Source: Octopus vulgaris (taxonomy: Eukaryota). From it: DNA of 64,000 nt. Location of the stretch: positions 72,292,001-72,356,000 of the forward strand of contig OX597815.1 in assembly GCA_951406725.2 (NCBI GenBank). Reading direction: 5' to 3'. The position numbers were made by a program, and so were the translations under genes. The notes under the pieces were generated by a model, which made no database searches, was not told where the DNA came from, and worked only from the letters and a program-made list of their open reading frames with translations. Below are positions 1-64,000 of the stretch, piece after piece (the stretch's first letter is position 1; every line of letters begins with the position of its first letter).

Positions 1-9
1 ACTAGTAGT

Positions 10-560
10 GCATATGTGTTGAGAAGTGTATAGATCATGGTTAAGTGTATTGAAGATGGGAAGTGTATTGGTTTTGAGAGGATGATAAGCGTATAGAAGT
101 TGGTAAGTGTATGGATGATCGGAGTTTATTAAATTGGTAGTGTTTAGAAGATAGTCTCTGTATGAATCTGAAAGTGTACACAAGCTAGATTGTGTATGGA
201 AGATAAGAAGTGAATAGAGATGGTGAATGTATGGAAGCTTGGAAGCGTGTAGAAGTTGGGAAGTGTGCTAAATATAAGGCAGTGTATAGTAGATGAGAAG
301 TGTATGTTAAAGTATAGAAAATGGAAAGTACTTTGTATAGAAGTTGGAAAATGGATTGAGGACGGGAAATAAAGAAAAGCTGGAATGTAAATAGAGGGCG
401 GGAGTGTATAGAAAGAAAATGGGAAGTGTATAACTGAAATGATTTGTATAGAATATAACAAAAGTGTATGGAAGATGGGAAATATATAGAAGTTCGGAAG
501 TGTATAGAAGATAGGAAGCGTATGGAAAATCAGTATATCTGTGAAAGCAAATAAGAGCTA
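10..560. repeat. Degenerate ~19-bp minisatellite (consensus ~GGAAGTGTATAGAAGATGG)
   Basis: AAGTGTATAGA-like motif recurs about every 19 bp, e.g. 'gaagtgtatagatc', 'ggaagcgtgtagaagttgg', 'ggaagtgtatagaagatagg'. Confidence 0.85.
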
Positions 561-999
561 AGAAAATTACATTTGTTAAGCCAATAAAGTTGTCGTAAAA
601 ACGTCTAAAGGGATTTCCTATCACAATTTAAGTTAATTAGCAGAAAACCTTATATTCTACTTCTTCTAGGTCTTTAGGTTCGCTGCATATGGTACCTAGG
701 TGTGCTGCAAGGAGTATGTATGTGCCTTACGATATTTATCTAAGTGTGCGGCAAGTAGTATCTCGGTGAGCCACATAGAAAAATTATGTGGGCCGTGCAT
801 TCTTAAAACATATAAATTAAAGTTTTTGAAAAATTCATATTCGATGCTTGAGCTCCTTAAAAACCATGTTTCATAATTTCGTTATACAGAAATCAGTTTA
901 ATAAAATGAAATAAACAATCTAATTCCTATATTTTTCACTTAGATTTTTTTTACTTACAACATTCATCTTTTTTCTCGGCCCACTGTTCCTGGAAAGGT

Positions 1000-1440
1000 A
1001 GTGGAGGTAGATTCCTCACGTGCCTCTTCTGTAGGGTCCTAACCGAAGTAACCGTCATTATGCTCTCTTGTTGGATTCCCAAGAATGACCAACCGTGACT
1101 GGATATCATCCAACAACCTTGTTCTTGCTCTACTCCTACGTCTGTTCCGTTTGGCTCAGCTTGAAGAATTCCTCTTAAGATTCTTTCCTGCTACATTCTA
1201 ATCACATATCCGTATAACCGGAATTGTGATTGACCTCTCGATGCAGAGAAGTAACGATTCAACCTAGTGAGACTCTAATCTCAGATCAACGAACCCTGTC
1301 GAGTAACGTTACTCCAGAGATTCCAAGGAGGAACCTCATTTCGGTTGTTTGTATGTGCGATCGTACTCTTTTGGTCATTATGCAACATTTATGACTGTAG
1401 GTGAGGATAGGCACGAAAAACGATTGTTCGTTTCATTTCC
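1000..1440 (-). mobile_element. RTE-like LINE 3' fragment (decayed ORF2 C-terminus)
   Basis: Minus-strand reading 'ESLLLCIERSQSQFRLYGYVIRM*QERILRGILQAEP' resembles the RTE C-terminal 'RxxLRWxGHVxRM' region. It contains stops. Confidence 0.6.
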
Positions 1441-1540
1441 TTGATCTTTAATACGCCAGACACAGCCAAACAGTCTCACACATAAAAAACCTGTTGTTTC
1501 GTTTGATATGATGCGTATACATACATACATACATATATAT

Positions 1541-1679
<139 letters not shown>

Positions 1680-1688
1680 GTAGGTAGG

Positions 1689-1719
<31 letters not shown>

Positions 1720-1720
1720 G

Positions 1721-1782
<62 letters not shown>

Positions 1783-2269
1783 TTGATCTATGCTTGTCTT
1801 TTTCAATGTACATTGTTCGAGGACATTGGTTACTGAATATCTTGTTCCGCTAAATTTTATTAGGCTTGTTTTTAGTGTAGTATCACGTTTGTGATGTGAT
1901 ATAGGTTGAAAAACAACGTATCGAGTTGTGTATACTCGTTGTATAGTCTATATGTTTTAAGTTCTTAATTTGTTGTTCCTAAGGTTTGTGTTGTGTTATC
2001 ATGTCGAGTATCGGTGGTTGAATAGTTTTTCCTTAATATGTTTAGTTCGCTTGTTGCTTTGTATTATAATTTTAAGTTAGCAATATCCTTTTTGGGAGTA
2101 AGTTCTTTGTTTTATAGGTACTGCTTTGTAACTATAAGTCAATACTAATGGTTTTCATTTTATGCTGTTTCTTATAGTAAATAGCAGGTGTTCGCGTATT
2201 GACCATACTAGGCTAATGTTTCGCTCCTGCTGCTTACTATTGGTTACCAGGCAGCGTTTACATTTTTAA

Positions 2270-2560
2270 TGCTGTTGACACTGCCGGATTCGGTAGTTAC
2301 TGTCAAGGTGTTGAAACTATAGTGATATCCGTTTGGCGGCTGATGATAGGGATACATATTTGCTCTCTTTATTTCACATCCAGCAGCAACACGAGTGAGG
2401 ACACATTACAAATACAGAGGACTTTTAAGACTAGGAAATACCCACCACCGAACCAGTAACTAACAGCCTTTAAGGATGAACTGTGGATGAACATTAAATG
2501 AGCATTAAATTTAAGAAATTCTTTCTAAGAAGAAATGAACACTTACGAAAATTACTTTGA
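2270..2560 (+). mobile_element. Penelope-like element relic: terminal-repeat end followed by ORF N-terminal fragment
   Basis: Translation 'FKTRKYPPPNQ*LTAFKDELW...SIKFKK' resembles the recalled PLE N-terminal block (FKSxKxPPxxxELxxFExDLxxxxxxIKF). It is preceded by a GAAA...CTGATGATAGGG motif. Confidence 0.5.
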
Positions 2561-2579
2561 AATTACTTATTTATATATA

Positions 2580-2975
2580 TACTCTTTACTCTCTCTTTTA
2601 CTTGTTTCAGTCATCTGACTTCGGCCATGCTGGAGCACCGCCTTTAATCGAGCAACTCAACTCCGGGACTTATTCTTTGTAAGCCCAGTACTTATTCTAT
2701 CGGTCTCTTTTGCCGAACCGCTAAGTGACGGGGACATAAACACACCAGCATCGGTTGTCAAGCAATGCTAGGGGGACAAAACACAGACACACAAACATAC
2801 ACGCACACACATATATATACATATATACGACGGGCTTCTTTCAGATTCCGTCTACCAAATCCACTCACAAGGCTTTGGTCGGCCCGAGGCTATAGTAGAA
2901 GGTGCCACGCAGTGGGATTGAGCCCGGAACCATGTGGTTGGTAAGCAAGCTACTTACCACACAGCCACTCCTGCG

Positions 2976-2976
<1 letters not shown>
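2580..2976 (-). mobile_element. tRNA-derived SINE family A, near full length
   Basis: Head with A-box tggctgtgtgg and B-box-like ggctcaatccc, internal microsatellite, 3' body with gcggttcggcaaaagagaccgatagaataagtac, and an (agtaaag)-like tail. Many homologues in the window. Confidence 0.9.
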
Positions 2977-3035
<59 letters not shown>

Positions 3036-3064
3036 TGTTTTTATGTTCAGTTACAATATTTTCC

Positions 3065-3252
3065 AGTATAGGCACAACGGGGCGGGTAGTCGATTACACC
3101 AACCCCAGTACTCAATTGCCACTTAATTTAGTGAGCCCGAAGGATGAAAGGCAAAGTCGACCTCGGCGGAATTTGAACTCAGAACGTAGCGACCGACGAA
3201 CTACCGTTAAGCATTTCGTTCAGCGTGCTTACGATTCTGCCGGCTCGCCGCC
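3065..3252 (-). mobile_element. tRNA-derived SINE family B
   Basis: Reverse complement reads ggcggcgagc...gttctgagttcaaattccgccgaggtcgactttgcctttcatcc. B-box gagttcaaattcc. Homologous to copies at 14.3, 14.8, 23.0, 23.2, 29.5 and 60.6 kb. Confidence 0.9.
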
Positions 3253-3337
3253 TTATATTCAGTCACAATAAAAACAATTTTACACATTAACCTGATGGGT
3301 TACTCTATACTTTTGTAGAGTAAAAATTTATGATTCC

Positions 3338-3434
3338 TATACAAGAATGCTGTTGACAGTGACTTCGATGTTTCGTCGGTCGATGGTTTAGATGGCCGAA
3401 GCCTCTAAATCACTGTCAACAACATCCTTGTATA
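3338..3434. repeat. Imperfect ~97-bp hairpin (inverted repeat)
   Basis: tatacaagaatgctgttgacagtga pairs with tcactgtcaacaacatccttgtata. Confidence 0.85.
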
Positions 3435-3676
3435 AAAACAGTGTGTGTGTATGCGTATGTGCGTATGCGCGCGCATTTGTATAGGCACAAGTATAATCGT
3501 CACTAAAGTGACCGGGGGTGCTACACAGCGCCAGCATTGTTAGAAATAGGAGTCAAAACAACAGTTAGCCACGCGAGAACACTTATCTAACGACTGACAA
3601 GGGGAACAAGCTTCCTACAGCAAGAAAAATGGAGTCATATCATCGATATTTCAGATTTGAAAATGATTTATGATTC

Positions 3677-3723
<47 letters not shown>

Positions 3724-4209
3724 ATACATACATATATATATATACATACATACATAAATACATACATGCATACATAAATACATACATACATACATACATA
3801 CATACATACATACATACATACATACATACATACATACATAGCGTACATTATATAGCGTTTGATGTGAAGTACGCGTGCGTTTGATGTACACCATATTACA
3901 TTTGGTATGCATATAGTTAAGTATATGGAGAGACTATTTAGTAATCATCGATTGTACTGTATACTTACCTAACAGGAAAAATGTCTGCTCCCAAATAATT
4001 TATAAGTAACAAGCACACAACAAAGCATAACACAATCTTCTACAAGTTTCTTTGCAGTTAGAAAAGATTAATGTATCTATTACTGTGTATTTTAGTAAAC
4101 TGATAACATTTTATCGCCATTTTTAATCTCAGAAACTAAGAAACAAATAAAAGGAACTCTTTAAGACGGTTAATCAGTCAGGGAAATTTTCGTTTCTCCC
4201 CGCCTCGTA

Positions 4210-4260
4210 TGATGATGATGATGATGATGATGATCATCATCATCATCATCATCATCATCA

Positions 4261-4291
<31 letters not shown>

Positions 4292-4720
4292 CTTCTTCTT
4301 CTTCTTCTTCTTCTTCTTCTTCTTCTTCTTCTTCTTCTTCTTCTTCTTCTTCTTCTTCCACTTTTGCTTCTCTTCCTTTCCAGTCTATTCCTTCTTCTTT
4401 CCTTCTACTCATTCTCTTTATCTTTCTCCTCCTCTTTCTTCATCATCTTCTTCTCATCCTCCTCTTCTTTCTTCATATTTCTTCTTCTTCATGTTCTCTT
4501 CCTCTTCTTTCTTCATATTTCTTCTTCTTCATGTTCTCTTCCTCTTCTTTCTTCATATTTCTTCTTCTTCATGTTCTCTTCCTCTTCTATCTTCATATTT
4601 CTTCTTCTTCATGTTCTCTTCCTCTTCTTTCTTCATATTTCTTCTTCTTCATCTTCTCTTCCTCTTCTTTCTCTTAGTCATCTTCTTCCTTTTCTCCCCT
4701 TCGTCTTCCTTTTCCTCCCC

Positions 4721-4752
<32 letters not shown>

Positions 4753-4810
4753 CTTCTTCTTCTTCTTCTTCTTCTTCTTCTTCTTCTTCTTCTTCTTCTT
4801 CTTCTTCTTC
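4210..4810. repeat. Compound triplet tract (GAT)n(CAT)n(TTC)n containing a 40-bp tandem repeat x5
   Basis: Unit cctcttctttcttcatatttcttcttcttcatgttctctt starts at 4461, 4501, 4541, 4581 and 4621, flanked by long (TTC)n runs. Confidence 0.95.
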
Positions 4811-5512
4811 TATTTTTCCTTCTAATTTTCTTTCTTCACTTACTCCTCCCACTTTTCCTGTTTCGTCTTATTCCCCTCCTCCTTTTCCTTTTTCTCCCCC
4901 TTCTCCTCCTCCACCTTGTTTTTCTCTTCCTTCTCATTCTGTCCCCTTTTCTCCTCTTAATTCTTATTTTCCATCGTATTCTTCAACTTCTCCTCCTTCC
5001 CTTGCTGTTGTTGTTGCTGCTGCTACTGTTGTTGTTGCTGCTGTTGTTGTAGTTGTTGTGATTAAATAAATAGCTATATCGGTAGAAAACCCTCTGACCT
5101 ATCATCCATCCATCCATCCCTCTACATTGATTGAAGTCACATAATTAATTCCGTATGTCACAGCCACAGTCACCGTAAAAAGCCTTTTGCTGCATTAACA
5201 GTCTTCCGTAATAGAGTCATCTAGACTGATATTCGATACGGCACGACATGAAAGATGAAGGAGAGGGGGGAAACGGTGGTAGAGGGGTGGAAAGCCAAGG
5301 AAAAATAGGGGTTAAACAAGTTAAATAAGGGTTGATTTTCAACCGATAGATATGGAGATGGGGATGATGAGGGAGTGGGAGAGAGAGAGTGAGAGAAAGA
5401 GAGAGGGGAGGGAAGAAAAAGCGCGCGCGCGCGTATGTGTATGAGGACAGGATGGTTCTGAAGCAGAATAAAGGAGTAGAGAAAGGTATAAGGAAAAGAG
5501 AAAGAAGAGGAA

Positions 5513-5550
<38 letters not shown>

Positions 5551-5920
5551 TGCGAGTAAGTATAACTGTGTTCAGACGAACAAGGAAGCTGAGGAGGAGA
5601 AGAAGAGGAGAATTGAAAAGGAGAAATGTGTTTTAATAAATAGCTTTAATTAATGAATGAGACAAAATGAGATAGAAATTTTACGAAAGCTCAAAAGGTT
5701 GACCACAATAACCTCGTCGTAAGGTAACAAATGATATGGATGTACAGAATCGTCATAATTACAGATAATGAAGGATTATTACTTAAATTCGAGGCGGCTA
5801 CTGCTTATCTTTGAAGAGAAGACTCTGCATATAATAATTAAAAAGAAATCAATGGTATTTGAGTTGGAGCAACGTTAGGAGGACCCTATTCAAGAACATG
5901 TATATACATACATACATGCA

Positions 5921-5952
<32 letters not shown>

Positions 5953-6054
5953 CATATGCATACAAGCATACATACATATACATATGCATACAAACATATA
6001 TATATATGTGCGTATATTTCTATGTATATATGTGTGTGTGTATATATATATATG

Positions 6055-6104
<50 letters not shown>

Positions 6105-6115
6105 ATATATATATG

Positions 6116-6174
<59 letters not shown>

Positions 6175-6206
6175 TTTATTTTAAGCAGCAGAAAATTCAA
6201 CAAAAT

Positions 6207-6240
6207 CTGTTACTAGTTTCTGTTGCCGTTCATCAGACAG
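6207..6240 (-). ncRNA. Minimal type I hammerhead ribozyme motif
   Basis: Minus strand: CUGU-CUGAUGA-ACGGCAACA-GAAA-CUAG-UA-ACAG. Stem I CUGU/ACAG, canonical core, palindromic stem III ACUAGU, GUA site. Stem II is weak or mutated. Confidence 0.7.
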
Positions 6241-6245
6241 TTTTC

Positions 6246-6706
6246 TAGAATGGAACATATATATTAATTCAATCTATACTACAAACGCTATTTAAAGAAA
6301 TGGACTTGTTTGATATCAATTTCGAGCGATAAACAAAAGGTCAAAATATATGTATATATATATAAAAACTTATAAAATTATAAAATCGAGGAAAAACCGA
6401 GGAAAAAACTATTGCCGTTAATAAGACAGTATTAATGCATGAAATTAAACCTGCTATAAATACTGCAGTATTTATAGCAGGTTTAATTTCTATGCATTAA
6501 TTGTATGTCTTCATTAACGGCAATGGTTTTTCTCGGTTTTTCCTCGATTTTATAATTTATAAGTTTTTATATATATATACATATATTTTTGACCTTTTGT
6601 TTATCGCTCGAAATTGACCGTTTTTCAAAGGCCAATCAAACAAGTCCATTTCTTTAAATGTAGCGTTTGTAAAGTATAGATTGAATTATATATATGTTCC
6701 ATTCTA
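6246..6706. repeat. ~460-bp spacerless palindrome (foldback)
   Basis: Centre tactgcagta (6461-6470). Arms match out to tagaatggaacatat / atatgttccattcta, with scattered indels. Confidence 0.95.
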
Positions 6707-6780
6707 TAACTTCTGATAAAATAAAGCATATTACTCTACCACTGGTATTTGAGTACTATACATTTATGTGTTTACTCCGG

Positions 6781-6822
<42 letters not shown>

Positions 6823-6856
6823 AATATTTTTCGGTCATTTTCTGATGAACAACGTT

Positions 6857-7006
6857 GCAGTTTCCGTCTACCAAGTTCAGTCACAAGTCAGTGGTTGTCC
6901 TAGGACTATAGTAGAAAATACTTGCCCGAGATACCATGCAGAGGGACTGAACATGGAGTGATGTGGTTGGGAAGCAAACTTCTCAACCATACAACCTTCT
7001 TGCACC
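6857..7006 (-). mobile_element. SINE family A, 5' half, diverged
   Basis: Matches family A head (cagtttccgtctacc...gggactgaac...aaacttctcaaccat). Confidence 0.8.
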
Positions 7007-7461
7007 TAATTTGTGTGTGTGTGTGTGTATTTACATTTGTTGTTAAATCGAGTATTGTGTTCCACTAGGTCTCAAAGTTAGCAGTTCATCAAGCAGAGAT
7101 CTATAAAATAAATGCCAGACTGAAATAGTACTGCGGTCTGTATGATCAATTACATTTTTGAAGGTGATATCCCATCATAGCGACAGTAGAAAGACTAAGC
7201 CCAGTAAAATAATGTTTCATGACTCAATGGCTTCAAATTTAAGATAATGGGTTACTAACCACAAGATAATGAAGTTCAAAACTTCGTATTGAACTTCCAC
7301 TCTATACGATAACACTATATGTACATCTCAGTCTATTTGACTTCTGACAATTAACAATTACAATTTGAAGTTGAACGGTTAGCAGTAAAAAAAGATGTCC
7401 AAATTTCTTTTAAAAATATTGTGCAAAATATTCTGAGAAAAAGTACTTTTTTCACCACGAT

Positions 7462-7620
<159 letters not shown>

Positions 7621-8134
7621 GTATCTCTGTGATAACTTGAGCTACTACAAATGAAAGACAGATTTACAGTATTTCAGGAAGAAAAAATTACTATGCAATG
7701 GGTCTGCTATATCAGAGGCAACTCTGGGCTAAACAAAACGCAGACAAACATACTTCATATTAAAAGATTATCTACTGAATAATACTAATAAAGTTGACAG
7801 TATATCTTCGAAATTTCATTCCTCAGTAAAACTGCATGTATTTTAAACATTTTCTCAATTTGCTCTATCTAAGACAAAGTTGTCTGCCTTAGCTAAAGAC
7901 CTCAGAATTGTGCGACCCGACCTCGTTTTCGATGTTATTTTTGCAGTAAAAAAGAGTTGTGCAAAAACATACTTTAATTGGTAGCCGGAAGATTACTGAA
8001 TCTTTTGATACCTCATACGTCAAAATTGGTAACTCAGTTTCCGAATCCATAAGGAACATACAAGTGTGCGTGCGCATGCGCGCGCGCACACACACACACA
8101 CAAACAAACTATTTTATATATATATAGATATACC

Positions 8135-8893
<759 letters not shown>

Positions 8894-9053
8894 CCCCACA
8901 CATCCACGCGTGCACGTATACCACATAGCCAAGCTTGCGCCTCCTATTCTGTATCATTTAGCTGTCTGGATGTTTTGCGTTCTTGTCCCTTTTTTGTGTT
9001 CCTTTTTGTATACACGTGGCGGCGTGCGTACACTTTTGTCTCTTATATGTAAG

Positions 9054-9137
<84 letters not shown>

Positions 9138-9224
9138 AATTTTGTACGACTCTCTTATTCTTTCTTTCATTCTTTCTTTCTTTCTATCAGCCCCTTCACA
9201 TTTATTTCGTTCTTTCCAATCTTC

Positions 9225-9845
9225 TTTCTTTCGTTCCCCCTCTCTCACATTTCATGGCTTTCTCTTCATTCTCACCTTTTCTCCTCTTTCACTTCACTCT
9301 ATTCCTTTTATTTTTTCTCGTCCCTCCCTAATTCTTCTATCCCGCTGCCTCTGCTTCTCTCCTCTCTCTCCACGTGACCGATGTTCAGCCAAGCCTGACC
9401 TTTCTTTCTTCGTTCGACTACCATCCGTGCAACATCTATATTCCTCCCAATGTCTGTTGTCTCTTGTATCCCTGCCGTAAGCTTTACTTCCACACACGCC
9501 AGCTTAATTTGATTCGTCCTTAGTCGAAAGACATCTGTTGTTAATGTCCTGTTATTTACATTTCTATTTGCGTATCATTTCTCCGTTCTTTTCGTCCTTG
9601 TTTTCGTATACATGTGCTGCTTTCTTCTAAGGAATCTACTGCTCTTGGTTTAGTTTTTTCTTGGGGTTGGCTAGATTGGAGCAATCTCGAGTATAACCAG
9701 CCGAAATTACAAAGATAATCTGGAACTCGACCGAGGAAAGAAAACTCCGAATGACCCGTTCTTGTTTTTCTTGTCCCTTTTTTGTATCATCTAACTGTGT
9801 GGTTGTCTTGCGTTCTTGTCCCATTTTTTGTGTTCCTTTTTGCAT
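9225..9845 (+). mobile_element. ~620-bp CT-rich interspersed repeat (probable PLE terminal repeat), copy 1
   Basis: Colinear with 26320-26950. Its 3' end also occurs at 8945-9015. Flanked by microsatellites. Confidence 0.75.
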
Positions 9846-9889
9846 TATGTATGTATATATCACAGACAGACAGACAGATAGATAGATAG

Positions 9890-9998
<109 letters not shown>

Positions 9999-10001
9999 GA
10001 G

Positions 10002-10045
<44 letters not shown>

Positions 10046-10412
10046 TGATGATGAATTTTCGTCAGGATGACTCAAGCTAATAGGTATGCGTTCTGAGCGC
10101 TCAAACAGGTATGCCACCAAGATTCCAGTTTGAGCAGCAGTTGAAGTTGTGGCTATGTGATTATCTTATTCAAAATAATTAAAAGTGGCTTACCTTTGAG
10201 TCAGTAGGTATAAGTTAAAGTGGCGAGGAAAAGCAAACGATTCGACAAAGCAGGACAAGGACATTTAAATCTAAATTTAGTTACATAATTTTAGAATGGT
10301 AAAAATAGTAAAATATAGTTATGAAGCTAAATTCAGTTTCAATTAAATGAAATTAAATGCTATTCTCCTGCCTTGCCTAATTGTTTGCCTTTACTCACTA
10401 CTTTAACCTCTC

Positions 10413-10547
<135 letters not shown>

Positions 10548-10551
10548 ATCG

Positions 10552-10788
10552 CCCTTTTCAAGCCTAGCCACGGCTTCTGTGGCGTATGTGTTCCCTCCAG
10601 CTGGACGAGACGCCAGTCCATCGCAGCATTACTCAAGAAACAGGAAGAGAGAGTGAGAGAAAGTTGTGACGAAAGAGTACAACAGGGGTCGCCACTATCC
10701 CCTGCCGGAGCCTCGTGGAGCTTTTAGGTGTTTTCGCTCAATAAACACACACGAGTCCGCTGCCTTAACCACTGGGCCATTGCACCTA
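10552..10788 (-). mobile_element. tRNA-derived SINE family C (internally deleted)
   Basis: Shares accactgggccattg and gctttaggtgttttcgctcaataaacac with 49899-50282. Confidence 0.8.
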
Positions 10789-13700
10789 CACACACACACA
10801 TATATATATATACATATATTGTATAAAAGATCGTGGGTAAGGCCAAAACAATGCAAAGTAAATGCAAGATAAATCACAAGAAAACTATTATGTGAATTAA
10901 TGTAGACTTACTTTGTATTCAATATTGCGTGTTTATGACCCCGAAGATGGGGTCATAACCCCGAAATATTCAAGACTATCCGAACTCGATCTAACAATCC
11001 TTGAAATTGCGCCGCTGTGTTTCTAGTTAGTTAAGCTCTCCAACTGTGCGTTGTCAGCTTGCTGGGATATTAGATGAATAAATTGAGCCGAGAGAGTTCA
11101 ATATCTTGGCAAAGGACTCGGAGTAACTTTTACTCTTTTACCAAAACATTTTCATAAGCGTGTCCTAAGCGTCCATGCTTGTTTTCAAACTTTTGAGTTA
11201 AACCTCGTTTCATAGGTTCTGAGTAATATAAAGCTTTCCCTTCATAAGTCCCAAGTTACTTTGGTAGTTGAAAAAAAAACAAACATGAGTACGTGTATCA
11301 TATACGATACATGGGCACCAGTGAGATATGGCTGTGTATCACAAGTGATACAGAGGACCGGAATGATGATATCTATTTCACTCACTAACGCAAAGGCATG
11401 ACTGGTTGAGAGATAAAAGTTTGATTCTTATTTTAATTAACACTCGGGTCAGTGGGAAAAGAAAGAATAAATCTGTGGGGTTTGAGCACAGAACTTATCG
11501 AAACGCAAATAAATAACACAAGTAATTTTCTCCACTTCTTCATCGTCTCAGCTATTTCATTACTCTTATCAGACAGAGAAAATAAAAGACAGAAACAAGA
11601 AACCACGGTAGCTTATATATGAAATACCCAGACTAATAACACACCTAATTAAAGAGTGAAGAATTTATTCTGAGTAATAAGTAATTTTATAACACGAGTA
11701 ATAAGTAATTTTATAACACAAGTAAAATAATTTCAGTTATTTGAGTTACTCAAACAACCAAACAAACGAAAAAGGGTGTATACTGGTTATTAATGTATAT
11801 AACGTATCCAGAAGACTAATTATATTGCTATATAAGGTGAAGTAATTCCTGTCAGTTAAACACCCCGCAGCAATAAATTGCAGTACAATACTTTTACAAT
11901 GATTGAATATAGTTTTATAAGCAACTCAACTTATTAACATTGATTCATGTCACTCGTATTTTGTGATGCAATTAATAACAGTTAAGGCAAGTAGAAGGGA
12001 AAATGCTCCAGTAGATGCGTCATTGGGTATATAATTGGATAAAACTTATGGATCATGAGTTCAATTTAACCTCGGCCTTTCCTGTGTTTCTAGATAGACC
12101 AGTTTATTCTACATTACCTCGGTACAACTGTGTATGGGAATTAGCTACTAGATCATCCGGGAATTACTTGTGATTGACTGGTATTTTATGAAGATGTTCG
12201 AATCTGCCAGAACGTATTAAAAATGAATAGATACGTTTTGGGTTGGATTCTCGCTGTTCTGCGTGCACCCCATGAATTATTTTTATCTGTTTGGCATATA
12301 ATTTGTTTGCTATAAACAAAAAGTTTGTTTCCAGAAAAGCAATAGCTCGTGAGATTCATCGGTCCGTTGGGATGATAACTTTGATTGAGGCGACACAGAA
12401 CGAGGTTGAAACGCCGCAGTGTCTCAAAGTACCCTGAGACCGGTGGATCGTGTGTGTTATAAACACATATTATCTAAAAGGAGGAAGTGTTCTCTGTAGA
12501 CGGGAAGCAACAACGATTCACGTTCGAATCTGCTTGGCCGTATTAAGAATGAATAGATACGTCATTGTTATATTTGTCTGCTACACGAAAAAAGAGAAAG
12601 AAAAAAAAAGCTGAGCCATATCCCAGTTTTTACAAAGCCTTCAATACTTTGCAGACATTTAAGTTTTAATCTTCGAGTGATTAATGAGCAAAAAGTGAAT
12701 CCTATGATTAAAAGAATAACTGTCGATTTAATCTATTTGAGGAAGAATATATATAATCTTATGCACATGGTAGTATTTGAGCTTGAACAACACAACGAAT
12801 TGATAAAAATACTGGTTAGTTGTTAAATTAGCAAATGTCTCCTAAATATGGAGCACTACCTGAGATCTTCGGATTAAATAAGTAATTGGAAGAAAAAAAA
12901 TTCTTCACAATTGTCAAGTGGACGAGAATAATGGAATTGCTCTTCTTAAAGAATTATCATAGAGACTACAAAATGAAGATTCGGGGAACCATGCATTACA
13001 GCTCATTAATTTTACATAATATAAGGACTTCGCGACAAAGAGTTGCAACATTTTTGCATAATGTTGGTTGTGCAGAAACTACAGACAAAAGAAACAAGAA
13101 ACTTTTTGAAAAAAAAAAATATTAAAAGGAATACAAAAAATAATCAACAACAAAATAACAGAAGCAACTGAATTTATTGAAAAGGAATTCAACAAAGCTG
13201 ATTATTGTTTAGAATAATGCTTCTTAAACTATTTTAAATTATCGCCTCCTTACTCTTACTAAGAATTTTTCAACACTCCCTAGCTACGATTCAATAAAAC
13301 TACTTGCACTATATTTACATCCGTATATATTCCCTTAAAATACTATTTCTGAAGTGTGCAGTGTACGGCAAAGTAAGTCCAAGATTGCGAAGACACAGTA
13401 GAGTACAATAAACAATGTCAATCCACAGATGGGCCTACCCAACCTTGCAAAGATACCGAGTTTTGTCTGTGATGTTTACTTTAGGCCTTGTATGCCATTA
13501 AATAACCTTAAAAATCATCCCAGAACTCGTGAAAGAATAAGAGGGTGAAAATATTGACTAAACACAACGAATAATGAAACGGTTATCATCTGTCAAGATG
13601 AAGTAATTATCATGCATATATGTATGTTAACCTTTAAACAAAGAGTCGGTGCAGTTTTATGGAATACACACACACACACACACGCACACATGCACACGCA

Positions 13701-14304
13701 CATATATAAACATATATACATACACATACACACACACACACATATATATGTATATAATTACATACATACATGCATACACACACTCCCACACCTATATATA
13801 CATATATATAAACAGACATACATATATATATATATGTATTTTGTATACTAGAGTGTTATTCATAAGATGAGGGGTAACTTTGGAAGTATTCTTTTGCTCG
13901 GTTTCTTCGCATTTATACAAAATAATGAAATGAATACTAATTTTCAAAAAAAGAAAAAATATTATCTTAAACTGAAATGAAATAAAATAGATTTCTCATT
14001 TGTATAGTTCCACCCCATAACTATTCTATCATTTTCTCTATCTTCCTCTTGGTCACCTGTCTATGATTCCGCCTGTCTCACTGTGTATGTATAAGGTTCC
14101 ATTACTCAATGCCTGCCACTAAGCCTAGTATGTGACCTCATCTTGCATGTCAACTCTCTCAGTATCTCTCTAGTACCCTACTTTTTATAGGGTGTGAAAC
14201 GTGAATGAAGAGTTAAACCAACCATTCAGTATCTATATCGCCTTTTATAAACTAGTAAAGCACAAGTACGAGTATTATAGATTTAATTTCACTACAACCA
14301 ATCC

Positions 14305-14523
14305 ATATTGTTTCCAAATTTTGGCACAAGGCCAGCAATTTCATGGGCGGGGGTAAGTCAATTACATCGACCCCAGGGGTCAACTCGTAATGTATCTTAT
14401 TGATCCCGAAAGGGATGAAAAGCGAAGTCGACCTCGGCGGAATTTTAACCCAGAACATAAAGACAGGCAAAATGCCGCTAAACATTTTGTCCGGCGTGCT
14501 AACGATTCTGCGAGCTCGCCGCC
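14305..14523 (-). mobile_element. SINE family B
   Basis: Family B consensus match with apparent TSD acaaccaat on both sides. Confidence 0.9.
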
Positions 14524-14764
14524 CTTCACAACCAATTAGTAATATGTTACCAAGAAATTTTATGTTGAAGATCATTTCAAGCGTGGAATGGTAAATTCAC
14601 CTTTACACACGTCTATTAAAAATTCTTCCACATTTGGAAACAATTTTTATCATGAAACCATTCAGTAACATGAATTGGTTGTTATGAAACTAATTTCATA
14701 AAATTGTATAAACAATTATATCATATACGTGTGTGTAACATCGAAGTCCACTTCCTTGTATATT

Positions 14765-15134
14765 CTTTTATACTCTAGGCACAAGGCCTGAAATTTTGGT
14801 GAAGGGGGCCAGTACGCAACTGGTACTTAATTTACCGACCCCAAAAGGATGAGAGGCAAAGTCGACCACGGCGGAATTTGAACTCAGAACGTAAAGACAG
14901 ACGAAATACCTATTTCTTTACTACCCACAAGGGGCTAAACACAGAGAGGACAATCAAGGACAGACATAGGTATTAGGTCGATTACATCGACCCCAGTACG
15001 TAACTGGTACTTAATTTATCGACCCTGAAAGGTAAAGTCGACCCCGGCGGAATTTGAACTCAGAACGTAACGGCAGACGAAATACGGTTACGCATTTCAC
15101 CCGGCGTGCTAACGATTCTGCCAGCTCGCCGCCA
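14765..15134 (-). mobile_element. Composite (dimeric) SINE family B with 18-bp TSD
   Basis: Two B units lie between tccacttccttgtatatt at 14747-14764 and 15135-15152. Confidence 0.9.
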
Positions 15135-15572
15135 TCCACTTCCTTGTATATTACTGCCATAGAACAGATTCCATTTCACATTCTTAAGGTATTTTATGAA
15201 TCATCAATGCTTCTTTTTTAATTCTGAGTTACGAAGAAAGGATGTGCTCATGACCCATAACAGGGCATCCTCAAACTAGAGTCCTGACTCGAATACTTGC
15301 AACAAATTAGACTCTTCTGCGGGCACTCACGATGCCTGGTGGAATGGGGGTGATTAACCGGGCAACGGATTAAAACTAACAGTCGTATTGGCCAAGGCGG
15401 AATTGGAACTCAAAACGCCAACACTAGAATAAATCCCGCAAGACATCCGGGCCGACAGTCTTACAGTCCTGCCAATCCTAATAAACTCAGCTCGAGTGTT
15501 GGTCACCTGTGAGTATTTATATTAAGTCGACTGTATTACAGGACAATTTCTTTGAGACCGAGAGAGAGAGAG

Positions 15573-15607
<35 letters not shown>

Positions 15608-16038
15608 GTGGGGAGATACCTCATTTAATTGGAAGACATCATTAATAAGAAACCTATTGATAGCTGTTTTATGATTTATACGTTCGATAATAAATTTAAT
15701 TTAATGATGATTGATCTTGTAATGAACAGCGAATAAATATTAAAACAGAGCAATGGAGCGGGGAGAGAGAGAAGGGGAAAAGACAGGAGGAAGAGAGAGC
15801 AAATGAAAATAGATTAAAATGGCGATACATAGAAGACTTTAGTATGACTGCTGTATGTTATTGAAGGTATGAGATACTGAGCTAATTACTTCTGATCGCC
15901 AATAGGAAACGCAGGTTCGAAAGTCACAGGGTCTTGAACATCGGCACCAAACGTTTTGGGTTTAATGTAAACACGTTATCGCAATCCAAACCTAGGTTAG
16001 CACTTCAATGTGTGTGTGTTGTGTCTGTGTGTTTACGT

Positions 16039-16102
<64 letters not shown>

Positions 16103-16218
16103 GAAAGAGGGGGTGAGTGTGTACGTGCGTAAGTGTATGTCATATATAGCAGAATAAAGAACCTAAAGAATGAAACCAAGTTTCACTCTTTATGGCTGTG
16201 ACAGACTGAAACCTGGCG

Positions 16219-16259
<41 letters not shown>

Positions 16260-16368
16260 CACATACGTACATATACACGACCCACAAGAGGCGAGGCTTC
16301 AGTCGGTACTACGTGGGCTTTGTAATCCATGGATACCTGATGAACCTCGAACCCACATATCTATATTT

Positions 16369-16575
16369 ATTCTTTTATTCTTTTATTTGCTCACTGCGCC
16401 CATGCTGGAACAGCGCCTTTAGTCGAGCAAATCAACCCCAGGACTTATTCTTTGTAAGTCTAGTAATTATTCTATCAGCGAACCGCTAAGTTACGGGGAC
16501 GTAAACACACCAGCATCGGTTGTCAGGCGATGTTGGGGAGGGAACAAACACAGACACACAAACATATACATACAT

Positions 16576-16612
<37 letters not shown>

Positions 16613-16892
16613 TATATAAGTTCAGCAAAATTTAGATTCAGATGAATATTGTACTTAAGTTGAAGGCACCAGAATTTAGTATGGTATTATCCATATAATT
16701 TAGAATAAGGTGATTATGTATATATATATACGACAGGCTTCTTTCAGTTTCTGTCTGCCAAATTCACTCACAAGGCTTTGGTCGGCTCGAGGCTATAGTA
16801 GAAGACCCTTGCCCAAGGTGCCACGCAGTGGAACTGTACCCGGAACCATGTGGTTGGTAAGCAAGCTACTTATCACACAGCCACTCCTGCAC
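16369..16892 (-). mobile_element. SINE family A with ~100-bp insert in its internal microsatellite
   Basis: Family A body and head. The insert at 16618-16718 is the reverse complement of ~40700-40785. Confidence 0.85.
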
Positions 16893-16941
16893 TTATGTAC
16901 ACATTGTACATACATGCATACATACATAAATGCATACACAC

Positions 16942-17017
<76 letters not shown>

Positions 17018-17296
17018 GCGCGCATGCACACGCGCGCAAGCATATATACGAGTGTGTAAATATATAAGATTAATTAAATCTGAAATCAGCGCTGATATGA
17101 CTCAATCTCGCTTGCCGTAGGTGGGGAGCCTGTCTCCCCAGTCAGTCGTTAGAAAAGTGGTCTCACGTGGCTAAGAGTTGTTTTAACTTGTATTTCTAGC
17201 AATGTTGGTGCTTACTAGTACACCCGCCCCTTCCCCGTTACTCTGTGACGACTATACTTGTTGCCTTTGGGTTCTGAATAACGAATACCCACCTTG

Positions 17297-17343
<47 letters not shown>

Positions 17344-17512
17344 TTTCGGTTAGGGTGGTGATTATACCACTTGTCGGCAGTTTTGATATTGTAATGCCGA
17401 CTTATTAGCCAGTGGAGATATTGGCCAACTCTGTCAATAACTCCACTGGTGCTAAGACTTTACATCCAGAGATTGGTCCTGTTTCAACGTCGTTGCGAAT
17501 CGGATTTTGAAG

Positions 17513-17544
<32 letters not shown>

Positions 17545-17570
17545 GTAATCAATAATAATAATAATATGTG

Positions 17571-17606
<36 letters not shown>

Positions 17607-17654
17607 TAAAAACTGGTTATCCGTCGTGCAATTTAATGTAAAACGAACTCGGCA

Positions 17655-17738
<84 letters not shown>

Positions 17739-17832
17739 TCCAGTTCGTTTTAAAATTAAATATATATATATATATATATATTCATCCAGTTCGTTTTAAA
17801 CATTAAATTGCACGACGGATAACCAGTTTTTA
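17607..17832. repeat. Inverted repeat with (TA)n loop
   Basis: aaaaactggttatccgtcgtgcaatttaatg...atgaata versus tattcat...cattaaattgcacgacggataaccagttttt. Confidence 0.9.
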
Positions 17833-18589
17833 AAATTACATGTGCATTCCTATTCGTGTTCTTGTATTCTTATTCTTTGTTATGAATCTTGGATTTGGAT
17901 ATTACACAGAGAACATGAAAAAATAAGCAGAAACAGGAGAGTTTATTTATATAATATTTAGTTACACCATCTTACGTATGTTTCATTAACATAAGGTGTT
18001 TATTAGTCATAATGCAAATTGCACAATCAAGACTTATTGCCAAATCATAAGAGACGTTAACTTTTATATGCAACATTATTGGATTGCAGAAATATTGACA
18101 GAATCAATAATCATGGAGATGGCGGTTAGTTGATTCTGTCGACATATCTGCAATATTTTTTTTTGTTTGCTGCTGCAGTATTATTGTTCTAGAACTATAA
18201 TTACGACTCTAATTTGGGTTGTGCATTTGTTTTGTATAAGTTGTTTTGCAACTGAATAAGTTACTGGCCTTGAATAGTCGACTCCATGAGAAGTCACTAA
18301 AGATTATTTAGCCTAGTATTTGTTAACAATTGTTCTCGTTCACTTAATAAATAAGGTGTAGTGTCAGGTATAATTCCTTGATGCGCATGTTGGAATCAGT
18401 GAAGGATCTTGGTTGTTATTCTCCATTTATGGAGGCGATACAGATCTAACGTTAGATATGTATGTTGTATGGAGATGATGCCTGTGAAGAAAATATTATT
18501 GAGTAGTGAATAGCAATATCGTATCCGTAGGGTGTCTAAGTAAAGTAGAAATGCTAGAGTAAAAGCCGTTGATATACAGAAATATAAGT

Positions 18590-18760
18590 GCAGCGATATC
18601 GTCGTACATTTAGGTATTTTGAGTTGTTATAATGTGGTTCTGAGAGAACGCTATCTGTATACCCAACTATGAACCGATCTGAAAGAAAACTTCTAATGTA
18701 AAAACTGAGAAAACCTGTTGATCTATTGGCTGAGTAACTTAGCAAGGAAGTTCCCATGTC
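18590..18760 (-). mobile_element. CR1/L2-like RT fragment
   Basis: 'YIRSFLSDRFIVGYTDSVLSEPHYNNS' resembles the 'WIxSFLSxRxxxVxxxGxxS' segment preceding GVPQGS. Confidence 0.55.
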
Positions 18761-20633
18761 TGGCAGGTTTAATGGCGTTGTTGGTGCCGTCAAGGTTCTC
18801 AAGAGTTTGTGAGGGATCTCTAATATATGAACACTAGTATCTGTGATGCAAGTGGACAAGTTACCGGTAGATCCTATAAAGGTGTGAGTACTAAACTTAT
18901 CAAAGAAGAGTGCCGGACAGAGAACAAGAGGAGAGAGAATGAGTGTGAGTGAAAGAAAATATGAGATGAGAAACTATGTATGTTGTTTGGTCCCAGATCA
19001 AGACTGATGGAACATATTTGTGATTAAAGAGTTCCATCCATGACCATCGCATTTATTTCTGACATTGTATCCAAGGCTACATTATCAAGTAAAGCTAAGA
19101 TAAGGTTTGAGGGTAATTTTGCAGCTATTTCTAGTAAGTCGAGCTCCCACATAGAAACTTTGTCGTTGCTAACGTTATCAGCGAGATTGTGGGATTCCAG
19201 TCGAGACTAACTAAGAGGTTGTCACTAATGTTGATTAACCTCAGGTCAGCTCTGATGAGTTCACAAACTTTTGATCAAAGGTATTCCAGCCGTAACAATC
19301 CCGTTGGCTTGTATATCAGCAGTGAAATCAGAACACATCAACGTATTCTATTTTAGGACCTCCAGTAGAAATTTGGCAAGGCAGAGCAAAAATGTTTTCG
19401 GATTCTAAAAGGTGAAATCCTTTCATAATTCTAGGGGTTGTAAGATTTTAGGGAGTGACCCGACAGATAGTTACGGGCCCGTTCTCGGCTCTCCAAGCCC
19501 CAGAGTGATGTATTTGCTAACTTCCACCCTTCTTATAAGCCCTAAAGGTTGGGTGCCATTTGAAAAAGAGTAAGTGAACACTTAGAGATTCTATTCTTGG
19601 CTCTAAACTAATGGGTTGTTGATAGGGGTAGTGTGAATCGGTGGGACGACGAAGGCTTGAACACTCATATAAGATCAGAATTTCTTAGGCGGTAGTTCTT
19701 TGGCAGAAAAACGCCAACTATATACTCTCCCGATAGAAATATTAGTGAGGTTTTTGGTCCTCTTCTACAGCCTTTATTAACGAGAAAAGAACATGACATT
19801 TGCATCTAGATAATACTTCATTTTCGCTTGGGTTTTGGACATACTTGTAAACAGGGAATTACTGATAAAGGGTTAAATATGGAACCAGAAGGACCTAGAG
19901 GAGAACATGTCCGTCGGCGGGGTCTACAACAGGTGGTTTGGAACCCATGGGTATCTATCAGATACCCTAGAAAAGAAAACAAAAAAAAAAAAACTCAAGA
20001 ATCTTCAAATTTTGAGAGGATGCTTATCCTCTACCAGGGGTCCGAAAGCAGTCTTGAACCGCCTTGTAAAATTTCTTCTGGGAGACGACTATATGTTGGA
20101 AACAATGAATGAAAGTAGGAGTTCGTGGAATATCGAGACAGTGTAACGATATGAAGGTCAAGAACTCGATACGTTAGACATTCCAATCTGCATGAATAGT
20201 GGAACTTATCCATATTCCACATAATGTCGTCAAACCTTTTGAATATTCTTGATTGGCGACAAGAAGTAATGAGTCATCAGACACAACCGTTTATAAGACA
20301 AGTTATCAATAGGCGGTGGCGAAGGTGGTGGTGGTGGTGGTAGTGGTGGTGGCGGCGGCGGCGGCAGTGCTGGTGGTGCTAGTGGTGACTGTGGTGGTGG
20401 TGATGATGAATGAATGGTGGTGAAGGTGGTTGTTGTGGCGATAAGGAAAAAAGATGAGAGGGAGAGAGCGGAAAAGTGAGAGTTAGAGAGAGACAGACTG
20501 AGACAGAGAGAGTAGGAGAGTGAGAAGAGTGACTTTTAAAGAGTTGGATGAGATTGATATATTTTCGAACTTATGAAACGAATATAACTTTTTGTTCCAA
20601 CAGAAAAAATAACAACCACACAAACACACACGT

Positions 20634-20717
<84 letters not shown>

Positions 20718-20745
20718 TTCATATATATGTGTCTGTGTCTATGTA

Positions 20746-20797
<52 letters not shown>

Positions 20798-20813
20798 CGT
20801 ATGTATACAGTCA

Positions 20814-20863
<50 letters not shown>

Positions 20864-21013
20864 AAGAGAGAGTGAGAGAGAGAGAGAGATAAAGATATGT
20901 GTATGTGTGCGCATGTGTGTATATGCCTATAGAGCCATATATATATATATACACACATAATTATATATATATATGTGTGTGTGGGTGTGTGTGTGTATAT
21001 ATATATATATATA

Positions 21014-21048
<35 letters not shown>

Positions 21049-21152
21049 ATGCATAGCTGTTGGTATGCATCACTGTGTATCCGTGTGTTTGTACGTAACG
21101 TTAAAAAAATGTTCGTATGAGTGTGCTTTTAACGTCCGCAAACTACCAGTCG

Positions 21153-21189
<37 letters not shown>

Positions 21190-21859
21190 AACACATACAC
21201 GCACACTACGAGCTACAAAAAAACAATAAGTACGAAACATCACCACCAGCACCACCAACACCACCACCACCAGCAACAACAACAGTAATACCAACAATAA
21301 CAATGATAGTGACAAAACCCTCTCTCTGATGTTTTTATTCAACCATCGAGTTTTGATGTTTAGTGTTCAAAGGAGCGACTTGCTCTCCCTCCCCCTCTCT
21401 CTATATACATCTTCCTCTCTTTCGTTCTTTCCCACACGCACGTACTCTACCTCTATCTCTTTCCACTCTCTGCAACACCCAACCCACCCCACTCTCTCTC
21501 TCTCCTCTGTTCTCTTTCTTCAATTCTTTCATTGTGTCTTTCTTTCTCTCTATCTTTGGGAATTAGATAACGATATTATGTAATTAGCTTGTATAGGCAA
21601 TTACTGGAATTGGGTAGACTGTATCAATGAGTGTATGTTGATGCTTATATACGTGTGTGTGTGCGTGTGTGTGTGTGTGTGTGTGCGTTTTGTATGTTTG
21701 TATACTGATGTAAATGTTTTTAAAGTTTTTTGTGCGTATGTATGCATAACTATGTGTGCGTCTGTATGTGTGAGCATATATGTGTATATATATTTATCTA
21801 TATGTACATATGTATATATGTGTACGTGCATGCGTCTGTTTGTGTGTGTATCATATGTA

Positions 21860-21892
<33 letters not shown>

Positions 21893-21968
21893 ATACACTC
21901 AGAGATGCATATATATTCACATATTTATATGTATGCACTATATATGTATATATATATGTAGATGTATT

Positions 21969-22044
<76 letters not shown>

Positions 22045-22189
22045 TAAATATATCCTCAGATAAATACTTATGTATTTATAAACACAATGGTATACGCACA
22101 TTCATAAAAAATATAACACACACACATACACACACATGTATATAAATATTGTGTTTATGTAGGCATATATATATATATATATACATACA

Positions 22190-22225
<36 letters not shown>

Positions 22226-22233
22226 TATATGTA

Positions 22234-22278
<45 letters not shown>

Positions 22279-23004
22279 TCTGTATACACACATACAAAAG
22301 CGCCTTTGATCTGTTAATAACTAGGAAAAACACACCCGCTTTACTGTGAGAAATATCCGCTGCCTACTAAATATTCATCAAAATGTAGATAATCGTCTAC
22401 ACACACATATTATCATATAGACACACAAATAGAAACATAGATATATATGTAGACACATAGACACATACGCGCGCTCACACACACACACACACACACACAC
22501 ATATGCGCGCGTACACTCTTATACGTAAATGTACACATATACATACGTGCGTGTGTGTGTAGTTCTGTCTACCTACGCGCCTGTGAGCGCGAGATGTGTT
22601 TCTTTGACGTCTATGTCTATATTATAGTGTCTAAAGGTAGGTATGATTGATTGATTGTGTGTGTGTAAATGAACAAATATATGTATATAAATGCATACAT
22701 ATACAATAATTAACGTATGTACGTGAACATATGTACACACGCAAAATTAACATTTGTGTGGTGAATGTGTGTGTATATTATATATTTTCAAAATTAATAT
22801 ATATTTATATATTATATTCAAAATTATTGCGTGTGTTATGTATATATGTGCGGATGTATGTGTATGAGTGTGAGTTTGGAAAAATATATATATGAAAGCA
22901 ATGACGTAGAAATAAAAGTGGCTGCAGTTGGAATCGAACCTATAATCTTCAAGTTTTAATTAAAATGCAATGGCCACGTTACGTAAGCTATCTTTAATAA
23001 TCCT

Positions 23005-23480
23005 TTCTACTGTAGGCACAAGGCCTGAAATTTTGGGGGAGGGGCTAATCGATTACCTCGGACCCAGTGCTCAACTGATATTTATTTCTTCGACCCCGAA
23101 AGGGATGAAAGGCAAAGTCGGTATCGACAGAATTTGAACTCCGAATGTAAAGACAGGGACAAAAAACCGCTAAGCATTTTGCCCGACGTGCTAACTATTC
23201 TGCCAGTTCGCCGCCTTAGATGCTATCTTTAATGATCCTTTCTACTATAGACACAAGGCCGGAAATTGGTGGGAGAGGAATAGTCGATCACATCGACCCC
23301 AGTGTTTTACTGGTACTTAATTTATCGACCCCAGTGTTTTACTGGTACTTAATTTATCGACCCCAAACGGATGAAAGGCAGAGTCGACCTCGGTGGAATT
23401 TGAACTCAGAACCTATCGGCAGACGAAATACCGCTAAGCATTTCGCCCCACGTGCTAACGATTCTGCCAGCTCGCCGCCT
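23005..23480 (-). mobile_element. Two tandem SINE family B copies
   Basis: Copies at ~23005-23217 and ~23240-23480, each a family B match. Confidence 0.9.
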
Positions 23481-23944
23481 TAGACGAAATCTCTAATGAT
23501 AGCTGATATCTAGGCTGGTCGGCTGGTTATTTTGTCCAATCACGCTTTATGTCGTTTTGATGGAGAGAAAATAAGAGAAAAACACAGTTAACACAAGAGG
23601 TGCAGGATGAGTACACATACAAGGCTGGATGGCAGGCAATGAGTAAAGGAACTCTATTACTGTCACACACAGTGAGAGAAGCCGATTTATAGACAGAGAG
23701 GAAGAAGAAGAGGAGTAACTGACTTAGTACTTATGAGGTGAATTCTAATTTTTCAGAGACAGGTTTTCGATGGAGTGCAATTATATTGATAAAATTTAGA
23801 AAAATAATAACCTATAGTTATTGCAAACACTGCTTTTCCAACTAATGCGGAAATTCGCTCAAGATCCCTAGATCCAAAATTCTAGTTACTAGAATGAAAC
23901 CATGATACGGAAGTAACAGCAAGCTATACAAATACATATATATC

Positions 23945-24507
<563 letters not shown>

Positions 24508-24589
24508 CGGAGAGAAAGAGAGACAGAGAGAGAGACAGAGAGAGAGACAGAGACAGAGAGAGAGACAGAGAGAGAGACAGAGAGTTCCA

Positions 24590-25169
24590 TGAGTGAGGGA
24601 GAAGTGTAGAGGAAGGCCATTCATAAGGCACAAGGACAAATTCAAAGTAACCTGAACGAGACGAAGGTTCTTCCACAAACATTTGAAAAAACTGCATTGA
24701 ATCGTAGTGAATACAGATGTAAGGCCATGAAAAACTATGAATCGATCCGTCTGGATCATCTTAGAGAATTGAGAGCAAAGACAGTCTTGAATTAACAGGT
24801 CATCCGCTTTGCTTAACAATCCATTATTTTGTGTCCAGTCTGCGGACTTTTTTGTGAAACATTGGATGAATTTAAGTCTCCATGGACATTAGAGCTAAAA
24901 AATATTTGCTGCACCGACATATGTAGTAACTGGCGGGAAAAAATCCAGTATGTATGTATGTATGTATGTATGTGTGTATCTTTCTGTCGAAGAGCGTAGG
25001 CTCGAAACGTAAAAGATTTGTTCTATTTCTATTCCTGAGCGCCATACTAATATATTTGTTTGTTTGTACTCCATCTGCCTTCGTCTTTTGTTTATTTTCG
25101 TAAACCTTCCCGTTATGTATGTATGTATGTATGTATGTATGTATGTATGTATGTATGTATGTATGTATG

Positions 25170-25200
<31 letters not shown>

Positions 25201-25425
25201 CTTGTGACAAGGCCATTGTTCAAAACAGAATATGTGCAACCTGTTGGAAGGTGTGCCTTTCAGTTGGAAGATTGAAAAGTCACGTGAAAAGACTTCATAC
25301 TGAGGCACCTGTTCCTTCTGTCAGCCAGCACAGCTATGCATTATGCAATAGAATGTGCAAATCTTTGGTCGGGCTCAAGAATCATGCAAGGGCCTCACAC
25401 TGCATCATCAATAACTCGTTTCAAT
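24590..25425 (+). mobile_element. Scattered RTE-like 3' fragments (24590-24660; 25200-25425)
   Basis: 'KCRGRPFIRHKDKFK' and the C2H2-like 'CATCWKVCLSVGRLKSHVKRLH...CNRMCKSLVGLKNH' resemble RTE ORF2 C-termini. Confidence 0.5.
24978..25115 (+). mobile_element. PLE-type terminal-repeat fragment with minimal hammerhead (24978-25017)
   Basis: AUCUUU-CUGUCGAA-GAGC-GUAG-GCUC-GAAA-CG-UA-AAAGAU: 6-bp stem I, 4-bp stem II, ACGU stem III. Lies between (TATG)n tracts. Confidence 0.72.
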
Positions 25426-25522
25426 GATTCTTTCCGGCAATGGCTAGAAACCTATGTACGTATGTATGTATGTATGTATGTATGTATGTATGTATGTATG
25501 TATGTATGTATGTATGTATGTA

Positions 25523-25573
<51 letters not shown>

Positions 25574-25589
25574 TTTTTCCTTTGAATTT

Positions 25590-25830
25590 TATTTAAGCTC
25601 TATCCCACAGAACAACATCAGGTCTATTATGTTTGAATACCTGCTGGTTCTGACATGCCTTTGATACATATACATCAAAGCAATCCTTCCAGCAGATAGA
25701 TTTGTAAATAGTCTTTGCAACTACACCATACCTTAGGTCCGGTAGAATCTCGTACACATTTTGCGGTAGCTGATGATGATATGGGTGATATCTTCCATAC
25801 TGGTATAGCAAAGCCGATATTTTTATCATA
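25590..25830 (-). mobile_element. R4/Dong-like (restriction-like endonuclease) LINE fragment
   Basis: 'HNRPDVVLWDR' matches the RLE signature HN(R/K)PD(I/V)V. Upstream 'RYGVVAKTIY' resembles 'RHDxVAKxIH'. Confidence 0.55.
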
Positions 25831-26319
25831 AGGTGGAACTTTGATGGTATCTTTATGTCCCTTGTTTATCATGTATTTAATAGCTATCTTCTGTTTGTGG
25901 ACAACTAAAAGCATACCCTTCTAGGTGGGATGTAATGTATATATTATATGTCCATAAGAGGCAACTATTTATGTCAATGCTGTTGCCATCCTCTAGCTTC
26001 GGGATATGGACCCATGTATTCCTTTTTGATGATGATACCTATTTTCTCTCCAAGTGTCTGTTTACCTAAGCTAGTCCAGTATGCAAGCATGTATGTATGT
26101 ACATGTGTATGTGTATATTTTGAAATGTTTTAACTGAGTAAGGTCTTACGCGATGGATGTATTTCCTATTGTATATTACGCAGACCTGAAACGTACGTTT
26201 TCAATGATCTCAAAATATCACTATTTGGTTTGACTTTGTTATTACAACTTATGTGTGTGTGTGTGTGTGTGTATGCGTGCGTGTGTATGTATGTATATGT
26301 TTATATATACACTTCGATC

Positions 26320-26946
26320 TTTCGTTCCCCCTCTCTCACATTTCATTGCCTTCTCATCATGCTCACTTTCCCTCGTCTTTTCACCTCACAGTATCTCTGT
26401 CATTTTTTTCTCGCCCCTCTTTATTTCTTCTGTCCTTCTGCCTCTACCTCTCTCTCTTCTCTCCCCACGTGACCGGTATTCGGCCAAGCCTTACCTTTCT
26501 TTCTTGGTTCGCCCGCTGTCCGTGCAACATCTATATTCTTCCCTGTGCCTGTGAAATCTTGTATCCCTGCCGTAAGGCTTTACTTCCACACACGCCAGCT
26601 TAATTGAATTTTTCCTTAGTCGAAAGACATCTGTTGTTAATGTCCTGTTATTTGCACTTGTATTTGTGTGCCATTTCTCCGTTTTTTTTTCGTCCTTGTT
26701 TTCGTATACATTCGCTGCTTTCTTCCAAGGAATCTAATGCTCCTAGCTTAGTTTTTCCTTGAGGCTAGCCAGATTGGTGCAATCCCGAGTATAACCAGCC
26801 GAAATTGCAAAGATAATCTGGAACTCGACTGAGAAAATAAAACTCCGAATGACCCATCCTTGTTTTCTTTGTATCGTCTATCTGGATGTTTTGTCGTCCC
26901 TTTCTTGTATCATCTGTCTGGATGTTTTGAGTTCTTGTCCCATTTT

Positions 26947-26950
<4 letters not shown>
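26320..26950 (+). mobile_element. ~620-bp CT-rich interspersed repeat, copy 2
   Basis: Colinear with 9225-9845. Short tandem duplication near the 3' end, ending at (TA)n. Confidence 0.8.
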
Positions 26951-27009
<59 letters not shown>

Positions 27010-27148
27010 TCAATTCGGAAAAATCGAACATCAAAAATAAAATACCAACAAACAACAAGAATGACGTCTTTCATTTATTATATATATAAATATATATATA
27101 TTTTTAGGATTAAATAAAGACAAACGGAAATATGATATACCTGTATAA

Positions 27149-27183
<35 letters not shown>

Positions 27184-27336
27184 ATATATATATAATATGC
27201 ATCCATATTAAATTCTTCTGTGTGTAAGAGTCCTCAACCGATGTTAGGCGATAATCCAAAAAGGCCGTATTAGCTCTTAGTTAAGAATAACGTCGTCCGG
27301 GAGGTGATTTATTGGTATATATATATATATATATCA

Positions 27337-27877
27337 AATTCAAAAACATATGTAGTAAATAAACATACGAATATATACTAAATACACAGACGAACAGAAA
27401 ACACAGGTCACCAATTCCTCTTCAGTAATCGGCCAGAGGGTCAAACGGCAATTTCGGCCATTATCGATTATTATTGCTTCTACTCTGGAGGCACCGGCAA
27501 GAAACTTGCTGGGAATGGGACCAAAACATAACAACACGAGACAGGCTCCAGACAAGACCGTTAGCCATTTTTTTTGCTCTATATGTATTATTTTCATTTT
27601 AATTGTTGTTTTCGTGTGGCCCTAAGTCTTTATTCTGTTTATTGTTTTGTCCTTCGTCCGTTTACTAACGGTCTCGTCTCGAGCCTGTCTCGTGTTGTTA
27701 TGTTTTAGTCCCTTTCCCAGCAAGTTTCTTGCCGGTGCCTCCAGAGTGGAAGCAATAATATCGATAATGGCCGAAATTGCGGTTTGATCCTCAGGCCGAT
27801 TACTGAGGAGGACTTGATGACCTTCTGTGTATTTAGTATATGTTCGTATGTTTATTTACTAGACGTGTTTTTGAATT
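27337..27877. repeat. Inverted repeat: ~220-bp arms, 100-bp spacer, flanked by microsatellites
   Basis: 27337-27564 is the diverged reverse complement of 27665-27877 (e.g. ctctggaggcaccggcaagaaacttgctggga / tcccagcaagtttcttgccggtgcctccagag). Confidence 0.95.
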
Positions 27878-27880
27878 ACA

Positions 27881-27923
<43 letters not shown>

Positions 27924-28133
27924 ATATATATATATATACAGGTATGTCATATTTTCCGTTTGTCTTTTTATTTAATCCTGAAAATATTATTTATGTTACG
28001 CAAGCACTCATTCATTTGCTATCCATATATATATATATATATATATATACATGCACATACACACATGCACACACCAGTCAAGTGATGTGATCTGCGTGCA
28101 TACAAACACACACACATACACACACATATGTAT

Positions 28134-28297
28134 ACGACGGGCTTCTTTCAGTTTCCGTCTACCAAGTCCACTCACAAGGCTTTAGTCGGCCCGAGGCAAT
28201 AATAGAAGACACTTGCCCAAGGGGCCACGCAGTGGGACTGAACTCTGAACCATGTAGTTGGGAAGCAAACTTCTTACCACACAGCCACGTCTGCGCC
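28134..28297 (-). mobile_element. SINE family A, 5' half
   Basis: Near-consensus family A head. Confidence 0.9.
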
Positions 28298-28539
28298 TAC
28301 CTATTAATAAAAATTATTTTAAAATCTATATACAAAATTGTTTATTCGGACGACGAATGCGAGTGTTAGTTTCCTTATCATTGCAACAGATTAATCCATT
28401 CAACAACGCCATTATCTGATCGCAAGACCCGAGGTTTGTAATAACTAAAAGGTTGATCGGCAAGATTGCAATGAAGGGCCACACAAATAACCTCAAATAA
28501 AAGAAAAAAATACAATTTATTTCAGAATCTATATACAAA

Positions 28540-28931
28540 GGCGCAGGCATAGCTGTGTGGTAAGAAGCTTGCTTTCCAACCTCATGGTTTCGGGTTCAGT
28601 CCAACTGCGTGGCACCTTGGGCAAGTGTTTTCTACTATGACCTCAAGCCAATCAAAGCCTTGTGAGTGGATTAGGCAGACGGAAACTGAAAGAATCTATC
28701 GTATGTGTGTGTGTGTGTTTGTTGTGTTTGTATTTGTTCCCTCATCACCGCTTGACAACCGGAATTGGTGTGTTTACGTCCCCGTAACTTAGCGGTTCGG
28801 CAAAACCGGTAGAATAAGTACAAGACATAAAAAATATAAGCCCTTGGGTCGATCTATTCGACTAAGACCCTTCAAGGCAGTGCTCCAGCACGGCCACAGT
28901 CGAATGACTGAAACAAAAGAGTAAAAGAATA
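28540..28931 (+). mobile_element. SINE family A, full length
   Basis: Family A head, short internal (TG)n, body and tail. Confidence 0.92.
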
Positions 28932-29132
28932 AGGGCAACAGATTTGAGCGTTAAGTGTCACCGTGGAAGGCTTAATCTGTTTAATGCCATCGTTATCTGA
29001 TCTACTCCAGCTTTTATTTGTGGTCTGCTCTATATAAGGTTTCCAGTCCATAACTAACTTTCAGTCTCTAGACAAGGAAACTCTGCAAAAAGGTCATTCA
29101 TACCAGTGTTCTCTCTAAATTACGCGCGTACA

Positions 29133-29365
29133 TGAAAGAAGCCCGTCGTATGTGTGTGTGTGTGTGAGTGTATCCATCGCTTGAAAACCGATGCTGGTGT
29201 ATTTATGTCCTCGTAATTTAGCGGTTCGCAAAAGAGACCGATAGAATAAATACTAGATTTACAAAGAATACGTCCTGGGATCGATTTCTTCGACTAAAAC
29301 CCTTTAAGTCGGTGTTCCAGTATGACTGCAATCAAATGACTGAAACAAGTGAAATAATAAAGGAT
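29133..29365 (+). mobile_element. SINE family A, 3' part
   Basis: tgaaagaagcccgtcgta...gagaccgatagaataa...caaatgactgaaacaag. Confidence 0.88.
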
Positions 29366-29454
29366 ATAAGAATACTAAATTACTAAAGAGTCACAAAGAT
29401 CCAATTTTTACCAAATAAGAACAGAAAAAGGGTTTTCAAAATGAAATCAATTTC

Positions 29455-29661
29455 AATTTTTGATACAAGGCTAACAATTTGGAATAAGTGGTAAGTCGAT
29501 TACATTGACCCCCAGTACTCCGCTGGTATTTATTTTAGCGACTACGCAAGGATGAAAGACAATGTCGATCTCAGCGGATTTTGAACTCAAAACGTAAAGA
29601 TCGACAAAATGCCGCTAAACATTTTGCCAGGCGTGCTAACGATCCTGCCAGCTCGCCGCCC
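29455..29661 (-). mobile_element. SINE family B
   Basis: Family B match ending ctgccagctcgccgcc. Confidence 0.88.
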
Positions 29662-29859
29662 TGAAGTTAAAGAAAATTATTGAGCAATCTTAACTTTCAC
29701 GTGGATGCGCTCGTACCAAAGTGTCACAAAGGTCCTATTTTTACCACTTATTTGGTATCAGATATTTGTTGCTGAATTCATACTAAATTGAAAATACATA
29801 AACGTATTTTTGTCCAAATCCAGATTAGTTACCCACAAAATATAATTAGATCTAATATC

Positions 29860-30146
29860 CTTTATCTTTTACTTCTTTCATTCATTGAACTGCAGGCACG
29901 CTGGGGCATCGCCTTGAAGAGTTTAGTCGAACGAATCGACCCCAATACTTATTTTTAAGTCTGGTTCTTTTTCCGAAACGTTAAGGTCTCGTAAACAAAC
30001 CAACAAAGGTCATCAAGCAGTGGGATGGAGACAAAAACAAACACATACACATATAGAAATACACATAATATATACATATGCAACGGGATTCCGTACAGTA
30101 TCCGTCTACTAAAACCATTTACAAGGCATTGGTCAGCCTGAGACAC
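29860..30146 (-). mobile_element. SINE family A, diverged 3' part
   Basis: Matches the family A body (ttagtcgaacgaatcgaccc...ccgtctactaaa). Confidence 0.75.
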
Positions 30147-30148
30147 AA

Positions 30149-30218
<70 letters not shown>

Positions 30219-30219
30219 C

Positions 30220-30293
<74 letters not shown>

Positions 30294-31780
30294 TGTGTAT
30301 GAGTAAATATATATATATACACACACTCATACACACGCATATAAGAATGTTTATGTAACATCGATGATTTTGTCGGAATATGACTTAAAATAACTTACAA
30401 CGTATATACACACCTTGTTAGACAAGACAAAGCCATGTCCAGTCTTTATTTTCATAATGCTAACTGGAAATCAATTTCAAAGGAGATGCTGAAAGAAGAC
30501 TGACCAGGAAAATCTCTCTGTACAGGGCAATGACCAGTAACTTAATCTATGTTAATTATGCAAGCCGGATACATTAATGAAATCATCTAAGGAAAGGTTA
30601 TGACGAACAAACATATTATTCCCATATATGTATGAGAACTTTCCAAATATAAGGTATGTTTTCATGATGCGCAAAACAACGATCTCGAATCGCTTAAATA
30701 GTTTATCACAAAAAATGCAAGAAATAGATAATAGGACAATGCAAAAAATTGATAATAAAGCACTCTGATGATAAGGAGAGGTCTGAAAGCAAGGTTATGA
30801 AAAACATAGAAACAAAACCCGAAGGTTTTTAGAAATTTGCATGAGAGTCATCCATAGTACATCACAAAATTGACCTTTATTTCAAAGAGACAATTAGTCA
30901 ATAACAGATCTCATAACAATAATTGAAATATTGAATGAGCAATTCCAAAGTGTTCTCATCTCTATATTGAGACAGTCAAATAAGACGGGATAGTTCTTTA
31001 TTACAACAGTTTTCCACAAGGGGATGGAAACCATCGATTGGAGGAAAATGTAATATCAGGCATAGACAGACTTTTTCTATAAGTATTTCCATGGTCATTG
31101 TTCTCTCTTGAGCTTCCTGTTAGCCGTAAGTCTTTTTATTCTAATAGCTTCTTCCTCCAGCCTACTGCTCTCTGGAACTCAATATATCATCTTTTCTTTC
31201 TTCTGGTCTAAGATGTTCAGGCCTTTAAGTTTTCTTTCAATCGATATCTTTTGAATTTGTACGCCTTTTTCTTTTCCTTCTTTGTTTGTCCTTAGGCTGC
31301 TTCGGTCTCAAGCCTTGTTTGTAACAAAACCAATAAAAAGAAAAAAAGATTAAATATATTTAACGCCTGCAACGGGCCACGATGGATTCCTTGCAATACT
31401 CCTACGAAACCATATAAACAAGCTGAAGCAAAGCCACTCCAGCTTACGCTTTCAAAGATTCCTGACAAATGGAAAGTCCCCCAAAATGTTGAAGGAAGTT
31501 ATATGACTTATTCTTACATGTGGAAGCAGAGCAGATGCAAAAATTTACAGACCTATCGTTTTGACTTCACATATCAGCGAATTCAAAGAATAAATTATCA
31601 GAAGAAAGCTAATCAGGTTCATAGAAGAAATTGACTTGCTGACTAGCACTCAGCATTACTTTCGTACTCTTACACAGCACCAAAAAGGTTTGACTGGGTA
31701 CTGAGACGGTTCAATCATTCGTTTTATATAAATATAAGATTCAATTGAATTAGGTACTTAAATTGAGGCACCAAGCCAGT

Positions 31781-32119
31781 TGTTTCCTTATGTTATATTT
31801 GTGGCTGAATGAATTCAGAGAATAATACATATCTATTTAAGCCTACTATAAGGGAGTAGCAGAGGGAAATAGTAGGGATCAAGATATAGGAGTGGTGAGA
31901 TAGTTATTTTTTTGTACTTTATTGTAGACTGTAAGCTGCATAAAATCTTAGAAATAAACATAAAAATAAATAATTCTCACAAATCCTATATCTTGACCCC
32001 CCCCTATTTCCCTCTGTTACTCTCTAAATTATCGTAGGCTTAAGCAGATATTCATTATTCATTCTGAATTCATTTTATCACAAACATGAATTCATTCTGC
32101 CACATAACACAAGGAAACA
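31781..32119. repeat. Inverted repeat (arms 31781-31891 and 31984-32119) heading a hammerhead-bearing element
   Basis: tgtttcctt...agagggaaatag...tcaagatatagga versus tcctatatcttga...ctatttccctct...aaggaaaca. Confidence 0.85.
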
Positions 32120-32194
32120 TTGTAATTATTTTGGTTTCTAGTACTGACATATATTTGCTATAAATGCTTTATGTTGGAAATCTATATGATCATC

Positions 32195-32281
32195 TGCGTC
32201 TGAGGAGAGCGGTTCCTTTCAAATTGATGTAATGTTTTCCTTCATCGATTAAATGAAGCCGCTTGAAACGGCTGTAATGCA
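32195..32281 (+). ncRNA. Type I hammerhead ribozyme motif with extended stem II
   Basis: UGCGU-CUGAGGA-GAGCGG...CCGCUU-GAAA-CGGCUG-UA-AUGCA. Core intact and stems I-III present. Predicted cleavage after 32276. Confidence 0.78.
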
Positions 32282-32515
32282 TTGATACCTGGACATCTTT
32301 GTTACTTATTTATGTGTGCGTGTGTGTGTGTGTGTGTGTTTGTGATAGACTGCTGAGCACTGATGATTTGTTTATAGTGATCAAAAATTTGTGTTCACAT
32401 AAGCTCACTCCTTCCATCAACTCGACATTACCTGTACAGGTGTACAAGTGTGCCACACGTAAGATGTCGCAATTGTGAATGCAAGACCTTAACCACTTAG
32501 CCAAGTTCCTTGTAC

Positions 32516-32607
<92 letters not shown>

Positions 32608-32608
32608 G

Positions 32609-32647
<39 letters not shown>

Positions 32648-32657
32648 CTCTCTCTCC

Positions 32658-32691
<34 letters not shown>

Positions 32692-33205
32692 ATCGACCGT
32701 GCAAAGGCCTTCGGCAATAACGACCACGGAATGTTGAGTCGCTATAGGCGAAAACTTAGGAGAGTGGCTGCATGACTGTCCAACGATGCTTCCTAAAAGC
32801 AAAACACCGATTTTCAGTGGAGTAACACAAGGAATTGTCTTGGAGCCATATATGTTAGTCATGTCTCTACCGGACATAAACCCCAGTTATACAAACAACC
32901 AACTACTCTCACCAGCAATACTTGAAGATACTAAAATAATTCAGTGAGTAAAGAACACCGGTGATGCTGTAAATTTACAGCTGGACCTTAATATATAGTG
33001 GCTGATGGAAAAAGCATGAAATTTATTACTCGGAAATGTCAAGCTCTTCGCAACCAGTCCATAAACACTCTATAAACAGAATACATAGGATTCGGATGGG
33101 TTACACTCCCATACACACATGTATACATACATACATACATACATACATACACACATATGTATACATACATGCGTATACATACGTACACACATATATACAC
33201 ATATA

Positions 33206-33242
<37 letters not shown>

Positions 33243-33376
33243 TATATGTATATATACACATATATATATATATACATATATCTATACATGTATAGATACA
33301 TATATCCAAATACACATACATTTATGTATACATATATACATACATAATATATATACACACATAGACACACACACAC

Positions 33377-33407
<31 letters not shown>

Positions 33408-33669
33408 CAAACCCGTATATTCATATATTTGTGTATACATACACATAAAAATTATACAAATATGTACATATATACATATTATATGTGTATATATATATAT
33501 ATATACATACATATACAAACACATATACGCATATATATAGGTATATGCATATGTATATACCTGTTCGGAAGCACCATGGCTGGTTTGATGATAACAACAC
33601 CAATGTCCAGCTGTTAATCCAAGAAATACAGAACTCACACAAAGTGTGAATAAATGACAAGAACTCATC

Positions 33670-34330
33670 TACGAGGGTTGGCTGGAAAGTTCATAGGCTG
33701 ACCAAGATACTCTCATGGAATGTGACCAAATGAAGTTCATTTTTAACATAGTGTCCCTCCCCACACACACACACTTTGTCAATCAGTGTTGGAGTGTTTA
33801 GATCCCATTGGTGAAGAAGCTTTCATCCTGTTCTTCAAAAATGTTAACAGCAGTTAATCGCTGTGGTACTGGTTCCCAGCCAAATGTTTTTCAAGTTGGG
33901 GAACAGATGATAATCAGGAGAAAAGGGACAGTAATCAACCCAATTCAAAGCCAGTCACGTACAGCAACCGTGGAAACTAAGAACTTATGTACTGAAGCAT
34001 TTTCCCCTGTTATCAATGTTCCTGGGCGTTTGGTTTTGGAAGGTCTTTCGTAACTGCCTCGGCAAGTTGGCATGGTACTCTCTATCAATGGTGTGGCTCT
34101 TTCGAATAAATATAATAACTTCAATAAACACAATGCCTTTTTGCATCCCAAAAATCATGGCCATCATCTTCCCTGCAGATCAACCAACGTTAGGCTTCTT
34201 TAGAGCAGGTAAGGAGAGATGTTTCCACTGTATGGTTTCTCTCTTTGTCTCTGGTTTTGAGTGAGAAAGTTAACTGTCATTCTGGGTTAGGAAACGTTCA
34301 AGGAAGCCAGCCGGATCTGCCTTAAATAAT
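33670..34330 (-). mobile_element. Mariner (Tc1/mariner) relic with one TIR
   Basis: TA followed by a cgagggttggctggaaagttc terminus. Frameshifted 'MAMIF..KGIVFI...TIDREYHANLPRQLRK...KTKRPG' matches mariner transposase. Confidence 0.8.
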
Positions 34331-34913
34331 GTCAGATTTTAACGTAATGTGCTCTTGAATAGTTGTCAGAAAACATTTCGTGTTCCAACCCAAAGTGGAA
34401 ACGAATACAATTCCCTCACCCCCTGTGAACGGCTTAAAATTTGCTAAGATATTAAAATATTTTCTTAACATGAAACCAATGGTGGTCTTAAAAGAAAAGT
34501 ATATATATGCATACATACATATATATATATGAGAGAGAGAGAGGGGGGAGAGAGATTGAGACAGAGACAGATTGAGACAGAGATAGAAAGACAGACAAAC
34601 AGAGAAAGAGTGAGAGAGAGGGAGAGAGAGATAAAATTGCAAATGAACAAATGAGACTGTTTGAGTTAGATATATAAAATATACGTACAAGTATACATGT
34701 AAATAGACAGAAAGTAAATTTACAAACGATGAATATTCAAGTGCAAATATATTCAAGTATAAATATCTATATATCCCTATATAGATATTTATGTATTAAC
34801 AGAGCATATCTGCTCACCTGGATTCCTCTTACAGTAACTCTTTACCCCGCGCACGTAGTCCTCGGTAAAGATAGCGGAGTATAATTTCAAACCATTTCAG
34901 CGCTGGATCTCAC

Positions 34914-34948
<35 letters not shown>

Positions 34949-35078
34949 AGAATATGAATAGAGATGTTGCACTGCTTGTCCTATTCGCTGGTTGATAGTG
35001 AAAAATCACTGGTATTCCTGAGCACATTGTTAGAGTGCTACTGAGTTAATTTCCAGGATGGTTTAGATTCCACTGCTT

Positions 35079-35149
<71 letters not shown>

Positions 35150-35189
35150 CCCTCAAGGACTAACTTATATTTTGCATTTGCGGCTCCTG

Positions 35190-35910
35190 CTCTTGACAAA
35201 CACGCACGATTGCAAAAATTGCTAACCAAGTTTTCCCCATTTACTACAGTATCAGTACGCTTTCGAGCAGCACGCTTAAATTCTTCATGCAGAATTTGTG
35301 CTCTCTCAAAGGTGTCGACCCTCTGCTTAACCTGCTTCTTCCATTTGTGGTAATGACATACATTGTTCTCCTAGTCAGTCTCCTGCATATCACAGGTCTT
35401 TAATGGAGGACTTGACACAGTCCTTAAATCGCAGCCTTGGTGTCTGCCTGGGTCTCTTTCTAGTTCCCCATATAGCATCTGTTTAGGGATCCTGCTATCC
35501 TTCATTCTAATAAGATGTCCAGTCCAACGTAACCGGTGTTTGTGCACCATCGCCTCGATACTCAAGATATCAGCTTTCCTCGTGACCTGTGTGTCTGGAG
35601 CTTTTAAGGTCTAGCCAACATTCAGAATGTGTCTCAGACATCTCTGATGAAAGCGTTCAGGGACACTTACATGACGTTTGTAAAGGGTCCATGTCTCACA
35701 TGAGTAAAGTAGGATGTCAGTACACATGTACGGTACACAGCAACTTTTGTTTGCCTTGTGATACCATGCTGGGATCAGACACGAGACTGAAGAGACCTGA
35801 AGGAATCAGTTACTCTCTGCAGCCTGAAGAATATTTCATCATCCAGGGAGCAAGAACGGCTGGATGGTAGACATGCTTGTCTACCACTTTCAGTATTGTT
35901 CCTTCAACCA
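35190..35910 (-). mobile_element. RTE LINE 3' fragment
   Basis: 'SIEAMVHKHRLRWTGHLIRMKDSRIPKQMLYGELE' is a typical RTE ORF2 C-terminus, broken by frameshifts. Confidence 0.88.
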
Positions 35911-36010
35911 AACCGCTTCAGGTCTGCATGGTTCGCCACTTTCCCATCACTGAGGACTACCGGATAAAAATAAAATAAATATATTTTTTATTAATAAGAT
36001 AAATATATAC

Positions 36011-36055
<45 letters not shown>

Positions 36056-36079
36056 TGAAAATAAAATAAATATATATAA

Positions 36080-36610
36080 GGGGGAAAAAAGCAGCACATA
36101 TCGAACAGAGGTCAGCAATGCCTGTGTAGAGTTTTAGGTCTAATAAGGCTTGCATCACACCTGAGAGAACCTCTCCACTCTATTGATATTATCCAGAGAC
36201 AATCCGGAGCGAGATGTCCGATGCCAATATGAGTCGCAGGCTCAGGAATTTGAGGCGGCATGATCTCTAGCACAAACTAAAAACCCCCAAAATATCCACT
36301 GACATTCCCTGCACATCTGGTTTTATATCAGAATGACCTTTCCCTAGAGACATGCTTCAATAGAAGCTGAGGGGTACCTTACTCCCAATGATCTTCTAGC
36401 ACGTCGGACACCATCCCGGAATTTCTGCGTACCCGTGCTATTGCTAGACAGCCGTTGAGCCTGTGCAAGGTTCATCCGACCTTTCAACAAGTCTTGTTTT
36501 TAATCTCACCAGGGTGGGGGTGCCGGTTTAATCGCCGACAACCCGACTATGCAACAGGTTGTACTAGATTCCATGTCACCAGCAGCACTTGTGAGAGCCT
36601 CATTAGTGAC
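36080..36610 (-). mobile_element. Probable RTE-like LINE 5' UTR with decayed HDV-like ribozyme (36476-36599)
   Basis: Contains ctctagggaaaggtcattctgatataaaacc, resembling recalled RTE 5' UTR sequence. Nested double-pseudoknot pattern at the 5' end. Same strand as, and upstream of, the RTE body. Confidence 0.5.
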
Positions 36611-37032
36611 CTGATATACATATATATATATACATACATACATATACACACACACATGTGCACACATACATTAATATAGATCCACATATATGTCCACACG
36701 CCTGAATAATGTTTGTGTTTCTTTCACCCTATATGTTTATTTATGCTTGAATGAACCGCATCATACACTAATCTTCAAGTTTGTGTTCATATTCGTTGTT
36801 ACTAGACAGATGGATGTTCTATACGTCTATACATACACTGCACACACATTTGTGTATGTGCGTATGTATGTATACGTACATTTCATATACTCATACATGC
36901 ATGGAGACATGCACATACACACATCAGTATACATACCTAAAAATACACCTATTTGTACGTGCGTATATAATCATAAGAACGTATGATGCTATATATATAT
37001 ATACAAATAAATATATATATATATTTGTATGA

Positions 37033-37063
<31 letters not shown>

Positions 37064-37108
37064 CAAATAAATATATATACATGTATGTATATATATACAT
37101 ATATATAC

Positions 37109-37145
<37 letters not shown>

Positions 37146-37153
37146 ACATATAT

Positions 37154-37196
<43 letters not shown>

Positions 37197-37212
37197 CATG
37201 TATATATTTATT

Positions 37213-37252
<40 letters not shown>

Positions 37253-37268
37253 CATGTATATATTTATT

Positions 37269-37303
<35 letters not shown>

Positions 37304-37340
37304 ATATATATATATATATTTATGTATATATATTTGTATG

Positions 37341-37376
<36 letters not shown>

Positions 37377-37688
37377 TGTGTATTTGCAGTTATGTACACG
37401 CCTGTCAGTACGATTGTATACATTGCAAAGCAGGAAAACAGTGGTGTATTTATCTGCGCATGTACTTCAAAGTGATTATATAAGATGTCGGTTTTAATTA
37501 ATATTTATTTCGATATTTGCAACAGGATAATATGACAGCCGTTTCATTCTTGCGACAAGATCTTTGCTCGTTTGATCCCAGGAAACAATTAACCACTTCA
37601 ATCAACAGCTGACCTTTCTTTCATTTTCCTCTCTTGTTTATCTTGCATTTGTGCGCGTTTGCTTATATATATATATATATATGTGTGT

Positions 37689-37719
<31 letters not shown>

Positions 37720-38364
37720 AGGTTAACATGTTCCCACGCTTGAAGCAATGAACTAGTTTTATAAAAGTCGAATTAATCATTGAGAATATGCTTTTGAACT
37801 GCTTGTCTTAACGGACTTCGTTATTACGTGTGAAAACGCCAATCAGTGATTTTCATTATTAGAAAACCTGTCACGTATGTATACATATGCAATATGCTGA
37901 TATATATATATATGGCCGTGTGTATGTGTGAGCAGGGGTGCTTCCGTGCGTGTGTACAGTGATGGAAAATGTCCCTTAGGCATTTGCATAAATGGGTTAA
38001 CGGCTGAGGTCCATTCAGCTTTACAACGCACGCCTCATCTATTGCTTTTTGTCCCTATTTCCCACTGTTCACCACTTGACGGGCCTTCATCCACCACTCC
38101 ATTGCATTCGTTACGCACTGCTTCGACGCCATTCACTGCTACGGCTCAGGGGTTTCAGGTTAGCGGGCTTACTGCTCTACCGTCCATGCTGCCAACCACC
38201 CAAACCACACAGATCATTTGAACTATTTATGGCCAAATAATTGGCCTGAATTACAATAATATAGTGCCAAATTTGTAACAACTAATAATTTCACATTTTC
38301 AAGATATTTGTTCTCTCTCTCCCTCTCCCCTCTCTCCTTCTCTCTCTCTCTCTCTTTTCCTATA

Positions 38365-39711
38365 TCTACTACATATGTGAAAAGTCAGTGTGGGTTTGTT
38401 TGTGGCGTTGTTAGATAACTCCTCCTACATCGTTTTGGTGATTTTGGTGGAACTTGACACGTGAGTAGGACTCATGTCTGGAAACTTCGTGACATACTTA
38501 GATTGTTGAAAAAATCAATAATACGGCCCCTGGAAGGGACCTTTATATCTACCACATATAAGTAATTTTTAAAAAATACTCATGGGAAATAACCCATAGC
38601 ACCTGCACAATATTTTTTAAACACTCAAGGGAAATAACCCATTTTATTGTTTATGTTCGATTACTTTGAATATTGATATTTTGTGTGTCCAATTTCTAAT
38701 TTTTGCCAACAATATCACCATATTTGACACGTGAGTAGTCAAATACTGGAAACCTCGTGACATACTTAGATTGTTGAAAAAAGCACGATAATAGGGCCCC
38801 TCTAATGGATCCTTCTATCTACTACATATTACTAATATTTTATTTAAATAACTCAAGGGAAATAACCCATAGCACCTGCAGTTTTTAGCGAAGCGATCAA
38901 TATTGATTCTCACGATCAGCCGATCTAATTCTGCATTTCACTACTCACAGTTTTGAACGGCTAAACATTATTATTGCACTTCCTTAATTTGAATCTTAAA
39001 CCTTAAAAACTTCATTCATACGTTCATACATTTCAATACATACACACTGTTTTGAATGCCATTACATTTTTACAGTTACACTTTTTCAATGACAGTAGAT
39101 GAATTTTTTATTCCACAACGTATTTCTAGTGGCTTCATGCAGGTATAGCGTGGATTCGATCCTCGATTGCCAAAATTCACTTAACACTTCAACAGCGCTT
39201 TTCTCATGGTAAAACAATAGTTTTTCTGTGAATGACAGCAGTTATGCATTTCCCAGATGCCTTCGCTAAGCAGAATAATATCTTTGCCACTTGACCCTTC
39301 TAATCTCTTCTAGGCCACCACTGACTGGAATGGAGACAACAGACCTCCAACAAAATCATTTGTTTTCAACAATATGTCTATCTTTCTGGCTGCTTTTCGA
39401 TAGTTATAAAAACAAGAACTCCGTAAGCTAAAGGTAGTTACTGAGAGCCACCATCAGTGAGTGTGAACGTCATTATTGCACTTTCTTCAAACACTTTATA
39501 TATTTATATAACCTCTCTACCAACCTCCGACAATCTTTCTCGCCAACCTCCAACAATCTCTCCCGCCTCCAGCTGACAGTTTTTTGTACTTTTCATGACG
39601 GAAAATACACCTTTTGTGGCATTTATAACGAAATTGCTTTCATATATCAGAGTAATCAGGCATTTCAATAGAACACCTTTACCCCCGGGAATTACCGGGT
39701 ACACCAGCTAG
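38365..39711 (+). mobile_element. Non-autonomous Helitron
   Basis: 5' A|TC (tctactacatat...), subterminal hairpin cccgg-gaatta-ccggg (39684-39699), 3' CTAG|T, and an internal ~270-bp-period duplication (38455 and 38724). Confidence 0.82.
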
Positions 39712-39913
39712 TATACATATATATCTAAACGTATAAATTTGACATGGGCGATTCTGTCTTGTCTTGGGATTCACGGTCAAATGGCTCGGTGGAATTGCGC
39801 GAAAAATTACACAGATGTGTAGAATGATCCGGTTAGTGATGCTGGGCTTTGTATTTTTTTCATAGCTCCCATGGTTACCAAGATAATCTACTATGATAAT
39901 ACTCTTGTATACA

Positions 39914-39973
<60 letters not shown>

Positions 39974-40239
39974 CACACACTATAATTAAGATTCCGATGA
40001 ATAAGGAACTTAAATTGAGGCACCTTGCTAGGTCGGCACACCCAAACAATATTAATTGAACATTGAATATCAAGACTCAGTGCAGGGGTGTTTGTAACTG
40101 ATATTCCTGTCGTGTGTGCAGACAACGCAATCCAGCTAAGTGAAGATATCTGCTCTTGGTAATTCAGACATGTACTTTTTATAAAGGTACTTTCTATAGT
40201 ATTTCCGAAGTGCAGATTCCAAGTCAGCTGAATAAAATA

Positions 40240-40500
40240 TAAATGAGCAACAAAGATGTACAGTTGTCAATTCATAACGGCTGTTTCAAGCGACTCCTGC
40301 CACAGATATGACAAAAGAAACAATGTAAATATTTTTGTTCCATTATTGTTGTGAATATGTTAAAGAAATGGTTGTATTCTTCAAGTTTGAAGTCAATGCG
40401 TTTTTTTTTCAAATGAGGTAATGTTTTCATTAATCAATTAAAGGAGTCGCTTGAAATAGCCGTAATGAATTGACACTTGTATATCTTTGTTACTCATTTA
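40240..40500. repeat. Inverted repeat with 59-bp arms, same family as the 32.1-32.3 kb hammerhead element
   Basis: 40240-40298 is the reverse complement of 40442-40500. 'gcttgaaatagccgtaatgaattgac' aligns to 'gcttgaaacggctgtaatgcattgat' at 32261. Confidence 0.9.
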
Positions 40501-40539
40501 AATATATATATGTATATATATATATGTATATATATATGT

Positions 40540-40608
<69 letters not shown>

Positions 40609-40787
40609 GCGGTTTGAGTGTGTATATATATACACTCAAAATAACCAATAAGAATATCTTCTACCAAATTACCGAAGATATTCTTGTTGCTTATTTTGAT
40701 TATAATCACCCCATGGATTTATATGGATAACACCATACAAAATTCTGGTGCATCTAGCTTAAGTACCATATTCATTTGAATCTATAA

Positions 40788-42825
<2,038 letters not shown>

Positions 42826-42913
42826 AATTCCAGGGTAGCAAAAGCAATTTAGAAAATGTCTTTGCTACCAGTGGTCTAGCGAAGAGAAAAAAACACTAGT
42901 CAATAGACTATTC

Positions 42914-43334
42914 ATATAAAATACAGTGTACATTTAAACACATAAGAGATGGCCATAACAGGACATCTGACTCGCTAGAAGGAGTAGTTAAACTCCAAAC
43001 CACTATTAGGGGTAATTCGAAAGGGAATGAAAAATAAAAAATATTTACTCTCTATTTCCTGTACCATGGTTTCAAGCAATCTTCAGCAAATAAAATAATT
43101 TACTAGGCGAAGCTTGGCTTTCCTGCTGATGTGAACTTCGCCTATTAAATAATTTTATTTGCTGAAAATTGCTTGAAACCATGGTATAGGAAATAGAGGT
43201 TAAATGTTTATATTTTTCATTCCCTTTCGAAATTACCCCTAATAGTGGTTTGGTGTTTAACTACTCTTTCTAGCGAGTCAGATGTCCTGTTATGGCCATC
43301 TCTTTAGTGTTTATATGAGCATTATATTTATATA
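42914..43334. repeat. ~420-bp foldback with ~20-nt loop
   Basis: gagatggccataacaggacatctgactcgctagaa / ttctagcgagtcagatgtcctgttatggccatctc and onward. The arms meet near 43112-43135. Confidence 0.95.
43119..43193 (+). ncRNA. Type I hammerhead ribozyme motif (A9 variant) spanning the loop and right arm of the foldback
   Basis: UUUCCUG-CUGAUGU-GAAC...GCUU-GAAA-CCAUGG-UA-UAGGAAA. 7-bp stem I and palindromic stem III ACCAUGGU. The left-arm copy has the perfect stem I partner CAGGAAA. Confidence 0.72.
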
Positions 43335-43648
43335 TATATATAAAGAAGGTAGTCAGGATTTGGCAATATATTATTTATCTATATCATTATATATTATAAT
43401 AGGATATTAATTATATAATATAGTGTGTATGTGCACGCGCTTGCGTATGTGTGTAAAAGGAAGACAAATGAGATTTAAAGTTTGCTACAGCTGCTTCGGT
43501 AGCATTGTTTGATGCATTCATAGATTACATCATAGCATAAATCTAGCGACTTTAGATAAAACATGTATTAACAGGAAAAATAAACCTTGACGATGACCTA
43601 TCCAACAACCAGCATGATGAACAAGCATTTGTTCATCATGTTGATTGC

Positions 43649-43708
<60 letters not shown>

Positions 43709-43712
<4 letters not shown>

Positions 43713-43890
43713 GTTGGCAACTAAGTTCCCGCCGTCTTTTTAAATAAAAATTTTTTTAAAGATTTAATAAAAAAAATAACAATTGATTAATCAATAATGT
43801 ACACACCCTTGTTGCTTACAACTTCTTCCCAACGTTCAACAAGATTTTCAATACCTCGTTGGTAAAAATCACTCGATTTCAACTCGATTT
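43709..43890 (-). mobile_element. Mariner 3' end with TIR, in (TA)n
   Basis: Terminus ttgggttggcaactaag. '[29 protein letters not shown]' is a mariner transposase C-terminus. Confidence 0.88.
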
Positions 43891-43927
43891 CGTCTGTACT
43901 ACTTGTACGTTTCGTAATATTTAATGC

Positions 43928-44036
<109 letters not shown>

Positions 44037-44143
44037 TGTATGTATGTATGCATGTATGTATGTATGTATGTATGTATGTATGTATGTATGTATGCATGCA
44101 TGCATGTATGTATTTGTGTATGTGTGCATACGTATATATACAC

Positions 44144-44201
<58 letters not shown>

Positions 44202-44202
<1 letters not shown>

Positions 44203-45125
44203 AGGGCTGGTAAAGATTAATTTGATTTCAATAATTAACTTTTGAGAAACTAGTGCTTAATTAATAGTTAATTTCGATTAAAACATAAAAATGACACGTT
44301 TATATTTCAGTTAAAACTCAGTTAAAAACAAGAAATAGCATATGGCTATGTTTAAAATTTCCTGTGATTTTTCGACATTTAATAAACAATGTTTTTGTAC
44401 CTGCGGCTTGAAATCCATGCAATATGCTCAACTGCAGCCTATGAGCCAAACACGGAATATGAGGAGCAAAACCAGTTTGATTAACAGCTGAAACTAAATT
44501 TCGTGAATAGTCTGTTACTAGAACCTGAATCTTCTTTGTTACATCCCAGTCTTTTACAAATTGTTTATATAACTCAGAAACAATGTTAGAATAGTGACAT
44601 TCAACAACATGCACACATTCAAGAATAACACTTATTAAATTCCAGTCATCAGCAATCCAATGGCCGGTGATTCCGCATTAACTTCCATTACCTAGGGATG
44701 TCCAAAAATCAGATGTTAGTGCAATTGCCATTGAATTTTTTCACTGCTTCTTTAACATTTTCTAACATTTTATCAATAAGTACACCGGCTAGGTAGTTTA
44801 TATTCGGTATTTTGAAGTGTTGTACGCAATATTTGCTGAAGACCATATTGGTCTACCACTATTAGCTATCTGGTCTGCAAGTGATATTTTAATGTCACGT
44901 TGTACGGTAGCACTCACCGAATGATCAGACCGACGATAAAACTGACTCAAAGTAGTCTGCTTGGAGGTAGATGCCACCCCCGTAGTAGACTGACTAAATG
45001 AAGCTAACTTTGCGAGGTGAGGTTTCGAATAATGTAGCAAGTGCTTGTTTTGAAGGAGGTAAGTGATGTGTTAGATCCATGGTATGTGAACGATTTGTTG
45101 CAATGGATGCAATATGTGTTATCAG
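44202..45125 (-). mobile_element. hAT transposon relic (BED finger plus Ac-like transposase)
   Basis: tagggctgg terminus. 'CIHCNKSFTYHGSNTSL' (BED), 'AIALTSDFWTS', 'VTDYSRNL' and 'HIPCLAHRLQL' motifs, with frameshifts and deletions. Confidence 0.88.
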
Positions 45126-47760
45126 GAATTTTGATATTACCGTCAGCCAACAATTTAAATCTTCCTTTCCAACACCTCTCACTTTTTGAAATTTTGTTTA
45201 CCTAGGGAGTTCAGTACCTTTTCTGCTTAGGCATTATTTCTGAATCTTCAGTTAGTTTACGTTTTCTGTTACTGCTCCTTTCAGAATTAATCGCTTTCGG
45301 TGATGGCACATCGAATATGTCCTGAAACACTTCCATTGGAATTTCCTTCCCTTCTTCTTTACGTCTCATTTATGCTCCCGTCATTGGCCTTTTATTAAAT
45401 ACATCATGTTTTCAATTCTTTTAGTCACTACTCCATCCTGCCAACTCTCTTTACCGTTCTTGTATATTTCGAAATGGACTTTGTCTCCGTTTAGTTTAAT
45501 TTTTTTGTAGTTTCTCTATACGTTTTTTTCCTTTGGCAACAGTTTGTCGAAGATCGATTTAATCTTTCGAGCTCTGCAGTGACTTGCCTGAATTGGTATT
45601 CACATTAGGCGTTAGCCTGTACACTTTTAAGAATTTAGTTAGCGCTTCGTCATTTCCTAACTCGTTCCTTGCTGTTTTTAGCGCTCGCTTGAAAATAGTT
45701 TCAAATCGTTTTGCATGCCCATTTGACGTCGGGTGGTAGGGCAGGGTAAACATGTACTTGATTGCATGCATTTTGCAGAATTTCTTGAACTTGTATCCAG
45801 TAAATTGTGCTCCATTGTCCGATACTATGGTGTCCGGAACACCGTATCGAGCAAAAATTTCAAGTAGGAACTTTATTGTAGCCTTCGTGGTAGGTTGACT
45901 GCACCTACATACTTCCAGCCACTTGGTAAAGCTACCAACAATGATCAAATAGTATGCGCCTTTCACTAGTCCAGCGTAGTCTATATGTACCCTGGACCAC
46001 GAACTATCCGTCTCAGGCCCAAGATTGATATTTCACCGGTAGTGCCTTGGCTGCCAGCGCACAACATCCACATGATCTTACCAAATTTTCAATGTCCCGG
46101 TCCATTATCGGCCAATACATGTAACTCCTCATCAAAACGTTCATTCTTGATGAAATGCATGTAATATCTATTTGTGTAGTGCAGTTGGTACTACCACACT
46201 TTGTGCGTACATTAATACATCGTCGCAGAGTGAAAAATGGGTCGCATTCGTGTTTCTCTTGTTTGTTTTTCAAGGTTTCCTTCATTTTTATGATATATCT
46301 GTCCTCCGCTGATTTACTTTTATGTTCAGGCAACTCCTGAATGACATATAACGTTTTTTAATTTCCTTTTCTGATTGTAATGCGGTCATCACCGTATTTT
46401 CCAGCGGTTCCGCATTATTCGGAATTAGCCTAGATAAACAATCCGCAACGGCTAATTTTCTTAGAAGGAATGTACTCCATCTTAAAGTTGTAATTCAACA
46501 ATATTGTACCCCAGCGTTGTAATTTGTTAGCTGTATGGGTACGAATTCCTTTCTTCGATCCGAAAATTGATAGTAATTGTCGGTGTTCCGTCTGAAGCCG
46601 AAAAGTTCTACCGTGAAGAAATGTGAGAAATTTCTTCACAGCAAAAATTATCACTAGAGGTTTCTCTATCTGACCGTAGTTTTTCCCTGCTACAATCAGA
46701 GTATGTGAGGCATGAACCACCGCCTTCATATCACCGTCTTTATATTTGTGTAGCAAAAAATGCTCCTATGCTGTATTCAGAAGTGTCAGAAGCTACAACA
46801 ATCTCCGCTGCAGGATCGATATGACCCAGCGACAAATCCGAAATTAATATTTTTTTTAGTATCCAGAAACGCCATTTGACAGTTATTTGACCAATTCCAT
46901 TTGGCGTCTTTCTTTAGCAAATTATTAAGTGGAGCTCTCAATTCATACATGTTTGGTATGTAATTTTGATAATAGTTCGCTCAGCCAAGAAAAGCTCGTA
47001 AATTCGCTATGTTAGTTGGGGGATGCATATTTTTAATTGCGTCTGCCCTCGACGGGTCAAATCTTCTTCCATTTTTTATCTATAATATTTAATTTTAGAC
47101 AAAAAGAATTCACATTTCTCCTCACTGAGTGTGAAACCGTAATCTCTTATTTTTTGAAAAATACACTTCACATGTTCAGTATGCTGATCCCGAGATTCAC
47201 TTTTAATTAATACATCATCGAGGTATGGAATTGCAAATTGACAGTCTGCCGACATCGCATCCATAACCTGTTGAAATATTGCAGGTGCGACCTTCAGACC
47301 AAATGGCAATCTATTATATTTGTATAGTGCTCTGTGCGTATTCACTGTTAGAAGCTTCGAGCACTCCTCGTCTACTTCAATTTGTAAATTGACATCAGAC
47401 AGATCTAGTTTCGAAAATATTTTGCTATCATTTAATTTTGCAAAAATATCCCCCGGAGTAGGCAGTGCATAGTGGTACATTTTTAGACAGTCATTCAAAC
47501 CAGTAGAAAAATCGGCATACGCTCTGATTTTGTTATTTTTTAAATACACACAGTAGGTGCTGCCCACTTAGAATAATCTAATTTTTGATTAATTCCCATC
47601 TTCTCCAGTCTGTCTAATTCTTCCTCTACCTGCTTTATCGCAACAAATGGTACCTTTCTACTAGGTTTGAATACATGTATGACGTTTTTCATTTGAAAAC
47701 AGGCCTCAGTCTTAGAACAGAGACCTAATTTGTCCGACAGTACTTCAGGAAACCAGTTTT
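45125..47760 (-). mobile_element. Ty3/gypsy LTR retrotransposon pol relic (RT-RNaseH-integrase), PPT and start of 3' LTR
   Basis: 'RLPFGLKVAPAIFQ..YLDD' (RT), 'YGQIEK...QRWGTILLNYNF' (RNaseH), 'YGVPDTIVSDNGAQF...PYHPTSNG' (IN). Minus strand aaaaagtgagagg|TGTT with the junction at 45175/45174. Confidence 0.93.
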
Positions 47761-48722
47761 TACCATGAAAACTTTTGACCTACAGGTTTTTCTCCGCACT
47801 CTACATTTCGCCTACGAAGTGTAGTTTTTCACCTGTCACGCCTCGTGCAATTTTCGATGTTTTTCTTAACGTAGGTTTCCCAATTATTTTCCACCCTCGC
47901 CACAACAATTGTTAAGTCTTCTCGATGTGTAAGGCTTTAAGAAGAAGTTTTGAAATGAATGGCTAAAATTCTGCTACGTTGAACTGGATTAGTCTACAGT
48001 TGTTACTGGATTGCGTGAAACAGCGCTGCAGCAATTCCATTGTGATAAGTTCGTGGTGTATCTAATAAAGTTTATACAGCCCAAGAACTGCTTTCTAAGA
48101 CCACGTCGATCTTGAAGGGATTATATTCGACAAAATCACAAGAAGAAGAAGAAGGAGGAGGAGGAGAAGGAGGGGAGAAGAAGAAGAAGAAGAAGAAGAA
48201 GAAGAAGAAGAAGAAGAAGAGGAAGGGAATGACTTGAATAGATGGCATCATATTTCAAAAACAAAATATATAATTTTTTTAAAATTTAGAACAAACATGA
48301 AAATGAAAAAAAACAAAAAACAAAAAAAAACAACTACATAAGCGAAGGAGTGAAACTGTAAGAACATTGTAATGTTTACAATAGATCGTAAAGGGAAAGT
48401 GTAAAGCTATTATGAAAAGTATTTACATAGATAATGTTACATTAAAGTACTAGTCTCAAAACAATTGATGTCTATAAAAATATTGGTGAATAAATGAATG
48501 TAAAAAATGTTTCAACGCAGCCGGTAGTTAATGAAATTATGAAAATTAGAAAAGGTCTATGCGATGTAGGATTAAATGCTGTAAAATTATTACTTAATAA
48601 AAGTTGAATAAAATATGTAGAGCAAAATTTAAAATATATATTACAGGCAGTCAGGTTTGATTTTCACGAACATTAAGCATATGTATAGACACACACACAT
48701 TTTGTCGGGTGTGTATGTATAC

Positions 48723-48755
<33 letters not shown>

Positions 48756-49298
48756 AGTCTGTGTGTGTGTATGTATACGTATGTATATATATATATATAT
48801 ATATGCGCATACACATGCATATAAATATACACACATATACACAAATATGGACACGCACACATATACAAACACACACATACACAGGCATTCTCACACAGAT
48901 ATAAACAACACACAGACATATATATTTATAAACACACACGCGTACACACATACACACACACACACACACACATATGTCGACACACACACATATAAATAAA
49001 GTGGTTGACAAGGAAAATAAGTCAGGTTATAGGTACATTAAAAACAAATCTACATATTTTATATATTCAGTTTTCCTGAGCCAAATAATTTGTTCAGGGC
49101 GAAAGGACGTTGTTCCTACAACATAAACCTATATACTCATCTTCAGTTATAATGCAGCTAATTCTCAAGGACTAATTGTTTAATAATGTACACACCTGTA
49201 TTCGGTGGAATTTCAAACACACTCACACACCCACAAAATATTTTCAGGTGTTTATGAAAACCAAGGTTGCATTGTGTGATAATATTTGCATAAATATA

Positions 49299-49465
49299 GG
49301 TGCACTTATTGGTCGTGTGGATAACAAGTTCAGTTTAAAGTCCTGTGGTTTCGGGTTCAAGTCCCATTGTGTGACACTGTGAACAAGTGTCTTCTACTAT
49401 ATTCCGGGAACTATCAATGCTTTCTGAGTGTATTTGGCGAACAGAAACTCTGTGGAAACCCGTAG

Positions 49466-49466
<1 letters not shown>
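49299..49466 (+). mobile_element. SINE family A, old 5' half
   Basis: ggttcaagtcccattgtgtgacac...caagtgtcttctactata. Confidence 0.7.
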
Positions 49467-49533
<67 letters not shown>

Positions 49534-49871
49534 AATCTATCTGTCTATCTACACACACAAAGTAATGTTTGTCGCACTTTAACATAGTGTTCTGTACGAA
49601 CCAATACTACTACCATTTTTAACCCCAAGAAGACGTCTCTTCCAGCTGGTTACCGATGCAAACCCAAAGAAGACGCCTCCTCCAACCGGTTATCGATGCA
49701 ATCGATCGCATCGATAACCAGCTGGAGGAGACGTTCTCTTCGAGTGAAAAATGGCAGGAACGTCGGTTCGCACGAGACAGCCATGTTGAAGTGGCGAAAA
49801 ACATTACTTCTCAGTATGGTTACTACTTTCATCTCTTCTGATCTCTTATAGAGATTTTCTAATTAGCTACT

Positions 49872-50392
<521 letters not shown>

Positions 50393-50460
50393 ATGTATAC
50401 GTATATACATACATACAAACACATACATATATATATATATATATACATGTGTGTATATAC

Positions 50461-50511
<51 letters not shown>

Positions 50512-50584
50512 TGTATGTATGTATGTATGTATGTATGTATGTATGCATGCATGCATGTATGTGTGTTTGTATGTATGTATATAT

Positions 50585-50706
50585 AGTTAAAATTTACTGA
50601 AAACACGAAGACAGGTGAAGAAACAATAACGAAGTGTATTATTTTAACGCTCGGAATGAACGGAAACGGCTTTAACGTTTCGAGTCTATCGCACTTCGAC
50701 AGAAAG
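50585..50706 (-). mobile_element. PLE-type terminal-repeat fragment with decayed minimal hammerhead (50670-50706)
   Basis: Minus strand: CUUU-CUGUCGAA-GUGC-GAUAG-ACUC-GAAA-CG-UU-AAAG. Homologous to the 24978 copy. Confidence 0.65.
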
Positions 50707-50708
50707 GA

Positions 50709-50766
<58 letters not shown>

Positions 50767-50782
50767 GCATGGATGTGTGTGC

Positions 50783-50830
<48 letters not shown>

Positions 50831-51046
50831 TATACATGTACATGTGTATGTGCGTGTGTGTATCTTTGATTTGATGTTTGTGCCCCCATAATTTAGCGGC
50901 CGAAAAGGGAATCCATGTTTGCAGAGATTTGAACTCGAAACACAGAGCCTGAATTTTCGCTGTATAATAAGTTATAAATATTGTACCTTTCTTTGTATAA
51001 TCATTTTTACATTGAGACGCATGACATAGTTTATCAATTACTTTTT

Positions 51047-51241
51047 TTTTCTTACTTCAACCATTAGACTACGGTCATGTTGGGCAGATCCCTGAAAGGA
51101 TTTCGTTGAATAAATCCACCTCAGGACTTGTCTTTTAAGTTTAATGCTTAATCTACCAGTTCCTTTTAACGAACCGTTAATTTACCGAGACAAAACAAGC
51201 CAACACAGCTTCCTAAGAGGTGACAGGGGACAAACACAAAG

Positions 51242-51298
<57 letters not shown>

Positions 51299-51470
51299 CT
51301 CTCTCTCTCTCTCATACACACACACACAAAACGGTCTTTCACACAATTACCATCTAACAATATCAGTCACAAGGCGTTGCTGACTCGGGGTTGCCCAAGG
51401 TGCCGCGTAGTGGGACTGCAATCGAAACCATGTAGTTGTAAAGCTAGCTTCTTAACTACACAGCCATGCC
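51047..51470 (-). mobile_element. SINE family A, diverged
   Basis: gcccaaggtgccgcgtagtgggactg...cacagccatgcc head plus 3' body. Confidence 0.78.
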
Positions 51471-51599
51471 TATACTGGTAAGTATTATACGTTTTATGCT
51501 TAATTCTTAGATTTCTCAGAAATATAAATTCATCCTTTTTTTTTTTTCTTTGAAATCTTCCTTAAAGATAATACACTGAGATAATGTTGTTGTAACATC

Positions 51600-52320
51600 T
51601 AAGAAATATTTATCAATATCTCTCTCATCCTCTACAATGTCTCATTTCTTCCCAGAATACATTTCTACCTCCTTCTACTCCATCGCATGTTTGTTTTCGT
51701 CTTTTGTCGATCTGACCCTGCGAGAGGTCACATCGTTGTTTTCTCTCTCTCTGCTATTTTCCCGTTCAGCGATCAATGCTTGAACAATAAGCTATTTTCC
51801 TTTCTCTCAGCGCTAATTCAATGCAAAACCATCCCTCGTTCTCATACGCTATTTCAACCGAAAGACTTCAATGTCATCCTTGCTTTCGGTTCAGTCGAAA
51901 GACTCAAATATACTTCATATCCTTTTTATCGTCGTGTCTCTTGATATTATACCCGCATAATCCCGCTTTCTGTTGTTTGTTGAAAGACTCATATTTTCCA
52001 TATACAACTGTGTTGCCTTGTTTATTATTGCTACATACACATGCTACCCGCGATTTGTTTGTTTCAATTCTCTGTCATTGCTGCACCATTCTCTTTAAGC
52101 ACATTCCTTTGAAAGTAGTGACACCGCTGGAGATAACGATACTGTTTTAAGGTGTCCAAAATACCATGACCTCTAGATTGACAGCTGATGAAGGGACCTC
52201 TTTGTTTATATAAAATTTGATGTGATCTTGTTTCCCGTACCTTATACGTTTTCGTTGCCCTCTGCCTCTATATTCTTCTAATTTGCTCAATAAGGCACGT
52301 TTTATTACGACATTGACACA
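51600..52320 (+). mobile_element. CT-rich probable PLE terminal repeat
   Basis: Shares agtcgaaagac with the 9.5 and 26.6 kb elements and ctgatgaaggg with the 41.0 kb element. Confidence 0.5.
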
Positions 52321-52483
52321 TAATACACATTCACACATATGTACACACATAAGAACGCGCGCACACGCACAAACACTTACACACAAACACAAACACACAC
52401 GCACATGCGTGCGTACACAAACAAAATATATATAAAAATTTACATACATGTAAACAAGTTACGCTCGTTTCTCTCTCTCTCTC

Positions 52484-52547
<64 letters not shown>

Positions 52548-54529
52548 CTTGGACACATTTCTTGTTACATACATCAGCAATGACATTCTCACTGATAATA
52601 CTTTCCCTGTATATTGCAAAAATAAATTGCACTTCATATTTGCGGTTCCGAAGAGGCTATAGGAAGTTACTAAGACACTCAACTAAGAGTCCACTGCATC
52701 TTATAGCAAAAACAGTTGTAAGCTAATGAAGTTTATAACATAACCATTGTTTTCCTGTATCATCTCTTTCTCTATATGTGTGTGTGAGTATGTGTGTGTG
52801 TGTGTGCGTGCGTGTGTGTATTTGTGTGTGTGTGGGGGTGGGTGCGTGTATGTGTTTGTGTGTGTGTGTATAAAACTGTTATTCCGTCGATCGTTGTTTA
52901 TCATTGTACAAGAAAGAGAATTGTCAGTTTTTTTTCGAAACAAATTTGAGGATGATGGAATAGAGTATGTCATGTAATCTCTTTGCGTTTATTGAATTGA
53001 ATTGAATTTTCTATATAGTTCCAACGACAAAGTGCTTAATACTCATATGTAGCTATTTCATTTTGTCTGGGCCTCATCAGTAAGACGCAATTAAGGATTT
53101 ATTAATTATATTGCATTATGAAAGGAAGCAGAGAAAGAGGGAGAACATTATTTTAGCAAAGAGAAAGGTAGAGGATATATATGAAGGCATATGTGCCGCT
53201 CAAGTGTTGTTGGACAACACCATATCTGCTTCGTAGATAACGACTTCAGTGTTGTATTGACCATTCACTGGTCACTTACTGTCGACCCTACATTATCATA
53301 TTGCCCTCACTGGAGGCCTTGTGGTACTCACTCATATTCTTTTTTTATGCTAGATGTACAGCTAAATGAGACTAGTAAGTTATGCTCATTGAATATTTCC
53401 CGATACCTATGATCCTGTGTAAAATGCTTCTCCACTAATCTAAGAAAGGCCAATATAACGCTGGTTTTTCCGTTGAGTGTGAATGGGGAGGGGACCGAAT
53501 AACATTTCCGCGATGCTTTCTTTTTGTTAGTGTTAGGGCTGGGTATGTAAGTGACGCAGTCTTTAAACCTACTGGCTGCCAGATCCTCGTTATAATCGGA
53601 GGCAGCCGCACCAAAACCACACTCTAGTTGAGGATATGTTCGATATCACATGCTGTCTGCACTCCAAAACACTTCTTCAAGTCTCGATTGGAGGTCTCTG
53701 CACCGCTATTCTAACAGTTCCGAGCCAACAGCAATGATGTTGCCAAGAAAGGTGCAGGCTCTATTAACCCACACTCTTGCATGCTTTCCTTCTACGACAA
53801 CAAACTGGGTGCTGCTATAACCATTCCATCAATATAGAAATTACTGTGTTTTACAACTCGTAGATTTGTCTTCTGCTCTCAGCTTCATTCACATGTATAT
53901 TGAAGCTCTTTCTGCTTCATTCCTCGCTTCACTAATCACTGCTCTACTGCCCTTGTTAAGTCCAGTAAAATCCAGCGCCAGACAGATAGGACATAGTTTC
54001 TCTTGCTAAAAATTCGTACCTCAACAGGAAGTACCGCTGTAGCTTATTCATACATACACACATACATAGATACATAAATTTCTTATAGGGTCTTAAAGTG
54101 AGAATGACATGTATGTATGTACTCATATGGATGTCTGTCTATGTGGTTTCTGTATTTGTGTGTGTGTTTGAGTCTATGTGTCATTTCTCTCCCCACCTTT
54201 CTCTTATTTTCTTTCTTTCTCTGTGTGTGTAAGTTGAAAAAAGTTGTAGCATCTGAACGGAAACTAGTCAAGAAATTAAAGTGAATCATAGCAGCAGCGG
54301 CAGAAGAACAGGAGTGGTATTAACACCAGCAACAACAGTGGAAACAACAGCAACATCAAAGAACAACAAGCAAACCACTCGCACACCTACTTCAACGTCG
54401 AAGACATTAAAATATATAACAATGAATAAATAGCTTAATGGCAACACAGACACCAAGAACTTTATCATCTCTAACAACAACAAAACACAATCAAAAGAAC
54501 AACCGTCACAGCAATAGCAGCTGCTGCTG

Positions 54530-54577
<48 letters not shown>

Positions 54578-54666
54578 GAGGATGATAACTGATGAAAGGT
54601 AACGACGGGAATCAGCAGCAGCTATATAATCAGTAACACTAATGACATGAATTACAATTCACATAC

Positions 54667-54756
<90 letters not shown>

Positions 54757-55299
54757 TGTATGTATGTATGTATGTATATGTACGTACGTATGTATGTATA
54801 CACATGTGCATATTTATAAACATATATATGCGTATAGATTACATATCTATCAATGTCCCAAATGAATTATACATATACGTAAATTCACATACACCCACAC
54901 ATATAAGCATACGCACACATTCTTACAATATGTGTACCATTATTTATACGTTCCATATACACACACACACACACATATATGTATACACACATACACACAC
55001 AGACATATATTTATGCGCGCACACAACAAATATAAGAACTCTCAGAAGAAGAGCAACAACAATAATATGGAGGACAACTATTATAACAACATGCAGTCAC
55101 TAATAAGGTGAGGTTGTTTGACAACGATGACGACGACGACCTCACAACAACTTCAACAACAACAACAACTACACATATAACAGCAACAACAGCTACAAGA
55201 GATAAAGAGTAGGCAGTAACAATAGAATAGATTCTAAAGCAACAAGCTCATCAACAACATTAACAACAACAACAATCATAGCAGCAGCAGCAGCAATTA

Positions 55300-55352
<53 letters not shown>

Positions 55353-56221
55353 ACAATAGCATTAGTAGAAGCAGCAGTAGCAGCGGCAGCAGCAGCAACA
55401 GCATCAAGATGGCCAACAAGATTTTAACGACAAAAACAACAACGAAGGAAATAACGACTAAAACAGCCGCAGTAACAACAACAACAACAACAACAGCAAC
55501 AGCAACAATGACGATAGCAACAACTCTAACAAAAGATTGATAACAGCAGAAACATTGCTGCCATTACTATGACAACCATTACCACTATCACCACCAACAA
55601 TAACAACGACAAAGGCATTGATAACGTGAGAAACGTTACCACCACCACTACCACCATCACCATGACCACCACCCCTCTTCACCATCCCCGACGACTACAA
55701 CAAACACAACAACTGTATAACGTTGAGAGTAAAAGAAACGGAACAAAACTGGTTTAATGGCATCAGATAACTTGAGGGCGCATGCGCAGTGACCAAGAAA
55801 ATACTTGAAAGAACAGACGGTAAAATAAACAATAATGTCAAAGTTTATTTTGCGAATCTTCTGCAGACATCAAAGCGAAAAAAGAGACATAATGAAGATA
55901 AATAAAATACGGTGAATGTCATTCGGTACATAAGGAAGAAGCGGAGCTTTGAGTTAGTTGTCAGTGGAATCGGTTCTATGCAAATTGATTGTAGATGTAG
56001 ACTTTTTCACACACCAAAACCATTGCTGGGTTAATTTTTGTTTTATATTATTTTTATTTAATTTTAATTTATATTATATTTTGTTTCGTTTTGTTTAGTT
56101 GGTATTTTTAGGTTGATAAGAAGAGAGCGAGCAAAAAAAAAAAATTCATAAAAATATAGAATTTTTCTCTTTTTAAATTTTAAATCTTAATTTCTTAGTA
56201 CATTTCTGAAACATGAGCGAT

Positions 56222-56285
<64 letters not shown>

Positions 56286-56964
56286 GGAGAGAAAGAATGA
56301 GAGATGGCGGAAAATGCTAAAATTGAAAGGAAAAACAGAACAAGAAGAAAAAGGAAAAAAGAAAAAAAGAAACAAACAGAAAGAACTTAGGAATAAGAGA
56401 GACAGTGAAAGGGCGGAAAATTCTAAAATTGGAAGAAAAAAAAAAAGAACAAGATGAAAAATAAAGAAAGAGAAACGAAAAGAAATAATTAATGAATGAG
56501 AGACAAAAAGTGAAAGACAGCGGAAAATGTTAAAATTGAAAGAAAAAGAGAGTGAAAAGGAAAAGAAAAGGAAGAGAAAGAGAAAGAAGGAATTATTGGC
56601 GCTAGTTTCCTTCAGATTTTCTTGAAAGTTTTCATATCTGCTGGAATGATGGAATTGGTATTCTTTTATTATAACCTGCTTGAACTTCATTGAACTGAAG
56701 CACATGATAATTTCATTGCATCACTTCTCTCAGACAGTGATTCCAGTCTTTTACCATTAGTTCTAAACGAGTTTAGTCTAATTATCGTGATAGTGATGTT
56801 GTTTTTTTATAGTTTTATCTGGGGATGGAGTGAGGAATAAACTCTAGATTTGTTGGTAAGTGAATTAGTATTAGGGGGTAGATTAGGTAGATGAATATGT
56901 AGATATACAAGGCTATAAATATGCAGATAAACATACAGACAGACAAGCCGATAAATAAATAGAC

Positions 56965-57124
56965 AGGCATAGGCGTGGCTGTGTGGTAAGAAACTTGCTT
57001 CTCAACCACGTGATTCCTGTTCAGTCCCACTGCGTGGCATCTCAGGCAAGTGTCTTCTACTGTATCCTCAGGCCGACCAAAGCCTTGTGAGTGGATTTGG
57101 TTGACGGAAACTAAGAGAAGTCTG

Positions 57125-57171
<47 letters not shown>

Positions 57172-57370
57172 TCATCTATCATCGCTTGACAACCGGTGTT
57201 GGTGTGTTTACGTCCCCGTAACTTAGCGGTTCGGTCAAAGTGACCGATAGAATAAGTACTAATCTTAAAAGATAAGTCCAACGATCGAATTGTTCGACAA
57301 AAACGCTCCAAGGCGGTGCTCCAGCATGGCCCGCAGTCAAATGACTAAAACAAATAAAAGAATAAAGGAA
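56965..57370 (+). mobile_element. SINE family A, full length
   Basis: Near-consensus head, (TG)n, body and tail. Confidence 0.92.
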
Positions 57371-57374
57371 TAGA

Positions 57375-59388
57375 TAGATATGTTTCTTTATTACAAAGTA
57401 GAGCTTTTCTTTATGGGGAGAAAAGAAGAAAAAAAAAGTGGAGTAGGTTTTCGATCAAAAGGGATCGTAAAAGGGAAAGAAAAGTAAAAGAAAAGGAACG
57501 AAGAGAAAAAAAGAAGAAAAAACGATCAATAGGGATCGTGTATCAGAAAAATGTCATGATGTAAAGTGTAAAGGGGGGAAGCAGATGAGGTTTATCCGTG
57601 GGAAGAAAAGCCTACGGAAAAGACCACGGTAACCTCGGTCATTATTGTTACATGTTACCACATTTGTTTGCAAGTAGGTAACCCTCTGTTTTAAATTTCC
57701 GGGTTCATAGGATTATGCTCAAGGTGGCTTCGTCATTCATACATGCCATCCTTGCTACATTCACCCATCTTTTTTTAAAACATTCACTAGACAAAACTTG
57801 CCTCTCTACTCTCACTTTCCTCTTCAAGTGATACTTGAAGAAGTTGATGAGAGATTGACCAGAGAGGAAAGTTTTTGTCTCCAATCCTTTCAGACGCGTC
57901 CACCAGATACATTCTTTCGCCATAGCCACAAGAATGATGAAAATAGCTCTTCCTTCTCGTTAGAAAGAAGGAGGCGTGACAATATTGACTCGGCTGATAA
58001 ACCGACTCGTGCAAAACGGTTTCGTCGCTCTGACCGCATCTCGGGCAGGTCGGCCCCGTATTTCTCGAGCCGTGTCTGTAGAGCTTATCCCGAACGGGTG
58101 GCGCTTCTCGGTAGCACTGCCGGGCCAGGGATCTCTGGAAGTTTTCCATGGGCCCTGGCCCGAAAGTCGTCCTGAACAGGCGGGTCAGGTATTCCTCGTC
58201 GACGTCCAGGTTCGCCCCGAGCTCGTCGTCGTACCTCCCCTCCACTAATCCCCCATTGAATGCTTTGGTTGTGTTGAAGTCACTCAAGGTCGACCCGGGA
58301 CGGCATAGTTGCTTGAGAGCAACGCGATACTTGCGGTGCCATTCGCCCTTTCTCGGCCTCTTTTTGATCCACGACTGCAGTTCAGTCATGGAGATGAGTT
58401 GCGGGAAAGTGTGCCTCACAAACGGCGACCACACCTGTTCACCGTCGTCTACGTAGAACCTGAGATGTTGCAGTCTCAGCGCGTGTCTGCGCATCATCAA
58501 CCACGGCATGTCCAGTCCTCCTTTTAACGGGTGTTGACAGCAAATGGATCGCCTGACCATCGGGACGCATCCTTTCCACAAGAAGCGTGGAAGTTTGGTG
58601 ATGGTAGGGTCGGGACAAGACACGGCGGTCAGGCAGTAGTAGATGACGAACGCGATGTAGATGTTCGCCACCTCCGCCCGACCTTTTAGGGACAGTTTCC
58701 TCTCGGCCCATTGCCGGGCGAGAGTGACCACCCTACTCGTTATCTCGTTCCAGTTCTTCTCCATTTGGAGGTCCGGACCAAACCAGACCCCGAGCAACTC
58801 GACCGGACCGTCGGTCCAGCGTCCCACGACGGAGGCACTGGTGGACGTCATGGGCTTGCTTCTCCACGTGCCGAACCGCAAGCCCCCTGACTTTTCCCGG
58901 TTGATTTTCGCTCCTGCCACCGCTTCGTAGTCTTTCAGTGTCTCGCAGACCAGCTCGATGTGCTCGTGGTTAGATACTATGACGGTGACGTCGTCCGCGT
59001 ATGCTGACACGCTTGTCCCGCATCCTAATTCTCGCGGGATGCCCCTCAGTGTTGCCAGCTTCCGCAATAATGGCTCGAGAGTCAATACGTAGAGAAGCGA
59101 CGAGGAGGGGCATCCCTGACAGACCGAACGTGCAATGTCGAAAGGTCTCGATAGATGTCCATTTACGCGAATTACCGAACGGATACCTCTGTACAAAGCG
59201 GCTATCCAGTCGCGGAAGACGGGACCGAAACCAGCCGCTCTGAGGACAGCCTCCAAGTATCGATGGTCTACCCTATCGAAAGTTTTCGATTGATCCAAAT
59301 TGATCAGGGCCCCACCCATGCCAGGTTCCTTAACTACCCTGTCTATGATGTAGCGCATCAGATGGAGGTTGTCATGAATGCTCCGGCC
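57375..59388 (-). mobile_element. 5'-truncated Tx1/L1-clade LINE (RT plus C-terminal Zn motif), relatively young
   Basis: About 1.6 kb of open frame with 'GRSIHDN', 'NLDQSKTFDRVDH', 'QGCPSS', 'YADDVT' and 'CPRCGQSDETVLH'. 3' UTR with AATAAA (57387-57392). GATA repeats at both ends. Confidence 0.93.
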
Positions 59389-59462
<74 letters not shown>

Positions 59463-59569
59463 CTGGAGCAAGCAAAGAAACAGATTGGCAGACAGGTAGA
59501 CAAACAGACTGACTGATAGCTAACTTATTCGTAGCCCGCTGGCTTTTCGCAACATCACTGGCTGCTTGG

Positions 59570-59820
59570 GCTCTTGCTTCAGCCATTGGACTGCAGTAAT
59601 GCTGAGGCACCGTTCTGAAGGATTTAGTCAAACAAATCGATCGCAGTAGTACTTATTTTATTTTTAAAGTCTGCTACTTATTTTATCGGTTTCTTTTGCC
59701 GAACCACTCACAGATTATTGGCCGACCGGGGACTACGATAGAAGACACTTATCCAAGATGCCGTGCCGTAGGACTGAAGCCAAAACCATGTGATTGAAAA
59801 GTTAGCTCCTTAACCCTACA
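59570..59820 (-). mobile_element. SINE family A, internally deleted
   Basis: ttagtcaaacaaatcga...ttttgccgaacc joined to gaagacacttatccaagatgcc. Confidence 0.7.
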
Positions 59821-60054
59821 GTAATTTTCTTCCCTATCTCAATATACACTAGTTAATCAACTGAGAATCAAACATTGTTTGAATATATCATTAGCAAGTT
59901 CTTCATTAACTGATTAAATGAAACCAACTTCCTTAGTGGCATACCTAATGAGTTTTCGGCTTTCCGGCTCAACTTTATCACAGTCTGATACATAACTCAT
60001 AGGCCACATATGCACTGCATAGCCTCGTTGATGGTTATGTTATTGTCTGAGACA

Positions 60055-60560
60055 TTCCTGCAATAACTGACAAGGTAAGGCATAGAGGATTGCTTCAGAA
60101 ACTGACCTCCTATGGTATATCGAACCTAATCTTTTCTACCGTTAAATCATTCCTGGTGGAGAAAAACCTGAACGTTGAAATCAGTAAACAGTTATTCCCT
60201 GACATTTATCAAATCAATGAATGCAGGTATACTCCAAGGATCTGTTCTGAGACGTAAACTCTTTCTTTCGTTTATAAATCATTTAATACCTGAGAAACTA
60301 TTCTGGTCTTTACTTATCTCCAAGAACCACACACTTGAATCAAGGAGAAATATCTTTTAAGTAATCAATTTGGGATCGAGCCATGGACAATCATATTAAC
60401 ATTTAGTACTACAAAAACTGACCTCACATCTTTACACCACAAACATTAAATGGTAGTTACAATAATGGACTCGTTCTGCTGTTTGAAAATGTTCTAAACA
60501 CCTGTATTTTTATTGCATTCCTACAAGTGCCAGATGGGATACTGCTCGCCTATTTGTGCT
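60055..60560 (+). mobile_element. CR1/L2-like RT fragment
   Basis: 'DKVRHRGLLQKLTSYGI' and 'NAGILQGSVL...LFLSFINHL'. Confidence 0.7.
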
Positions 60561-60629
60561 ACATGAAATTGTATTTGTTACCTGGAATTATATTTTTTTT
60601 AATTTATTCTGCAGAACAATGATCTTTAT

Positions 60630-60775
60630 GTTGTGGGTTCAAATCCCGCTGAGGTCAACTTCACCTTTCGTCCTTCCGACATCGATAAAATAAAGTCCTA
60701 ATCAAGTATTGCGATCAACGCAATCGATTAAACCCTTACCTTCAACATTGCTGGCGCTGTGTCTAAATTAGAAAC
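60630..60775 (+). mobile_element. SINE family B, diverged
   Basis: gggttcaaatcccgctgaggtcaacttcacctttcgtccttcc. Confidence 0.75.
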
Positions 60776-62254
60776 GATTCTTCCTCCCCTTCGTCACCTT
60801 CCTCTTCTCCTCTTTCTTCTTTTCCTCTTTTTTCTCGTCTTCTTTGTGCTTTTCTTCTTTTACTTCGTCCTTTTCTACGTTCTCTTTTTTTCTTTATTCC
60901 TCCTCTGCTCTTTCTTCTTTTATTCCACCTGTCCTTCGTTTCCTTAACGATCACGCCACAACGTAAGATTTTGTTGCGCATTTAACACTAGCCAATCCAC
61001 TTTCGCCATTAGTCCCTGTCCGCACCAAGACCAGTAGCTTCATTAAATCAAACTTTGCATCTGGCTAGATCCTCATTAGTTTATAAACCTTCAGACGTCC
61101 TTGTATGAGCCGCTTTAATCATTCTAGAAACCTAGATATATAGTTATATTAATTAAAAGTTTATGTTCTCAGAGTAGATGGGTAGTTCGGTAAAGCCACG
61201 AAAAACACTGCTTACGTGTGTGTGTGTGTGTGTGTGTGTGTGTATTATGCCTTTGTAAATAACGATATCATTGGACATTACTTGTTGCCGTTTAGCAGTA
61301 GATCTGCTCTGATTGCATTATCTTTTGATGAAAGGCGCTTCCCGTAGTGACCATCCCGTCTTTTTTTCTTTGTATATCAAGGACTAAACTGTCTGATGTG
61401 TCTTTCCGTTTTTGTAGATATATTTTTTTTAAAAAAAAGACACGCGGATGTATTGAAGGAAGATTTAGTTGCTTAATCATTGTAAAAGAGTTTTACCACC
61501 GACACAGTGCCAGCCACCGCCCCCCCCCCCACCACCACCACCACCGCACCGCCTCCACCACCACCGCCGCCGCCGCCGCCGCCAGCACCATCACCACCAC
61601 CACCACCACCACCACTACCCTCCAGCTACAGCAGTAATGAGCAAATCCACGGATGAAAAAAGGGTTCTAGTTAAATGATAAAGATAAAAAAATGAACGTC
61701 TTCCAAGTTTGAGAAGAAAAATAAAAGGACTCTTCAAAGCCACAGATCAAAGAAAAGCTGACCAAACTCGAAGAATAAGGGAACAATTTATTTACAGATA
61801 TCGAAATACAGTGTATATCAGAAGAAAACAGAAATATCTATGCATATGTGTATAATACACAAACACATTATAAATAACGTTTGTGTGAGTGTATGTGTGC
61901 GTGTGTGAGTGTGTGTGTGTGAGTGTGTGTGTGTGTGAATTAATTGAATGACAAGGAACAAGAAGGGATTACGTAATCAACCTTGTTAAGTTACAACTGT
62001 TTCTTCTATAAGCTGTGCATCGTCCGTCTTATAGCGACTTCGGAATCTTTAATATAAAGCGTGTGCGTTTATTTCGAAAAGTATTTTAGTATATAGAAAA
62101 GGTTACCTTCGAAATGGTAAATATATATATTTGTATTTATCATTTTGAAAGTAACTTGTTTGCTTGTCATTCAATTAATTTATATCATGTTCTGTAACTT
62201 GACTAATGCATCATTTTGATACATATGTATAATGGAATTCTAACATGTACTTTC

Positions 62255-62795
<541 letters not shown>

Positions 62796-62864
62796 TTTAT
62801 TTATTTTCAAGATCTAATTGAAACGATGTAATTTTAATTGTAAGGGCACCAAGTTAAGGTCGGG

Positions 62865-64000
62865 AATAACATATCCGAGTATCAACAGTATATATGGAAA
62901 CTCGCGCATATATTAATATTTATACGGATAAACTCTGTTGCCTTGAAAAGTATATAAAAATGGAAAGTTGTGGTCCGAAATAAACCACTTCGACCTTGTA
63001 AACCACGGATTGATTTAAAGGACCATAAATATAACTTTAGAGACAGCTTATTTGTCCGGCTTATCTGCCCAACAAGATCTGACATTGTACGATTGAGCAG
63101 AACCTTTTTAGACAATATTATTCCTTATTTAATCCCAATTTTATCATTCATATTATGGTCCAGTACAAGTGAAGTCATACACTGGTTTTCCTCTATAAGT
63201 AATAAGTGTAAGTACTCCTTTTTACAATTTGATATAAACTCATATTACTCCAGCATATCTCCAATCTTTTAAATAAGGCCCTTATATTTGCTAGAGATAA
63301 TTCTCCACTCTCTACGGGTCAAATATATATCATTTTGTTAGCTACACGAACTGTTATAGAATTCTAGGTAAGTTGTGGATTAGGTGTGATACCTCGGATA
63401 ATTTTGATATAACAATGGAATCCAGTGACTGTCCAAGTCACTGATCTCATTGGTATATGTCTCCTGTATTACCTCAATGATTATATCCAAAACTACATGG
63501 TGGTATCGAAAAAACTATGAAGAATTTCTTTAAAAATAACAACATAGAAATAATTTTGAACATAAAGCAAAAGCTGCTAATTTCCTTGTTGCAACCTGGA
63601 CCTTAAATTGGGCTTATATTACCCTAATAGAAAACTTTCGGCGGTCACTACCTATATAAATTACCTGCATAATTAAGTCTTTAATAACGGGTATTTCGAC
63701 TTGAATTTCGCAACTTTCTACTTGTGTAGGAATATTCAATGCATATGCCCACATCGAAACAGATGACGTATTGACTACATAATCTGGTATAAGCCACCTT
63801 GAAATTTTGCAGCCACTACTAAGATCTCCGAAAGTTTGTTTAGTTTATTAGAAAAAAATTACCCCCTTCTAACAAGTACCACCAAATATTTTATAAAAGG
63901 AAAATTAGTGTTTCTTACACAACCCTTCCTCATCCAGGGACAATAATGGCAGGTTTTAATTGGCGTAATATTATGTTAGCCGAGAATCATTATCCGAATG
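62865..64000 (+). mobile_element. Penelope-like element reverse transcriptase pseudogene
   Basis: 'LKDHKYNF...RLICPTRSD...SRTFLD...WSSTSEVIHWF...FLQFDINSYYSSIS', then 'NFDITMESSD...QVTDLIG' and 'RKISVSYTTLP'. These match recalled PLE RT motifs and are frameshifted. Confidence 0.85.

Follow-up and report, generated by a model that had tools for sequence, protein, structure and literature searches.

We found that the foldback at 42914-43334 of the window (the whole stretch of 64,000 nucleotides of octopus DNA analysed here) is real. We favour, with fair confidence, the explanation that it is a head-to-head pair of 5'-truncated copies of a repeat, likely the end (pLTR) of a Penelope-like element (PLE), and that one twin-primed insertion with ordinary truncation produced it. 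The assignment to PLEs would rest on architecture, because no RT or GIY-YIG sequence turned up within the foldback or next to it (33 ORFs; 16 frames scanned, of which 10 overlap the foldback), as expected of a truncated copy. Mirror pairs of this kind are already known, and as a single locus this is an ordinary insertion, which is probably dead.

Structure of the foldback

The two arms (42919-43112 and 43136-43329) are 194 nt long each, 86% complementary and separated by a 23-nt gap; the whole mirror repeat, as delimited in a first-pass annotation of this DNA, measures 421 bases. The foldback has a minimum free energy of -281.6 kcal/mol (z = -34.65), a value that none of 100 shuffles reached. 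Aligned over 43133-43322, the arms show 18 mismatches in 189 positions and two 1-nt indels, indicating that the foldback is neither a fresh copy nor a fold-back artefact. The loop (43113-43135) is composed of 6 nt, the 7-nt 5' strand of stem I of a hammerhead-like motif (43119-43125), the core CUGAUGU of this motif (43126-43132) and 3 nt of stem II (Table 1). The annotation had rightly placed the stem I strand and the core in the loop, which is 23 nt long, but the core is defective. It had also let the inverted arm start at the base of stem II, and this is where we find the end of the arm (element position 43134-43136).

A further claim was that the arms complement each other's mutations. The sequence words are as described (CAGGAAA and AAGC in the left arm, UAGGAAA and GAAC in the right arm), although the left AAGC is probably a junction composite whose first A (T43115) comes from the direct copy. 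However, the distribution is lopsided rather than complementary: of the nine arm-differing sites with listed variants, seven carry the listed base of the family in the left arm and two in the right arm (binomial p = 0.18).

Table 1. Positions of the foldback parts and of the hammerhead-like motif in the window
Feature	Position	Strand	Basis or remark
Decayed type I hammerhead-like motif, stem I 43119-43125/43187-43193	43119..43193	+	Descriptor and constrained fold
Motif core	43126-43132	+	CUGAUGU, U at position 9
Motif lower helix II	43133-43137/43170-43174	+	
Motif upper helix II	43143-43150/43157-43164	+	
Motif GAAA	43175-43178	+	
Motif helix III, self-complementary 8-nt palindrome	43178-43185	+	
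Motif predicted cleavage site	after 43186 (43186/43187)	+	Predicted from layout
Inverted arm: 5'-truncated copy lacking the stem I 5' strand and the 5' core	42909..43114	-	5' end at element position 43134-43136
Direct arm: 5'-truncated copy, first 23 nt forming the hairpin loop	43113..43335	+	Arm alignment and contig pieces entering in register
(TA)6 run, 3' end of direct arm	43330..43341	+	Sequence
Candidate target-site duplication ATATAAA, weak	43338..43344, second copy 42821-42827	+	AT-only 7-mer
Junction microhomology: CT 43113-43114 is compatible with both arms, and as many as 4 nt are if the template was right-arm-like	43111..43114	.	Length inferred
3' extension ('tail') of inverted arm, family sequence without counterpart in the right arm	42821..42908	-	Contig coverage

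The hammerhead-like motif

Stem I of the motif forms 7 of 7 pairs, and helix II forms 10 of 13 pairs in the window copy and 12 of 13 with the listed family variants. The motif ends ~140 nt before the end of the (TA)n run. A relaxed hammerhead descriptor gave two matches in the window, compared with a mean of 0.05 over 40 block-shuffled windows, and 0 matches on 20,000 shuffles of the local 115 nt. On the other hand, an Rfam search of 42790-43640 returned no hammerhead among 19 matches at E<=10, and the Rfam search over the window returned only microsatellite and hairpin noise among the best 150 of 266 matches. The conserved hammerhead core has A at position 9. The window copy has U at this position (43132), so that its CUGANGA...GAAA...UH core is not intact and the copy can be called decayed. 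The core numbering follows PMC4209133.

An intact core, whose absence from the family consensus would have counted against the annotation, was found on one X1 contig (joint 43103>43239), where it reads CUGACGA and is followed by G; position 43132 is not among the best 40 of 145 variant rows. Seven common variants are listed inside the motif. Two of them lie in loops and five in helix positions, and all five improve pairing; this count is partly circular, as the full upper helix II hairpin was recognised after the variants had been seen, while the constrained fold of the window copy had already given the inner 4 pairs. A hammerhead-type fold that is kept in the family is supported by these sequences. 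The window copy is predicted to be unable to cleave because of its defective core and a helix III that would need a partner copy. A second CUGAAGA, located 6 nt before a GAAA in the left arm, was rejected as a motif: it leaves no room for helix II, and in 3 of 4 runs it is disrupted by the family variant listed for 43164.

The hairpin and the hammerhead had been annotated as mutually exclusive folds. The exclusion itself is seen in the model, with a stem I pair probability of 0.000 at 4 of 4 transcript lengths when the left arm is present (<=0.19 without it), but there is no switch between the two, since forcing the hammerhead fold costs 80.5 kcal/mol relative to the hairpin. Any read-through transcript is predicted to be a duplex of ~200 bp.

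The repeat family, the junction and the tail

We aligned public contigs from 4 runs under three organism codes to 42790-43640 at 80% likeness. Both arms belong to the family recovered in this way, and 1369-2277 contig records aligned per run, indicating that the repeat is high-copy. In 4 of 4 runs, summed contig depth drops by a factor of 3.1-3.9 where the ribozyme ends on its 3' side, against steps of 1.1-2.5 further 3', which is a lead only, as contig depth cannot rank the parts of the element. A scan of metagenomes by sequence pattern gave 0 matches, and two further metagenome pattern matches were rejected as chance, with agreement over only 13-28 nt.

Among the 32 contig pieces listed, twelve begin to match at 43111-43117, in register with the direct arm, and run on along the right arm, with 1-211 unlike letters upstream. 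The loop can therefore be identified as the 5' end of the direct copy itself. Six of these pieces enter at exactly 43113, and X3 piece 20 enters at 43111; the direction of the minus-strand entering pieces was deduced from piece 13 and its joint. Compared with the right arm, X3 piece 20 (depth 262) shows three mismatches in 129 nt and no gaps, in a stretch where the arms differ from each other by nine substitutions and two indels, and depth arithmetic gives it the right-arm base at 43145. At least five left-arm bases in the same stretch are the family's common ones. The two arms therefore likely had different templates, a reading that depends on one contig and on how its coordinates are read. 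Given a template resembling X3 piece 20, the letters shared at the junction would reach up to 4 nt.

The element extends further to the left than 42914, to ~42845 and in one contig to 42821. This tail of the inverted arm continues for ~65-90 nt beyond the TA run where the right arm stops, with an uncertain outer limit (42821 to ~42845). Family contigs cover 42848-42905 in 4 of 4 runs, X2 piece 9 matches 42821-42958, and loose contig ends before 42909 resemble the tail stretch. The minus strand of 42815-42925 folds with z = -3.36. At the other end, X1 piece 8 (43275-43411, 0 differences) links the 3' end of the direct arm to the flank. A target-site duplication was sought at the ends of the foldback, and the only candidate, the AT-only 7-mer ATATAAA, is not convincing.

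Breakpoints relative to the ribozyme

Contig skips from left to right on this palindromic reference were read, by inference, as head-to-head joints of other copies. The sample holds 10-11 events from the best 15 of 63 and 12 of 27 rows, with short sides and an 80% likeness cut, and is blind to joints upstream of 43113. Three rows on 'opposite strands' (likely palindrome mapping effects) and five left-to-left skips were dropped from the 15, the rows 42943/42947>43135 were merged, and five left-to-right rows were added from the second table. The direct arms of these other joints start at ~43135 (the base of stem II), 43167, 43203, 43214, 43217, 43220, 43225, 43239, 43243 and 43255. Inside 43119-43193 we found 5 of 20 joint ends (5 of 22 with a possible duplicate), against 39% expected by length (p = 0.25); the remaining ends of the ten joints comprise 14 downstream of the ribozyme and one upstream. 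Some rows speak for a link with the ribozyme, as two of the joint ends are <=6 nt from the predicted cut site, one direct arm starts at ~43135 and three skips share the position described below. Neither breakpoint of the foldback itself is at 43186/43187. Joint ends are not enriched in the ribozyme in this small and weak sample, which gives no support to a steering of the inversion joint by the ribozyme. Our full-text literature search, which covered the main text of mostly open-access papers, found no paper that maps PLE inversion breakpoints against the hammerhead.

Three different left-arm skips end at 43085 (element position 43163), where the upper hairpin of helix II has its edge. These skips either represent deletions linked to the structure or result from re-alignment on a conserved island.

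Origin of the foldback

PLE insertions, in the accessible parts of their literature, contain an inverted 5'-truncated copy in head-to-head order with a tail at one end, and inverted pLTRs and head-to-head palindromic junctions are known in PLEs (PMC3846280; PMC8557442; PMC8969392). The foldback carries two such PLE marks, namely an inverted 5'-truncated head-to-head copy and a hammerhead near the 3' end (pLTR). It is similar to the inverted pLTRs described in portions of two papers on EN+ PLEs (Arkhipova 2013, PMC3846280; Craig 2021, PMC8557442) in its head-to-head inverted copies, short junction, one-end extension and AT-rich/(TA)n end. It differs from them in having no ORF between or beside the arms, a one-sided 3' extension of ~65-90 nt compared with a published PLE tail of 30-40 bp, and no clear target-site duplication. 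Likewise, the motif shares its type I topology and palindromic helix III with PLE hammerheads as partly described by Cervera and de la Pena 2014 (PMC4209133) and a review (PMC6765202). In the same parts of these sources, a self-complementary helix III implies dimer cleavage in PLE type I hammerheads, and Schistosoma has paired hammerhead motifs on opposite strands 100-700 bp apart. The long two-part helix II, the 42 nt between the core halves, the 7-bp stem I, the U at core position 9 and the missing Rfam match set our motif apart from the PLE hammerheads of these accounts.

We propose that both target strands would have primed reverse transcription within one insertion, and that the two cDNAs would have annealed at a 2-4-nt microhomology. 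Two related but non-identical RNA templates may have been used, two RT start sites would account for the one-sided tail, and the breakpoints would be ordinary truncation points, not products of the ribozyme fold. According to the available part of an in vitro study (PMC11167929), a PLE protein, Poseidon PAc of Anolis, cuts and extends the target on both strands, the tail is determined by two internal RT start sites, and ribozyme mutants insert normally, the ribozyme being dispensable in that assay. Two-strand priming from two RT start sites predicts a head-to-head pair that is tailed on one side and joined at a microhomology, and would explain the inverted pair and the tail seen here; head-to-head products are not modelled in that part of the study, and the mechanism suggested for the foldback is read from its sequence. 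Twin priming with a microhomology-joined inversion is also known for L1 (PMC11702581, in part). The foldback resembles it in a second RT event at the other DNA end and in the microhomology at the inversion junction, but L1 inverts adjacent RNA segments, whereas the foldback holds the same 3' segment twice.

A clearly less probable alternative keeps the same type of insertion and regards the 5' end of the direct arm as a preferred RNA start (a transcription or exon start) just upstream of the hammerhead, with neither fold nor cut being causal. This agrees with the direct arm beginning 13-15 nt upstream of the core, with one other inverted arm reaching ~43105, and with the end of the D. virilis Penelope intron mapping to the 5' end of helix I (PMC4209133, in part). 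The 12 pieces entering at 43111-43117 would also look alike under a preferred start, but seven contigs from three runs have a T at 43112 in common, so some copies seem to pass 43113, and the 14 of 20 listed joint ends downstream of the ribozyme count against it as well. The first-pass annotation had instead proposed that RT template switching took place at the ribozyme structure, which we spell out as a single RT stalling or switching there and its cDNA folding back to copy itself. This does not hold up well: we regard the whole model as improbable, and a template switch at the ribozyme fold as unlikely. The 23-nt spacer is short and has a self-complementary 4-mer at both its ends, self-priming has been proposed for PLE palindromes in part of PMC3846280, and 5 of 10 other joints have their two ends no more than 27 nt apart (permutation p = 0.08), as expected of snap-back. 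The arms also have in common 6-8 bases that are not the family's commonest, which fits one template too. However, the loop is in the sense of the right arm, so a single snap-back would make the loop-less left arm the copy of the right one, which cannot be longer at its 3' end; yet the left arm is longer, with a family tail that the right arm lacks. This objection holds unless the right tail was lost later. An RT that is held up by a helix should stop at the 3' edge, whereas the ends here are on the 5' side. The lack of enrichment of joint ends in the ribozyme speaks against the annotated model too, as do the foldbacks at 6172-6720 and 31781-32119, which centre 220-260 nt upstream of their hammerhead-like motifs.

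It is very improbable that the repeat is retrozyme-, SINE- or MITE-like instead of a PLE end, with a foldback made by DNA-level repair or by two separate insertions. The coding part was indeed not found locally among the 33 ORFs and 16 scanned frames, and type I hammerheads also occur in animal retrozymes, which are themselves proposed as derived from PLE ends in the available part of the same work (bioRxiv 10.64898/2026.07.22.740005). Against this idea, the locus has no tandem monomer array, no direct repeat of the unit as head-to-tail tandem monomers (the mark of a non-LTR retrozyme) was found in the window, and a one-sided tail with head-to-head order is a PLE mark. A MITE or foldback DNA transposon would be a fixed palindromic unit copied whole, but the centre varies among the copies, the other apparent joints of our small sample being centred differently. 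An assembly or amplification fold-back artefact is hardly credible. The centre is bridged by no contig piece among the 32 listed, although such a hole proves nothing. Against an artefact, the arms differ at 18 of 189 positions and by two indels, and both outer ends are matched by X1 pieces without a single difference, with the reservation that X1 may be the source sample.

The formation of PLE inverted heads and the role of the hammerhead are treated as open questions in the literature (PMC3846280, PMC8557442, PMC11167929). The locus is valuable as a test case, since its family apparently comprises very numerous copies and also many foldbacks. Given a whole assembly, these should suffice to distinguish twin priming from snap-back and to place the 5' ends relative to the ribozyme. 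A broader proposition, which we hold to be doubtful, is that PLE inverted heads are twin-primed on two RNA templates and that the direct copy starts preferentially just upstream of the hammerhead. If this were true, the 5' end of the transposing RNA could be mapped from the junctions in a genome, and the PLE replication cycle, which is unsolved, could be read out on a genome scale.

Other features of the window

The window is animal-like, repeat-rich DNA with many microsatellites and decayed LTR and LINE pieces. At 43480-43550 on the minus strand, a second decayed hammerhead-like motif, which belongs to another repeat family, adjoins the foldback; loose ends of contigs suggest an intact core in other copies of it. 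A 52-nt hairpin follows at 43603-43654. Another hammerhead-like motif, at 32192-32284 on the plus strand, has an intact CUGAGGA core, a 6-bp helix II with a long loop and a near-palindromic helix III. A foldback (31781-32119) lies just upstream of this motif, and its relatives form the foldback at 40237-40503, one end of which is in helix II. The foldback at 6172-6720 contains a minimal hammerhead-like motif on the minus strand, with its core at 6236, 220-240 nt from the centre. After CUGAU, the ribozyme body seems to be missing from its inverted arm, and a sequence of 18 nt resembling the core is found near the centre (~6411-6430).

Inverted repeat pairs are also present at 27337-27877, 28100-28733 and 49560-49809. 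The arms of the first of these have CUGAGGAG/CUGAAGAG-like words and no clear GAAA half. The pairs at 41818-42245, 42628-42825 and 17607-17832 are centred on a microsatellite run. Three decayed or partial coding regions lie on the minus strand. A broken LTR-retrotransposon pol at 45559-47567 has RT, RNase H and integrase matches, and 57787-59652 is an RT frame, which we take to be of the LINE type. Finally, 44318-45400 is probably a decayed transposase, with only a sub-threshold BED zinc-finger match (E = 0.046), and is presumably hAT-like.
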